Shown here one piece after another: positions 1-64,000 of a DNA stretch of 64,000 nucleotides. The DNA comes from Candidatus Helarchaeota archaeon (lineage in GTDB: Archaea > Asgardarchaeota > Lokiarchaeia > Helarchaeales > RDOG01), in assembly GCA_019058315.1 (NCBI GenBank), contig JAHPZH010000002.1, positions 480,001 to 544,000 on the forward strand. Direction: 5' to 3'. How positions within the stretch are numbered: the stretch's first letter is position 1; every line of letters begins with the position of its first letter. Below the pieces are notes generated by a model. That model was not told the origin of the DNA. It made no database searches and saw only the letters and a program-made list of their open reading frames with translations. The translations under genes were made by a program, and so were the position numbers.

Positions 1-1
1 T

Positions 2-154
2 AACGATCTTATTAAACAGTTAAAATTCTTCGAATCTAATAGTGAAGTCCTAAAAAAGTTTAATTCTAATTCACAACAATTTTTAGATAAAATGGACAAA
101 ATGGTCCAAGAATTAAACGAAAAAGTTAAAGAAATGCCTGCAAAATTATATTAA
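2..154 (+). CDS. 3' end of a gene running in from the left edge (hypothetical, helical)
   Basis: Open frame NDLIKQLKFFES...MPAKLY ending in TAA at 152-154. Confidence 0.6.
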   Translation, partial: NDLIKQLKFFESNSEVLKKFNSNSQQFLDKMDKMVQELNEKVKEMPAKLY

Positions 155-206
155 TAAAAATTTGAATCGTATTAATTTCTTTTGCTCTTTTTGTGAATGA
201 TTAATA

Positions 207-1319
207 TTGAAAAATATTGCATATTATATAACAACTCACGGTCTTGGACATGCTACAAGAAGTATAGCTATTGTTCGTGAACTAATAAAAGATCCAGATT
301 TACAAATTTATATTTGCAGTAAATTGTCTCAAAATTACTTAAATGGATGTTTTCAATCAAATTCTACAAAATTCCATGAGTCTGACACTCTTTTTGGAGT
401 TCGTTACAAAGAATTACTACATGTGGATGTAGATAAAAGTATCAATATATTTAAGGATGGAATTAGAAAACAAAAAGAATATATTAAAAAAGAAACCGAA
501 TTCTGTGAAAAAAATAATATAGATCTTATAATTAGCGATATTTGTCCCTTCCCATTTGATGTAGCTGAAAAATTAAAAATTCCTTCGATTGCAATTTCCA
601 ATTTTAATTGGTATTCTATATTCAAACATATAATTAATAAGAAGGAATCACACACTTTAGTCGATAATTTGGAAATATTGAGAGAATCTTATGAAAAAGC
701 AAATCTATTATTACAACTTCCATTTTCTTCTGATATGAATTATTTCAAGAAGAAATTAGAAGTTTCTCTTGTTGTTAGGGAATTGACCAAGGATAAATCC
801 GAAATTAGGGATGTTATCGATTTAGAAAAAGATGATTTATTAATATTTTATGGATTAACTGATTATACATTTACTACTGATGAATTAATTCAAAAATTTG
901 ATAATTTGTATAGCAATCATACTGAAGTGAAGATTATTTTTTCAATTTTTTTAAAACCATATATTCCTAGAAGAAAATATTTTAGATTCATTCCCGAGAA
1001 TGACCAAGAATCCCAAGATTATTTAGCTGCAAGTGATCTGGTTATTGGAAAAGTGGGTTATGGAACAGTCAGCGAATGTGTAGCGTATGAAAAACCTCTC
1101 ATCTATACTACAAGGAAAGATTTTCTTGAAGATATTGGACTCGCAAAAGGTATAGATATGTTTGGAAAAGGAAAATATTATACACCAAGGGCATTATTAA
1201 ACGGAGAATTCGAAAATTTGGTCGATTTAACCCATGAATTAAATAAAAAATCTATAAATAATAAAATTCCAATTAATGGTGCCCATGAAATATTTCAGAT
1301 AATTAAAAAATTTGTTTGA
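207..1319 (+). CDS. GT-B fold glycosyltransferase (GT28/L-arabinokinase N-terminal-like)
   Basis: N-terminal HGLGHATRS motif and C-terminal DLVIGKVGYGTVSEC motif. Confidence 0.8.
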   Translation: MKNIAYYITTHGLGHATRSIAIVRELIKDPDLQIYICSKLSQNYLNGCFQSNSTKFHESDTLFGVRYKELLHVDVDKSINIFKDGIRKQKEYIKKETEFCEKNNIDLIISDICPFPFDVAEKLKIPSIAISNFNWYSIFKHIINKKESHTLVDNLEILRESYEKANLLLQLPFSSDMNYFKKKLEVSLVVRELTKDKSEIRDVIDLEKDDLLIFYGLTDYTFTTDELIQKFDNLYSNHTEVKIIFSIFLKPYIPRRKYFRFIPENDQESQDYLAASDLVIGKVGYGTVSECVAYEKPLIYTTRKDFLEDIGLAKGIDMFGKGKYYTPRALLNGEFENLVDLTHELNKKSINNKIPINGAHEIFQIIKKFV

Positions 1320-1512
1320 TTTTTTATTGCGAATTCTTTAAATTTCAAAATTTTGAATTGAGATTACTAAATTCAATTTAAATAGTATGCATGATTTATG
1401 AAATAAGAGTTTATATTTAAAATTAGATTTTCAAAATTTTAATAGAATTTTTCCGAAATTACCAATCTGGCGCCTATAATAATTACTTAAAACTTGTTGG
1501 TGCAAATAAAAC

Positions 1513-2283
1513 ATGATCCTTGGTATTTTGGTCATGAGTAAGGGCGGAATTCCCTTATATCGTGATTTCTGGACTGAGCAAATGAGCCCAATAACTGGTT
1601 CTACAGTACTTGTTGCTGGTTTTCTTAATGCACTAACAAATTTTGCAACGCAATTTAACTGGGAAGCACAAAAAATACTCTTTAAACCAGTTGAAAAGAC
1701 CGACAGAGCAAATTTTGAAATTCTGTTTGAAGAAATTGGAGATTTTGATATCATACTCTTTCTAGATAGCTTTCATTTCAGAAATCAACTCAAAATTAAA
1801 ATCAATTATATATATGAAAACATTTTAAAGAAGTATAATACTTCAACATCTGAAATGGATGAAATTGAAGAAAAAGATGCTTCAGAAATTAGAAAAATCT
1901 TCATGAATAATAAAGAAAAAGATCTAATTATGCAAAAACTTATGGAGTTAGAGGAGTTAGGAGATAGATTCATTATTGAGTATGACGTTAGGAGTATTTT
2001 TTTACGAACAGAAGATGGCGATTTGCTCTATTATAATTCGAAAGGGCTTAAAAAGGATGAGATTGAATTTCTTTTAACAAAGATTCAAACTCATGAGGAG
2101 GAAATCGTAGGTGTTGAAGGAACAAGATGGACTATGACCCTAGATAAACAAGGAACTCCCGCCATATTATGCGAAATTACCAAAAGTCCGTTTCTTTACG
2201 GTTTTATTGTAGATGAAAATTCTGCGCTAGGACCCATTTCTGATGAACTTTCATTTAGACTTGATAAAATATTAAAAAAATAA
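1513..2283 (+). CDS. Hypothetical protein with longin/roadblock-like domains
   Basis: Starts ILGILVMSKGGIPLY...LVAGFLNALTNFA, typical of Asgard longin-like domains; second similar alpha/beta module at the C-terminus. Confidence 0.55.
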   Translation: MILGILVMSKGGIPLYRDFWTEQMSPITGSTVLVAGFLNALTNFATQFNWEAQKILFKPVEKTDRANFEILFEEIGDFDIILFLDSFHFRNQLKIKINYIYENILKKYNTSTSEMDEIEEKDASEIRKIFMNNKEKDLIMQKLMELEELGDRFIIEYDVRSIFLRTEDGDLLYYNSKGLKKDEIEFLLTKIQTHEEEIVGVEGTRWTMTLDKQGTPAILCEITKSPFLYGFIVDENSALGPISDELSFRLDKILKK

Positions 2284-2339
2284 TTATATTAATTGAGTGT
2301 GAATTTTCTTTCATTTTGATGACTATTTAAAAGTTATAA

Positions 2340-3416
2340 TTAATTTGAAGCTTTCTTTTTACCTTGCATAATTGCAAAACCTAACTCAATCACTCTCTCG
2401 AATGGTTCCTCTCGGTCTGGTCTCAATTGTAAGGTTATTGCCTCTTCAGAACATTCACCTGCACATAATCCACATCCAAGACATTTGTCCCTATCTACAA
2501 CTGCCTTTTCTTCTAATGATATTGCACCCACCGGACATTTATCAGCACATAAACCACAACCAATACATTTTTCTTGGTCGATGACTGATTCGAACAAAGC
2601 ATTAAAAAATTTGTGTTTATCTTGACCCTTTTTTGTTATCCCTTTCATTAATACACAACAACAAGGGCAGCAATTACAAATATTAGATAAGTGCTTTGAG
2701 TTAACTCCAGCATGAACCAATCCCGCTTTATCGGCATCTTCTATTATCTTTATTGCCTCTTTTGGACTGATTTCCCTGCCCCATCCGTTTTCTATATAAT
2801 ATTCTGCTGCCGCCCCAAACGAGAGACAAGTTTCCATGGGATAATCACATCCATCACCCGTCAATTTAGTCTCCTTACGGCAAACACAATCTGTAACCGC
2901 AATTTTTCTAGCTTCTTTAATGCTTTCCTTTAATTTATGAAAAGGAAAAAGTACAGTTCCTGACTCTATCGTTTCATCAACAGGGAGAACCTTAAATCCT
3001 GGAACGTTGCTTGCTCCAATTTCTTTTAGACTTGCCTCCTCATAATACTGTTTATAAAGTTCTGCAAGCTCTTTGTCAATTTTTAATACTGAATATTCGT
3101 ATAAACCAATCATAAAAGGTGCTGCATTATAATAAGTCTTACCCTCTCGCTTGACCCTAAATATAAGTCCCTTTTTCGACATTGATTCGAGTTTTTCCTC
3201 TATCACTTCTTTGTCCAAATTTATTTTTCTTGAGATTTTTCTTACCAGCTTTTTAGTAGTATCTGGAATTGGAGTTAAGTGAACCACAATCTTTGCTTCA
3301 TCTTCAGTGAAAAGTCTCTTAAGGATCTTAATCTCAACCCCTGAGGATGTCTTAGGGAATCCTATTGGAAAAGAATCCATAAATTCTCTTAATTTAATAT
3401 ATATATCAGCTGACAT
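2340..3416 (-). CDS. 4Fe-4S binding protein (N-terminal HTH-like region, Cys-rich core, C-terminal ferredoxin)
   Basis: CVCR...C...CL, ICNCCPCCC and two CxxCxxCxxxC motifs; start taken at ATG 3416. Confidence 0.85.
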   Translation of the reverse strand: MSADIYIKLREFMDSFPIGFPKTSSGVEIKILKRLFTEDEAKIVVHLTPIPDTTKKLVRKISRKINLDKEVIEEKLESMSKKGLIFRVKREGKTYYNAAPFMIGLYEYSVLKIDKELAELYKQYYEEASLKEIGASNVPGFKVLPVDETIESGTVLFPFHKLKESIKEARKIAVTDCVCRKETKLTGDGCDYPMETCLSFGAAAEYYIENGWGREISPKEAIKIIEDADKAGLVHAGVNSKHLSNICNCCPCCCVLMKGITKKGQDKHKFFNALFESVIDQEKCIGCGLCADKCPVGAISLEEKAVVDRDKCLGCGLCAGECSEEAITLQLRPDREEPFERVIELGFAIMQGKKKASN

Positions 3417-3651
3417 TTCCATTAACCCAATTAAGTTATTAATCAATACTAGTATTATATCATCAATTTTTTTTATAAAAATATGTATCGATAATAGGTT
3501 TAAACTAAATTGTTAAATGTGAATTTCAAACAAAACCATTAATAAAATTTTATTCTCTAATATTATGAAATTCTCATTCTTATTTGGAGAATAAAGCTAA
3601 AAAGATTAATAATTAATATTTCGAAAATTTAAGTTAAATTGAGATGTTTTT

Positions 3652-4443
3652 ATGGGAATCAAGATCAGCGTAGCGGGTAAAGGTGGTGTTGGTAAAACTA
3701 CTTTAGCTGGCACATTAGCCCGTCTATTTGCTAAAGATAAAAAATATAATGTTCTTGCCATCGATACAGATCCTGCATTAAATCTCTTTTCTGCATTAGG
3801 AATATCAAAAGAGGAATTTGAAAAAATTGAAGCTATTAGTGAGCAAAGCAAACTTATAGAGGAAAGAGCTGGTAAACCGGGTGGAGTTTTTAAGGTGAAT
3901 CCAAAAGTTTCCGATATACCAGAAAAATTTAGTATTACAGGACCAGATGGATTAAAATTAATTAAGATCGGAACAATTGATAAAGCAGGAACTGGTTGTT
4001 TATGTCCAAGTAATGCATTTATTCGAGCTTTACTTTTCCATCTCGTATTAAACCCTAATGATGTTGTAGTTATTGATATGGAGGCTGGAATTGAGCATTT
4101 AGGAAGAGGAGTTGCTCAAAATGTCGATATTATGCTTATTGTTGTAGAACCTGGTTCTAGATCTTTTCAATTAGCTAAAAAAATTCAGAAATTAGGTAAT
4201 GATTTAGGAGTAAAAAAAATCTATGTTGTTGCAAATAAAATAGGAGGAGCTGAAGAAGAAAAGTTTGTTAAAGAGGCTTCTTCAGAAATGGGTTTGGAGT
4301 TACTTGGTATCATGCCGCTGGATAGAAAACTAGTTGAGGCAGATTTAAAAGGTATTGCTCCAATCGATTATATTCCAGATTCAAAACCAATGCAAGCTGT
4401 AAAAGAAATTAAATCAAAAATTCTAAATATAGTAGCAAATTGA
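3652..4443 (+). CDS. cooC: CooC-type nickel-insertion ATPase (CODH/ACS maturation)
   Basis: GKGGVGKT Walker A, GCLCP metal motif, DMEAGIEHLGRG. Confidence 0.85.
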   Translation: MGIKISVAGKGGVGKTTLAGTLARLFAKDKKYNVLAIDTDPALNLFSALGISKEEFEKIEAISEQSKLIEERAGKPGGVFKVNPKVSDIPEKFSITGPDGLKLIKIGTIDKAGTGCLCPSNAFIRALLFHLVLNPNDVVVIDMEAGIEHLGRGVAQNVDIMLIVVEPGSRSFQLAKKIQKLGNDLGVKKIYVVANKIGGAEEEKFVKEASSEMGLELLGIMPLDRKLVEADLKGIAPIDYIPDSKPMQAVKEIKSKILNIVAN

Positions 4444-4475
4444 TTCTGATTTAAAAAAAGTTAAATGGGTAGCTT

Positions 4476-5246
4476 TTACATTTTTCTGCCTGCAGCGACT
4501 TGTAAAACTTCGCCTGTTATATAGCTACTTACATCAGAGGAAAAAAATAATATAGCACGCGAAATATCCTGAGTTGTTCCCAATTTTGGACCTACTTCAG
4601 GTTGCCTTTGTAAAATTAATGCCTTTTCGATATTGCCTCTTAATTTGTCGTCCTTAACGAAATAATCAGTTAAAGCAGTATGGACAAGTCCTGGTGCAAT
4701 AGTATTACAAGTAATACCTAAGTAGCCTAATTCTTGAGCTATCGTTTTACATAAACCAACAACTCCAGCCTTTGCGGTAGCATAATTAGATTGTCCTCTA
4801 TTTCCTCTATATGCCATACTTGCTATCATAACTATTTTTCCATATTTTTGCTTCTTCATAATTGGTGTAACAGCTTTACAGAACCGCCAATAACCTTTTA
4901 AATTAACGTCTAATACTAAATCATAATCGTCTTCTGGCATTTTGTGAATCAGATTATCGCGAAGAATTCCAGCATTGCAAATTAAAATATCTACTCTTCC
5001 AAATTTATCCATACATATTTGTACGCAGTTATTTACTTCCTCTGTCTTTGTAACATCACATTTGACTGCAATTGCATTTCTACCCTTTTTCTTTATTAAA
5101 TCTTCGACTTCTTTAGCTCCAATTTCATTAATATCTACAATTACAACATTTGCACCTTCCTCGGAAAAATCTAAACACGCTTGTTTTCCAATACCGCTTG
5201 CACCACCAGTCACGATCGCAGTTTTTCCTTTAAGATTTAAATCCAT
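4476..5246 (-). CDS. Short-chain dehydrogenase/reductase (FabG-like)
   Basis: TGGASGIG, NAGILRD, YATAK catalytic motif. Confidence 0.9.
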   Translation of the reverse strand: MDLNLKGKTAIVTGGASGIGKQACLDFSEEGANVVIVDINEIGAKEVEDLIKKKGRNAIAVKCDVTKTEEVNNCVQICMDKFGRVDILICNAGILRDNLIHKMPEDDYDLVLDVNLKGYWRFCKAVTPIMKKQKYGKIVMIASMAYRGNRGQSNYATAKAGVVGLCKTIAQELGYLGITCNTIAPGLVHTALTDYFVKDDKLRGNIEKALILQRQPEVGPKLGTTQDISRAILFFSSDVSSYITGEVLQVAAGRKM

Positions 5247-5594
5247 TTTTAGCTTTTGCTCCTATTTTAATTGCATTATATAAAATTATCAAATAATCTT
5301 ATTCAATCTGAATTAATTTTAAATCTTTTTAAATTCATATAACTATATTTTCTAATCAAAATGATTAATTTTTTTATATTATTTTATAGTTATTTCTTAT
5401 TATATTGCTAAAAATGCGTCAAATCTAATCATTTTCTTTAAAATCCAAATTCTTTTATATTAAACTGTTATAATTCTCTCTAAATTAAAAAAAGTTAAAA
5501 GTAGAAAAAACTAAATATTTAAATAGTAGAAATCTACAGAATAATGTAGACTTCTACAAAAACAATTTTAAATAATATTAAGGTTTGGTTTAAA

Positions 5595-7067
5595 ATGGAA
5601 CGTCCTACATATGCGGATAGAGTAACGGACAGATATGTGCGCCGAAATTTTATAAATGGTATATTTACACTTTTTTCAAAAAAGTATTTTGCATATACTT
5701 GCATTTTAATAATATCTATCACTATTTCTCTAATTGCTAATATTATATTACCCACTCAAAATCCCTCAATGTTAAAAAACATCGTGATATTTGAAATTAG
5801 TACAATATTTGCATTTATAATTTCTGGGATTTTGGCATTTTGGATAAAAAATAATATTTCGAGATTAATTTCTATCTTAATTTTTAATATTATATTCTTT
5901 CTCCTTTTCCAAATTTATTTTTATAATTACTGGAAGGACGTCCTAAATCTATTTATTGTAATAAATATGGGAATGATAAGTATAAGTTTCTTGATTGTTA
6001 TTAGAAATTTTAACACTTCATGGATTGGAAGGCTTGTGGTTGGGGGAAAAGGGAAAAGAACTACTGCTTTCTACTCAATGATCCGTTTCACAGGATTAGG
6101 AATTGGCTTCTCTGCTTATCTTTTATATCTATTTCTAACTCCTAAACCATTTGAGACATCTAATTATAACTTTTTATTTCTAGCTATTTTTAATGGGGTA
6201 GCTAACCTATTATTGATGTTAATTGTCTATAAAAAATCATTTTATGATAAATATTTTTCACATGATTTTTTTGTCCAATCACTAACTTTTTTTTATGGTT
6301 TTTCTCTAATACCCATGATTCTAGTTAGTTTTTTAGAAAATGAGGGTATTTTTCCATTATTTAATTTTGCTTTAATTGTATTTACAATTTTATCCTTGAC
6401 TCAAGCTATCACATCAACCCGATCTGAATATGAAGAAAGATTGAAAAAAGTTGGATTAATAGACAGGATAAAAGATACAAGAATCAAAAAAAATTCGCGT
6501 GAGGATACCACAGCTAGAGATATTATAATTATAAATATTGAAAATGAAGATGAGACACAAATAGATATACCGAAGGCTATCAAAGCTGAAAAATCAAAGC
6601 AGAAAAAAGTAGTTTCAGCACAAGATGGAAAAATGATAATATTTTTAGGGTTTTGTTTATCATTTCATTTTTTAATTGTGCATTTCTTTATTAATCGAGA
6701 TATATTATTACCAAATCCATTTCTGGACTATCCTTTAGTAAATTTGCCATTTAATTGGCAAGACCTTAACACAATCATATCTATCATAGCTTTTGGAATT
6801 ATTATTGTAAATATTCTTCTATATTTTGGGTCTAATAAGCTTAAAGAATGGTATGCAAATAATATTCCAACACAAGCGGCTTTCTGGGAATTCTTGACTT
6901 TAATTGATCGTGAAGAGCGCATGCAATTCCTCACCCAATCTGCGGATATAATACGTGAAACGCTCATCACTGGAATTATGGACTTTATTGATAGAGCAAG
7001 AGATGATATTGAATCTACGGTGTGGGAAGGAATAAATTTTGTACGTCGATTTTTTGGAATAGGCTGA
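5595..7067 (+). CDS. Multi-pass membrane protein, hypothetical
   Basis: 490-aa ORF with about 10 hydrophobic segments. Confidence 0.7.
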   Translation: MERPTYADRVTDRYVRRNFINGIFTLFSKKYFAYTCILIISITISLIANIILPTQNPSMLKNIVIFEISTIFAFIISGILAFWIKNNISRLISILIFNIIFFLLFQIYFYNYWKDVLNLFIVINMGMISISFLIVIRNFNTSWIGRLVVGGKGKRTTAFYSMIRFTGLGIGFSAYLLYLFLTPKPFETSNYNFLFLAIFNGVANLLLMLIVYKKSFYDKYFSHDFFVQSLTFFYGFSLIPMILVSFLENEGIFPLFNFALIVFTILSLTQAITSTRSEYEERLKKVGLIDRIKDTRIKKNSREDTTARDIIIINIENEDETQIDIPKAIKAEKSKQKKVVSAQDGKMIIFLGFCLSFHFLIVHFFINRDILLPNPFLDYPLVNLPFNWQDLNTIISIIAFGIIIVNILLYFGSNKLKEWYANNIPTQAAFWEFLTLIDREERMQFLTQSADIIRETLITGIMDFIDRARDDIESTVWEGINFVRRFFGIG

Positions 7068-7080
7068 AATTAAAAAAAAA

Positions 7081-8355
7081 TTATTCTAGGTCTTCATTTT
7101 TTTTCTTTATCATATGAGCTAACTTTGCTTGTAGACCATATAACTCCATAAACCCTGCACTTGCCTTTTCATTGAATTTTGAAATTTTTTCATAAGTTGC
7201 GAGATTATAATCATAGAGTGCCCAATCAGATTTTCTCCCTACAATTTGTGCAGTTCCTTTATACAACTTAAGTCGAACTTCACCGTTTACTCGTTCATTT
7301 ACGTTATTTATAAATACATCGAGATCTTCTTTAAGTGGGTCAACCCAAAGTGCAGAATATACTAGATTAGCCCATTTTTCATCCACCAGAGATTTAAATG
7401 CAAATTCTTGTGTTGTACATACAGATTTTTCTAAATCTTTATGAGCACTAATTAGAAGAACTGCAGCAGGATTCTCATAAATTTCACGAGATTTAATACC
7501 AACTATACGATCTTCTAAATGATCTAAGCGCCCAATACTGTTTTTTCCACCGATGTCATTCAATTTTTGAATTAATTTTATACTGTCCATATGTTCACCA
7601 TTAATTGCCACAGGAATACCTTTTTGAAATTCGATAGTTATATATTCAACTTTATCTGGTGCATTTTTTGGATTGACTGTCCATTCAAAAGCATCTTCAT
7701 TTGGCTCCATTTCGGGATATTCCAAATCTGAACATTCAATACTGCGTCCCCATAGATTTTCATCAATAGAATATTTAGATTGGCTCGGTATAGGGATGGA
7801 ATGTTTTTTTGCATATTCAACTTCATCTTCTCTGTTGAATCCCCATTCGACAACAGGTTGAATAATCTTTATGTCAGGATTAATAGTATATGCGGTGACA
7901 GTGATCCTTACTTGATCATTCCCTTTACCTGTACATCCATGAGCTATCGCAGCAGCTCCTTCCTTTTTGGCGATTTTTATAGCCCACTTTGCTAATAATG
8001 GCCGGGATAATGCGGAATGTAAAGGATAAGTTCCCTCATATAATGCATTAGCTTTAAGCGCTGGAAAAACATAATTATCAATAAATTCTTGCTTGGCATC
8101 TATAGTAAAGTGCTTTTTCACACCTAATTTTTTAGCTTTCTCTTCAATCTTTTTGAAATCCTTTCCCCTCTGACCAATATCAAGAGTTAATGAGATCAAT
8201 GAACATTCATATTTCTCTTGAATCCATTTTAACATGACAGATGTATCTAACCCTCCACTATAGAGGAGAACTACTGTTTTTCCTTTTAATTCTTCTTTTT
8301 CTGGTTGAAAATTTGCTTTGAATAATTTGACCACCTTCAAAAAATTATAAAACAA
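7081..8355 (-). CDS. argG: Argininosuccinate synthase
   Basis: YSGGLDTS, AHGCTGKGNDQVR, YSIDENLWGRSIE, GIKSREIYE motifs; exact start uncertain. Confidence 0.97.
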   Translation of the reverse strand: MFYNFLKVVKLFKANFQPEKEELKGKTVVLLYSGGLDTSVMLKWIQEKYECSLISLTLDIGQRGKDFKKIEEKAKKLGVKKHFTIDAKQEFIDNYVFPALKANALYEGTYPLHSALSRPLLAKWAIKIAKKEGAAAIAHGCTGKGNDQVRITVTAYTINPDIKIIQPVVEWGFNREDEVEYAKKHSIPIPSQSKYSIDENLWGRSIECSDLEYPEMEPNEDAFEWTVNPKNAPDKVEYITIEFQKGIPVAINGEHMDSIKLIQKLNDIGGKNSIGRLDHLEDRIVGIKSREIYENPAAVLLISAHKDLEKSVCTTQEFAFKSLVDEKWANLVYSALWVDPLKEDLDVFINNVNERVNGEVRLKLYKGTAQIVGRKSDWALYDYNLATYEKISKFNEKASAGFMELYGLQAKLAHMIKKKNEDLE

Positions 8356-8411
8356 AATATCTAATAAAAATTTAAAAAATTATAAAAGTTAAATAAAATA
8401 GAGATAGAGGC

Positions 8412-8693
8412 TTACCAAGGATAAGTATTACGCGCCGCTACCATCGTTGTAGTTTCATCTGTGACTTCTTTTAATACTGAATCTTCTCTAATTTTAGTAA
8501 CTACCTCATCTAACTGATTTAGCTCATCAAATGTTACCTCAACTACTACATCCCATGCTCCATAGACTGGACACGCGTAAGTAACTCTATCACGTGAAAA
8601 AATTTTTTTAATCCTTTCACAGACGTCCCACTCTGATCCAACATTTTCTAGACGAAGTAATATATACGCTCTAAATTTTGGCATAGATTTCAC
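8412..8693 (-). CDS. Stand-alone Lrp/AsnC ligand-binding (RAM) domain protein
   Basis: AYILL...VYGAWDVVVEV...LDEVVTKIR...ETTTMV pattern. Confidence 0.8.
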   Translation of the reverse strand: MKSMPKFRAYILLRLENVGSEWDVCERIKKIFSRDRVTYACPVYGAWDVVVEVTFDELNQLDEVVTKIREDSVLKEVTDETTTMVAARNTYPW

Positions 8694-8843
8694 CTTTTTT
8701 TATTTGCTTATTTTGAGAAAAAATATTAAAATTATGTTATAATAAGAACAAGAAATAGGATAATATAAAGAAAAAGAAACTCTTTATATTATTAAAAAAT
8801 GATAATTTGGGGATTTATAATTGTCAAAATAGTAAAGTTAATG

Positions 8844-9578
8844 CTAATTTGAATTTACTACCTTGTCTCTTATCTCTAAATTTGAACGTAATAAGAGTAT
8901 TCGATCTTCTAATGTTTTATAAGCCTTGAGGGAATCTTCTCTGGAAACCACAAAAATTGTATCCGTATGACAAGACATAAATTGCGTTATATTAATAGAA
9001 TTACGAGCGAATAAGTCTGTAAGATATGCTACAATTCCTGGGACTTCAATTATTTTTAGGGGGCTAACAACTATAAGAGCTGATTGATCTCCTTTTATAA
9101 GTAAAATATTCTTTTTAGTCAGTTTTTCAACTATTCTATCTTTTGCTCTTGCATCTACTACGAGAGTAAATGAATTAGTTCCTTGAATTAATTGAAAAAA
9201 ATCAGTTCCTTCCATAAGTTCGGTAAGGCTTATTCCCTCAAAAAATACAGATTGGCGAAAATTTATAACTGTCAATTCATTTTTTAATTCTAATTTACTT
9301 TCAGCTATGACCTCAACTATATCTTCTTCCAAAATTTTCCATTTCTCTTTAATTTCGTCGGAATATCTCATTAATGCCATTTTAATAGCATCAATTTGTA
9401 TCTTTTTTTCTTTTCTACCTATTAATTTAGTAACTTCTGGATTGATTGATTCAGCTAGAGCGGAAAAATTAATAACGCCTTGCTTGATACCATCAATCAA
9501 AGACGGCTTACTTTGAATAATTCGTCTTGCAGCTTCAGCGATTGACAACTCTTCTGATTTACGTTTGTTTTTCACCAT
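8844..9578 (-). CDS. ACT-domain protein with N-terminal helical domain (archaeal amino-acid-responsive regulator-like)
   Basis: GVINFSALAE N-terminus; C-terminal PGIVAYLTDLFARNSINI...SCHTDTIFVV ACT domain. Confidence 0.8.
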   Translation of the reverse strand: MVKNKRKSEELSIAEAARRIIQSKPSLIDGIKQGVINFSALAESINPEVTKLIGRKEKKIQIDAIKMALMRYSDEIKEKWKILEEDIVEVIAESKLELKNELTVINFRQSVFFEGISLTELMEGTDFFQLIQGTNSFTLVVDARAKDRIVEKLTKKNILLIKGDQSALIVVSPLKIIEVPGIVAYLTDLFARNSINITQFMSCHTDTIFVVSREDSLKAYKTLEDRILLLRSNLEIRDKVVNSN

Positions 9579-9779
9579 TTTAATCTACTTTATTATTTAT
9601 TAAGGTGTAATTATTAAATTGTGAGTTAAATAATAAATTTATTTGTTTTTTTTCCTCATTTTAAAACTATTTAATCAATTACAAATTGGATTTAATTTTT
9701 ATAATTATTTTTTAAAACTAACTCAAATAACCTATAATTAAATTAATTAAAATTTAATAGAATAATCGAGGAAAATAAT

Positions 9780-11807
9780 ATGACTGTAACTATTCAAGAT
9801 TATAAGAAGAAACCGACATTTAGAAGATTATTATCTCCTTTGAAGGTTCGCTCTCTTGAAATAAAAAATAGAATTATTATGGCTCCTATGCATATGAATT
9901 ATTGCGGAAGTCAAGGCCAAAATACACCGAAATTTACAGCCTTTTATGCAGCCAGAGCGAAAGGAGGAACAGGTCTGGTAATTATCGGAGGTGCACAATT
10001 CTCAACGACTGGTGGAAATGCTCCTAATATGGTAAATCTGATGAACGATGATGTAATTCCAGAATGGAAAGAATTCACCGATACAATCCATAAAAATGGA
10101 GGAAAAGCAGGGGTTCAATTACTTCATTGTGGTAGATATGGTTATTTTGGTGAAACATACGCTCCCTCACCAGTTCCTTCTGGTATGGGAATGCGACAAA
10201 CACCAAAAGAATTAACTATTGAACAAATTGAATTTGTACAAGATGAATATGCTTCTGCTGCAGTTAGGGCAAAAAAAGCAGGTTTTGATACAGTTGAAAT
10301 TTGTGGTAATACTGGTTATTTACCTAGTCAATTTGTTTCTAAATTTACAAATAGGCGTAAGGATAAATATGGAGGCGATTTGGAACAAAGAACCACTTTT
10401 TCAGTTGAATTGCTTCATAAGATGCGAAAGGCGGTTGGCGATTACCCAATAATATATCGATTACCACCAGATGATCTAATACCTGATTCAACTACCAATG
10501 CTGAAATGGTACAAATTGTTCCTATATTTGCAAAGGCTGGTGCGGATATGTTGCACGTTGCTGGAGGATTTCACGAAGCTAGGGTTCCACAATTAACTAT
10601 AAATGTTCCAATGGGATACTCTGCAAGAATGGCTGGTAATATTAGAAGAGCCGCTAAAATTCCAGTAATTCTAGCACATCGCGTCCATGATGCAATTTTA
10701 GCCGAAAATTTAATTGCTGCTGGACATATCGATTGCGTTGGTTGGGGACGTCCTCTTATTTGTGATCCAGAAATTGGAAATAAGTTAAAAGAAGGCAGAT
10801 GGGAGGATATACGTTGGTGTATTGGGTGTAATCAAGGTTGCTTCGATGCTGTTTTCCTTGCACAGCCAGTTACTTGTTTACAAAATCCACAAGCTGGGAA
10901 GGAAGAAAAACTTAAAATTATTCCTACTGACTCACCTAAAAGTGTGATTGTTATTGGTGGAGGACCTGGGGGCATGGAAGCTGCATTAATTCTAAAACAA
11001 CGTGGACATAATGTTACATTATATGAAAAAGCTGGTTTCCTTGGAGGAGATCTTTATTTAGCAAGTGTTCCTATTGGTCGCGAAGATTTTGGAAAAGTTA
11101 TCGATTATCTGATAAGACAATTAATTAAAAATAAGGTTGATATTAAACTTAATACTGAAATTACTTCTGAAATGATTCTAAAACTAAAACCTGATGCTGT
11201 AATTGTTGCCTCGGGTAATATCCCAATAATTCCTCAGATTCCAGGGATAGATGGTCCCAATGTCGTTATGGCAAAGGATGTACTTTTGGATAAAGTTGAT
11301 GTTGGGGATAATGTTGTTATTATTGGTGGTGGAGCAGTTGGATCAGAAACGGCACTGCATGTAGCAAAATCTTCAGCAATTTCTTCCGAAATAGCCATGC
11401 ATTTAATTCAACATAAAGTTCTAGATATTGAAGAAGCAATTAGGCAATATCGCTATGGAAAAAATGTGACTATTCTTGAAATGAAGAAAAAAATTGGAGA
11501 GAATATTGGAAAAACTTCCAGATGGACTGTAATCGGTGACTTAGTTTATCATGGAATAAAAAGTATAACACTTGCAGAAGTCAAAGAGATAAAAGAGCAC
11601 AGTGTTGTTTTTAACATAAAGGGCGAAGAAAAAGAATTAGATTTTGATACCTGCATTATAGCGGCTGGAGTAAGATCTAATAAAAAATTGTATGAGGAAA
11701 TAAAAGATAAAGTCAAAGAAGTAAAACTAATTGGTGACGCAAAAAATCCACGAAAAGCTCTTGATGCAATTGCCGAAGGTTTCAAAGCAGCTATTAAAAT
11801 TAAATAA
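9780..11807 (+). CDS. NADH:flavin oxidoreductase / 2,4-dienoyl-CoA reductase-like (OYE + FAD domain)
   Basis: KNRIIMAPM, TNRRKDKYGG, CIGCNQGC Fe-S motif, GGGPGG and GGGAVG nucleotide-binding motifs. Confidence 0.9.
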   Translation: MTVTIQDYKKKPTFRRLLSPLKVRSLEIKNRIIMAPMHMNYCGSQGQNTPKFTAFYAARAKGGTGLVIIGGAQFSTTGGNAPNMVNLMNDDVIPEWKEFTDTIHKNGGKAGVQLLHCGRYGYFGETYAPSPVPSGMGMRQTPKELTIEQIEFVQDEYASAAVRAKKAGFDTVEICGNTGYLPSQFVSKFTNRRKDKYGGDLEQRTTFSVELLHKMRKAVGDYPIIYRLPPDDLIPDSTTNAEMVQIVPIFAKAGADMLHVAGGFHEARVPQLTINVPMGYSARMAGNIRRAAKIPVILAHRVHDAILAENLIAAGHIDCVGWGRPLICDPEIGNKLKEGRWEDIRWCIGCNQGCFDAVFLAQPVTCLQNPQAGKEEKLKIIPTDSPKSVIVIGGGPGGMEAALILKQRGHNVTLYEKAGFLGGDLYLASVPIGREDFGKVIDYLIRQLIKNKVDIKLNTEITSEMILKLKPDAVIVASGNIPIIPQIPGIDGPNVVMAKDVLLDKVDVGDNVVIIGGGAVGSETALHVAKSSAISSEIAMHLIQHKVLDIEEAIRQYRYGKNVTILEMKKKIGENIGKTSRWTVIGDLVYHGIKSITLAEVKEIKEHSVVFNIKGEEKELDFDTCIIAAGVRSNKKLYEEIKDKVKEVKLIGDAKNPRKALDAIAEGFKAAIKIK

Positions 11808-11957
11808 CCTCTTTATTTTTTTATTTGACCCAATCTATGAAAAAATAATAAAATCATAAATTTTTGTTCTAAATTGTAAAATAATTTAATCTATTAGATT
11901 TGATGCAATTTATTCTATAATATTTTGAAATAAAAAAAATAAAGGATTAGTGAAATA

Positions 11958-13004
11958 ATGAAAGTTGGAGTAGTTGGTGCATCAGGATATACTGGAGGAG
12001 CACTATTAAACCTTCTATTCTCACATCCTGAAGTAGAAATCGAAATGGTTACTTCAAGGCAATATCAAGGAAAATTGGTCAGTGATTTACATCCAAATTT
12101 TCGTAAATTTTCAAAAATAAAATTTGAAAACCTTGAGTTGAGTAAAGCCGGAAATTGTGACTTCATATTTCTAGCAGTTCCACATAAATCTGCTATGCAT
12201 ATAGTCCCTGGATTATTAGAAACAGGAGTTAAAGTTATTGATCTAAGTGCAGATTTTAGGTTAAAATCTCTAGAAGATTATGAAAAATATTATGGAGAAC
12301 ATACTTGTCCGGAATTATTTAAAAAGGCAGCTTATGGTTTACCTGAATTACATAGAGATGAAATCAAAAAAGCTGAAATTATTGCTTGTTGTGGATGTAT
12401 GGCTACAAGTTCTGTTTTAGCCCTAGCTCCCCTTGTCAAAGCTGGAATCATTAATACAGAACATATTATATGTGATGCGATGATGGGATCTTCAGGTGGA
12501 GGAAAAAAATTTACTTTAGCCTCTCATCATCCGGAACGATATGGTGTGATAAGACCATATAAGGCGGTCGGACATAGACATACGGCAGAAATAAATCAAG
12601 AATTAAGTCTAATTGCAAATAAAAAAATTACAGTGGGTTTTTCGGCACACGCTGTAAATATTGTGAGAGGTTTATCAACTACAAACCATGTTTATTTATT
12701 AAAGCCACTCGAGGATAAAGATATATGGAAACTATACAGAGATTTTTATAAAAATGAGCCCTTTATTCGTTTAATAAAGCAAAAAAAAGGTATTTATCGT
12801 CTACCAGATCCCAAAGTACTTATTGGTTCAAATTATTGTGACATTGGGTTCATGTTAGACCAAGATATTTCTCGATTAGTTGCGATATCTGCATTGGATA
12901 ATCTGGTTAAAGGCGCTGCGGGGTTAGCAGTCCAAAGTTTCAATATTATCAACGGTTTTGAAGAGACGAAGGGTCTAGAATTTCCGGGATTTCATCCTAT
13001 TTAA
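11958..13004 (+). CDS. argC: N-acetyl-/LysW-gamma-glutamyl-phosphate reductase (ArgC/LysY)
   Basis: GASGYTG, DLSADFRL, YGLPELHR, HRHTAEI, DNLVKGAAG. Confidence 0.92.
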   Translation: MKVGVVGASGYTGGALLNLLFSHPEVEIEMVTSRQYQGKLVSDLHPNFRKFSKIKFENLELSKAGNCDFIFLAVPHKSAMHIVPGLLETGVKVIDLSADFRLKSLEDYEKYYGEHTCPELFKKAAYGLPELHRDEIKKAEIIACCGCMATSSVLALAPLVKAGIINTEHIICDAMMGSSGGGKKFTLASHHPERYGVIRPYKAVGHRHTAEINQELSLIANKKITVGFSAHAVNIVRGLSTTNHVYLLKPLEDKDIWKLYRDFYKNEPFIRLIKQKKGIYRLPDPKVLIGSNYCDIGFMLDQDISRLVAISALDNLVKGAAGLAVQSFNIINGFEETKGLEFPGFHPI

Positions 13005-13124
13005 AGAATAAATTTAAATTTACAAATAAAGAATATTAAACCTATTAAAAATCATTTAAAAAAACTTTTTAATATCTAATTGAAATATTTTAATATCTTT
13101 GAAAAACCAAATTATGTGGTTAAA

Positions 13125-13400
13125 ATGTCAGCTGAAAAAGTAAAAAAGCCTATAAAGAAAGAAGATCCTGAAAAAATAAAACTTGGTTATGAAGAAGATT
13201 TACATAAAATTAAAATTGCTTTGGTTTTTCTTTTGGCTATTAATTGTGTGCATTTATTTTCATTTGTTTATCAACATTTATACCCAATGTCATCTCCCCC
13301 TTTAGAGGAACTTTTAGTTGTCCTTTATATTTTAATTGTATTTGATATACTATGCCTTATTCCGTATTTCGTATTGTATTATAAATACAAAAAATTGTAA
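13125..13400 (+). CDS. Small membrane protein (2 TM), hypothetical
   Basis: Two hydrophobic helices; ATG 13125 preferred as start. Confidence 0.55.
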   Translation: MSAEKVKKPIKKEDPEKIKLGYEEDLHKIKIALVFLLAINCVHLFSFVYQHLYPMSSPPLEELLVVLYILIVFDILCLIPYFVLYYKYKKL

Positions 13401-13491
13401 ATCTATTTTATTTCTAACAGACTCTTTTTATCCTATTAATAAAATACATAAGAGACTTTTATCAAATAATTATCTATGGGATTGAATTTGT

Positions 13492-14664
13492 ATGTCAACT
13501 GAGTTAATTAATCCAGAAGAAATTTATAGCGGATGGGTTTCTAAAAGACCAATTGAAATTATTAAGGGAAAGGGTGTTTTCCTTTATGATAAAGATGGGA
13601 ATAAATATATAGATTGTATTGGAGGAAATGGGGTTGCAATTATTGGTCATAGCCATCCAAAACTAGTCGAGGCCATAAAGAAGCAAGCCGAAAAATTAAT
13701 TGTTTGTCCGACTTTATTATATAATGACATGCGAGCAAATTTATATAAAAAATTAGCAGAGATTACCCCAGACCCACTCTCAAAATCGTTTTTATCAAAT
13801 TCGGGAGCAGAATCTGTCGAATGCGCTATCAAATTAGCTAAAAGGCATACTGGAAAGCCAGAAATTATCGCAATGAAACACGCATTTCACGGGAGAACGT
13901 CTGGTGCTTTATCCGCTACTTGGAATCCAAAATATAAAAAACCATTTGAACCATTAGTTCCCAAGTTCAAGCATGTTCCTTTTGGTGATATAGAGGCTAT
14001 TAAAAACAATATCTCTAAAGAGACCGCTGCAATTATTCTAGAACCTATCCAAGGGGAAGCGGGTGTCATTATTCCACCAAAGGATTTTCTGAAAGAGCTT
14101 CGAGAAGTATGTAATGAGAAAAATGTTGTTTTAATAATAGATGAGGTACAAACTGGTTTTGGAAGAACTGGAAAATTGTTTGCGTGTTATGGTCATTGGA
14201 ATGTTGTTCCCGATATATTATGTCTTGCAAAAGCAGTATCAGGCGGCATTCCAATGGGAGTAACGATAGCAAAACCAGAAATATTTGATTCAGTTAAAAC
14301 AGGTGAACATTATTCCACTTTCGGGGGCAATCCCCTTGCCTCTGCTGCTGCTTTAGCATCTATTGATATAATCATTGGAGAAAATTTACCAAAAAAAGCA
14401 GAAGAAAATGGGAAATATTTTCTAGATCAATTACAGACCCAATTAGGGGGAAATAGATTAATTAGAGATATTAGAGGGATGGGTTTAATGATAGCTATAG
14501 AATTGAGATTGAAGGTTAAAAAATATATATTAGATGCAGTAAAAAAGGGAGTGCTGTTTTTAACTTCTGGAAAAACTACGATTAGATTACTCCCACCCTT
14601 AATACTTGAAAAAAGGGAGATAGATAAAGTAATAGATATTATTGAACAAATTTTAAAAAATTAG
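13492..14664 (+). CDS. argD: Class III aminotransferase, acetylornithine/LysW-type (ArgD/LysJ)
   Basis: NSGAES, FHGRT, EPIQGEAG, DEVQTGFGRTG, AK PLP lysine, STFGGNPL. Confidence 0.9.
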   Translation: MSTELINPEEIYSGWVSKRPIEIIKGKGVFLYDKDGNKYIDCIGGNGVAIIGHSHPKLVEAIKKQAEKLIVCPTLLYNDMRANLYKKLAEITPDPLSKSFLSNSGAESVECAIKLAKRHTGKPEIIAMKHAFHGRTSGALSATWNPKYKKPFEPLVPKFKHVPFGDIEAIKNNISKETAAIILEPIQGEAGVIIPPKDFLKELREVCNEKNVVLIIDEVQTGFGRTGKLFACYGHWNVVPDILCLAKAVSGGIPMGVTIAKPEIFDSVKTGEHYSTFGGNPLASAAALASIDIIIGENLPKKAEENGKYFLDQLQTQLGGNRLIRDIRGMGLMIAIELRLKVKKYILDAVKKGVLFLTSGKTTIRLLPPLILEKREIDKVIDIIEQILKN

Positions 14665-14813
14665 CTTGAACCCAAGCATATAATGAATTTTATTCTGTTT
14701 ATAATATTTAGAAATTGAAAACAATTTACCACAATAATGAAATTTATTTAGCTGGAATTACAATTATTTATAGGCTTATAGATACTTGATTTGATTAAAA
14801 TTTCGGTGTTAAA

Positions 14814-16700
14814 ATGAAGGATGTATTTTTTAAGTTTAATGTAAAACTTCTATCAACCGAAAAACAAGAAGAATTTCACTGTAATTTGCCATCTCCCTTA
14901 CATATCGCGATATATAAACCCCTACTTGAAAGGTTAGATATTAAAAAAGATGCATTATTACTAGGAAAAAATGCAATTATCAATATTACAATTTCTACAT
15001 TAAATCTACCTATAAAAATAGGTACTTATCGGGATATTTTTTGTCATGAAGATTTAAAGGCGTTTTTTACAGAAAATGAAGATGTTTTTATTTTAAATTA
15101 TAATGATTTAGAAATATTTGATAAATTTAAAGTCATAAAACCCACCAGGCTCTATAAAACAACATTAATGGAAACGATTTCCTTAAAATTCCCAAAGAAA
15201 TATTCAAAATATACTATCCCCGGACAGATATATTTTGGGATTAATAGAAATAATGACCAAATTTGGAAATTTGAGTTAATAGGATTTTCAAATAAGTTCG
15301 AAATTTCAGATAAAAGAGATGGAATAAGTATAATAAATTATTTTGTAGCAGCTGATAAAGCATATGATATCATTCTTGGACAATTAGAATCAGGTAAATT
15401 TACTGAACCCATGGATGTCATTGAGGAAATAAAAGAAACTGAGATGGATTTAAAAGATAAATATAGTAAAAAAATACTTCAATTTTTCAAAGATAATGGC
15501 TCTATGCCTTCGCATCTTGATTTAGTTAGTAATATAATTGGAATTCCACTAGGTTATGAAAAACAAGTCTTACAATATCTTTTTGGACCAATTAAATTAA
15601 ATTTAGATACGATTAGTAACGAAGAACAAAGAGATCTTGAACGAGATGGTAAAAAAATTTTAAATTATGTTGAAAGAAGAAGGAGACAAGAAAAAAACAA
15701 TGTTGAAATTTGGCAACCAATGGTAACTGATATATATTTTGATTTAAAAATAAATCTTAATGAATTAAGACTAGCATTCGAGTATATTAACATACCCACA
15801 AATGATTTTACCATAAAACCAGAGGAAATTACAAGAATTGATAAATTTTCTAAAACAATTATAAATATGGCCCAAAAAAATAACAAAATTCCCACTTTAA
15901 GTCAAGTTATTAGCAAAGGAATGTCAATTGCTCAAGCTAAAAAGGCTTTTAAAGTTTCTGATGAAATATTAAAATCAGTTTTTCCTATGTGGGAAAATGA
16001 ACTTCAAATTCCTCATCTTCTATTTCCAGTGGATGAAATGGTTTCAGAACATCTTGATAAAACTAAAGTCGGAGATAAAGTTCCCAAATTTAAACATGCT
16101 GAAGTTACAGCAGAAGATTCACTGGAGGTCCAAATTACAAAAGCAAGATTTCAAAGAGCCACTGAAGAACCAATAATTTTTGCTGGGAATCCCGAGACAT
16201 TTTTGAAAAAAAGTAAAGCTGTTATTGAAAATGAACTTTCATTTACTAAAGTAAAGGAAAATATTATTTCAGAGTCAGATACATATTCTGGGGATTTAGT
16301 TTATGCTTACTTGGATAAAAAGAAACAAGTCCATTTTTCCGTTCTAATAAGCATAGATGGAAATACTATAGATGATACTGGGAAAGTAGATTTAATAATT
16401 AAATCAAATGATTTATCTGTAGCTGAAAGATTCTTCAATATATTTGATAATAAATTGGAGGAAATTTCAGCCGAATTGACAAAAGACCATTATCTCTCAG
16501 ATTCACAAGATATTTTGCATCTTGTAAAAAGTTACGGAAAAGGGAAAAATTGGACAAATATCGAAGAACTCACAATAAGATTAAATTATTCCACTGAAAG
16601 AGCTACGAGAATCCTCGAATACATGGAACAAAATAATTTAGTTAAAAAAATTGTCAAACCTGATACAGGTGCTCGATATTATTTCCCTGGATTAACTTAA
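14814..16700 (+). CDS. Large hypothetical protein with C-terminal ESCRT-II Vps22/EAP30-like winged helix
   Basis: C-terminus EELTIRLNYSTERATRILEYMEQNNL...ARYYFPGL resembles the Vps22 C-terminal winged helix. Confidence 0.6.
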   Translation: MKDVFFKFNVKLLSTEKQEEFHCNLPSPLHIAIYKPLLERLDIKKDALLLGKNAIINITISTLNLPIKIGTYRDIFCHEDLKAFFTENEDVFILNYNDLEIFDKFKVIKPTRLYKTTLMETISLKFPKKYSKYTIPGQIYFGINRNNDQIWKFELIGFSNKFEISDKRDGISIINYFVAADKAYDIILGQLESGKFTEPMDVIEEIKETEMDLKDKYSKKILQFFKDNGSMPSHLDLVSNIIGIPLGYEKQVLQYLFGPIKLNLDTISNEEQRDLERDGKKILNYVERRRRQEKNNVEIWQPMVTDIYFDLKINLNELRLAFEYINIPTNDFTIKPEEITRIDKFSKTIINMAQKNNKIPTLSQVISKGMSIAQAKKAFKVSDEILKSVFPMWENELQIPHLLFPVDEMVSEHLDKTKVGDKVPKFKHAEVTAEDSLEVQITKARFQRATEEPIIFAGNPETFLKKSKAVIENELSFTKVKENIISESDTYSGDLVYAYLDKKKQVHFSVLISIDGNTIDDTGKVDLIIKSNDLSVAERFFNIFDNKLEEISAELTKDHYLSDSQDILHLVKSYGKGKNWTNIEELTIRLNYSTERATRILEYMEQNNLVKKIVKPDTGARYYFPGLT

Positions 16701-16722
16701 GTAAATATTATCTTTTTTTTAT

Positions 16723-17082
16723 TTATTGTTCGATTTTAACAGTGCTTAATCTATTAATGAGGTTCTTCACACTTAATATTAAAATCCCATAACTTGTATT
16801 TTTTGGGGCGAGGATGCATAAAATAAGGTCTTCTCTTACTCTGAATAAGAACAATTCCCCATTATCACCTCTTATAGAAATTCGATCTAGATTTCCAAAT
16901 TTATTATCTTCTAAACCTTTTTCACTAGTCAGAAGAACAGTAGCAAAAATCATCGCAATTTTATCTTTATCAATACCTTGAGGAAGATCCGCCGCGATGG
17001 GGATTCCAGATGAATTGGCTAAAATTGAACCAAAAATTTTAACATCTTTTTTTATATCCTTCAAAATTGTTTCTACAGACAA
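16723..17082 (-). CDS. Roadblock/LC7 domain protein
   Basis: 119 aa; SILANSSGIPIAADL...RISIRGDNGELFL...GILILSVK. Confidence 0.85.
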   Translation of the reverse strand: MSVETILKDIKKDVKIFGSILANSSGIPIAADLPQGIDKDKIAMIFATVLLTSEKGLEDNKFGNLDRISIRGDNGELFLFRVREDLILCILAPKNTSYGILILSVKNLINRLSTVKIEQ

Positions 17083-17175
17083 ATTAGAACACCTTTTTCT
17101 TAATTATCTCAACCCTCTAATTAATAAATTTTTATTTTTTGTCGAGGTCTTATTCAAGAATATGAAATTAAATTA

Positions 17176-17712
17176 TTACTTTTTTAATCTTTTAATCCTT
17201 TTTCTAATTTTTTTAATCGGTAAATTGCTTTTTTTATAATTTAATGTCATTATATCCTTTAGATATTTTAATTCTAATTTATAATCTTTTAATTCATGAT
17301 AAGACATTCCCAAATAATATAGAGTATTTAGATTCTCCGGATCTCTTTTCAGAATTTCTTTAAAACAACCAATAGCTTTTATATAATCTTCTAATTCATA
17401 ATAATAATATCCCAAATTATACCAAGCATCTAAAAATTCAGGGTTAATTGAAATTGCTTTTTTAAAACAACCACTTATTTTGTCTTCTAAATAAAAAATA
17501 TTTGGTTTTAATGAAAAAAAATTGATTATAAAGAAAATATGTGAGTAAAAGGGATCGAGATTAATATGAAGGTAGGCAATACCTAAATTATACCATGGAG
17601 TTGCTTTTTTAGAGTCAATTTTTAAAGACTTATTAAAACAAAGAATGGCTCTCTTATAATTTTTAGAAAGCATATTTTGATTTCCTTCATAAAACCAATC
17701 ATTTGCTTTCAT
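17176..17712 (-). CDS. TPR repeat protein
   Basis: Repeated WYNLG..Y...AI.CF.K...I.P units. Confidence 0.85.
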   Translation of the reverse strand: MKANDWFYEGNQNMLSKNYKRAILCFNKSLKIDSKKATPWYNLGIAYLHINLDPFYSHIFFIINFFSLKPNIFYLEDKISGCFKKAISINPEFLDAWYNLGYYYYELEDYIKAIGCFKEILKRDPENLNTLYYLGMSYHELKDYKLELKYLKDIMTLNYKKSNLPIKKIRKRIKRLKK

Positions 17713-17737
17713 TATTCTCCCTGAAACAAATAATTAA

Positions 17738-18949
17738 TTATTCCACTGAATCTAACAGTGCCAATAGGTTATTTCTAATCATATCGAGTTTTTCACGACA
17801 AGATGCTTCATTCTCAAACCAATTTATTAATGCATTATCAGAATCGAAATCATCTTGAGAAAATGTATAACTGAAAACGGAGTATAGGACGTCAATTTCT
17901 GAAGCCAAATAACCGATTTTTTCTAAAAAAGTTTGGTATTTTGAATGAAGAACTTTGTGTAATACTTCTCTCTTAATTTTTTTATTCTTCAGACCAAGAG
18001 ATTTTTTAATAAAAAGCCAAAATTCATCGATTGTATCTGAAATCTTTTCTAATTTTTTGATATAAAAAAATGTAAATTCTTCAAATTTTTTATTTGCTTG
18101 TTTTGGTGAAATGCTTTCAATTTCAAATTCTAGATGTTCTTCAATCCCTTCAAGTTCTTTCGTTTTAAGTTGATCTAAAATGGATGATTCATCTATTAAT
18201 TCTAAATCCGATTTATCTCCAACTTCTAATTCAGGTTCTTTAGTAGTAGGTTTTTCCACCAATATTTTCGGGGTTTCATCTCTTTCAAATTCAATTTGAT
18301 TTTTTAAATAATCAAATATAGTTAGGATAAACTGCAGATTCTCTGTTCTATCAATTCCAAATTCAGGGTGATCAATAAAAATATTAAAACCTCCTATCCC
18401 AAACACCCTATTATTTGGAGAAAAAACTGCTATTGGAGTGTTAGGTGGACTAGATTTCGGATTAGATTTTGCAATTACATTACAGGATTTATCAAGTATA
18501 TTAATAGAGCATCCAGAATAAATAATATATTTAAAATTTTCAGAAAAATGAATTGTTTCAAATTTCGAAATCTTAACTACAGCTGAAAGTCCCATATTAT
18601 CCTTTTCATCTTCTACTTGGTCATTATTAAATTCAAATTCAAATCTTCTCCCAATTTCACTAAGATTTGTATTATAGAAGAGATCTCCACCATTTCCACT
18701 AATTAATACTAACCCTTTTCCTCTTTCAACAAATTTTTCTAATGCCATTATTTCCGAATAGGAATAAGCTGTAGTTGGACAACCTAAAATAACTAGATCT
18801 TCTTCCGAAATTTTTTCTAAAGTAATTGGCGGCTGGATTAATCTAAAAATAACTCCACCTAAACGATTTAGAACTACTTGGAAACCTTCTGAATTTAAAT
18901 AATCCAAATTATTATTGTGGCTTTCATCAAGAACTATTTTAAAACTCAT
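17738..18949 (-). CDS. GIFT (GldG/IFT52-like) domain protein with acidic linker and helical C-terminus
   Basis: DLVILGCPTTAYSYSEIMALEKFVERG...GGD...TNL...FNND.V...YSGCSI pattern. Confidence 0.6.
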   Translation of the reverse strand: MSFKIVLDESHNNNLDYLNSEGFQVVLNRLGGVIFRLIQPPITLEKISEEDLVILGCPTTAYSYSEIMALEKFVERGKGLVLISGNGGDLFYNTNLSEIGRRFEFEFNNDQVEDEKDNMGLSAVVKISKFETIHFSENFKYIIYSGCSINILDKSCNVIAKSNPKSSPPNTPIAVFSPNNRVFGIGGFNIFIDHPEFGIDRTENLQFILTIFDYLKNQIEFERDETPKILVEKPTTKEPELEVGDKSDLELIDESSILDQLKTKELEGIEEHLEFEIESISPKQANKKFEEFTFFYIKKLEKISDTIDEFWLFIKKSLGLKNKKIKREVLHKVLHSKYQTFLEKIGYLASEIDVLYSVFSYTFSQDDFDSDNALINWFENEASCREKLDMIRNNLLALLDSVE

Positions 18950-19056
18950 GTTATTCTTTCATCTATTAATCAAATTTTTATATAATTCTATTTACCAAAA
19001 TTACAATAGTTAATGTAATATTTTATTTAAAATGTAAAAATTTTGGAGGTTATTTA

Positions 19057-19659
19057 TTGTTTAGAATTCCTGATGGAACTGAAATTAGAGCTCTAAGAAT
19101 AAAGGCAAGATTAACACAGACTGAATTAGCCAAAAAAGCAGGTGTAAGTCAATCACTTATCGCTAGAAAATAAAAGAAAAAAATTATTCTTTTATCTAGA
19201 ATTGAAACTGGAAGTGTTGATGCTCGTCTATCTACAATAAAAAAAATTTTAACAGCAATAGAAATGACTCTAATAGAGGATGAGGTCGTGGCAATTAGTT
19301 ATTCTACAAAAAATGTAACGCTCATTCGTGGAGATAAAACCGTTAATGAAGCTGCAAAAATTATGTCTGATAAGGGGATTTCTCAAATGCCAGTAATTAA
19401 TGAACAAGATAAAACTATAGGTTCGATAAAAGAAAAAACTATCATTAATAAACTTCTCCAAAATGGTCAAGAAATCTTAAATAATAAAATAGAATCAATA
19501 ATGGAGCCAAAAATACCAGAAATGCCGATAACTACAACCATCGAAGAAGCAAAGAAGATGTTATTACAACATGATGCGATTTTACTCACAAATGAAGAAG
19601 GTATCAAAGGAATTTTAACAAAAATCGATATAATCAAAGCTTATAGTAAAAAAGTTTAA
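19057..19659 (+). CDS. XRE-HTH + CBS-pair transcriptional regulator (COG3620-like), interrupted by a 33-nt intron candidate; exons 19057-19168 and 19202-19659, 189 aa when joined
   Basis: SD GGAGGT at 19045, TTG 19057. Joined product reads MFRIPDGTEIRALRIKARLTQTELAKKAGVSQSLIAR-IETGSVDARLSTIKKIL followed by the CBS pair. The ORF track shows only the CBS half. Confidence 0.88.
19169..19201 (+). other. Putative BHB-type mRNA intron (33 nt)
   Basis: Central helix CTAG/CTAG (19163-66/19196-99), 3-nt bulges AAA and AAT, 9-bp inner stem, in-frame TAA at 19171-73. Confidence 0.82.
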
Positions 19660-19778
19660 TTTAAGTTGAAGTTTTAAATAGAATTTTCAATAATAATAGA
19701 AAAATTAAATAAAATTAATATTCTTTCAAAAACTTTGATTAATATAATTTCCATAAAAAACTCAATTTAAAAGATAAA

Positions 19779-20549
19779 GTGAAAATTTTGAGCAATACAG
19801 AAAAAAAAGAAGAAGAACAAGAAGAAGAAAAAGAAGAAGAAGAAATTAAGCCTGAAGCAAAAATTTCACCTTTAGAAATTAAAATATTAAATGAATTACA
19901 AATATTACAATTTCTAGATAACATTATAGAAGACTCCCTTCTATATATTTACAATAAAACAGTTAAATATTTTCAAAAGGATATGGAAAATTTTATTGAA
20001 AACTCTGAATCTGAGTTAAGAGATGTTTGGAGGGACAATAAGAAAGAATTTGAAAATATATATACATTTTCTGAAGAATTTGCAAAAAAAAATGGAATTA
20101 AAAGATCACTACAAAAAGAAACCTTAATTTATTCAATTCCCATTTATGCTATAGTTATTGGATTTACATTTATTATTTATCTTTTTCCTCAGTTATTTTC
20201 TATAACACAAGAGTTTATGATGTATATTCTCTTTATACCTTTCCTCTTTCTTTGTATAACCAATTCAATAGTTTCAAGAATGGTAATCAATAAAAGAATG
20301 AAATTTCGAGATGAAAAAAGCCCTATATTAAAAGAACAAATAAAAGATTCTATAGAAAGTATTCGAAATGTAAATCAAATTATTATTAATGATATTAAGG
20401 ATCTCATATTAGAAAATGAATTCGTACCATCAAAATTTAAAGCTTATTTATATAATAAAGAATATGAAAATATCAAGGTATTAGAAACCAAAGAGCAACA
20501 TAAAATTCCAATACACCTTATTGGAATCGATGTTGATCAAAATCCATGA
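19779..20549 (+). CDS. Hypothetical membrane protein (2 TM) with acidic N-terminus
   Basis: Glu-rich N-terminus, central hydrophobic hairpin. Confidence 0.65.
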   Translation: MKILSNTEKKEEEQEEEKEEEEIKPEAKISPLEIKILNELQILQFLDNIIEDSLLYIYNKTVKYFQKDMENFIENSESELRDVWRDNKKEFENIYTFSEEFAKKNGIKRSLQKETLIYSIPIYAIVIGFTFIIYLFPQLFSITQEFMMYILFIPFLFLCITNSIVSRMVINKRMKFRDEKSPILKEQIKDSIESIRNVNQIIINDIKDLILENEFVPSKFKAYLYNKEYENIKVLETKEQHKIPIHLIGIDVDQNP

Positions 20550-20571
20550 ATAAATAAAGAAATTGATAGAA

Positions 20572-20883
20572 ATGTCTAATGAAATAGAAGTCAAATATAA
20601 AATCTTAAGTGAACATCTTATCTGGGTAGATGAAACACTAATAGATGAGTTAATTAGTTTTTTAGAAGAAAAATTAGGTTCTAATGTTGTAATATCCCGA
20701 GATAAAAATTTTGTTTTAATAGGTTTATCGAAAGATCATGATCTTTCTAAAAGAACTTTAAAAGTATATATTAAAAGGTTCTTACATAAATATGAATTAC
20801 TTGATAGGTTAAGAGTAATATCTGGTGACGAAGAAAGTTATATAATTCATAAACGAAGAGGTATCGAAGTTACACGCTTTTAA
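20572..20883 (+). CDS. rpl22e: Ribosomal protein eL22 homologue
   Basis: FLEEKL...LSKRTLKVYIKRFLHKYELLDRLRVIS...ESY parallels the eL22 pattern FLQERI...[27 protein letters not shown]...ESY. Confidence 0.8.
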   Translation: MSNEIEVKYKILSEHLIWVDETLIDELISFLEEKLGSNVVISRDKNFVLIGLSKDHDLSKRTLKVYIKRFLHKYELLDRLRVISGDEESYIIHKRRGIEVTRF

Positions 20884-21001
20884 TGCTAAAGACTTTTTAA
20901 TATAAAAATACAATTTTTTTGCTATAAATTTTACATATCATTAATATATATACAAAATTGGAATTGTATTGATTATCTAGTTTTCTTTTAGGAGGCTCAG
21001 A

Positions 21002-22135
21002 TTGGAAAGACGAAAAATTAGAAAAGAAGAAGAAAAGGAAAGAGAAAGGAAGAAAAAGGAATTAAAGAAATCTTTCCACAAAACCGAAAAAGGCAAAACA
21101 AGATCTGGCCTATCTAAGGTAACAGCAGCTAAAATAATTATCATTTTAGCAATTATTATTACTCCAATTGTCATTTTTTTTGTCTATCAATATTTTGAAA
21201 CCGAAAAAAAACCTCAATATTCATTTCTAACAGAAGGTGACTATGTATATGGAACCTGGTTGGACGGAAATGAATTAAATTTCACACATATTAAAAGTAC
21301 AATTGCATTTGCAGGTACCCCTGAATTTATGAATATGGAACTATCCGATAGTTATCCATATGATTCTAATTTATACAAAGCTCAGTTAAAAAGCACTTTT
21401 CATTCAGCCATAGCAATTCCATATGACGTTCATCCCCATGATCACCATGAAGATCCTGATTGTTATGTTGAATTTGCGGTTGGATTCATCCACAATGTAC
21501 CTAATGTGTTTTATGTCTTAAGAAGAGCTGGTGGGGTAGTTTATCCTTCCGTATTAGAATGGAATTATATTTTAAATGGAACCGATTTGGAAACTTTAAC
21601 TTCAGAACAAGAATATTACTTTTTCAATCCTATAATCACTGTAGACCCCTCAAATAGAGAACTAAAAGTATCTACTGATGTTGAGATCCATGTTGTAATC
21701 AATATAACTGCTGGATATTATAATAGCCTCGGAATAACTGAAATGAATATGGTATTTAAAGATAATAAAAATTTAACATTTAAAGATGCAGAAGTTTTTA
21801 TTGGGGGACTAAGTGGAAGACCTGGATATTATTCTTTTAAATCAAGGAAAGGTAGGGTTAGTGCATTTAATTCAATGTATTTAGATTTTAATATTACTGT
21901 AAATTCAAATCAAAGCTTTACAAGTGAAGATATTTTATCCTCAGGGAGTCTATCTTTCCAATTTAAGAACAAATTATTACAAGACATATATACTTCAAGA
22001 CGTTTTGGGTCTCTAAAGCTTAATGTATTAGGAATACCAGATGAAGATCAAATTGAGGCATTTATATATATGATCAGACAAAAACATCTTAATTTTCATA
22101 TCGATATTCCTCTTAATTTTAGTTGTACTGTTTAA
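21002..22135 (+). CDS. Single-pass membrane protein, basic N-terminus, extracytoplasmic beta-rich domain
   Basis: K/R/E-rich N-terminus, one TM segment, His-rich HPHDHHED patch. Confidence 0.65.
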   Translation: MERRKIRKEEEKERERKKKELKKSFHKTEKGKTRSGLSKVTAAKIIIILAIIITPIVIFFVYQYFETEKKPQYSFLTEGDYVYGTWLDGNELNFTHIKSTIAFAGTPEFMNMELSDSYPYDSNLYKAQLKSTFHSAIAIPYDVHPHDHHEDPDCYVEFAVGFIHNVPNVFYVLRRAGGVVYPSVLEWNYILNGTDLETLTSEQEYYFFNPIITVDPSNRELKVSTDVEIHVVINITAGYYNSLGITEMNMVFKDNKNLTFKDAEVFIGGLSGRPGYYSFKSRKGRVSAFNSMYLDFNITVNSNQSFTSEDILSSGSLSFQFKNKLLQDIYTSRRFGSLKLNVLGIPDEDQIEAFIYMIRQKHLNFHIDIPLNFSCTV

Positions 22136-22144
22136 CAATCTCAT

Positions 22145-22972
22145 TTAAACTAGAGGATGAGCATAACAGTAAATACAGGCATGTTTACAAATTTGTTCAT
22201 TATAATTTCCAATATCCCTACTTTTTGTACAACCACAACCTTCACGTGTTGGGGTTTTCGCTGTTGAGCATTTCTCTTTGAAAAGTTTACTAAGATAATT
22301 TCCATCTATACAATGTGCTGAATATATATTAGGGATTTTAGCTAAATCAGGATTACAGCAAGAATACATTCGAATACCCAAATTTTTGCAAAGTTGCGCC
22401 ATAGGCTCAATAATTTTTATTTTTTCTTTTAGGGTAGGATCATAATATTCAAGTCCAAATTTCTTCGAGCGATTTATACTTTTTTTATACCAATTTGCAA
22501 AACTAAACACACAATTATTTATACCAAGATCTCCCACATGTTTTATAATAGTCTCAAAACTGTTTAAATTATTCTTTAATTCATTTTCCCCGCTTTCACG
22601 CCAAAATACTATTGGATCAAATCTATATTCTATATATTCAGGTCCATATTCTGCAACAAGTTGATTTAATTGATCTAGTCTTTTATCTAAACTAATTACA
22701 TTAGGTTCCCAACGCTTACAATTATTAATAGTAAATATAAAAAAGAGGTTATAATCATCAAATTCAGAAGAATTTTTCAAAAACTTTCCGAAATCCTTAC
22801 TCCAAAAAACGATTGAATGGACATCTGATTTTTTTAATGAAACTTTATATTTTTGAGTAGGATAAAAAGGATTCTTAACCATCACATAACCTTGATGTAT
22901 CTTTTCCAAGAACCAATCAAGATAAAATGCCGGAATATCAGTTCTTCTTGAAGCACTAATTATAGATTTCAT
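22145..22972 (-). CDS. DUF1848 family protein (radical-SAM-like)
   Basis: IISASRRTDIPAFY start, VFWSK, RFDPI, C-terminal CGC...DIG.Y...CKHACIYCYA. Confidence 0.9.
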   Translation of the reverse strand: MKSIISASRRTDIPAFYLDWFLEKIHQGYVMVKNPFYPTQKYKVSLKKSDVHSIVFWSKDFGKFLKNSSEFDDYNLFFIFTINNCKRWEPNVISLDKRLDQLNQLVAEYGPEYIEYRFDPIVFWRESGENELKNNLNSFETIIKHVGDLGINNCVFSFANWYKKSINRSKKFGLEYYDPTLKEKIKIIEPMAQLCKNLGIRMYSCCNPDLAKIPNIYSAHCIDGNYLSKLFKEKCSTAKTPTREGCGCTKSRDIGNYNEQICKHACIYCYAHPLV

Positions 22973-22990
22973 TTCTAATTATATTTAGCC

Positions 22991-23566
22991 TTATAAATTT
23001 AAAAAATTTTGAATTATTTTCATTCCATGTGGAATTGTTAGGATTGATTCGGGATGAAACTGAACACCTTCCATTTTATATTTTTTATGTCGTACTCCCA
23101 TAATTGTGCCGTCTTCTGCCTTGGCTGAAATCTCTAACGAATCAGGGAGGGATTCTTCCCAAGCAGCTAAACTATGATATCGCGTAGCTTCAAATGGTTT
23201 CGGTAATTCCTTAAAAATTGTCTTACCATCATGATAGATCTTTGCCAGTTCACCATGAATTGGACCAACTCTGGCTCTATCTACTATACCTCCCATTGCC
23301 TCGACAATGACTTGTAACCCAAGACATACACCAAATATTGGAATTTTTTTATAGAATTTTTCTATAATGGGGATGACATTTCCTGTATCTGTTCTAGGAT
23401 GTCCTGGTCCTGGACTGATTACAATTCTATCGGGATTAAATTCTTCGAGTTCTTCAATTGTAATTTCATTATTTACTACAACAACATTACAATCATTTTG
23501 TAAGAAATAGTCTACAATAATATATACAAATGAATCGTTATTGTTTATAAAAAGAACCTTATTCAT
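22991..23566 (-). CDS. trpG: Anthranilate synthase component II
   Basis: SPGPGHP, GVCLG, RYHSL, GVQFHPES. Confidence 0.95.
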   Translation of the reverse strand: MNKVLFINNNDSFVYIIVDYFLQNDCNVVVVNNEITIEELEEFNPDRIVISPGPGHPRTDTGNVIPIIEKFYKKIPIFGVCLGLQVIVEAMGGIVDRARVGPIHGELAKIYHDGKTIFKELPKPFEATRYHSLAAWEESLPDSLEISAKAEDGTIMGVRHKKYKMEGVQFHPESILTIPHGMKIIQNFLNL

Positions 23567-25049
23567 GTTTGACTTCCTCCGCCATTTTTACTGCTTGTAG
23601 AATAGATTTTAATTTATTTTCAGTCTCAAACCACTCATTAACTGGTTGGGAATGCTTGACTATTCCTCCGCCTGCTTGAGCTGTTATTTCTGTCTCATTT
23701 AAATATAAAGTCCTAATGGTTATTGCCCAATCACAATCTCCATTAAGAGAACAATAACCTACTACACCTGCATAAGGTCCTCGGGGTTCTTTTTCTAATT
23801 CGTTTATAATTTCCATGGCTCGTAATTTTGGAGCACCACTCACCGTTCCCGCAGGGAACATGCTTTTTAGAATTTCAAAACTGGAAATTTTATCTCTTTT
23901 TATGCTATTTAGTGTTGTAATGATATGCATTACATTTCTGAATCTTTTAATTTTCATAAAATCTATGGGTTCAACTGTACCTGGCTTTGATACTTTGGCA
24001 AGATCGTTTCTAGCTAAATCAACAAGCATAACATGCTCCGCTCTCTCCTTAATATCGTTTAATAACTCTAGTTCTAAGGCTTTATCTTCTTCTGGAGTAT
24101 TTCCTCTTTTTCTTGTGCCTGCTATTGGAACAGTAGAAATCTTATCATTATCTATTGTAACGAGTGCTTCTGGGGAGCTGCCTATAATTCTAATTTTACC
24201 AAAGTTCAGGTAATACATATATGGGCTGGGATTTATTTGTCTCAAGGCACCATAAATATCCATATCATGGGTTTCTGACTTTACTCTCAGTTTTCTAGAA
24301 AGAACTGATTGAATTATATCTCCTGAATAAATATAATCTTTAATTTTTTCAATCATTTTAAAATATTCAATTTCGCTAACATTTGATACTATGTTAGATG
24401 TGCCATTCATTGAGACTTTTGGATAATTGATAGGCTTTGAAGGTTTATATTTTTTCAAACTTCGAATAAGTCTCTCAGGGGGCTTATATCCATTTTTTAA
24501 GGCATTTTCAATAAAATAGAGTTTATTTGTTTTATGATTAAAAATTAAGACCTTTGTATGCATTCCGACCATGACATCTGGAAATTTAGATTTTTTGGTA
24601 TAACCTACCCACTCATTTACAATATCATAACCTATATAACCAAGATAACCTCCATAAAATACATTTCTTGGAAATATTTCATAAAATCCATGCTCTTCTA
24701 AAGGTGTAAGTGTTTCTAATAAATCTAAAGCTTTAACATTATAAACGACTTTATCAGTGAAGTTATCATAATGTTTAGATTTGTCCAAATTCTCACTAGA
24801 TTCTAAAAAGGCTTTTATAGTTTCGCCTTTTTCCGTCTTCAATTCTTTAAATTTGTATTTGTTATTTTTTATTTCAAGAATATAATCAGGTTCAAGACAT
24901 ATGAAACTAAAAAGCAATTCTTTACTCTCTTCTTGAACTGATTCTAGGAAAAAACTTTGTTTTAACTCTAAATCATAGTTTAAGTGCTTAAAAAGTGAGT
25001 ATATATCTGAAAACGTTCCAAGAGTTTCAATATGAAAATTAAATTCCAT
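23559..25049 (-). CDS. trpE: Anthranilate synthase component I
   Basis: NPSPYMY, SSPE, EHVMLVDLARND, PAGTVSGAPK. Confidence 0.95.
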   Translation of the reverse strand: MEFNFHIETLGTFSDIYSLFKHLNYDLELKQSFFLESVQEESKELLFSFICLEPDYILEIKNNKYKFKELKTEKGETIKAFLESSENLDKSKHYDNFTDKVVYNVKALDLLETLTPLEEHGFYEIFPRNVFYGGYLGYIGYDIVNEWVGYTKKSKFPDVMVGMHTKVLIFNHKTNKLYFIENALKNGYKPPERLIRSLKKYKPSKPINYPKVSMNGTSNIVSNVSEIEYFKMIEKIKDYIYSGDIIQSVLSRKLRVKSETHDMDIYGALRQINPSPYMYYLNFGKIRIIGSSPEALVTIDNDKISTVPIAGTRKRGNTPEEDKALELELLNDIKERAEHVMLVDLARNDLAKVSKPGTVEPIDFMKIKRFRNVMHIITTLNSIKRDKISSFEILKSMFPAGTVSGAPKLRAMEIINELEKEPRGPYAGVVGYCSLNGDCDWAITIRTLYLNETEITAQAGGGIVKHSQPVNEWFETENKLKSILQAVKMAEEVKHE

Positions 25050-25050
25050 T

Positions 25051-25863
25051 TTAAAGTCCCTCCTTTTTTGTAGCTTTTTTTAATTCTTTAATATATTTGC
25101 CTATTTTCTCTAAAGCATTATCTAAATCATTTAGATTATTTTCTAATATTTTTATAATGGCGGAGCCTACAATCATTCCATGCGCTCCTATTTTTAATAA
25201 TTCTCTTATATGTTCAGCCTTACTAATTCCAAAACCAACTGCTATAGGAAGATTCGTGATGGGAAGAAGGTGTAATAAACTCTCTGCAGTTATTTTTTCT
25301 AAGTTTTTTCGAGCACCAGTTGTTCCTAGAACTGCCATAAAATATATGAATCCTCCAGCAACTTCTAAAATTTTATGAAAACGAGCTTCATTTGTAGTTG
25401 GTGTTACCATAAAAATAATGTGGACATCATTTTTTTTAGCAAAATCTAATGCTGGAGCTGCTTCTTCAATAGGTAAGTCTGGGATAACTATACCTTGTAT
25501 CCCTGATTTTTTAGCATCACTGAAGAATTTCGACAAACCTCTTTGGAGTACCAAATTATAGTAGGTTAAAAATACTAGTGGGATATTTGTGAATTTTCGT
25601 ATTTTTTCAACTAATTCGAAGGCAATATCAGTATTCATACCATAATTTAAAGCTCTCTGAGACGAAGCCTGAATTGTTGGACCATCAGCTATTGGATCTG
25701 AAAAAGGTATGCCTAACTCTATTATATCTGCCCCGTTTTCTTCTAGAATTTTCACGAGCTTTAATGAATAATCTAGGTTAGGATCGCCCAATGTTATAAA
25801 AGGTATAAAAACTCCTTCGCCCTTTTCGTTTAAATCTCTAAAAACTTTATCAATAGAATTCAT
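25051..25863 (-). CDS. trpA: Tryptophan synthase alpha chain
   Basis: ELGIPFSDPIADGPTIQ, GTTG, VGFGIS. Confidence 0.97.
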   Translation of the reverse strand: MNSIDKVFRDLNEKGEGVFIPFITLGDPNLDYSLKLVKILEENGADIIELGIPFSDPIADGPTIQASSQRALNYGMNTDIAFELVEKIRKFTNIPLVFLTYYNLVLQRGLSKFFSDAKKSGIQGIVIPDLPIEEAAPALDFAKKNDVHIIFMVTPTTNEARFHKILEVAGGFIYFMAVLGTTGARKNLEKITAESLLHLLPITNLPIAVGFGISKAEHIRELLKIGAHGMIVGSAIIKILENNLNDLDNALEKIGKYIKELKKATKKEGL

Positions 25864-27066
25864 TTACAGATCTCCCATAAATTGTTGTACAATACCTAAA
25901 TCTTTTCCCCCATGTCCTGAAAGATTTAGTACAACAATATCGTTTTTATCAAATTTATCTGCAATTTTAACTAGATAAGCTAATGCGTGGGCAGGTTCTA
26001 AAGCAGGGATAATTCCTTCAGTTTTGGATAATAGATTAAATGCTGAAAGTGCTTCTTCATCAGTTGCCATGCCAGTTTTAAGTCGTTTAATCTCCTTTAA
26101 AAAACAATGTTCAGGGCCAACACCCGGATAATCTAAACCTGCACTAACACTATAGCTAGTTTTTATTTGGCCATATTTATCTTGCAAGACCTTTATATGA
26201 GCACCATGAAAAACTCCATTAGTTCCCAAATTTAAACTTGCACCAGTCATATTGGGATCATTTTTCTTTCCTTCAGCTTCGACGCCATATAGATCGACTG
26301 ATTGATCTTCAATGAAATCATAAAAAGCTCCAATAGCATTACTTCCACCCCCAATACAAGCAAAAATTGCATTAGGTAATTTATTTTCTTTTTCTAATAT
26401 TTGTTTTTTTATTTCTTTACCAATTATTCTTTGAAATTCTCTTACAATTAATGGATATGGATGAAAACCTACTACTGAACCAATTAAATAATATGTAGTT
26501 TGAACATTTGTAATCCAATCTCGCAAAGCTTCATTGATAGCATCTTTTAATGTCTGACTGCCGCTTGTAACAGTTCTAATTTTGGCTCCCAGTAGTTTCA
26601 TTCTTAATACATTATATTTCTGTCGTTCTACATCTTCAGCTCCCATGTAAATCTCTGTCGGAAATCCAAAAAATGCACCTACAATTGCAGTTGCAAACCC
26701 GTGTTGACCAGCACCAGTTTCAGCAATTAGTCTTTTCTTTCCCATTTTTTTAGCTAAAAGGGCTTGACCGAGAGTATTATTGATTTTATGAGCTCCACCG
26801 TGGAGCAAATCTTCTCTTTTTAAATATATTTTACATTTTAATTTTTCACTCAGTCGTTTGGCATAATATAAGGGAGTAGGGCGTCCCGCATAATCTTTTA
26901 ATAATAAATTTAGTTCCTTTTGAAATTTATCAGTGTAGAAAAGCGAGTTAAATGCTTTTTCCAACTCTTCTGCAGCTGGCATTAATACTTCCGGTGTAAA
27001 CATTCCTCCAAATTTGCCAAACTTTCCATGTTCATCTGGATATTTGTTATAATATTCAAGATTCAT
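25864..27066 (-). CDS. trpB: Tryptophan synthase beta chain (TrpB1)
   Basis: [38 protein letters not shown]. Confidence 0.97.
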
Positions 27067-27731
27067 AAATTTGCCTCCTTAATTTTATGGATAAAATTAA
27101 TTATTTTATTAGGGTCTTTAATACCCGGAGATTGTTCCACTCCACTTGAAATATCTACAGCGTAAGGGTTTACAATATTTATAGCTTCAACAATATTATT
27201 TTCATTCAAACCTCCAGCTAAAATAAGTGGAATGTCTATATTATCCCTTACTTTTCTTGCAAGGTTCCAATCTATAGTTGAACCTGTTCCCCCTAACTTA
27301 TTTGGGATATACTTATCAATTAAAATTGCGTCTGAGTATTTTTGAAGAATTTTTGCTGCATTTAATGGTTTTTTATCTAAAATTTGTGACTCATTTTGCT
27401 TATTTACTGGCAAACCATTAATTATTTTTGTTGTGACTCTATTTTTAGTTTCTTTATAGAAAATTTCTTCAAAAAAACCGTGAATTTGAATTGCATCAGG
27501 ATGAACTTGTTTTTCAATTAACAAAATGTCATCAATTGAATTAGGAACTATGACAGCTACACTTGTAATAAATGGAGGGATCTTACTAAATAATTCATCT
27601 GCTTTTTGTTGTGAAATATTTCTTGGTGATTTTTCAACATTAATCACAGATCCTATAGCGTGATAACCTTCATTTATTGCTAATTTCAAATCAGTTTCGT
27701 TTTTTATACCGCAAATTTTAACTCTAACCAT
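27063..27731 (-). CDS. trpF: Phosphoribosylanthranilate isomerase
   Basis: [27 protein letters not shown]. Confidence 0.95.
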
Positions 27732-27732
27732 T

Positions 27733-28509
27733 TTAACTTGGCTCCAATAATTCTTTTAATTTTAATTGAATATCTGGGGCTTCCATTATAGAAGATCCTA
27801 TCAAAAATGCATTTGCTCCTGCTTTTAGCAAATTTTTTATGTCTTGATTTGTATAAATTCCGCTTTCGCTGATTATTATGCTATTCGGAAACCTATTACG
27901 AATTCGTGGTATCATATCCAGTGTAGTTTTTAAATTAACCTTTAGAGTTTCTAAATTTCGGTTATTTATTCCAATAATTTTAGGCTCTATTCCTTGAATT
28001 CTATTAAGATCCTCAGTATCATGAATTTCCATTAATACTTCTAAGTTAAGCGAAATAGCGAGGTTATACAATTCTTGAAGAAGTTCGTTTGATAACATTT
28101 TCACAATGAGAAGAATTACGTTCGCTCCTAATTCCATGCCATGATAAATTTGTTTTTTGTGAAAAATGAAATCTTTTAACAGAATCGGTAATGATATACT
28201 CTCTCTAACACGTTCTAAAATCTCAAAACTACCATTAAAATAATTTGGTTCAGTCAATACACTTATTCCCACTACGCCTCCAAGCTCCATTTTTTTTGCC
28301 AAATCTCCTACATTTCTAAAAGAAGAAATACTTCCTTTTGAGGGAGAAGCAAATTTAATTTCTGATATTATTGGATTTTTTTTACTATTTTTTATCCTTT
28401 CAATTAAACTAATCCGTTTGGTATTAATTTGCTCCGGAATTTTATAATTTTTTAGAAAGGAGCTTAAAGTAATTTTCCGGTTTTTTAATATTTTATCCAA
28501 TATATTCAC
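27733..28509 (-). CDS. trpC: Indole-3-glycerol phosphate synthase
   Basis: EIKFASPSKG, SVLTEP, LLKDF, GINNRNL, SESGI. Confidence 0.95.
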   Translation of the reverse strand: MNILDKILKNRKITLSSFLKNYKIPEQINTKRISLIERIKNSKKNPIISEIKFASPSKGSISSFRNVGDLAKKMELGGVVGISVLTEPNYFNGSFEILERVRESISLPILLKDFIFHKKQIYHGMELGANVILLIVKMLSNELLQELYNLAISLNLEVLMEIHDTEDLNRIQGIEPKIIGINNRNLETLKVNLKTTLDMIPRIRNRFPNSIIISESGIYTNQDIKNLLKAGANAFLIGSSIMEAPDIQLKLKELLEPS

Positions 28510-29564
28510 AGAAATTGTTCCTCCATTTTTTCTATTTTTTCTAAAGATCCTCCGGAATTTTTAATAAGTTCTTTAAGTTTTTTATATGCATTTCCACTAG
28601 AAATACTCTCCTTAGCTACATCTAGTCCTTCATTTATGGTTTTTGCTTTCTGTCCTACCACTATTCCAGCAGCTGAATTCAATAATACAATATCTGTCTT
28701 TTTTGAACTGTCTCCACTTAGAATTTTTATTGCAATTTTCAAATTTTCATCCAATAATCCTCCTTGAATATCCTTAGGTTCAGCTTTTGGAATTGAAAAA
28801 TCCTTTGGAGAGATATAAAACGTGTTAACCTTATTATTATTTAATTCGGAGATCTTCGTTTTACCCAAAGTCGAAATTTCATCCAAACCTGGCTCGCCAT
28901 GAACAATATATGCCGTATCAGTACCTAATGTTTTTAAAGCATTTGCCATTTTTTCTGTTATATTCGGATCAAAAACTCCTAGAAGTTGTGAATTAGCATT
29001 TGCAGGATTAGTTAAAGGTCCTAAAATATTAAACACGGTTCTCAATCCAATTTCTCTTCTAGGACCAATTGCATATTTCATAGCTGGATGAAATATTGGT
29101 GCAAACATAAAGCCTATTCCATTTTCAATACATTTTTCAACTATTTTAGGTTCTGCATTAATATTAACCCCAAATCCCTCAAGGAGATCAGCGCTCCCAC
29201 ACTTGCTTGTAACAGAACGATTACCATGTTTAGCTATATTAATACCCGCACCTGCAACAATAAATGCCGCGATAGTACTAATATTAAATGTCTTGATTTC
29301 ATCTCCACCAGTTCCGCATGTGTCTACTAAAACTTTATCATATTTTGGATTAATTTTACTGCAAAACTTTCTCATTATTTTGGCAAATGCAGCAATTTCA
29401 CTAAAATTTTCGCCTTTTTGTCTTAATAATACTAAAAAGGCTCCAATTTGTGCTGGAGTAGCTTTTCCAGACATAATTAATTCCATGGCTTGTTCAGCCA
29501 AGTCTGTTTCTAAATCTTTACCATTTGCTAACAAATTTAAGATAAATTTCATATCAGAAGTCAT
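28506..29564 (-). CDS. trpD: Anthranilate phosphoribosyltransferase
   Basis: DTCGTGGD, FNIST, KHGNRS, FNILGPLTNP; SD GAGGTG precedes ATG 29564. Confidence 0.96.
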   Translation of the reverse strand: MTSDMKFILNLLANGKDLETDLAEQAMELIMSGKATPAQIGAFLVLLRQKGENFSEIAAFAKIMRKFCSKINPKYDKVLVDTCGTGGDEIKTFNISTIAAFIVAGAGINIAKHGNRSVTSKCGSADLLEGFGVNINAEPKIVEKCIENGIGFMFAPIFHPAMKYAIGPRREIGLRTVFNILGPLTNPANANSQLLGVFDPNITEKMANALKTLGTDTAYIVHGEPGLDEISTLGKTKISELNNNKVNTFYISPKDFSIPKAEPKDIQGGLLDENLKIAIKILSGDSSKKTDIVLLNSAAGIVVGQKAKTINEGLDVAKESISSGNAYKKLKELIKNSGGSLEKIEKMEEQFL

Positions 29565-29574
29565 AATAATCACC

Positions 29575-29850
29575 TCAAAATTTTAATTATTAATAAAACC
29601 AATTTCAAATAGCGCATTTAGTAATGCCAGGACCAAGACCAGAAAAAAGAATTATGTGATTGAATATAATCTTGGTTAGTAGCATTAAAAATAACATTAA
29701 AAATAAAAAAAGATGTAAAAAAACTAATAAAATTGCTTTTATCGTAGATAAAGTCCTCTCTTCTGAAATTTTTCTTCCTTATAAAAGTAAATTCCAGTCC
29801 AATTCTCAGTCCACCGATTATCGCTAATTATCACTATTAAATATTTAAAC
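29575..29850 (-). promoter_or_regulatory. trp operon promoter and ~250-nt leader with Trp-containing uORFs and alternative hairpins
   Basis: TATA-like TTTAAATA 29849-42; uORF 29802-29779 (MDWNLLL); 69-codon open frame 29827-29618 ending FFWSWSWHY*. Confidence 0.6.
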
Positions 29851-30208
29851 GTTGTTATTTTTCTGAACACATCCAAAAAACATTTTTTCAAATTATGAAA
29901 TCAGAAAATTAACAATTTATAGAATACATTGAAGAATTTACACTTATTTATCTTGTTTTTAAAAATTCTTGTATTTTGGGTAATTTAGCAAGATTCTCAA
30001 CCCTTTTATTCGATAATCTAAAATTTTAAAACCAATAATTTAATATTTTCACTCAATAGCATGAATTCTATCATCTATATGAATTTTATTTATAGAGCAT
30101 AATCTCATTTCTCATTTCATATGTCGAAATTTTTAAAAAGAACTTCAGTTTATTTTCCAATTATAAAGTATTTTTCAATTTATTAAAAATGACGAAGGGA
30201 GTGATCTA

Positions 30209-33154
30209 TTGAAATGTAAATTAGGTAAATACTCAAGAGTATTAGTATGTATTATTTCAATATTGGTTTTTTCTTGTTTCATAACGAATAATATAGTAAT
30301 TCCGAATATTTATGGTAATAAAAATAGCCTAACTGAAATAGATAATCCGACTGATGTTTTACTCGAAATAGAAGAGGCAGAGCTCGGCTTTTATAATACA
30401 ACGGGATATGCACGGGCAGTAGCAGTCTCGGGAGATGTGGCATATGTTGCTGACGATACTCAAGGCTTGCGGTGTATTAATATAACCGATCCAACAAATC
30501 CCTCTGAAATTGGTTTTTATAATACCTCAGGTGGTGCATGGGATGTTGCAATCTCGGGAGATGTTGCATACGTTGCTGATGGTTATAACTTAAGCTGCAT
30601 TGATATAAGCGACCCTACCAACCCTTCTGAGATTGGTTTTTATGATAACCCAGGGGTGACATATGGAGTGGCAGTCTCAGGTGATGTGGCATATCTTGCA
30701 GATTGGGGTGCGTTACGATGTGTGAATATTTCCGACCCGACCAATCCCTTTCTAATAGGCTCCTGCATCTCCGTAAACGCATGGAGTGTAGCAGTTTCTG
30801 GAGACGTGGCATATGTTGCTGCTTATTCCCAAGGGTTACGATGTATAAATATTACTGATCCGACGAGTCCCTCTGAAATAGGTACTTACAATACGACAGG
30901 AATAGCACGGAGGTTGGCAGTCTCTGGAGATGTAGCATATATTGCTGATAGCATTCAAGGTTTGGTCTCTATTAATATTACTGACCCAGCCAACCCCTCC
31001 CTGTTAGGTTTCAATAACAGTTGGGGGAGTCCAACTCGCGCACTAGGGGTGGCAGTATCCGGAGACCTGGCATATGTTGCGGGTAGTATCTTTGGCTTGC
31101 AAGTTGTTAATATAAGTAATCCGACTAATCCCCTCCTAATAGATTCCTATCTAACCCCTGGACAAGAGTGGGATGTAGAAGTATCGGGAAGCGTGGCATA
31201 CGTTGCTGACAGGCACCAAGGCTTGCGGTGTATTAAAATAAGTGAACCTATCACCCCCTATGAAATCGGCAATTGTCTAACTTTAGGCATAGAAGCATTT
31301 AGCGTGGCAGTTTCGGGAGATGTGGCATATGTTGCCGTTGCTGGCGCTTCTAATGATGGATACTTGCGGTGTGTAAATATAAGCGACCCGACTAACCCCT
31401 CTGAAATCGGCTCCTATTATTTTTTTGGAGAGCCACGTGGCGTGGTAGTTTCGGGAGATGTTGCGTATATTGCCACTTATACTGGAATTTTTGTGTGTGT
31501 AAATATAAGCGACCCGACCAGCCCCTCTTTAATCTGCTCTTTTTTTATCGGGGGAAATTCATATGGCGTAGCAGTATCGGGGGATGTTGCGTATATTGCC
31601 ACTGATGAACCAGACTTGCGGTGTTTTGATATTAGCGACCCGACTAACCCCTCTGAAATCGGCTCTTATTCTACCTCCGATTATACATTTGACGTGGCAG
31701 TATCGGGAGATGTTGCGTATATTGCCGCTGGTTCTGAGGGCTTAGTGTGTGTAAATATAAGTGACCCGACTAACCCCTCTGAAATCGGCTCTTATTCATA
31801 CCCAATAACAAGCGTGGCAGTATCGGGAGATGTTGCATACGTTGCACCTTCGATTGGAGGCTTGCGGTGTGTAAATATTAGCGACCCGACCACCCCCTCT
31901 GAAATCGGCTCTTATTCTACCTCCGATTATACATATGACGTGGCAGTATCGGGAGATGTGGCATATATTGCCGCTAATGGAACCTTTCGGTGTATAAATA
32001 TAAGTGACCCGACCACCCCCTCTGAAATCGGCTCTTGTTCTACCTCAGGAAATGTACATGGTGTGGTAGTATCGGGAGATATGGCATATATTGCCAATAA
32101 TGTATATTTGCGGTGTATCAAAATCAGACAATGTGGGAGAGATGATTTAGATTCAGATGGCCTAACTTTCATTCAAGAAGTCTGGGAATACAATACAGAT
32201 CCATCAGATGGAGACATGGATGATGATGGGTTGAATGATGGTGATGAGATTATGGTGTATCAGACGAATGTAACTAATAATGACACGGATTTTGATGGGT
32301 TGAATGATGGTGATGAGATTATGGTGTATCGGACGAATGCAACTAATAATGACACGGATTTTGATGGGTTGAACGATTATGATGAGATTATGGTGTATCA
32401 GACGAATGCAACTAATAATGACACGGATGGAGAGGGCTTAAATGATTATATTGAGATCATGGTTTATTATACAAACGCGACAAATCCAGATACGGATGGA
32501 GAAGGTTTGACCGACTACGATGAAATCATAATGTATCAAACTAATGCATCAGATTCTGATACTGATAATGATTTGATAGATGATTATAATGAAGTAGTAA
32601 TATATCACAGTAATGGTTCTAACGTAGATACTGATTATGATGGTGTAAATGATTACAATGAAGTTTTTATTTTTCCAACAAATATCACGAAGTATGATAC
32701 GGATGATGATGGGTTAAATGATTATGAAGAATTATTTATTTATCCAACAGACCCTAATAACAGTGATACAGATAATGATGGGTTGAATGACTCCAGTGAA
32801 TTACAGATTTATAATACCAACCCATGTAGTAATGATACAGATGGAGATGGGGTTAGTGACTACGATGAAATATTTGTATTTGGTACTGATCCGAACAATC
32901 CGGGTTCAGATATGGGAGAAGGTAATATTCCATTTGTACCACTCATGAGCACCATGAATGTAATGGATTTCTTGTTGTCTCCAATCGGTTTGGGAATTTT
33001 AGCAGTCATTGGAGTAGCGTTTGCCATGGCGATTATCGCAGTAAGATCCAACGCAAGTAATAAGAGAACCATCAAGGAATTATCAGAAAAAATTAGCAAG
33101 AAACAGCTTTCAAAAACAGGCTTGAAAGATTCCATCAAAAAGGAAGAATTATGA
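30209..33154 (+). CDS. Cell-surface protein: N-terminal signal/TM, about 14 LVIVD repeats, acidic Ca-binding (TSP3-like) repeats, C-terminal TM anchor
   Basis: VAVSGDVAYVA...LRCVNISDPTNPSEIG repeats, then DTDxDGLNDxxEI repeats and a hydrophobic C-terminal helix. Confidence 0.9.
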   Translation: MKCKLGKYSRVLVCIISILVFSCFITNNIVIPNIYGNKNSLTEIDNPTDVLLEIEEAELGFYNTTGYARAVAVSGDVAYVADDTQGLRCINITDPTNPSEIGFYNTSGGAWDVAISGDVAYVADGYNLSCIDISDPTNPSEIGFYDNPGVTYGVAVSGDVAYLADWGALRCVNISDPTNPFLIGSCISVNAWSVAVSGDVAYVAAYSQGLRCINITDPTSPSEIGTYNTTGIARRLAVSGDVAYIADSIQGLVSINITDPANPSLLGFNNSWGSPTRALGVAVSGDLAYVAGSIFGLQVVNISNPTNPLLIDSYLTPGQEWDVEVSGSVAYVADRHQGLRCIKISEPITPYEIGNCLTLGIEAFSVAVSGDVAYVAVAGASNDGYLRCVNISDPTNPSEIGSYYFFGEPRGVVVSGDVAYIATYTGIFVCVNISDPTSPSLICSFFIGGNSYGVAVSGDVAYIATDEPDLRCFDISDPTNPSEIGSYSTSDYTFDVAVSGDVAYIAAGSEGLVCVNISDPTNPSEIGSYSYPITSVAVSGDVAYVAPSIGGLRCVNISDPTTPSEIGSYSTSDYTYDVAVSGDVAYIAANGTFRCINISDPTTPSEIGSCSTSGNVHGVVVSGDMAYIANNVYLRCIKIRQCGRDDLDSDGLTFIQEVWEYNTDPSDGDMDDDGLNDGDEIMVYQTNVTNNDTDFDGLNDGDEIMVYRTNATNNDTDFDGLNDYDEIMVYQTNATNNDTDGEGLNDYIEIMVYYTNATNPDTDGEGLTDYDEIIMYQTNASDSDTDNDLIDDYNEVVIYHSNGSNVDTDYDGVNDYNEVFIFPTNITKYDTDDDGLNDYEELFIYPTDPNNSDTDNDGLNDSSELQIYNTNPCSNDTDGDGVSDYDEIFVFGTDPNNPGSDMGEGNIPFVPLMSTMNVMDFLLSPIGLGILAVIGVAFAMAIIAVRSNASNKRTIKELSEKISKKQLSKTGLKDSIKKEEL
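32225..32431 (+). repeat. Three near-identical 69-bp tandem units encoding 23-aa Ca-binding repeats
   Basis: Units start GATGGGTTGAA at 32225, 32294 and 32363. Confidence 0.85.
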
Positions 33155-33255
33155 GGCAGTTAATTCTCCATCCTCTATTTTTTTTTATATAATTAAATAT
33201 TTAATCAATTTATTCATGAAGTATATCATTATAATAAATTCTTATTCACTTTATC

Positions 33256-33364
33256 AGGTTCTTGAAGACTTTTGACCAAGCATCTTGCATGATATAGGCT
33301 TTCATGTTATGTGAGATGAAACCTAATAGTCCACTATTTAAAATGCTTTGATTCAAACTTTTTT
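33256..33364 (+). ncRNA. Candidate structured non-coding element between convergent genes
   Basis: 15-bp hairpin 33281-95/33304-18 (4 G-U pairs) with competing helices, paired ends, U-tract 33359-64. Confidence 0.35.
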
Positions 33365-33401
33365 AAATCATAAAAATAAAGAAAATTTTCTAAAATATAA
33401 A

Positions 33402-33578
33402 TTAACGACTTTTTGTCGCGCTACATTGCCTTTTTTCTTTTATAAGATGCCCACAAGTTAAAAAAGTTGTCAGACAATTCATACAGACGAATTTTTCGTT
33501 GTTATTTTTACAATCATTACACCAATCCTCTCCAAGCTTCTCTAATTCCTCTACGCCACATTTTGGACATTTAATCAT
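33402..33578 (-). CDS. Small Cys-rich zinc-finger protein (58 aa, not in ORF track)
   Basis: MIKCPKCG...WCNDC...CMNC...CGH...: three CxxC motifs plus CxH. Confidence 0.7.
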   Translation of the reverse strand: MIKCPKCGVEELEKLGEDWCNDCKNNNEKFVCMNCLTTFLTCGHLIKEKRQCSATKSR

Positions 33579-33785
33579 CAAATTTCACTTTATTTTCATT
33601 AATAAATTATGAAGTTTTAATTACTTTAATAAAAGTCTACGAAAAAATTCAAATAAAACTTTCTAAATCTAAATGTTTTGGAATGAACAAGATATTCCAG
33701 AAATTTGGGATAGTAAAACACAAACTATAAAAAATTTTATTTGAATTTGACTAATTCTGTTTGAACAATTAAATCGGTGAAAATC

Positions 33786-35300
33786 ATGAAACCGTGGTCT
33801 GGTAGATTCTCAAAAGAGACTGATAAGCTAGTAGAAGAGTATACTGCTGCTGAGGATATTACATTAGATAAAAAATTAATCATCTACGATATTATAGGAA
33901 CAGAAGTTCATAATATAATGTTAAATCGGGTAGGAATTTTAGAAACTGCAACACTAAATAAAATTTTATCTACGTTAGACGAATTAAAGAACTTATGGGA
34001 AGCGGGAAAATTTGCATTAAAGATTGACTATGAAGACGTCCATATGAATGTAGAAAAGTTTGTAATTGATAAAATTGGAGAAGAGACTGGAGGAATGATG
34101 CATCTAGCTCGATCTAGAAACGATCAAGTTCTTTTAGATTTAAGATTATATATTAGGGATGAAATTTGTGAAATCTTTGATCTCATTTTAGAGTTAATTA
34201 ATGTATTCATGGAAAAAGTAGAAAAAAACAGCGAAACTGTCATGCCCGCATATACTCATTTCCAACCAGCTCAGCCAATAACATTTGCATTTTGGTGTAT
34301 GGCACATGTTGATGCATTTATTAGAGATCTAACAAGGTTAAATGAGATCTTCAAGAGGATAAATACAAATCCTTTAGGAGCGGGCGCAATTGCAGGAGTT
34401 AGTTGGTCAATAGATAGAAGCATAACTATGGATCTTCTCAATTTTGATGGAATACAAGAGAATGCCTTGGATGTGATATCTTCAAGGGGTGAATTTACAT
34501 CTGAATTACTCGCAATTTTCAGTATAATAATGACTCATTTAGGCAAAATAAGTACTGATCTGATACTTTGGTCAAGCAAAGAATTCAATTTAATTGAATT
34601 AGATGATGCTTTTACTACTGGAAGCTCAATTATGCCACAAAAAAAGAATCCAGATGCTGCAGAGTTGGTAAGAGCTAAAGCTAATAAAATTATTGGATAT
34701 TTATCACAGAATCTTGGAATTTTACAAGGTTTACCTTCTGGTTATAATCGAGATTTTCAAGAAACAAAAGGACCCTTAATGTATTCTATTGATATTATAA
34801 AAGGATCTGTAAAAATAGTTTCAGGAATGATTAAGACTGTTAAAATTAATAAAGATCGGATGTTATCCCTAGCAAATAGTAACTTTATAACTGCTACAGA
34901 ATTAATAGATTTGCTGATGAAAAAAGGGAATATTTCATTTAGAACAGCTCATAAAATTGTTGGCAAATTAGTTGGTGTACTAATTTCTAAGGATTTAGAC
35001 CTTAATAACCTCAAAGCTACTATGATTGAAGAAACAATTAAAAATAGTATTAATAAAGAAATTGAAATTACTGATGATGATATCCAAAAAGCTATCAATC
35101 CATGGAAAACGGTTCAAAGAAGAGAACACATTGGAGGCCCCTCCAAGAAAGAAGTCTTACGAATGTATAAAGATAGAAAAAATATAATAAAAGAAATTAC
35201 TGAAAAAAATTTAGATAGGAAAAATAATATTAAAAAAAGTTATGAGTCATTAGAAAAACTTGTTCAAACTTTAATATCAAATAAAAAAACAAAAGAGTAG
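33786..35300 (+). CDS. argH: Argininosuccinate lyase
   Basis: WSGRF, EDVH, RSRNDQV, TGSSIMPQKKNPD. Confidence 0.97.
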   Translation: MKPWSGRFSKETDKLVEEYTAAEDITLDKKLIIYDIIGTEVHNIMLNRVGILETATLNKILSTLDELKNLWEAGKFALKIDYEDVHMNVEKFVIDKIGEETGGMMHLARSRNDQVLLDLRLYIRDEICEIFDLILELINVFMEKVEKNSETVMPAYTHFQPAQPITFAFWCMAHVDAFIRDLTRLNEIFKRINTNPLGAGAIAGVSWSIDRSITMDLLNFDGIQENALDVISSRGEFTSELLAIFSIIMTHLGKISTDLILWSSKEFNLIELDDAFTTGSSIMPQKKNPDAAELVRAKANKIIGYLSQNLGILQGLPSGYNRDFQETKGPLMYSIDIIKGSVKIVSGMIKTVKINKDRMLSLANSNFITATELIDLLMKKGNISFRTAHKIVGKLVGVLISKDLDLNNLKATMIEETIKNSINKEIEITDDDIQKAINPWKTVQRREHIGGPSKKEVLRMYKDRKNIIKEITEKNLDRKNNIKKSYESLEKLVQTLISNKKTKE

Positions 35301-35309
35301 GCGGTAGAA

Positions 35310-35489
35310 TTGAGTAAGAAAGCAATCTGTCCAGAATGTTATTTCGAATTTGAAGTTGATGAAGGCGTAATTATGGGCGAAGTCTTAACTTGCGAAGATT
35401 GTGGAGTAGATTTAGAAATTATTGAAATTGGAGATAAAGAAGTTAAATTACAGTTAGCTGACGTCGAAGAAGAGGATTGGGGAGAGTAG
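35310..35489 (+). CDS. lysW: Amino-group carrier protein LysW (59 aa, not in ORF track)
   Basis: MSKKAICPEC...CEDCG...EEEDWGE*: zinc ribbon with the diagnostic C-terminal EDWGE, directly upstream of lysX. Confidence 0.95.
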   Translation: MSKKAICPECYFEFEVDEGVIMGEVLTCEDCGVDLEIIEIGDKEVKLQLADVEEEDWGE

Positions 35490-35526
35490 AGGGGAGAATA
35501 ACTAAATTAATTAAACAGGAATACAA

Positions 35527-36414
35527 ATGCTCATCACTATTATATTCAATCGAATTAGTTGGGAAGAAAAACAATTAATTACTGAAGGTAAACGAAAAGG
35601 AGTAAATGTTGAAACACTAGATAATCGAAATATATTCTTTGATTTAGAAAAAAAGAAGTTTGAATCTGATGTATTTTTACAAAGATCGTTAAGTTATTTA
35701 AGAGGTTTATATTCTACTGCTATTCTGGAAAATCAAGGCAATTCTGTCGTTAACTCATATACAACGACAAGAATTTGTGGTGATAAACTAATAACTTCTC
35801 TAGAACTAATTAAAGCGGGCATTCCCGTGCCTAAAACATATTGTGCATTTACCAAAGAGAGTGCCTTAGAAGCTTTAGAAGAGGTCGGATATCCCGCTAT
35901 TATAAAACCAGTAATTGGAAGTTGGGGTCGATTAGTTGCATTACTAAAGGAGCCAGAGACTGCAATAGCAGTATTAGAGGATCGAGAAACTCTTGGACAA
36001 CTTTACCAAAAAATTTTCTATATACAAGAATATGTAAAAATGCCCCCTAGGGATAGACAAAAATATTTGAATCGAAAATCTGTTGCAAGAGATATTAGAT
36101 CATTTGTCGTAGGGGATGAGGTAGTAGAAGCTATGAACCGATATCCTATACCTGGAGATTGGCGAAGTGCTGCAACTCGAGGTGCAAAAGCCGAAACTTG
36201 CAAAATTACACCGGAAATTGAGGAATTATCCCTAAAAGCAGCAAAAGTGGTAAAAGGTGAGATTTTAGGGATAGATTTAATGGAAAATGAAAAAAATGAA
36301 TTAATGGTACAAGAAATTAATCATGGTCCAGGTTTTAAAGCCATTAGTCTTTCAACAGGTAGAAATATCGCTGGTAAAATAATTGATTATTTAATTCAAA
36401 AATATAAGAAATAA
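35527..36414 (+). CDS. lysX: LysW ligase, ATP-grasp (LysX/ArgX)
   Basis: WEEK, KPVIGSWGRLV, QEYV, RDIR; follows lysW. Confidence 0.9.
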   Translation: MLITIIFNRISWEEKQLITEGKRKGVNVETLDNRNIFFDLEKKKFESDVFLQRSLSYLRGLYSTAILENQGNSVVNSYTTTRICGDKLITSLELIKAGIPVPKTYCAFTKESALEALEEVGYPAIIKPVIGSWGRLVALLKEPETAIAVLEDRETLGQLYQKIFYIQEYVKMPPRDRQKYLNRKSVARDIRSFVVGDEVVEAMNRYPIPGDWRSAATRGAKAETCKITPEIEELSLKAAKVVKGEILGIDLMENEKNELMVQEINHGPGFKAISLSTGRNIAGKIIDYLIQKYKK

Positions 36415-36450
36415 TTTTTTCTATTTTATGTAATTTAAAAGATGAGATAA

Positions 36451-37275
36451 GTGAATGTAATCGTTGTTAAAATTGGAGGAAAATTAATTTCTCAAGAGAA
36501 CGAAGTTTCAAAAGTTTTAGACGATATAGCAACCTTACATAAAGATAATAAAATAATTCTCGTTCATGGAGGAGGTCCTCAAATCAATAATTTATTAGAA
36601 AGATTGGGGAAAACTCCAATTATGGTTAAATCTCCATCTGGAATGACAAGTCGATTTACCGATAATGAGACCTTAAATGTTGCTGAAATGGTCATGGGTG
36701 GAAAAATTAACAAAGATCTAGTCGCATTACTACAAAGTCGGGGCGTTTCTGCAGTAGGGCTCTCCGGAATAGATGGAGCAACAGTACAAGCAAAGAAAAA
36801 AGATAAATTAATGACAATTGATGAAAAAACAGGGAAGAAAAGAATACTTCATGGTGATTGCAGTGGTAAAATCGAAAAAGTCGATATTAAATTACTACAA
36901 CTACTATTGGAAAATGGATATGTTCCAGTAATTTCTGCACTAGCTATTAGTGAAAATAATGAACCATTAAATGTAGATGGAGATAGATCCGCTCTAAATA
37001 TCGGAAGTGCATTTAAGGCAGATAAATTAATACTATTGACAGATGTGAAAGGTATTATATTAGATAATGAAGTCGTAAAAACGGTAGGAAGGGAAGAAAT
37101 TGATAACTTAATGCAAAAAATCGAAGGTGGGATGAGGAAAAAACTTTTTGCAGCAAAAGAAGCTTTGAATAAAGGATTAAAAGAAATTATAATTGCTTCT
37201 GGATTAATTGATAATCCAGTTATTTCTGCTTTATCAGGAAAAATAGGAACTTCAATTGCGTGGAAATACTTCTAA
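36451..37275 (+). CDS. lysZ: LysW-glutamate/aminoadipate kinase (LysZ/ArgB)
   Basis: VVKIGG, VHGGG, SRFTD, LNVDGDR, GGMRKK. Confidence 0.9.
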   Translation: MNVIVVKIGGKLISQENEVSKVLDDIATLHKDNKIILVHGGGPQINNLLERLGKTPIMVKSPSGMTSRFTDNETLNVAEMVMGGKINKDLVALLQSRGVSAVGLSGIDGATVQAKKKDKLMTIDEKTGKKRILHGDCSGKIEKVDIKLLQLLLENGYVPVISALAISENNEPLNVDGDRSALNIGSAFKADKLILLTDVKGIILDNEVVKTVGREEIDNLMQKIEGGMRKKLFAAKEALNKGLKEIIIASGLIDNPVISALSGKIGTSIAWKYF

Positions 37276-37282
37276 TTAAATC

Positions 37283-38452
37283 TTAAATAAATAAATTTAA
37301 ATCAAAATTGAATTTATTGAATAATTTTTGATAATATATTATTAATACTTGGATTGCAGCTAATGGTGCACCCCCATTAATATGAGGTAAAGTTATTTCA
37401 TTTTCTTTCATCTGAAAATATAGACCATTTTTCATTTTTGGATTTCCTTTTCTGCACTGATATTGCAATAATCTTTTAATTGCTCTATTTAAATCTCCAT
37501 TTTCAAATTTATAACCAGTAAAAAGATCATGCAATAACCATAGACGAAGTGTTTGTATAAGTTCATATATACTTTCTTCAGGGATTACTTTTCCATCTAT
37601 AAACTGACGTGGAAAGGCACCATTTTGGAATTGAAGAGAAAGTATCCATTCAGTAGCTTTTTGCGAGCTTTTTAAATATTGTTTATTCTGGTATTTTAAA
37701 CCTGTATATAATAAGGCTTCCGCTGCATAAAGGTGAGCATGAACTTGCGTATTTTCTATTTTTTGAAATGTAGGAAATCGTCCATTATTTTGTTGTTTTT
37801 TTAATGCCCAATCGCAGATTTTTAGTGCTTTCTCCTTTAATAAACTGTTTTTAGTGATTTCATATAAATTCAATAGACCAATCGCAATTTTCGCATGGTG
37901 TGGTTCGCTATGTAAGGACCAAGCAGAAATATCTTCTATTATTTTCCCTTTTTCATAATCATATGCGGCATGGAAAGACCCATCAGGCTTTTGCATATTA
38001 TTAATTAGCCAATTCGCAATTTTTTCAGCAATTTCGAGATATTTTTTCTCATTTGTATATCTATAAAGGTTTACTAGACCATTGAGACATATCCCGTTAT
38101 CAAATGAAAATAACCATGGTCGCATTGTTTTACTATCATAGAAAAATCTATCATCAATTGCCCCATAGATGTTTTTTTCTGCTAGATTAATTATATAATC
38201 TGCAGCTAGTTTCGCACGTTCAATTAACAGTGGATCAGGTTCAAATTCATTTATATACAGAAAACTAGTGATAGCATACCCAGTAAGCTCGGAATATGCA
38301 AAGGCATAAGAATCTGTTTTAAAATTGTAATAAATTCTCATAGAACCCTTAGTAAAATCGTCATCCATGCTCTGGATTCCAGAATTTAACAACCAATTTT
38401 TTAGTTCACAAATTATTTTGTAAATTTTGCTTTTTTCATTATTTCTATGCAT
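37283..38452 (-). CDS. (alpha/alpha)6-barrel protein (prenyltransferase/six-hairpin glycosidase-like)
   Basis: YSELTGY and repeated W...Q..DG.F motifs. Confidence 0.6.
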   Translation of the reverse strand: MHRNNEKSKIYKIICELKNWLLNSGIQSMDDDFTKGSMRIYYNFKTDSYAFAYSELTGYAITSFLYINEFEPDPLLIERAKLAADYIINLAEKNIYGAIDDRFFYDSKTMRPWLFSFDNGICLNGLVNLYRYTNEKKYLEIAEKIANWLINNMQKPDGSFHAAYDYEKGKIIEDISAWSLHSEPHHAKIAIGLLNLYEITKNSLLKEKALKICDWALKKQQNNGRFPTFQKIENTQVHAHLYAAEALLYTGLKYQNKQYLKSSQKATEWILSLQFQNGAFPRQFIDGKVIPEESIYELIQTLRLWLLHDLFTGYKFENGDLNRAIKRLLQYQCRKGNPKMKNGLYFQMKENEITLPHINGGAPLAAIQVLIIYYQKLFNKFNFDLNLFI

Positions 38453-38508
38453 TAAAAAAGAAACTAATAATAATTCTATATATTATTTTTCATTGTAGGT
38501 TGTGTTTT

Positions 38509-39291
38509 ATGAGTTATAAAATTAAATATGTTCCTAAAAATGGATTCATTTCCCTTATAGATAAGAAGAATAAATTCTTGAAAAATATTCAATTTGGAAT
38601 ATTAAACCTCAAAAAGTCTTCGTATTCTGAAAAAAGTCTAGATTTCGAAACAGTATTGGTTATTTTAAGCGGAAAATGTTCCGTAAGAGTAGACGGGAAT
38701 AAATGGGATTCGATAGGGGAAAGAGATGATGTATTTGGAGGAAAAGCATATGCTGTATACATTCCTCCAAATTCTGATTTTACAGTCGAAGCTATAGAGA
38801 AAGTGGAAATCGCGGTTTGCAAAGCCCATACTTCATTTAAAGGGGAACCAAAATTAATTATTCCTTCTGAAGTCAAACTCAACATAGTAGGAAAAGATAA
38901 TTGGCAACGAAATGTTTATGATATAGTCCGAGATAACGTAAATGCACAAAAACTTGTAGTTGGAGAAACAATAAATCCTTCTGGTAATTGGAGTTCATAT
39001 CCTCCTCATAAACATGATGAAACTTCTGAAAATGAAGTTAAAATGGAAGAAATATATTTTTTTAAGATCAAACCCGAACAGGGATTTGGATTTCAAAGAC
39101 TTTATAATCCCGATAGATCGCTTGATGAGACTTATACCATTGAAAATAACGACCTTGTAATTATCCCGAAAGGTTATCATCCTGTAGTAGCAGCACCAGG
39201 TTATAAATTATATTATTTATGGGTGTTAGCAGGAGAAACAAGAACTTTAAAACCAAATGATGATCCAAATCATACTTGGATAAAAGATTAG
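38509..39291 (+). CDS. iolB: 5-deoxy-glucuronate isomerase
   Basis: GNWSSYPPHKHD, EEIYFF, PKGYHPV...YYLWV. Confidence 0.92.
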   Translation: MSYKIKYVPKNGFISLIDKKNKFLKNIQFGILNLKKSSYSEKSLDFETVLVILSGKCSVRVDGNKWDSIGERDDVFGGKAYAVYIPPNSDFTVEAIEKVEIAVCKAHTSFKGEPKLIIPSEVKLNIVGKDNWQRNVYDIVRDNVNAQKLVVGETINPSGNWSSYPPHKHDETSENEVKMEEIYFFKIKPEQGFGFQRLYNPDRSLDETYTIENNDLVIIPKGYHPVVAAPGYKLYYLWVLAGETRTLKPNDDPNHTWIKD

Positions 39292-39292
39292 A

Positions 39293-40324
39293 TTATTTAA
39301 AATAGGGTAACACTTTTTCTGAAAAATCAGTAATAAACGTTCTAGCCCCTGGCATTAATTCTGGGCTTAAGATAAAATGAGTATTTCCAACTTTAACAAA
39401 TTCTTCAATTTTTTCGATAATATCCTCTGCTGATCCAAAAGCAAAGCATTTTTCAAGAATTTCATTTGGGATCTTCTTTGCTGTCTCAAGTAATTTCTGA
39501 TAATTTTTCGGTGTAGGAATAAATTCAGAAGGAGAAAAATCAGATGTAATTTCAAATCCTAACCGCTTAGTTTGCTCAGGAGAATAGGATAATATAATTT
39601 TCGCCGGCATTTTAATTTTTTCAAATACTTCGTCTCTATTTTTTCCTAGACCAAGGAAAAGAAAATTACTATAAATCATTTCGTCTAATTTACGACCATT
39701 TTTTTTCATAATTTCCTCGATTATTTTTTTATTTTTTGAATATAATTCTGGTGATAATCGTACAGGAATCCAACCATCAGCAAGTTCTCCAGTAAGTTGT
39801 AAAGTTCTCATATTATTAGCGGCAAGCCATATTGGTGGATATTTTTGGATTGGTTTTGGACGAATCATCGCCTTATTTAGATTATAAAATTGCCCATGAT
39901 AAGTTACAGGTCTTCCTTTCCATAATAACTTAATAATTTCTATAAATTCTCTTAATTTGGATATAGGGTTTTTCCAATCGATCCCATATGGATTTAAATT
40001 CATTGCAGCACCTGCACCTAAACCTAGAATTATTCTTCCTTTAGTAAAAGAATCAAGAGTCACAATTGTTTGCGCAAGAGATGCAGGATGCCTGATATGG
40101 GGATTGGTTACGCATGTTCCTAATTTGGTTGAAATGTTTTTTTTTGTTCCTAAAATGGATAGAATACACCAAGGGTCCAATGAATCTGGCACTCCAATAC
40201 CCATTAAGTGGTCGGGCATCCAAATTGAGTCAAAACCTGCTCCATCAGCCTCTATTGATAATTTTATAACTGTATTTGGATTATGAAGGGGCAGAACATA
40301 TCCAAATTTAACCTTTTTATCCAA
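39293..40324 (-). CDS. LLM-class (probably F420-dependent) oxidoreductase
   Basis: GFDSIWMPDH, RHPA.LAQ...TLD, GRIILGLGAG, GELADGW. Confidence 0.9.
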   Translation of the reverse strand: MDKKVKFGYVLPLHNPNTVIKLSIEADGAGFDSIWMPDHLMGIGVPDSLDPWCILSILGTKKNISTKLGTCVTNPHIRHPASLAQTIVTLDSFTKGRIILGLGAGAAMNLNPYGIDWKNPISKLREFIEIIKLLWKGRPVTYHGQFYNLNKAMIRPKPIQKYPPIWLAANNMRTLQLTGELADGWIPVRLSPELYSKNKKIIEEIMKKNGRKLDEMIYSNFLFLGLGKNRDEVFEKIKMPAKIILSYSPEQTKRLGFEITSDFSPSEFIPTPKNYQKLLETAKKIPNEILEKCFAFGSAEDIIEKIEEFVKVGNTHFILSPELMPGARTFITDFSEKVLPYFK

Positions 40325-40337
40325 ATTAATTACCTGA

Positions 40338-50012: not shown

Positions 50013-50477
50013 ATGAATAGCAATCCGGACAAAGAAACTAAAACTGAGATTTTCAGTCAATTTATAATTTATTCACTCTTTGCTGTTATTACAACTATCA
50101 TTAATTTGGGCGGACAAGTCCTTTTTACTAATATTCTACTATTAGATTATGTTTTAGGTGCAATAATTGCATTAGCTATAGGTTACACAATTAAATTCTT
50201 TTTAGATTGCTTTATAACTTTTAAAAGCCAAAGAAAGGATGAGGTTGATATTCGAAAACATTATTTAGTATATATGATGACAGCAGTCATTTTTTATTTA
50301 TTGAACTTAGTTATTCAAATTTATATTTGTACTCCCATTGTTGAAAGTCTGATTTCGGATCCTCTTTGGGTTACTCTGTTATCCGCAGGGTCTGCTGTAG
50401 CAGTTGTATTTTTAATCAAATTTCCCTTTGATAAATATATAATTTTTAAATTATTACCTGAAAAAATGGTTAAATAA
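50013..50477 (+). CDS. GtrA family membrane protein
   Basis: 4 TM segments; IKFFLD..ITF and KFPFDKYIIF patterns. Confidence 0.8.
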   Translation: MNSNPDKETKTEIFSQFIIYSLFAVITTIINLGGQVLFTNILLLDYVLGAIIALAIGYTIKFFLDCFITFKSQRKDEVDIRKHYLVYMMTAVIFYLLNLVIQIYICTPIVESLISDPLWVTLLSAGSAVAVVFLIKFPFDKYIIFKLLPEKMVK

Positions 50478-50484
50478 GCTAAAA

Positions 50485-52299
50485 TTAATCGTTTGATTTC
50501 AAAGAGATGTAATAATAATCTCCGGTTTTTTTCTGTTTTCTATCTAACTCAGAATTTAATTTGTTTACTCTTGGTCTACCTGTACGTGGGTCTCGACGAA
50601 AAGTAATATTAACATTTTTTAAAAATAGGTTCATCCCACTTTTTAGATCGATTGGGGGAGTGGAAAAACCTTTCTTTCCCGATTCTCCTGAAAATACAAT
50701 TAATGAATCACTTAAAAAATCAACAGCCAAAATATCATGTTCAACTATAAAGGCGGCTGCTTTTTTATTTTCTATAAACCTTTTTATTGTTTTTGTAATT
50801 GTTAAACGTGCATAGCTATCAAGGTAAGCTGAAGGTTCATCAAATAGATAAACATCGGCTTCTTTAGAAAGAGTATTAGCAATTGCAAGTTTTTGAAGTT
50901 CTCCTCCTGATAATTCTGTAATATATCTTTCTTCTAATTCAGATAAATTAAATGGTTTTAGAATTTGAGATTTGTAAATTGCGGTATCAAAATTTTTACC
51001 AGCTGATTCTCTTAGAAGCATTTCAACTGTGCCATCAAATTCAATATTCAAATATTGTGGTTTTAATGCTATTTTAAGTTCTTTTTCTAATGGTTCACCT
51101 ACATCAGGGGGTAATTCACCACCCAACAATTTAATAAATGTAGATTTTCCCAATCCATTTTTACCAACTATCCCTATAATTTCTCCTTTGTGAATAACTC
51201 CTTCATTAATCTTAAGATAAAAATCTCCCAGTTGCTTTTCCATTTTATTATAACTTGTTATCACTTCTGTACTTTCCCATCCTCCTGAACCTAGTGGATT
51301 TAAATGAAATCTTATAGGTTCTGTTCGAAATCGAATATTTTCATCTGGCAAAAAGCCATCCAAATAAAGGTTTATACCCTCTCTAACACCATGAATATGG
51401 GAAACAATTCCATAAACTGCTGGTTGCCCATATAGGATATGGACATAATCGCTAAGATAATCGCAAATTATTAAATCATGTTCTACAATAATTACCGTCT
51501 TTCCCAATGTTGCTAATTGATGGAGGACTTTAGTAACTTCTAACCGCTCTTTGACATCTAAATAACTGGATGGTTCATCAAAAAAGTATACATCTGCATC
51601 TCGTGCAATAACTGCTGCTATTGCAGTTCTTTGCAATTCTCCTCCTGACAAAATATTTAAGTTTCTATTCCAAAATTCTTTCAAATTTAAGGATTCTTTT
51701 AATTCATTAATTACTCCTCGCTCATTCACCTTCTCTAAAAGCTCTGATACAACACCTTTTGTAATTTCTGGTATCTTGGTTACATATTGGGGTTTATGTA
51801 CTAATTTTACTTGATTTTCTGAAATATCTTTAAAATAATTTTGAAGTTCTGAACCCCGAAAATTACGAATAATTTCATTCCATTCTGGCGGTTCTTCTGG
51901 ATGCCCTAAATTTGGCTTGATTTCTCCTGCTAGAATTTTTATGGCCGTAGTTTTGCCAGAACCATTAGGTCCTATTAACCCAATTATTTTTCCAGCTTTA
52001 ACAATTGGAAGGCGGAAAAGTACAAAACCTCCTAAATCAAATCTATGAACAAAATCACTCTTTAATTCCTCTGCTATATTTGCAATAGTAATTGCGTGAA
52101 ATGGACATTTTTTAACACATATACCACAGCCAGTACAAACATTTTCAATAATTCTCGCCTTATTAATATCCTCATCCAAAATGATTGCTTCTGCCCCAGA
52201 ACGAACTACAGGACAAAAACGTATACAAGGGACTTTTTGAGTCGGAGGAGCACATTTCTCGGGTCTGCAGCGATCTGGTTCAATTACGCCTACTCTCAA
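50485..52299 (-). CDS. rli: Ribosome recycling ATPase ABCE1/Rli1
   Basis: N-terminal Fe-S domain CTGCGICVKKCP, two ABC domains with LSGGELQ, ITFRRDP...RPRVNK. Confidence 0.97.
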   Translation of the reverse strand: MRVGVIEPDRCRPEKCAPPTQKVPCIRFCPVVRSGAEAIILDEDINKARIIENVCTGCGICVKKCPFHAITIANIAEELKSDFVHRFDLGGFVLFRLPIVKAGKIIGLIGPNGSGKTTAIKILAGEIKPNLGHPEEPPEWNEIIRNFRGSELQNYFKDISENQVKLVHKPQYVTKIPEITKGVVSELLEKVNERGVINELKESLNLKEFWNRNLNILSGGELQRTAIAAVIARDADVYFFDEPSSYLDVKERLEVTKVLHQLATLGKTVIIVEHDLIICDYLSDYVHILYGQPAVYGIVSHIHGVREGINLYLDGFLPDENIRFRTEPIRFHLNPLGSGGWESTEVITSYNKMEKQLGDFYLKINEGVIHKGEIIGIVGKNGLGKSTFIKLLGGELPPDVGEPLEKELKIALKPQYLNIEFDGTVEMLLRESAGKNFDTAIYKSQILKPFNLSELEERYITELSGGELQKLAIANTLSKEADVYLFDEPSAYLDSYARLTITKTIKRFIENKKAAAFIVEHDILAVDFLSDSLIVFSGESGKKGFSTPPIDLKSGMNLFLKNVNITFRRDPRTGRPRVNKLNSELDRKQKKTGDYYYISLKSND

Positions 52300-52360
52300 T
52301 TATTAACACCATAAAAAGTAAAAGAAATATCAAAATAAGATATAAATTTTATAAAAAGGG

Positions 52361-52434
52361 TGAGAGAAATTGTCAGAACTCATAAAGATACCATCACAAA
52401 TCAGGTTGCTCCAAGTCGTCATTCATTTCTCTCA
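52361..52434 (-). ncRNA. Box C/D guide sRNA
   Basis: 10-bp terminal stem UGAGAGAAAU/AUUUCUCUCA; box C AUGACGA (52422-16), D' CUGA (52404-01), C' UGAUGG (52396-91), D CUGA (52376-73). Confidence 0.85.
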
Positions 52435-52526
52435 TATAATGATTTCAAATATAACTTATTAAATGTATTGAATCAAATAAATCAGTAGAAAAGATAATAA
52501 TAAGATGTGTGAATAAAAATAGAAGA

Positions 52527-52928
52527 TTAAGAGCCTTTTACATTCATAATTTTCTTTTTATTGAGAATTGTCCAATACTCGGCAGTAGCTCCTTCGACAA
52601 GTTTACTTTTGATTTCCTCATCAGTTGGCATATCCACTTCAAACGTTTCATATGTGCTATTATCCATAAGTTGAACAGTATCGGGTGTTATTGATGTAAT
52701 TATACCGGTACTTTTATCTATCAGTGGAACCTCAACATTTGAATGAGATGGAAAAGTAAGGCTCCTTTTATTACGATCAAATAAACCTACACATACTACT
52801 CGAACTTTTGCGTGACCATGTTTACCTGATTTTGAAACATCAACTGAAATTATTCTGCAAGGTTCATCATTGATTAATACAAATCGATTTGCTTTTAATG
52901 ACCCTGCTGATTGTTGTTTTTTAGACAT
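52527..52928 (-). CDS. eif5a: Translation factor aIF5A
   Basis: Hypusine motif SKSGKHGHAK. Confidence 0.97.
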   Translation of the reverse strand: MSKKQQSAGSLKANRFVLINDEPCRIISVDVSKSGKHGHAKVRVVCVGLFDRNKRSLTFPSHSNVEVPLIDKSTGIITSITPDTVQLMDNSTYETFEVDMPTDEEIKSKLVEGATAEYWTILNKKKIMNVKGS

Positions 52929-53068
52929 TGTAATCCTTCTTTTAACTTTATTTTATTAATATTCCCTACACTTTTTAAAATGTTTTTTATTTTAAATAAA
53001 GTAATAATTTTAAGACAATTAAAAAAAAAAATTTGACGCTACGCCAGCACGAAAAAGGTATTCTCGCG

Positions 53069-54481
53069 ATGGAAAAAGATGAATTGATAAAATTAATCAT
53101 TAAAAATGAAAAAATTTATAATAAAATAGGTAAAAAATTCCAAATAACTTTAATAGATGACAAAATTAACCAAGTTTTTCAAATCAACAATACAAATAAT
53201 ATAATATATGCAAAAGTCAGTAGGCGAGGTTGGAGTAGATATGAATGGAACTCATTAAACTCTTTATATAATAAAGGATATTACGTTCCAGAACCAATTT
53301 ATTATATACCAATAGAGACTCCTATTTCTCTCGGTTGGTCATTTGGAGATTTAACACAAGAAAATGGTATTATTTTCTATTATCCAATTACAGGTAACAG
53401 TTTAAAAAAAAGTTATAGTATGGATAAATTAATTTCAGTTCTAAATTTATTACATAATTTTCACAAAGAAAATATCAAATCAAGCAGTCCTATTCAAAAA
53501 TATCAAGAAACTGAAGTTAAACGAGGATTAAAATATGTCAAAGATCTAATATTGGGTGATAACACAAGATTAATAAGAATAATAAAAAGTTATTCAAACT
53601 TACGAATTGATTTTGGGTTAATTCATGGAGATGCTCGCCCAGAACATTTTATTTTTCATAACAACAGAATCGGAATGATTGATTTAGAAGGAACATGTAT
53701 TGGGGACCCGTTTAAGGATTTTGGTATTTTATTAGCTGAACTCTATATCTATAATAAAGACATAAATCTGTTCGATTATAAATTAATGAAAAAATTGTTT
53801 GGTCGTGATCTTTCTGATAACGAGATTCTAAGATTAAATTTCTTTTTAATTAGAAGAATTTTAGTAAAAATGAAATATGGAAAATTAGTAAGAAGTAAAG
53901 AGAATATTATAAAAACACTTAAAACCCTTAGCGAATATGAAAATGAAATTTTGGATAAAAAAGAAAAGAAAATTCTAATTTTAGATACATCTGCTTTTTT
54001 AGGAGGATACAATCCTAATATTATTACTATTAAACAGCATACTATTCCTGAAGTTTTTGATGAAGTAAAAACTCCAATGGTTAAATCTTTAATAGAAATT
54101 TCAGTAGAAACTGGAAAACTCAAGTTAAATTCACCATCATCTCAATTTATCGATGAAGTTAAGTCCATTAGTGAAAAATCTGGGGATAGTTTCGTACTTT
54201 CAGATGTAGATGTAAAGATATTGGCTCTTGCATTAGAAATGGAAAGAAAAGAGGGACTTATTCCTACTCTTATTACTGATGATTATGCAATGCAGAATAT
54301 TGCCGGAAAATTAAATATTAAATTTAAGCCAATACTCGAAAAAGAAATACAAGATTTAATAAAATGGAAGATTTATTGTCCAGGTTGCAAAAAATCATTT
54401 AATAATATTCCAAAAACAAAAATTTGCCCCAATTGTGGAACGAGTTTGAAAAGATTTTCATATAAAAAATCAAAAAGATAG
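53069..54481 (+). CDS. nob1: Fusion of an APH/choline-kinase-like phosphotransferase and Nob1 (PIN + zinc ribbon) endonuclease
   Basis: HGDARPEH and IDLE kinase motifs, then ILDTSAF, LSDVDVKILALA, TDDYAMQN, CPGC...CPNCG. Confidence 0.85.
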   Translation: MEKDELIKLIIKNEKIYNKIGKKFQITLIDDKINQVFQINNTNNIIYAKVSRRGWSRYEWNSLNSLYNKGYYVPEPIYYIPIETPISLGWSFGDLTQENGIIFYYPITGNSLKKSYSMDKLISVLNLLHNFHKENIKSSSPIQKYQETEVKRGLKYVKDLILGDNTRLIRIIKSYSNLRIDFGLIHGDARPEHFIFHNNRIGMIDLEGTCIGDPFKDFGILLAELYIYNKDINLFDYKLMKKLFGRDLSDNEILRLNFFLIRRILVKMKYGKLVRSKENIIKTLKTLSEYENEILDKKEKKILILDTSAFLGGYNPNIITIKQHTIPEVFDEVKTPMVKSLIEISVETGKLKLNSPSSQFIDEVKSISEKSGDSFVLSDVDVKILALALEMERKEGLIPTLITDDYAMQNIAGKLNIKFKPILEKEIQDLIKWKIYCPGCKKSFNNIPKTKICPNCGTSLKRFSYKKSKR

Positions 54482-54661
54482 CTACAGCTTAATTTTTATC
54501 TAAAAATATTACATCTCTTTATGAATGACAGTAATAGTGATTAACACAAATTTCTAAAAAACTCGAATTTTACATAAAAAAATTTACATAAATAACTATT
54601 TTTGTTGGTCTAAAAGTCTAAATTCTATTACTCCAATTATTATATTAGAGAATATGAGTAG

Positions 54662-54814
54662 GTGTTTAATTTCTTAGTTAAAATTGAATGTAAAAAATGT
54701 GGAAATGAATTTCATGCAAGTTTGGAACAATTAGAAAATTATTTCTATTGTCCAATTTGTGAATGTCTTGGAAATATCAATCAATTATTTAAAATTATAT
54801 CCATTGAAGCTTGA
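54662..54814 (+). CDS. Small zinc-ribbon protein (50 aa, not in ORF track)
   Basis: VKIECKKCGNEF...FYCPICEC; start codon uncertain. Confidence 0.6.
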   Translation: MFNFLVKIECKKCGNEFHASLEQLENYFYCPICECLGNINQLFKIISIEA

Positions 54815-54905
54815 ATCTTTTTTTTTAAATATTATATTCTTTAATTATTTTCATTTTCCGATTAGATAATTTAATTTTTATATCAGTAATATCAAATTTA
54901 GTTAT

Positions 54906-55931
54906 ATGGGAATTACAAATCTTGGGAAAATAATTGAAATAAAGCATATTCAAATGAAAGACTTGCATAAGAAAAGAATAGCGATTGATTCAAATAATAT
55001 TTTATATCAATTTTTGGCTAGAATACGTCAACCGGATGGAACTCCTCTTAAAGATTCCCAAGAGAGGATTACTTCACATTTATCTGGTCTCTTTTTTAGG
55101 ACAATTAATTTATTAGAAAATTCTGTCGAACCAGTCTATGTTTATGATGGTAAACCTACAACTCTAAAGATGCAAGTTCTAGAAGTTAGAAGAGAAAAAA
55201 GGGAAGAAGCAAAAAAAGAATGGAAATCTGCAATAGAAAGAGGAGATCTTGTAGCGGCTAGAAAATATGCCCAAGCTGCTTTATTCTTAACTAGAGATAT
55301 GATTTCAGAAAGTAAAAAATTGTTAGATGCTATGGGAATTCCCTATGTTCAAGCTGTTTCAGAAGGTGAATCACAAGCTGCATATATTGCATCAAAAGGG
55401 GATGTGTGGGCTTCCGCATCTCAAGATTGGGATTCATTGTTGTTTGGAACTCCGCAATTAATAAGAAATCTTACAATAACTGGAAGAAGAAAAATACCTG
55501 GTACTGATAGAACTATAGAAATAAATATTGAAGAAATAAATCTAAAAGATGCTTTGAATGCCCTTTCAATAACTCGTGAACAATTAATTGATATCGGATT
55601 ATTGATTGGTACGGATTTTAATGAAGGAATAAGTGGAATTGGTCCAAAGAAAGCTCTTAAAAATATTCTCGATTATAAAAATATTGAAGGGGTAATAAAA
55701 CAAGGAAAAATTAAAATAGATTTTCCTTATGAAGAAATTCGCGAAATTTTTCTAAATCCAGATGTGACAGATGATTATATTATTAAGTTTAAAGATTATG
55801 ATGACCAAAATATATTAAACCTACTAGTTGATGAGCACAGTTTTAGTGAATCTCGAGTCAACACTGCGATAAAACGTTTAAAAAAGGTAAAAGAAAAAAA
55901 GAAGCAAAAAAGTCTCGATAAATGGTTTTAA
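54906..55931 (+). CDS. fen: Flap endonuclease 1
   Basis: YQFL..IRQPDGTPL, EGESQAA, SQD.DSLLFG, GTDFN.G..GIGPK, C-terminal PIP box QKSLDKWF. Confidence 0.97.
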   Translation: MGITNLGKIIEIKHIQMKDLHKKRIAIDSNNILYQFLARIRQPDGTPLKDSQERITSHLSGLFFRTINLLENSVEPVYVYDGKPTTLKMQVLEVRREKREEAKKEWKSAIERGDLVAARKYAQAALFLTRDMISESKKLLDAMGIPYVQAVSEGESQAAYIASKGDVWASASQDWDSLLFGTPQLIRNLTITGRRKIPGTDRTIEINIEEINLKDALNALSITREQLIDIGLLIGTDFNEGISGIGPKKALKNILDYKNIEGVIKQGKIKIDFPYEEIREIFLNPDVTDDYIIKFKDYDDQNILNLLVDEHSFSESRVNTAIKRLKKVKEKKKQKSLDKWF

Positions 55932-55955
55932 ATTAAATAATACTTTGAAATATCT

Positions 55956-58900
55956 CTATTTTTTCTTCGTTTTACTTATCTTTTCTTCCATTATTTGCCT
56001 CATTTTCATAGAACGTATTTGTATTCTCCTTATTAGAATATGTAAAAGTATACCTGCTCCAAAAGCTGATACAAAGACGATTATATATGGAAGATAATCC
56101 TCATATTGAGTAGAATATGGAGCATTATAGGATAAAATCAATTCATGTTCAGCAAATCGGTATTTATCTGCTATAAGTAAATATGTTTCTATCGATTTTG
56201 CTGAAATATTTAAATAAACATCAAAGTATCCAGGGAATGGACCTAAAGAATAATAATCATAACCATATATTAAAAATTCTATGGTCATACTTTCATTTGG
56301 AGCAAGCCATGTTTTTTTACCGACATCTCCTATCTGAATTATTGAAAACCAACCTATCTCTAAACCTAATAATGGTTTATCCAGAAAATAAAAGTGGAGG
56401 TTTGAATCAAAATTAAAAAGAGTACAATTTCCAGTATTTGTTACTTCAAAACTTAAATATAGGAAACTTTGAACATATGGAAGAGCACTTAAACCTATTA
56501 GTTCTATCTTTAGGTTTGCTTCAAAATAGGTTTTATTTATAAATATTGTATAATTAGCCGAATTCCCCATTATATCGTATGCTATTAAGGTCAAATTATG
56601 CCTTGAACCCAATTGATATGTTGAAGCATTCCAATAATATGTAAAAGTTCCATCTTCATACCATGTCGCATTCTGCTGAACATAGATTACATTTCCAAAT
56701 GCATCATATTCAATAACCTGCCCTTCTTGCCCCGGAAGGACTTCGCCTATAGTCTCATTAATGTACAACTCGACTTTTTCAATAGATGTAATATTATCTA
56801 ATGCAAAAAAGGTTATAGGAATGATAAAATTCCAACTTCCACTCGATGAAAATACGCTATTATTTTCATATGAAGTAAAATTAATTTCTGGTTTTACATT
56901 ATCAATTCTTGTGTTAAAAGTGGTTGAATTTGAATTTCCTGCTTTATCAAAAACGGTTAATTGTAATGTAACATCCCCATTTGGAAGTTCCGAACTATTG
57001 AAATTAATGTAATTCTCGGTACCTATAGATGCATTTGCCTTAGTTCCATCTGCTGTAACATTCCACATAAAGATTCTTTTAGAATTAGCATAGAGAAAAT
57101 ATTTATTTATTGTAAAGTTAAACTGATCAAAACCTCCAAATCGCATTACTAAACTTTTATTTTCAAGATGATCTGAATACACATCCAATGTTTCATAATA
57201 TTTAACCTTATAGCTAATAAAATCAACACTTATATTAATTGGATTAGAACTATTCACTTTAACGAAAAATTCAATGCGGGAATTATTATTTTCATCAATT
57301 AGGCTTGAGATTTCATTTCTTGTAATATTAAACCATGTTGAAACTGGAGATGTACTATTAAATACTGAATTATTTATAGTTTGAATAGAGTTTGCTGTCC
57401 AATTCCAAATTTGTAACCCTGCAAATTTGATACTGGAATTTGCATAGCTAATATTTGCTACAACACTAATATTTACAGAATAAACATTATCTACAATACT
57501 TAGATTATAATCGCTTAATTCTACTGCGTAAGCCATTAATATTCCTGCACTTTCATTTGAATAACTGTGAGAATAGTTATCTAAGAAATAAGTCGCAGAA
57601 AAAGAATTACGAAAATCGGTAGCATTTAAAATAGTTCCAGTTATTGTGGCATTTTCTAAACATGTCGCGTTGAGTTCAAGAGTATTATTTGTCCGCAAAT
57701 TAAGATATGCACCGAATGGATCCTCATTATCAATATATATGGGATTAATTAAGATGGTTTGATTTAGACCCTCTCTATTTAAAATTATTAAACTAATATT
57801 ATGAGTGTTATTTTGTGTCTCTGTTCCGTTATAATTCTCAAATGCTGTAACATTCCAATCATGATATACAGATATATTTTGTAAGAAAGGATCTATAGCT
57901 TTTAAATCACCTATATCGTCCCATTTCACTGCATCAGTTGCATTATTATCAATTATCATGGTTATATTAGATATTCCACTTCCAAAATCTAATGCGTTTA
58001 TTTCTATCCTCGCCATTCCACCAACATAACTTCCATTTGATATTGAAGTATTATATTGAGGGGGCGTTACATCGATTATCGAAAATGAGGACTTATTTAA
58101 ACTTGTATTTGTATTTTTACCACTTATATCATAACTTTCAAACCAGAATTCTACATTATCACTTTTATACGTCCACTTTGAACCATCCCAAGCAATACGT
58201 TGCCATGGAAATATTGGAAAATTAGCAGTATAATTATCAGAACCAAAGGCTACTTCAAATCCGATATAATCTACAGATATATTAACTGGATTTGTTGAAG
58301 TTATATTGAGAAATATTTCAATTCGTGAATCATTAGTTTCATCAATATAAGTGGATAAATTATCACCATAAAGAATAATATAATCAGTTGCATTTGTTGT
58401 TGTATTTAAAATTGTCCCATCTATGTCATCTAACTGTTTTGTATTATTATTCCAGATTTGCCATCCTGCCCAAGTTACTCCCGTTGTATTGCTAATGTAT
58501 GCTCGTATGCTGATATTGACAAAATAAGCATATGTGAATATGGATGTATTATATTTACTTAAATTCAAGGAATATGCCATTAGTATCCCACTGGTCCCGT
58601 TTGCATAGCTATGATAAACTCCATCATTAGTTGTGTTAGTTGCATTCACATCATTGATGAAATTCGTAGCATTTAATGTAATATTATTAATCGTATTGTT
58701 TTCTTCAGCATGTAGGGTCTTATTAAGTTGTTCTGGAACCATTATGATATATTCGGGTCCAGCATGAAAATTTAATTCTGTATCATACCAAAGAGTGACA
58801 TTTTTAACTCTAGTGTCATCAGTAACTGTCACGGTAACATTAGCTGATTCATTAACAACACAAAATAGTGGATCAGAAAGGTTAAAGGGATTATTATTAA

Positions 58901-59102
58901 ATTTCCAATTTGAAATATTAGGTGGTGTAGCATCTAAAATTTTAATATCATCAATGGGAGAATGTTCCCTGTTCTGATTTAAATTTAGCCCAGAAAACAG
59001 ATTAAAGTTATTTAATTGAAGTGTATTACTTATAAAAATACCCCCGAATATAATTAATACTAAAAAGAATGCTTTTGATGATATTTTAGTCACTTTAATC
59101 AT
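55956..59102 (-). CDS. Large cell-surface glycoprotein with Ig-like domains and C-terminal TM anchor
   Basis: N-terminal hydrophobic segment, many NxS/T sequons, an internally duplicated domain, Ig-like A.D..GN motifs, TM plus basic tail. Confidence 0.8.
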   Translation of the reverse strand: MIKVTKISSKAFFLVLIIFGGIFISNTLQLNNFNLFSGLNLNQNREHSPIDDIKILDATPPNISNWKFNNNPFNLSDPLFCVVNESANVTVTVTDDTRVKNVTLWYDTELNFHAGPEYIIMVPEQLNKTLHAEENNTINNITLNATNFINDVNATNTTNDGVYHSYANGTSGILMAYSLNLSKYNTSIFTYAYFVNISIRAYISNTTGVTWAGWQIWNNNTKQLDDIDGTILNTTTNATDYIILYGDNLSTYIDETNDSRIEIFLNITSTNPVNISVDYIGFEVAFGSDNYTANFPIFPWQRIAWDGSKWTYKSDNVEFWFESYDISGKNTNTSLNKSSFSIIDVTPPQYNTSISNGSYVGGMARIEINALDFGSGISNITMIIDNNATDAVKWDDIGDLKAIDPFLQNISVYHDWNVTAFENYNGTETQNNTHNISLIILNREGLNQTILINPIYIDNEDPFGAYLNLRTNNTLELNATCLENATITGTILNATDFRNSFSATYFLDNYSHSYSNESAGILMAYAVELSDYNLSIVDNVYSVNISVVANISYANSSIKFAGLQIWNWTANSIQTINNSVFNSTSPVSTWFNITRNEISSLIDENNNSRIEFFVKVNSSNPINISVDFISYKVKYYETLDVYSDHLENKSLVMRFGGFDQFNFTINKYFLYANSKRIFMWNVTADGTKANASIGTENYINFNSSELPNGDVTLQLTVFDKAGNSNSTTFNTRIDNVKPEINFTSYENNSVFSSSGSWNFIIPITFFALDNITSIEKVELYINETIGEVLPGQEGQVIEYDAFGNVIYVQQNATWYEDGTFTYYWNASTYQLGSRHNLTLIAYDIMGNSANYTIFINKTYFEANLKIELIGLSALPYVQSFLYLSFEVTNTGNCTLFNFDSNLHFYFLDKPLLGLEIGWFSIIQIGDVGKKTWLAPNESMTIEFLIYGYDYYSLGPFPGYFDVYLNISAKSIETYLLIADKYRFAEHELILSYNAPYSTQYEDYLPYIIVFVSAFGAGILLHILIRRIQIRSMKMRQIMEEKISKTKKK

Positions 59103-59242
59103 TCCGGGAGTAAAAATTTTTTCGATTGATAATATTGAACTTGTTTTTACAGTTTTTATTAATTAAACAATTAATAATATTTCCTATTTTCAAGTTAATG
59201 TAAAATCTTAAAAGATGTTTGGTACAAAACGATTAGAAAAGA

Positions 59243-60331
59243 TTAATCTATATCTTCATCAGGGGCACGAACAAAGGCAACTAAGAACACGAATAGAAAA
59301 ATAATTCCTGTTGCTAACATTATTATTGTCATAAGATCAATAGGAGTAGTTTTTAAACCTCCAATTAATGTTGGATACATTCGAAATGCTTCTAATCCTA
59401 AAAATAGAATCATTACAAAATATCCAAAAAAAGGTCTTTTATCATCACCACGTCCAAGACCTTTGAAGAAGCAAATAAACATGACCAAAGTCCCAATTAT
59501 TAAACAAGTCCAATTTATAATTGTCATGATTAATTTTAAAGTGGTTGCAGCAGGAGGTAAGGAATAAATCCAAATAGTTAAAAAAGCTACAAATAGAATT
59601 AATTCTAAAACTTTAATTTCATTTTCGGGAACTTCAGTCATTGCCATCCCACTAAAAGATTCTTTTTCGAATTCTGCCGCACCAGCATATATCATCCAAA
59701 AAAGGGAACCAATAGCTAAAGCGTTTGCAATGATTATAGAAAATTCATAAAAAAATGGAAGGAAATTATTCCAAATTTCCATAATTTGATTAAAAATTAT
59801 AACATATTTTGTGACAAATTCAAAAAGAATTAGAATTGGCATTGCTAGGAATAATCCAAAAATAATTAATGAATAAAATGCTAAGAATGCTTTACCTCGA
59901 TCCCAAGCAAACTCAGAATTTCTAATAATAGCCCACGCAAAACTTGCAAATGCGATAATAACGAAAAATGGTGTAATATATGGGACAATGAACGTTAATA
60001 TCGTGAAAATTCCATTAAATCCATAAAATATCATCCAACGGATAGGAATAACACTTGTAGTTTGTCTAATTTCTGAAAAGGAGTTGGCAAATTTATTTTT
60101 ATAAGCTAGTATAAACATCCACCATACTATAATGAAAAAAATAGGTGTTATAATGGTTCGAATAATAGTTTCAACATCTTTACCGAAATAATACTCAATT
60201 ATATAATAAGTAAAAGGATTGAATGGATCTTGATTTATTAGACCCATTAAAAGGAAGAAATAAACTGGTGTAAGTATAAAAATTATAACAACAGAAAGAC
60301 GTGCAAGATCAATTCCTTTCCATTCTGGCAT
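59243..60331 (-). CDS. Multi-pass membrane protein, hypothetical
   Basis: About 9-10 hydrophobic segments. Confidence 0.7.
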   Translation of the reverse strand: MPEWKGIDLARLSVVIIFILTPVYFFLLMGLINQDPFNPFTYYIIEYYFGKDVETIIRTIITPIFFIIVWWMFILAYKNKFANSFSEIRQTTSVIPIRWMIFYGFNGIFTILTFIVPYITPFFVIIAFASFAWAIIRNSEFAWDRGKAFLAFYSLIIFGLFLAMPILILFEFVTKYVIIFNQIMEIWNNFLPFFYEFSIIIANALAIGSLFWMIYAGAAEFEKESFSGMAMTEVPENEIKVLELILFVAFLTIWIYSLPPAATTLKLIMTIINWTCLIIGTLVMFICFFKGLGRGDDKRPFFGYFVMILFLGLEAFRMYPTLIGGLKTTPIDLMTIIMLATGIIFLFVFLVAFVRAPDEDID

Positions 60332-60413
60332 ATTAATCTCCTTTTTTGAATTTTGCTATTATCATAAGTTTTTCAACGTATTAATCTAAAATTTGCATAT
60401 AAATTTATTTTAC

Positions 60414-61226
60414 TTATAATTTGTAATGCTTTTGAACATTTTCTTTAAATCTTTTTGCTGTTGAACTACAAGCATTTGGGAATGATTCTTTAGAATTTAA
60501 CCAAGCATAAATTATCTCCCTTCCATTAGCTGGGAGAGGAATAATATTCTTATATGCATTAAATAGTTTTAAAACCGGATAATTGCCTCTTTGTGCTCCA
60601 AAACCTGGTAAAAGAATAAAATATTTTTTGTTTTTTGGAAATTTCTCTAAAATATCTTTCATTATTTTATTTTTTACTGTGGCACCAATGACGAATCCAT
60701 CAATTCCCCAACTAATACCATCTTCAATAATTTTTTGATATAATTTCCTCCCATCAAATAATTCAATATTAAAATAATCGTCTGCTCCCTTATGAGACAT
60801 AAAAGCTAGGGAAATTACAGTCATTTTATATTTTTTAGCATCATCTAAAATATTTTTAACTCCTTCTTCATATCCTATTATTTGATGGATTGTTATGCCT
60901 TCGAAACCCATTTTATTAAGGTTATATAGTGCATGTTTATTAGATGACCCTATATCTCCAAGTTTATAGTCAACCCAAGGAATACAATCTTTTTCTTTTA
61001 TATATCTTACTAGTTTTTTTATTGTTTCTTCAGCAAAATCAGCTATAAATTGATAATTAATTTTAATTATAGAAAAATATTCAGAAGTAGCATCAATTAC
61101 TTTTTTCGTAAAAGATTCTCGGCTTTCTCCCGAAGGAAAAGGAAATTCATTTGGAAGAAATTCTCCTCGGCGGATATCTAAATTAAGAACTAAATTAGTT
61201 CCTTTTTTCATAATAGTTTTGTACAT
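60414..61226 (-). CDS. pyrF: Orotidine 5'-phosphate decarboxylase
   Basis: DYKLGDIGSS (DxKxxD) motif, VIGAT, PGFGAQ. Confidence 0.88.
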   Translation of the reverse strand: MYKTIMKKGTNLVLNLDIRRGEFLPNEFPFPSGESRESFTKKVIDATSEYFSIIKINYQFIADFAEETIKKLVRYIKEKDCIPWVDYKLGDIGSSNKHALYNLNKMGFEGITIHQIIGYEEGVKNILDDAKKYKMTVISLAFMSHKGADDYFNIELFDGRKLYQKIIEDGISWGIDGFVIGATVKNKIMKDILEKFPKNKKYFILLPGFGAQRGNYPVLKLFNAYKNIIPLPANGREIIYAWLNSKESFPNACSSTAKRFKENVQKHYKL

Positions 61227-61435
61227 TATAAAGAAAATGTTTGCTATTGTATTTATTGTTTTTCATTTATTGAGAGGTAATTTTTAATTAAATAAGACTT
61301 TATATCAAATTATTTGTTCATTTAATTGCTGAAATTTCTTCATACTATTGAAAAGTTAAATTTTTAAGATAGATTTTTATTTTTTTGAGTTAAATATGTT
61401 GTTTATTATAATAAGAAAATTTAGGCGAAATTAAA

Positions 61436-62518
61436 ATGGCGAAAGAAATTCGAGTTGCCATAAGTGGTCTTGGTAATTGTGCAGCTAGTTTAATTCAAGG
61501 TGTTTATTATTATCAGAATGCACCCGAAGATAAAGAGATTCCCGGATTAATGCATGTAAATTTTGGTGGATATCATGTAAACAGTATTAAATTTGTTGCA
61601 GCATTTGAAGTAAATAAATTGAAAATTGGACAAGATTTGAGTGAAGCAATAAATGCAGACCCTAATTGTACTGCTAGATTTTTTGAAGTTCCTAAACAAG
61701 GAGTTACAGTTTTACCAGGACCCATTAGTGATGGTGTAGCATCCCATATGATCGAACCTTTTCATTGCTATGATCCTAAAGAAACCGAACCTGTTGATCT
61801 TGTGGAAGCACTTCATGCTGCAAAGGCTGATATGTTAGTAAATTATTTACCAGTAGGTAGTCATGAGGGGGCAAAAACATATGCCCAGGCAGCATTAGAT
61901 GCAGGAATTGCTTATGTAAATTGTATTCCAGAATTTATCGCATCAGATGCGACTTGGAGTAAGAAATTTGAAGATGCTGGAATACCTGTAGCTGGTGATG
62001 ATATTAAATCTCAAGTGGGGGCTACCATAGTTCATAGAACTTTAGCTGACCTACTTGTAAAGCGTGGTGTTAAATTAGAAGAGACTTATCAACTGAACAT
62101 TGGCGGCAATACTGATTTTTTAAACATGACCGAAGAAGCTAGGCTTATATCAAAACGTATAAGTAAAACTAAAGCAGTTACTAGTCTAGTTCCTTATGAA
62201 GTTCCAGTGAGAATTGGCCCTTCGGATTATGTTGAATTTCTTGGAGATAAAAAAATATGTTATATTCATATGAAGGGAAGAAAATTTGGAGACCAACCTA
62301 TAACTCTAAATGTAAAATTATCAGTTGAGGATTCGCCTAACTCTGCTGGTGTTGTTATTGATGCCGTTAGAGCCGTAAAACTGGCGCTTGACAGAAAAAT
62401 TGGAGGAGCTTTATTGGGAATTTCATCATATTCATTTAAACATCCCCCAATTCAAGTTCCGGATAGTGAAGCTTATCTCTGGGTCGAGGATTTCATCCAA
62501 GGTAAGCGAGAAAGATAA
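61436..62518 (+). CDS. ino1: myo-Inositol-1-phosphate synthase
   Basis: GNCAASLIQG, YLPVGS, GDDIKSQVGAT, QLNIGGNTDF, DSPNSAG. Confidence 0.96.
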   Translation: MAKEIRVAISGLGNCAASLIQGVYYYQNAPEDKEIPGLMHVNFGGYHVNSIKFVAAFEVNKLKIGQDLSEAINADPNCTARFFEVPKQGVTVLPGPISDGVASHMIEPFHCYDPKETEPVDLVEALHAAKADMLVNYLPVGSHEGAKTYAQAALDAGIAYVNCIPEFIASDATWSKKFEDAGIPVAGDDIKSQVGATIVHRTLADLLVKRGVKLEETYQLNIGGNTDFLNMTEEARLISKRISKTKAVTSLVPYEVPVRIGPSDYVEFLGDKKICYIHMKGRKFGDQPITLNVKLSVEDSPNSAGVVIDAVRAVKLALDRKIGGALLGISSYSFKHPPIQVPDSEAYLWVEDFIQGKRER

Positions 62519-62544
62519 TTACTAATGAAAATCATTAAAATAAA

Positions 62545-63255
62545 ATGATACAAATAGCTGCTTGTGCTGATATTCATTCTCCAAAATATATAGAAGAATT
62601 CGAAAATTCTCTTAAAAAAATCAAAATACAAATTGATCTCTTTTTATTTGCAGGGGATTTAATTCTAAAGGGAAAATATGAAGAAATATATAAATTAATA
62701 GGCATTTTAGATAAATATGAAATAACAAATATCTATTCTGTCTTTGGTAATGAAGAATATGATACGCTTTATGACAAGATCCTTGAATTAGCTGCTGATA
62801 AAATTACTTTTTTAAAAGATCAAACAAAATTATTAAAGATAAAAAATAAAAGTGTCGGTATTGTCGGAACAAAGGGGTCATTAGATCGACCTACGTTTTG
62901 GCAAGCAAAGAATATCCCTGATATTTCTAAAACTTACACTGATAGAATTTTTAAAATAGAAGAGCTTTTAAAAAATTTAAAGACTGATTTTAAAATATTT
63001 CTCTCACATTATGCTCCTACTTTCTTGACTTTAAGTGGTGAGAAAAAATCTGCATTTCCTTCTATTGGATCTAAACGATTTGAACCTATTTTAAAAAAAT
63101 ATCCCCCTGATATTGTTATTCATGGTCATTCTCATATTGGAAGGAAATTTGCTTATTTGGGTTCGATTCCTATTTATAATGTAGCATTTCCACTTAGAAG
63201 AGCAGTAACTATGATTAAATTACCCACAAGAGGTTCGTTATTAAGCTATTTTTAG
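62545..63255 (+). CDS. Calcineurin-like metallophosphoesterase
   Basis: DIH, AGDL, GNEE, HY.P, HGHSH. Confidence 0.88.
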   Translation: MIQIAACADIHSPKYIEEFENSLKKIKIQIDLFLFAGDLILKGKYEEIYKLIGILDKYEITNIYSVFGNEEYDTLYDKILELAADKITFLKDQTKLLKIKNKSVGIVGTKGSLDRPTFWQAKNIPDISKTYTDRIFKIEELLKNLKTDFKIFLSHYAPTFLTLSGEKKSAFPSIGSKRFEPILKKYPPDIVIHGHSHIGRKFAYLGSIPIYNVAFPLRRAVTMIKLPTRGSLLSYF

Positions 63256-64000
63256 TTAATTTTGTAACGTTCTTCTTTCAATTAATTTTTGTCCCACGTG
63301 TCTAAACAAATTTGTTACATTATCCCCTGTTTTTGCGGAAGTTTCAAAATATTCAAAACCTAATTCATCAGCCTTTTGTTTTCCTTCTTCTGGAGAAATA
63401 TTTCTTTCGGTTTGTAAATCTTTTTTATTTCCAACTAGTAAAAATACACCATTTTTATTCCCATATTGATGTATCTCATCTAACCAGTAGTCAACTTTTC
63501 GAAATGAATCTCTATCCGAAAGATCGAATAAAATTAAGAAGGATTGAGTATTTGGATAATAAACCTTACGAAGGCTTTTAAAAGAATTTTGTCCTGAAAC
63601 ATCCCAAGCAGTAAATGAAAAGTTAGTATGAGAATTATATTCAAAAGTATATCTTTTTATGTCGACACCTAAAGTAGGTTTATAATTCGATTCAAATCTA
63701 TCTTCAACAAATCTATTTAATAAGGAGGTCTTTCCTACTCCTGAACTTCCAACAATTACAGTTTTATAAAGAAATTTCTTTCTAGGTTTTATTTTTTCTT
63801 TTATCTCTTTTTTTGATAGTTCAGGTGTTTGATATTTTATCCAGTCTTCGTATTTGAACTCCATATCTAATATACCTGAAAATGGTTGAAATCTATCGAT
63901 ATCTAAATCCCAGTTTTCAAGATTTCCAAAAATTTTAAGAAATTTATTACCAACTGCACTCATATATTCTCTCATTTGACTAATTTCATCCGATCGTTCA
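63256..64000 (-). CDS. Rab-like small GTPase with N-terminal extension (5' end probably outside the window)
   Basis: GSSGVGKT, PTLGVD, WDVSGQ, GNKKD, ETSAK; frame stays open to the window edge. Confidence 0.9.
   Translation of the reverse strand, partial: ERSDEISQMREYMSAVGNKFLKIFGNLENWDLDIDRFQPFSGILDMEFKYEDWIKYQTPELSKKEIKEKIKPRKKFLYKTVIVGSSGVGKTSLLNRFVEDRFESNYKPTLGVDIKRYTFEYNSHTNFSFTAWDVSGQNSFKSLRKVYYPNTQSFLILFDLSDRDSFRKVDYWLDEIHQYGNKNGVFLLVGNKKDLQTERNISPEEGKQKADELGFEYFETSAKTGDNVTNLFRHVGQKLIERRTLQN

What the first reader, a model, noticed from the sequence alone, without database searches (positions are those of the whole stretch)
19149..19220. Candidate bulge-helix-bulge intron inside a protein-coding gene (HTH-CBS regulator)
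Seen in sequence: the HTH (...GVSQSLIAR / IETGSVDARLST...) is split by exactly 33 nt carrying an in-frame TAA (19171-73). The region folds as a canonical BHB: central 4-bp helix CTAG(19163-66)/CTAG(19196-99), 3-nt bulges AAA(19167-69) and AAT(19200-02) each 3' of that helix, a 9-bp inner stem ATAAAAGAA/TTCTTTTAT, and exon-exon pairing TCG/TGA extended by TCAA-t-CACTT/AAGTG-TTGA. Established: archaeal splicing endonuclease (EndA) cuts after the second nucleotide of each bulge and RtcB ligates. Applying that rule removes 19169-19201 and gives GCT AGA ATT GAA (A-R-I-E), an intact 189-aa COG3620-type protein. BHB introns in archaeal mRNAs are rare (crenarchaeal cbf5 is the classic case), and I know of none described in this gene family or in Asgard archaea. 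Inference: expression of a transcription factor is gated by tRNA-type splicing. This is conceptually like eukaryotic HAC1/XBP1 non-spliceosomal splicing, which also uses a tRNA ligase.
Basis: partly seen in the sequence, partly recalled or inferred. Interest (0 to 1): 0.95.

Follow-up and report, generated by a model that had tools for sequence, protein, structure and literature searches.

The report
tRNA-type intron splitting an Asgard regulator gene
A 33-base insert shaped like the introns that archaea cut out of tRNAs interrupts the DNA-binding helix of a small regulator gene in a Helarchaeota-like Asgard archaeon; four related genomes carry it at the same site, so the mRNA almost certainly has to be spliced, something published for only one other archaeal coding sequence (cbf5).

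Summary
Bases 19169-19201 (33 nt, in-frame TAA) split the HTH_3 domain of an HTH + 2xCBS gene (19057-19659, +). The flanks form a canonical hBHBh' motif.

The intron reading is strongly supported by comparison, but no RNA data were found.
- Four other assemblies (protein identity 68-88% to the window's) carry an insert at the same site, 30, 30, 31 and 32 nt long.
- In all five copies, cutting after the second base of each bulge restores the frame and the invariant A-R-I-E.
- Stem pairs show AT/GC swaps.
- Exon 1 and the segment just after the insert are under purifying selection (pN/pS 0.06-0.29).
- Three close relatives lack the insert precisely, and so do about 75 distant homologues.
- The genome encodes two EndA paralogues and RtcB.
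- My own scan recovered BHB inserts in EF-2, an HDAC and Rrp41, which must be spliced to be read.

These results make a pseudogene, a split gene, an assembly artefact and ribosomal bypass unlikely.

The 'gated like HAC1/XBP1' inference has no support. The intron is dispensable in relatives, and housekeeping genes carry similar ones.

This scan had already noted BHB introns in other genes of this same genome. This locus adds the comparative proof.

The parts
18977..18984 (+). TATA-like box (TTTATATA) upstream of the gene
   Evidence: Read from the sequence. The surrounding block AAATTTTTATATAATTC is identical in the L035 orthologue. Its role as a promoter is inferred only.
19045..19049 (+). Shine-Dalgarno-like GGAGG, 7 nt before the TTG start
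   Evidence: Read from the sequence. A GGAGG or GGAGA lies at the same place in L035, L038, L039 and L041.
19057..19168 (+). Exon 1: TTG start, 37 codons plus the first base of the Ile codon; encodes HTH_3 profile positions 1-28
   Evidence: The orthologues start with ATG or TTG at the same codon. pN/pS is 0.11-0.29 among intron-bearing copies.
19149..19158 (+). 5' strand of the extended exon-exon helix (TCAA-t-CACTT), pairing with 19212-19220
   Evidence: One position shows an AT (window) / GC (L035) swap; the other orthologues have mismatches there.
19160..19162 (+). Outer helix h, 5' strand (TCG), pairing with 19203-19205
   Evidence: It is 3 bp in four of the five orthologues. L038 has a GxA mismatch next to the bulge.
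19163..19166 (+). Central 4-bp helix H, 5' strand (CTAG, inside codons GCT AGA)
   Evidence: It is paired in 5 of 5 orthologues, with one U.G in L036.
19167..19169 (+). 5' bulge AAA; predicted EndA cut between 19168 and 19169
   Evidence: The rule comes from established BHB biology (my own knowledge). It restores the frame in all five orthologues.
19169..19201 (+). Intron, 33 nt, with an in-frame TAA at 19171-73. The boundaries are ambiguous at DNA level within the CTAGAA direct repeat (19163-68 / 19196-201).
   Evidence: It is single copy in the genome.
19170..19195 (+). Inner hairpin h': 9-bp stem (19170-78 / 19187-95) with an 8-nt loop (19179-86)
   Evidence: Stem positions 5 and 9 show AT/GC swaps, with G.U intermediates at positions 5 and 7. 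The loops differ in sequence and length (3-8 nt) among orthologues.
19196..19199 (+). Central helix H, 3' strand (CTAG, intronic)
19200..19202 (+). 3' bulge AAT; predicted EndA cut between 19201 and 19202
19202..19659 (+). Exon 2: the rest of the Ile codon, the remainder of the HTH (IETGSVDARLSTIKKIL), two CBS domains and the stop TAA at 19657-59
   Evidence: Codons 38-59, which have no start codon of their own, have pN/pS 0.06-0.22.
19203..19205 (+). Outer helix h, 3' strand (TGA)
19212..19220 (+). 3' strand of the extended exon-exon helix (AAGTG-TTGA)

Best explanation
The 33 nt at 19169-19201 are a bulge-helix-bulge (tRNA-type) intron inside the coding sequence of an XRE-type HTH + CBS-pair regulator.

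Proposed mechanism:
1. The pre-mRNA folds so that exon 1 (CTAG in GCT AGA) pairs with the last four helix bases of the intron. This leaves two 3-nt bulges, four base pairs apart.
2. The organism's splicing endonuclease, probably an alpha-beta heterotetramer, cuts after the second base of each bulge.
3. RtcB joins the exons and probably circularises the 33-mer.
4. Only the spliced mRNA encodes the intact recognition helix (SLIAR|IETG) and the 189-aa protein. The unspliced mRNA stops after 38 codons.

Splicing is most likely constitutive. The BHB is kept by selection because losing it would kill the gene.

What is shown: the motif, its conservation and covariation, the exact frame restoration, selection on both exons, and the presence of the enzymes. 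What is inferred: actual cleavage and ligation in vivo.
For: 1. The anatomy is exactly as described, and chance is below 1e-5.
2. Four further independent assemblies carry an insert at the same codon: L035 (NCBI Helarchaeota MAG), L036/L037 (JGI), L038 (Logan) and L039 (ENA). The inserts are 32, 30, 31 and 30 nt. The same BHB rule restores the frame and A-R-I-E-(T/I)-G in each. Two of these inserts would otherwise shift the frame.
3. Pairing is kept through changes on both sides. In h', position 5 is AT/GC/G.U and position 9 is AT/GC. Loop sequence and length drift.
4. Intron-bearing copies are under purifying selection. Whole-gene dN/dS is 0.05-0.17. pN/pS is 0.11-0.29 in exon 1 and 0.06-0.22 in codons 38-59.
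5. Intron-less orthologues are nested among the intron-bearing ones. About 75 distant homologues are uninterrupted at ARIE.
6. The genome encodes two EndA paralogues and RtcB. This matches the alpha-beta type reported for Asgard archaea (PMC5829648).
7. My own strict-BHB scan of the genome recovered inserts in EF-2 (31 nt), an HDAC (32 nt) and Rrp41 (32 nt). Pfam profile positions are contiguous across each junction: 79|82, 151|154 and 59|64. The organism must therefore splice such introns from mRNAs.
Against: - There is no RNA-level evidence. No spliced junction or spliced protein of an intron-bearing copy was found in any collection.
- The MFE fold prefers a 5-bp register.
- The outer helix is only 3 bp and is imperfect in L038. 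The first h' pair is AxC in L039.
- Only five intron-bearing sequences are available, and they are related, so the covariation counts are small.
Confidence: 0.85

Rival explanations
1. Regulated (HAC1/XBP1-like) splicing. The intron is a switch: splicing happens only under some condition, so the tRNA-splicing machinery controls whether the regulator is made. This refines the best explanation rather than replacing it.
For: - The unspliced mRNA cannot give a DNA-binding protein.
- All five introns keep a TAA at the same place, two codons after the 5' splice site.
- The host gene is a regulator with ligand-sensing CBS domains.
- RtcB is present.
Against: - No evidence of conditionality exists.
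- The intron was lost precisely in close relatives that keep the gene and its synteny: L040 on an 18.5-kb contig, and P0003 on a contig that also carries the divergent upstream gene.
- Similar introns sit in housekeeping genes, which argues for constitutive removal.
- The conserved TAA lies inside the conserved stem and can be explained by pairing and shared descent.
Confidence: 0.1
2. Pseudogene: a chance hairpin-forming insertion has inactivated the gene.
For: There is an in-frame stop, or a frameshift, in every intron-bearing copy. G032 shows that homologues of this family can carry nonsense codons.
Against: - Five diverged lineages keep both exons free of any other defect.
- dN/dS is 0.05-0.17, and exon 1 alone has pN/pS 0.11-0.29.
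- The insert keeps a BHB through compensatory changes.
- The chance of such a BHB is below 1e-5.
Confidence: 0.03
3. A genuinely split gene. A 38-aa HTH fragment and a separate CBS protein of 131-143 aa are made, as current annotation has it.
For: Gene callers and NCBI annotate it this way: P0061 as a 'helix-turn-helix domain-containing protein' of 38 aa, and P0006 as a 'CBS domain-containing protein'.
Against: - The break lies inside the recognition helix (Pfam HTH_3 position 28 of 55).
- Codons 38-59 have no start codon of their own before them, yet they are the most constrained part (pN/pS 0.06-0.22).
- No Shine-Dalgarno sequence precedes the internal ATG at 19264.
- The internal Met is not conserved: L041 has Leu there.
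Confidence: 0.03
4. Translational bypass (T4 gene 60-like hop). The ribosome takes off at AGA 19165-67 and lands on AGA 19198-200.
For: In the window, the take-off and landing codons match, a stop follows one codon after take-off, and a hairpin fills the gap. The product would be the same A-R-I-E (read).
Against: In the orthologues a hop gives the wrong residue: F in L035 and L038 would give L, instead of the invariant I. L036 has no matching landing codon (CTGG). The BHB rule gives I in all five (read).
Confidence: 0.02
5. Assembly or sequencing artefact.
For: None found.
Against: The same site is interrupted in five independent assemblies from NCBI, JGI, Logan and ENA sources, with different insert sequences.
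Confidence: 0.01

Closest known systems
BHB intron in the cbf5 pre-mRNA of Crenarchaeota (Watanabe et al. 2002, as cited in PMC7714728; Yokobori et al. 2009, PMC2738675)
   Same: - A short BHB intron lies inside a protein-coding sequence.
- Removal by the tRNA-splicing endonuclease and ligase is needed to restore the reading frame.
- The intron was present in an ancestor and lost secondarily and precisely in some lineages (abstract of PMC2738675; here).
   Different: - The host gene differs: an XRE-HTH + CBS regulator rather than a pseudouridine synthase.
- The lineage differs: Helarchaeota-like Asgard rather than Desulfurococcales/Sulfolobales.
- Here the intron is one of several in protein genes of the same genome.
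- cbf5 splicing was shown experimentally; here it is predicted only.
BHB intron in the 5' UTR of Haloferax volcanii HVO_1309 (Schwarz et al. 2020, PMC7714728)
   Same: An mRNA is a substrate of the archaeal splicing endonuclease, and the excised piece is circular.
   Different: That intron lies in the untranslated leader and does not interrupt the protein. Ours interrupts a codon inside a DNA-binding helix.
Archaeal tRNA and rRNA BHB introns, including the heavily interrupted tRNA genes of Asgard archaea (bioRxiv 10.64898/2026.10.13.758758)
   Same: The recognition motif is the same (hBHBh', 3-nt bulges 4 bp apart), and presumably the same enzymes act. ARAGORN marks 12 of the 27 tRNA genes it finds in this genome as intron-bearing.
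   Different: The substrate is an mRNA. The preprint mentions 'protein-coding' only for neighbouring genes used as synteny markers, and has no occurrence of 'mRNA' or 'cbf5'.
HAC1 / XBP1 unconventional splicing in eukaryotes
   Same: It works alike in outline (from my own knowledge): a non-spliceosomal cut at two structured sites in the mRNA of a transcription factor, ligation by a tRNA ligase (RtcB in animals), and a functional factor made only from the spliced form.
   Different: The eukaryotic nuclease is stress-activated Ire1, which recognises twin stem-loops, not a BHB. No Ire1-type KEN domain was found here, but that search had no positive control. Regulation is the defining feature of HAC1/XBP1 and is not shown here.

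Membership tests
Archaeal BHB (hBHBh') intron | Two 3-nt bulges on opposite strands, separated by exactly 4 bp | tested here: met
   CTAG/CTAG with bulges AAA and AAT in the window. The same geometry holds in all five orthologues, with one U.G pair in L036.
Archaeal BHB (hBHBh') intron | Flanking helices h (exon-exon) and h' (intronic) on either side of the core | tested here: met
   h' is 9-10 bp and h is 3 bp. There are two relaxations: GxA next to the bulge in L038, and AxC at the first h' pair in L039.
Archaeal BHB (hBHBh') intron | Cutting after the second base of each bulge yields a functional mature RNA | tested here: met
   In silico, the frame and A-R-I-E are restored in 5 of 5 copies, although the inserts are 30-33 nt long. 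The junction is continuous in intron-less orthologues.
Archaeal BHB (hBHBh') intron | The host encodes a splicing endonuclease and an RtcB ligase | tested here: met
   PF01974 matches twice (103 and 78 bits) and PF01139 once (582 bits). The 184-aa paralogue matches tRNA-splicing endonuclease chains 3p1z_B/3ajv_B best.
Archaeal BHB (hBHBh') intron | Structure maintained by selection (covariation) | tested here: met
   AT/GC swaps occur at h' positions 5 and 9 and at one position of the extended helix, with G.U intermediates and drifting loops. Only five related sequences were available.
Archaeal BHB (hBHBh') intron | Excision and exon ligation observed in RNA | not testable with these tools
   No spliced product of an intron-bearing copy was found in the protein or contig collections. 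No read-level RNA data are available here.
HAC1/XBP1-type regulated unconventional splicing | Cleavage by an Ire1-type kinase-endonuclease at twin stem-loops | tested here: inconclusive
   PF06479 was not found in the genome, but the control genomes gave no hit either. The RNA motif here is a BHB, not Ire1-type loops.
HAC1/XBP1-type regulated unconventional splicing | Splicing is conditional and acts as the switch | not testable with these tools
   This needs expression data. Precise loss in relatives argues that the intron is dispensable.
Translational bypass (T4 gene 60 type) | Matching take-off and landing codons that give the conserved product | tested here: not met
   A hop works only in the window and L039. 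It gives F in L035 and L in L038 in place of the invariant I, and L036 has no landing codon (read).
XRE-HTH + CBS-pair transcriptional regulator (COG3620-like architecture) | N-terminal HTH_3 followed by two CBS domains in about 190 aa | tested here: met
   In Pfam, CBS scores 2.2e-19 (two stretches) and HTH_3 4.1e-08. More than 50 full-length homologues have the same architecture. No NCBIfam model passes its own cut-off. The COG number itself was not tested.

The most novel reading that the evidence does not exclude
Splicing of this intron is conditional. For example, BHB folding could compete with a ribosome that reaches the TAA only about 110 nt after the start codon, or EndA/RtcB/archease activity could be limiting. 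The tRNA-splicing machinery would then set the level of a CBS-sensor transcription factor. That would be a prokaryotic counterpart of HAC1/XBP1 control in the closest archaeal relatives of eukaryotes.
Probability: 0.1. Interest if true: 0.9.

Novelty: new member of a known kind. Interest (0 to 1): 0.78.

Why it matters
Only one archaeal coding sequence (cbf5, Crenarchaeota) is documented to need tRNA-type splicing (PMC7714728, PMC2738675). This locus gives a second gene family, in Asgard archaea. The evidence is unusually clean for a case without RNA data.
- Five orthologous introns of four different lengths all obey the same cutting rule.
- The stems show compensatory changes.
- Both exons are under selection.
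- Intron-less relatives document gain and precise loss.

Together with the introns in EF-2, an HDAC and Rrp41 of the same genome, this implies that the organism routinely splices mRNAs with its tRNA machinery. That bears on how split genes could be tolerated in the lineage closest to eukaryotes.

There is also a practical consequence. Annotation pipelines currently report such genes as two fragments, for example a 38-aa 'HTH protein' plus a 'CBS protein' in GCA_013375355.1. Asgard proteomes are therefore systematically mis-called at these sites.

Tried and rejected
- **Genome-wide scan, as a statistic.** I ran a strict-BHB plus 'ORF rescue' scan over the whole genome. It gave 7262 hits under the correct cutting rule. 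Controls with the 3' cut shifted by 1-2 nt gave 6874-7178. Gene boundaries swamp the signal, so the scan cannot count introns. Its top hits had to be checked one by one. One strong-looking hit (C5:382681-382708) is simply the McrG / ferredoxin gene boundary.
- **Other candidates in this window** are weak and were not pursued.
- **Search for RNA evidence.** No protein identical to the spliced product, and no spliced fragment, is on record. The metagenome pattern scan returned only distant, uninterrupted homologues.
- **Search for more intron-bearing orthologues** among species-representative genomes: two pattern scans gave 0 hits.
- **Repeated or mobile element idea.** The insert is single copy, and only low-complexity look-alikes exist.
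- **In-frame stops in more distant homologues** (G017, G029, G032, G005). These were terminal stops read through, or a plain nonsense codon in G032. None is an intron.
- **Ire1 family search:** no hit, but the control did not ring, so the result is uninformative.
- **MAFFT alignment A1** misplaces gaps in the stem, so I counted pairs by structural register in a script instead of with the count of structure pairs.

Full report
**What is there**

The window lies in contig C5 (480001-544000) of a 5.79-Mb assembly in 12 contigs, with about 30% GC. Its close relatives are annotated as Candidatus Helarchaeota.

The gene runs from a TTG at 19057, with GGAGG seven bases upstream, to a TAA at 19657-59. 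It is interrupted after 19168 by 33 nt that carry an in-frame TAA at 19171-73. Read through, the protein matches Pfam HTH_3 only up to profile position 28 of 55 and then two CBS domains. With 19169-19201 removed, it is a 189-aa protein whose junction reads SQSLIAR|IETGSVDARLST. The two nearest genomes in the species-representative set (about 40% identity) read SQSLIARIEAGTVDPR without a break.

CTAGAA occurs at both ends of the insert, so the DNA-level boundary is ambiguous within six bases. The repeat follows from a palindromic central helix next to A-rich bulges.

**Is it more than chance?**

I shuffled the 33-mer one million times. A minimal BHB in the register that restores the junction appeared 301 times, and a 9-bp inner stem never did. 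Random 33-mers of genome composition gave 5 per million.

Whole-region folding is only modestly better than shuffles (z = -2.5). The MFE also prefers a register with a 5-bp central helix, and the BHB model is about 2.3 kcal/mol less stable. Thermodynamics alone would therefore not pick the canonical form. The comparative data do.

**Comparative evidence**

A search of 5.8 billion proteins found close relatives in two forms:
- full-length proteins of 187-192 aa;
- CBS-only ORFs of 131-143 aa.

The contigs behind the CBS-only hits mostly carry a 38-aa HTH ORF just upstream. Three of them (L035, L036, L038) have the window's downstream gene order: an uncharacterised protein of about 250 aa, ribosomal L22e, a protein of about 376 aa, then DUF1848. 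L035 and L038 also carry the divergent IFT52-GIFT gene upstream.

Their DNA shows an insert at exactly the same codon:

| Copy | Insert length |
|---|---|
| Window | 33 nt |
| L035 | 32 nt |
| L038 | 31 nt |
| L036 (L037 reads identically over the gene) | 30 nt |
| L039 | 30 nt |

In each copy, the canonical rule (cut after the second base of each 3-nt bulge) restores the reading frame. It also restores A-R-I-E-(T/I)-G. The 32- and 31-nt inserts would otherwise shift the frame.

Counting pairs by structural register gave the following.
- The central helix is paired in all five copies, with one U.G.
- Inner-stem position 5 is A-T in three copies, G-C in one and G.U in one.
- Position 9 is A-T in three copies and G-C in two.
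- Position 7 is G-C or G.U.
- Loops vary from 3 to 8 nt with no sequence conservation.
- The outer helix covaries through synonymous third positions of the two Ile codons that flank it.

**Selection on the exons**

Nei-Gojobori estimates between intron-bearing copies give dN/dS of 0.05-0.17, with dS from 0.58 to saturation. The estimates by segment are shown below.

| Segment | pN/pS |
|---|---|
| Exon 1 | 0.11-0.29 |
| Codons 38-59 (after the intron, before any possible internal start) | 0.06-0.22 |
| CBS part | 0.16-0.33 |

Both sides of the insert are therefore translated as protein in the lineages that carry it. This rules out a pseudogene and a CBS-only remnant.

**Distribution**

A maximum-likelihood tree places eight sequences in one clade (support 92/95) against outgroups without the insert. 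Intron-bearing sequences occur in all three of its sublineages.

Intron-less ones are nested inside two of them:
- L041 groups with the window and L035 (98/98).
- L040 and P0003 group together, next to L036 and L039 (84-93).

L040 sits on an 18.5-kb contig. P0003's contig also carries the divergent upstream gene. Both are therefore genomic DNA.

The simplest history is one gain and at least two precise losses, as was described for cbf5 (PMC2738675). About 75 more distant homologues from metagenomes that share the SQSLIAR motif are all uninterrupted.

**Enzymes and context in the same genome**

- PF01974 (tRNA intron endonuclease) matches two ORFs. One is 184 aa and matches the tRNA-splicing endonuclease chains 3p1z_B and 3ajv_B best. 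The other is 201 aa and lacks the His in the corresponding stretch; I read these as catalytic and structural subunits by inspection only.
- RtcB is present.
- This fits the alpha-beta heterotetramer with the L1 insert that has been reported for Asgard archaea and linked to broad substrate range (PMC5829648).

My own scan for strict BHBs that join two open frames was statistically uninformative as a whole, because gene boundaries give as many hits under shifted cutting rules. Its best-structured hits, however, include the following.

| Gene | Insert | Pfam positions across the junction |
|---|---|---|
| EF-2 | 31 nt, at DTPGH\|VD | GTP_EFTU 79\|82 |
| HDAC | 32 nt | Hist_deacetyl 151\|154 |
| Rrp41 | 32 nt | RNase_PH 59\|64 |

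There are also likely inserts in RNase Z and PAC2. EF-2 cannot be read without removing its insert, so this organism must splice BHB introns from mRNA.

Earlier notes of this scan had reported these other genes. I re-derived them independently. The present locus was not among the notes shown to me.

**Rivals**

- **Ribosomal bypass.** A hop from AGA to AGA would give the right protein in the window. It gives F or L in place of the invariant Ile in L035 and L038, and it has no landing codon in L036.
- **Assembly artefact.** This is excluded by five independent assemblies.
- **Repeated or mobile element.** The insert is not a repeated element.
- **Regulated, HAC1-like splicing.** This cannot be excluded, but nothing supports it. 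The intron is dispensable in close relatives, and similar introns sit in housekeeping genes.

**What is known**

In the library I could search:
- Schwarz et al. 2020 state that, apart from the HVO_1309 5' UTR, the only further mRNA BHB intron reported is cbf5 (PMC7714728).
- The recent preprint on Asgard tRNA introns does not treat protein genes.
- No paper combining Asgard, BHB and mRNA describes such introns.

This is therefore a new member of the cbf5 kind, in a new gene family and a new lineage. NCBI currently annotates the L035 orthologue as two separate proteins.

**Limits**

- No RNA data were found.
- Only five related intron-bearing sequences are available.
- Tree support inside the clade is moderate.
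- L041 could be a cDNA-derived contig, because its 5' end lies 3 nt from the start site predicted from the conserved TATA box.
- The function and ligand of the regulator are unknown. No NCBIfam model passes its cut-off, and the PDB hits are almost all generic CBS-domain proteins.

Noticed in passing
L035:2831-3432 (GCA_013375355.1, JABXJV010000023.1): Public annotation splits the orthologue into a 38-aa 'helix-turn-helix domain-containing protein' (P0061) and a 143-aa 'CBS domain-containing protein' (P0006). The intron is missed by the pipeline.
   Followed up: yes
L041:1-915 (ENA ERZ27275860, k141_1523058): This intron-less relative's contig begins 45 nt before the start codon, 3 nt from the transcription start predicted from the TATA box conserved in the window and L035. 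It might be a spliced transcript rather than an intron-less allele. The sample type is unknown.
   Followed up: partly
G000:C6:81229-81259(-), C10:146806-146837(+), C10:138945-138976(-), C6:64108-64136(+), C1:81769-81794(+): Strict BHB inserts of 26-32 nt lie in EF-2, an HDAC, Rrp41, an RNase Z-like protein and PAC2. Pfam positions are contiguous across the junction for the first three. The scan had also noted these earlier.
   Followed up: partly
G000:C5:381788-382678 (L130:89-979): This is a complete methyl-coenzyme M reductase gamma subunit (PF02240, 4e-91), followed by a ferredoxin-like gene. It fits a Helarchaeota-type alkane metabolism. The BHB-like hairpin between the two genes is a false positive of my scan.
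   Followed up: partly
window 17738-18949 (-) and about 20563-20883 (+): The divergent upstream neighbour has an IFT52 GIFT domain (2.5e-10), a eukaryote-like signature. In L035, L036, L038 and L040 the regulator is followed by an uncharacterised ~250-aa protein, ribosomal L22e, a ~376-aa protein and DUF1848; L035 and L038 also carry the GIFT-domain gene upstream. I did not scan the window's own L22e candidate.
   Followed up: partly
whole genome, especially one contig at about 627.6-631.8 kb: ARAGORN finds only 27 tRNA genes in 5.8 Mb, 12 of them with introns and many in one cluster. This suggests that numerous tRNA genes are too interrupted to be detected.
   Followed up: no
L132:301-843 (G032:C12:21836-22378): A more distant homologue of the regulator has a single in-frame TAA inside the first CBS domain, with no extra bases. 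It is a plain nonsense codon or a sequencing error, not an intron.
   Followed up: partly
L076 (Ga0164318_10174734), minus strand near base 52: A metagenomic homologue shows in-frame stops in the HTH (LTQS*LAK ... ARIEK*K). It may be a pseudogene or come from an organism that reads a stop codon as sense.
   Followed up: no
window 19057-19168 versus L035: The synonymous difference in exon 1 between the window and L035 (pS 0.19) is much lower than in codons 38-59 (0.77) or the rest (0.40). This may reflect extra constraint on exon 1 RNA, such as pairing with exon 2. The sample is small.
   Followed up: no

Follow-up and report, generated by a model that had tools for sequence, protein, structure and literature searches.

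A Helarchaeal Box C/D sRNA Beside aIF5A Predicted to Guide C34 Methylation of Unspliced Elongator tRNA-Met

Introduction

A box C/D guide within the intron of tRNA-Trp is known in Pyrococcus (sR50) and in Haloferax. The euryarchaeal sR-tMet and Pyrococcus sR49 RNAs have reportedly been the subject of studies by Clouet-d'Orval (2001) and Joardar (2011), as cited in PMC2584109, PMC4033218, PMC6601510, and PMC7994747. An exonic C/D sRNA directs the formation of Cm34 in intron-containing tRNA-Met; Pyrococcus sR49 is an example, and 18 sR-tMet candidates have been described in haloarchaea, Methanosarcina, Thermococcales, Methanothermobacter, and Methanocaldococcus (Grosjean 2008, PMC2584109). Their layout runs from a stem through UGAUGA or UGACGA, a variable D′ region, CUGA, a loop, UGAUGA, and [A/G]CCCUAUGAGNN to the D box (PMC2584109, supplement 5). 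In sR49, in haloarchaeal sR-tMet, and in the methanogens, [A/G]CCCUAUGAGNN and box D pair with CUCAUA and the intron bases ggg, and because intron bases join the guide pairing, methylation is taken to precede splicing (PMC2584109). In humans, SNORD97 and SCARNA97 guide Cm34 of elongator tRNA-Met(CAU) (Vitali and Kiss 2019, PMC6601510). The position-34 guides of Pyrobaculum have one tRNA target each (PMC6009581; PMC7994747), and tRNA-directed sRNAs typically combine one working guide with one targetless guide, as stated in a passage of PMC7994747 that cites Lui 2018.

The window analyzed here is a 64,000-nt stretch of a Candidatus Helarchaeota archaeon genome (contig JAHPZH010000002.1, positions 480,001 to 544,000 of the forward strand). 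A 74-nt gene on its minus strand, at 52361..52434, very probably specifies, judging from its sequence, a box C/D sRNA for 2′-O-methylation of C34 in the unspliced elongator tRNA-Met, its expression, RNP assembly, and methylating activity being predicted. By functional definition the gene is an Asgard member of the sR-tMet/sR49 type, at a score below the threshold of the Rfam family. Like the euryarchaeal RNAs (RF02163) it is stand-alone, has a variable D′ spacer, and carries a D guide that ends in UAUGAG plus 2 nt ahead of box D and so sets C34 of tRNA-Met at N+5; the 5′ part of its guide likewise pairs with the first intron nucleotides, so that it would act before splicing, and its box C, AUGACGA, has the same C-for-U variant as haloarchaeal sR-tMet. 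It differs from them in that the intron-pairing part is CUUU (target AAAG) where theirs is CCC (target ggg), the D spacer is 14 nt where theirs is 12, the terminal stem has 10 bp, the target tRNA gene has four introns, and the host is an Asgard archaeon. With SNORD97/SCARNA97 it has in common the role of a box C/D guide for Cm34 of elongator tRNA-Met(CAU), a likeness in function for which no homology is claimed; the human RNAs, in contrast, are intron-encoded (EIF4G2, LARP4), pair with the mature anticodon stem-loop, and cooperate as two RNAs. It resembles the tRNA-Trp intron guides (sR50, Haloferax) in the predicted direction of Cm34 on an intron-containing precursor, whereas those guides lie inside the intron of their own substrate and also make Um39 and here the gene is separate; the tRNA-Trp intron of the host holds no complete box set. 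Finally, it would be single-guide, with one arm on a tRNA and the other targetless, like the tRNA-targeting sRNAs of Pyrobaculum (Lui 2018, PMC6009581; PMC7994747), whose C34/U34 guides, unlike this one, address Trp, Gln, Val, and Thr, not Met, their targets having been sought in mature tRNAs only.

Box Architecture of the sRNA Gene

The preliminary description had reported a box C/D sRNA with four boxes and a 10-bp terminal stem, located between aIF5A and ABCE1. Re-reading of the minus strand and the MFE fold confirm the boxes and the stem, and Pfam confirms the neighbors, aIF5A at 52527-52928 and ABCE1/RLI at 50485-52299, both on the minus strand, so that all three genes share one orientation. 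From 5′ to 3′ the sRNA consists of the 5′ half of the terminal stem (UGAGAGAAAU, 52425..52434), box C (AUGACGA, 52416..52422, one deviation from RUGAUGA and preceded by GA), an 11-nt D′ spacer (CUUGGAGCAAC, 52405..52415), box D′ (CUGA, 52401..52404), box C′ (GUGAUGG, 52391..52397, one deviation), a 14-nt D guide (UAUCUUUAUGAGUU, 52377..52390), box D (CUGA, 52373..52376, followed by CA), and the 3′ half of the stem (AUUUCUCUCA, 52361..52370). A UUU of 3 nt separates D′ from C′ in a K-loop layout, and the terminal stem, whose ten pairs are all Watson-Crick, is the outermost helix in the MFE structure. In a K-turn reading the junction pairs G52424, before box C, with the C after box D and has a 3-nt bulge (AAU) and tandem G.A pairs. 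Archaeal spacers are usually about 12 nt, against 11 nt for D′ and 14 nt for D here (13 if C′ is taken one base later); the D spacer is 12 nt in the homologs of two genomes of the same order, G002 and G004. Upstream, a TATA-like box (TTTAATAA, 52456..52463, minus strand) lies 22-29 nt from the 5′ end, and a T5 run (52353..52357, minus strand) begins 3 nt past the sRNA; by their sequence the two look like a promoter and a possible archaeal terminator, and TTTATAAA occupies the TATA-box distance upstream of the G002 and G004 copies.

A relaxed four-box pattern gives three matches in the 5.79-Mb genome, one of them 52361..52434, and none in the reversed genome, which supports identification as a box C/D sRNA. 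Over the window, Rfam returns no match at the gathering score; at an E-value threshold, end-to-end sub-threshold matches appear at 52371-52426 on the minus strand, to Pyrococcus C/D families only (sR23 at 20.6 bits, sR35, sR12, and snoPyro_CD). The sR-tMet model itself, RF02163, which was built on haloarchaeal sequences and has a gathering score of 50 bits, does not match the host copy at E <= 1 and is absent from the locus at E <= 10.

The other two four-box matches genome-wide lie at G000:C5:103555-103608 (-), directly downstream of the 23S rRNA gene, and at G000:C5:56821-56871 (-), where the D guide finds 10 Watson-Crick partners in a row of the 23S extract, around position 2199 (G000 being the host genome). 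Further, a stretch near G000:C10 ~146100-146180 (-), reading AUGAUAU .. CUGA .. CUGAUGAUGA .. UUGA, may be a degenerate box C/D sRNA.

The Host Genome and Its tRNA Genes

The host assembly (5.79 Mb in 12 contigs, 30% G+C, 94% complete) yields 27 tRNAs with ARAGORN and 37 with the Rfam tRNA model, many of them within one AT-rich array on contig C3. Host tRNA genes have up to four introns, in the D loop, the D stem, the anticodon loop, and the T loop or T stem, and many are missed; those that escape both programs include the initiator tRNA (near C5:113903), the tRNA-Trp gene (G000:C6 ~125603-125383, minus), and the unspliced elongator tRNA-Met.

The elongator tRNA-Met gene, found by hand search, lies at G000:C6:124869-125068 on the minus strand and adjoins other host tRNAs. 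Splicing its four inferred introns in silico leaves 75 nt in cloverleaf form, identified by ARAGORN as tRNA-Met(cat). The anticodon (CAU) and the acceptor stem (GCCG..), together with the absence of initiator features, mark it as a putative elongator Met, the identity preferred here over tRNA-Ile2(CAU). A multi-intron tRNA at G000:C5:412295-412477 (-) has the loop CUUAUAA (anticodon UAU) and would decode AUA directly; a tRNA-Ile(CAU) was not found in the genome. For the anticodon intron of pre-tRNA-Met no canonical bulge-helix-bulge motif was found, and the intron borders used here are putative.

The C3 array, outside the window at G000:C3:627400-631900, packs about 25 AT-rich tRNA genes closely together; many of these contain introns, and they duplicate host isoacceptors. 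One member is an initiator-like CAU tRNA that has A1:U72 and GGG/CCC in its anticodon stem, and the array may be a tRNA island of mobile-element or viral origin. In three relatives (L108 of G003, L066 of G005, and L107 of G006) the D-arm intron of elongator tRNA-Met has a conserved K-turn-like motif, AUGAUG[AG]..UGACC with only about 5 nt between the boxes; in the host and in G001 this intron is a plain hairpin instead.

Predicted Pairing of the D Guide with Elongator Pre-tRNA-Met

Around its anticodon the precursor reads GCGCCGGA-CUCAUAA-AGUUAUCGG, or ..G-A-CUCAUA-A-A-G-u-U-A.., and the D guide forms with it, through the 11 nt adjoining box D, 11 contiguous base pairs, made up of one G.U (at G30) and ten Watson-Crick pairs (A31, C32, U33, C34, A35, U36, A37, A, A, G); beyond this duplex come one U.U mismatch and 2 further pairs. 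UAUGAG-UU-CUGA faces G30 A31 CUCAUA, so that C34 stands opposite the fifth nucleotide upstream of box D (a G, at 52381), and the pairing extends 2-3 nt past A37 into the predicted intron of the host's own precursor. The prediction that the D guide selects C34 of a CAU tRNA is thus supported. Given that the mature tRNA offers just 8-9 pairs, depending on whether the junction lies at 37/38 or 38/39, the precursor is the better substrate, as had also been proposed; the computed duplex energies are -12.9 kcal/mol for the elongator precursor and -10.2 kcal/mol for the mature elongator, the latter as a bulged duplex.

When the guide is shuffled, 9.4% of the shuffles reach 10 Watson-Crick pairs somewhere in a 12.2-kb set of stable-RNA genes whose introns are AT-rich, and as an any-target statistic the match is therefore weak; its weight comes from the site and from the compensatory change in relatives. 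The match falls on the one site with published chemistry of this type, and beyond the universal CUCAUA the guide fits three bases that are specific to the lineage. The preliminary description would have yielded to a genome with no tRNA complementary over at least 9 nt or to a better rRNA target. Eleven base pairs were found, and neither 23S, nor the partial 16S, nor the complete 16S of relatives (G001, G003, and G010) offers the D guide a better site, with nothing past 7-9 mixed pairs; the sole 16S match of the host (G000:C12:50-897, minus, model positions 4-828) runs off its contig, and the 3′ half of 16S is absent from the assembly. The 14-mer that the D guide targets also has two exact matches in the genome, on the sense strands of ORFs (C3:1232680 and C11:419658), and with the sRNA it counts three genomic copies, where shuffled 14-mers average 0.31 and 1.7% of them reach 3; the word encodes T-H-K-D in frame, and the two ORF copies were set aside as coding coincidence.

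The other CAU tRNAs of the genome bear on which methionine tRNA is addressed. The host initiator precursor near G000:C5:113903 reads GCAGGGCUCAUAAAUCG and would form 10 contiguous pairs with C34 at D+5, at -9.9 kcal/mol, an energy shared by the CAU tRNA of the C3 cluster (C3:630543-630636); the tRNA with anticodon UAU reaches -6.4 kcal/mol. That the initiator precursor or the cluster tRNA is the real substrate, or an additional one, in place of the elongator is nevertheless unlikely, since two of the ten initiator pairs are G.U and adjoin box D, whereas the elongator pairing, with 10 Watson-Crick and one G.U, is 3 kcal/mol better. Further, the guides of two relatives (G005 and G006) track the elongator intron sequence, and the published cases concern the elongator.

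Acting on the elongator precursor, this stand-alone archaeal sRNA would form a box C/D RNP with L7Ae, Nop5, and fibrillarin. Its D guide would bridge exon and intron by base-pairing where they meet in the pre-tRNA-Met(CAU) anticodon loop, and fibrillarin would 2′-O-methylate the wobble C34 ahead of splicing. The genome encodes fibrillarin (PF01269) at G000:C3:1273552-1274235 (E = 2e-92), and the ORF just upstream of it is Nop5-like by one motif only, a putative nop5. An alternative would have the sRNA serve, with no methylation, as a folding or splicing helper or a docking site, its D′ arm gripping GCUCCA in the same intron. The D′ spacer does have a 6-bp match to GCUCCA in the anticodon intron, downstream of the D target. 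For an 11-nt spacer against a 199-nt precursor, a 6-bp match is expected by chance in about one of four trials by our own estimate, and every homolog retains the exact D+5 geometry on C34, a point in favor of catalysis that makes the helper very unlikely.

The D′ Arm

Most likely the D′ spacer is an orphan guide. The preliminary description had tentatively assigned it to C32 of tRNA-Trp, since D′ UGGAGC is complementary to GCUCCA of a Trp anticodon loop, and a similar UGGAGC stretch occurs in the Pyrococcus sR23 consensus. The tRNA-Trp(CCA) of the host, which reads ACGGGCUCCAGA, gives 7 bp only, made up of 6 Watson-Crick pairs and one G.U, with mismatches at the three positions beside box D′ (positions 1-3), and the tRNA-Trp of the AT-rich cluster is no better match. 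Across the stable RNAs the best Watson-Crick run of this 11-nt spacer is 7, and the corresponding spacers of seven homologs (G002, G004, G005, G006, G165, G166, and G168) are unrelated to it and to one another. Methylation of tRNA-Trp C32 by the D′ guide is thus unsupported and highly improbable; the reading is close to refuted, and its revival would need a second tRNA-Trp gene that reads GUUGCUCCAAG.

Likewise, no fitting site for the D′ guide was found in rRNA (23S, the partial 16S, and the 16S of relatives). The putative nop5 ORF offers the spacer 10 nt of Watson-Crick complementarity on its sense strand, at G000:C3:1274716-1274726 (-). About 13 such 10-mers occur genome-wide, and a match of this kind is probably chance; targeting of the nop5 mRNA was rejected.

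Homologs and Covariation

Five of the order's seven genomes carry homologous sRNAs, with compensatory changes among them, and so do three genomes from other Asgard families. Within the order, the G002 and G004 copies lie 110 nt upstream of aIF5A in divergent orientation, with D guides UCUCUAUGAGUU and ACUCUAUGAGUU and the D box UUGA. With RF02163, the copies at G005:C260:10340-10403 (159 nt upstream of and divergent from aIF5A), at G006:C449:189-252, and in G004 score 31, 24.6, and 23.6 bits, respectively, all below the gathering score of the model. The sRNA of G005 (L035:1990-2085) also shows a partial tandem duplication: a 33-nt segment comprising its 5′ stem arm and box C has a direct repeat about 45 nt further upstream.

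Where both partners are known, guide and intron agree. In G005 the D guide GCCUUAUGAGUG-GUGA stands against its own pre-tRNA-Met GACUCAUAAGGUAG, and in G006 the D guide AUCCUUAUGAGUU-GUGA against GACUCAUAAGGUAAG, both with the junction GACUCAUAAGGU; in the host the guide ends ..CUUUAUGAGUU and the junction is GACUCAUAAAGU. Each of the three guides forms 11 contiguous base pairs with its own precursor, with C34 at N+5, and the second intron nucleotide and its guide partner are A:U in the host and G:C in G005 and G006, a covariation of one position in three genomes. Similarly, nucleotide 6 of the C box and nucleotide 1 of the D box, which meet in the K-turn, are G:C in the host, A:U in G002/G004, and C:G in G005/G006.

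Six patterns and inspection of candidate 5′ ends revealed no tRNA-Met gene in G002 or G004, one of the candidates being tRNA-Asn and others tRNA-Thr, and none was found by the same search in G165, G166, and G168; in these genomes the guide sequences predict the junctions CUCAUAGAGA/U and CUCAUAGGGG. A copy of the sRNA was found neither in G001, of the same family, nor in G003; the completeness of G001, G002, G003, and G004 is 82-94%. BLAST of the 86-nt locus against 60 relatives returned noise only, and its best-looking match, a 17-nt identity in G001, proved to fall on the start of an ABC ATPase gene, comprising its ribosome-binding site and start codon.

These comparisons also bear on whether the locus is a gene at all. 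Both its C and C′ boxes deviate, its spacer lengths are unusual, and no copy was found in G001, as might be expected of a chance box-like sequence or of a decayed sRNA gene with no function. Against this stand the empty pattern search in the reversed genome, the compensatory changes among the Asgard homologs, and the fit of the guide to the intron of its own genome, and chance or decay is barely credible.

Beyond these genomes, a metagenome scan for CUGA..UGAUG..UAUGAGUU-YUGA returned 120 loci, 94 with full architecture, of which 52 carry the D guide GCCCUAUGAGUU together with 37 different D′ spacers; across the 94, D′ is thus the variable arm and the D guide the constant one.

Linkage to aIF5A

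sRNA genes usually change location freely. In 400 Asgard genomes searched with a strict pattern, four-box sRNAs were found only in G000, G002, G004, G165, G166, and G168, and the sRNA adjoins aIF5A in all six; ten further pattern matches were inspected, and none is an sRNA. In G165, G166, and G168 the sRNA begins 8-20 nt past the aIF5A stop codon on the same strand. With G005 included, the linkage is visible in seven of eight Asgard copies, the eighth (G006) lying on a 3.7-kb contig. The side of aIF5A is thus an unusually stable address for an sRNA gene, and aIF5A is a conserved neighbor of the tRNA-Met-type C/D sRNA.

The same placement recurs in a second metagenome family, with the D guide AGAUUAUGAGUU and the D box UUGA, whose guide fits the mature-type target RACUCAUAAUCU; its 22 AT-rich contigs have the aIF5A linkage, and in most of them the sRNA starts 1-15 nt past the stop codon. 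The family comprises L305:4041-4107 and 21 similar loci of an AT-rich marine or sediment archaeal group. In the L305-type loci the D′ spacer UUGGAAAAGCCAU is conserved, and the D′ arm may have a target of its own.

The linkage is a further difference from the euryarchaeal sR-tMet/sR49 RNAs, being absent from about 60 euryarchaeal-type metagenome loci, and the aIF5A loci of 80 other archaea hold no such sRNA; no mention of an aIF5A-sRNA linkage was found in the literature examined. The repeated placement suggests co-transcription with the translation-factor gene, and in many lineages the sRNA starts 1-35 nt past the aIF5A stop codon. We tentatively propose, while holding it rather doubtful, that the tRNA-Met guide gene and aIF5A form an ancient, selectively kept pair, in which the aIF5A transcript would in many lineages release the sRNA by cleavage at its 3′ end, and that this pair may be older than the split of several Asgard families and common to the AT-rich marine or sediment group.

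Implications

Guidance of Cm34 in elongator tRNA-Met was previously documented in Euryarchaeota and, separately, in vertebrates. The present locus and its relatives put a predicted guide-target pair of this kind in Asgard archaea, the closest known relatives of eukaryotes, and common descent of the archaeal and eukaryotic systems thereby becomes easier to test. In these genomes ARAGORN and the Rfam tRNA model miss tRNA genes that have three or four introns, and guide RNAs offer a way of locating such genes. Finally, the pairing of the sRNA with aIF5A, if true, would couple the supply of a tRNA guide to the expression of a translation factor.
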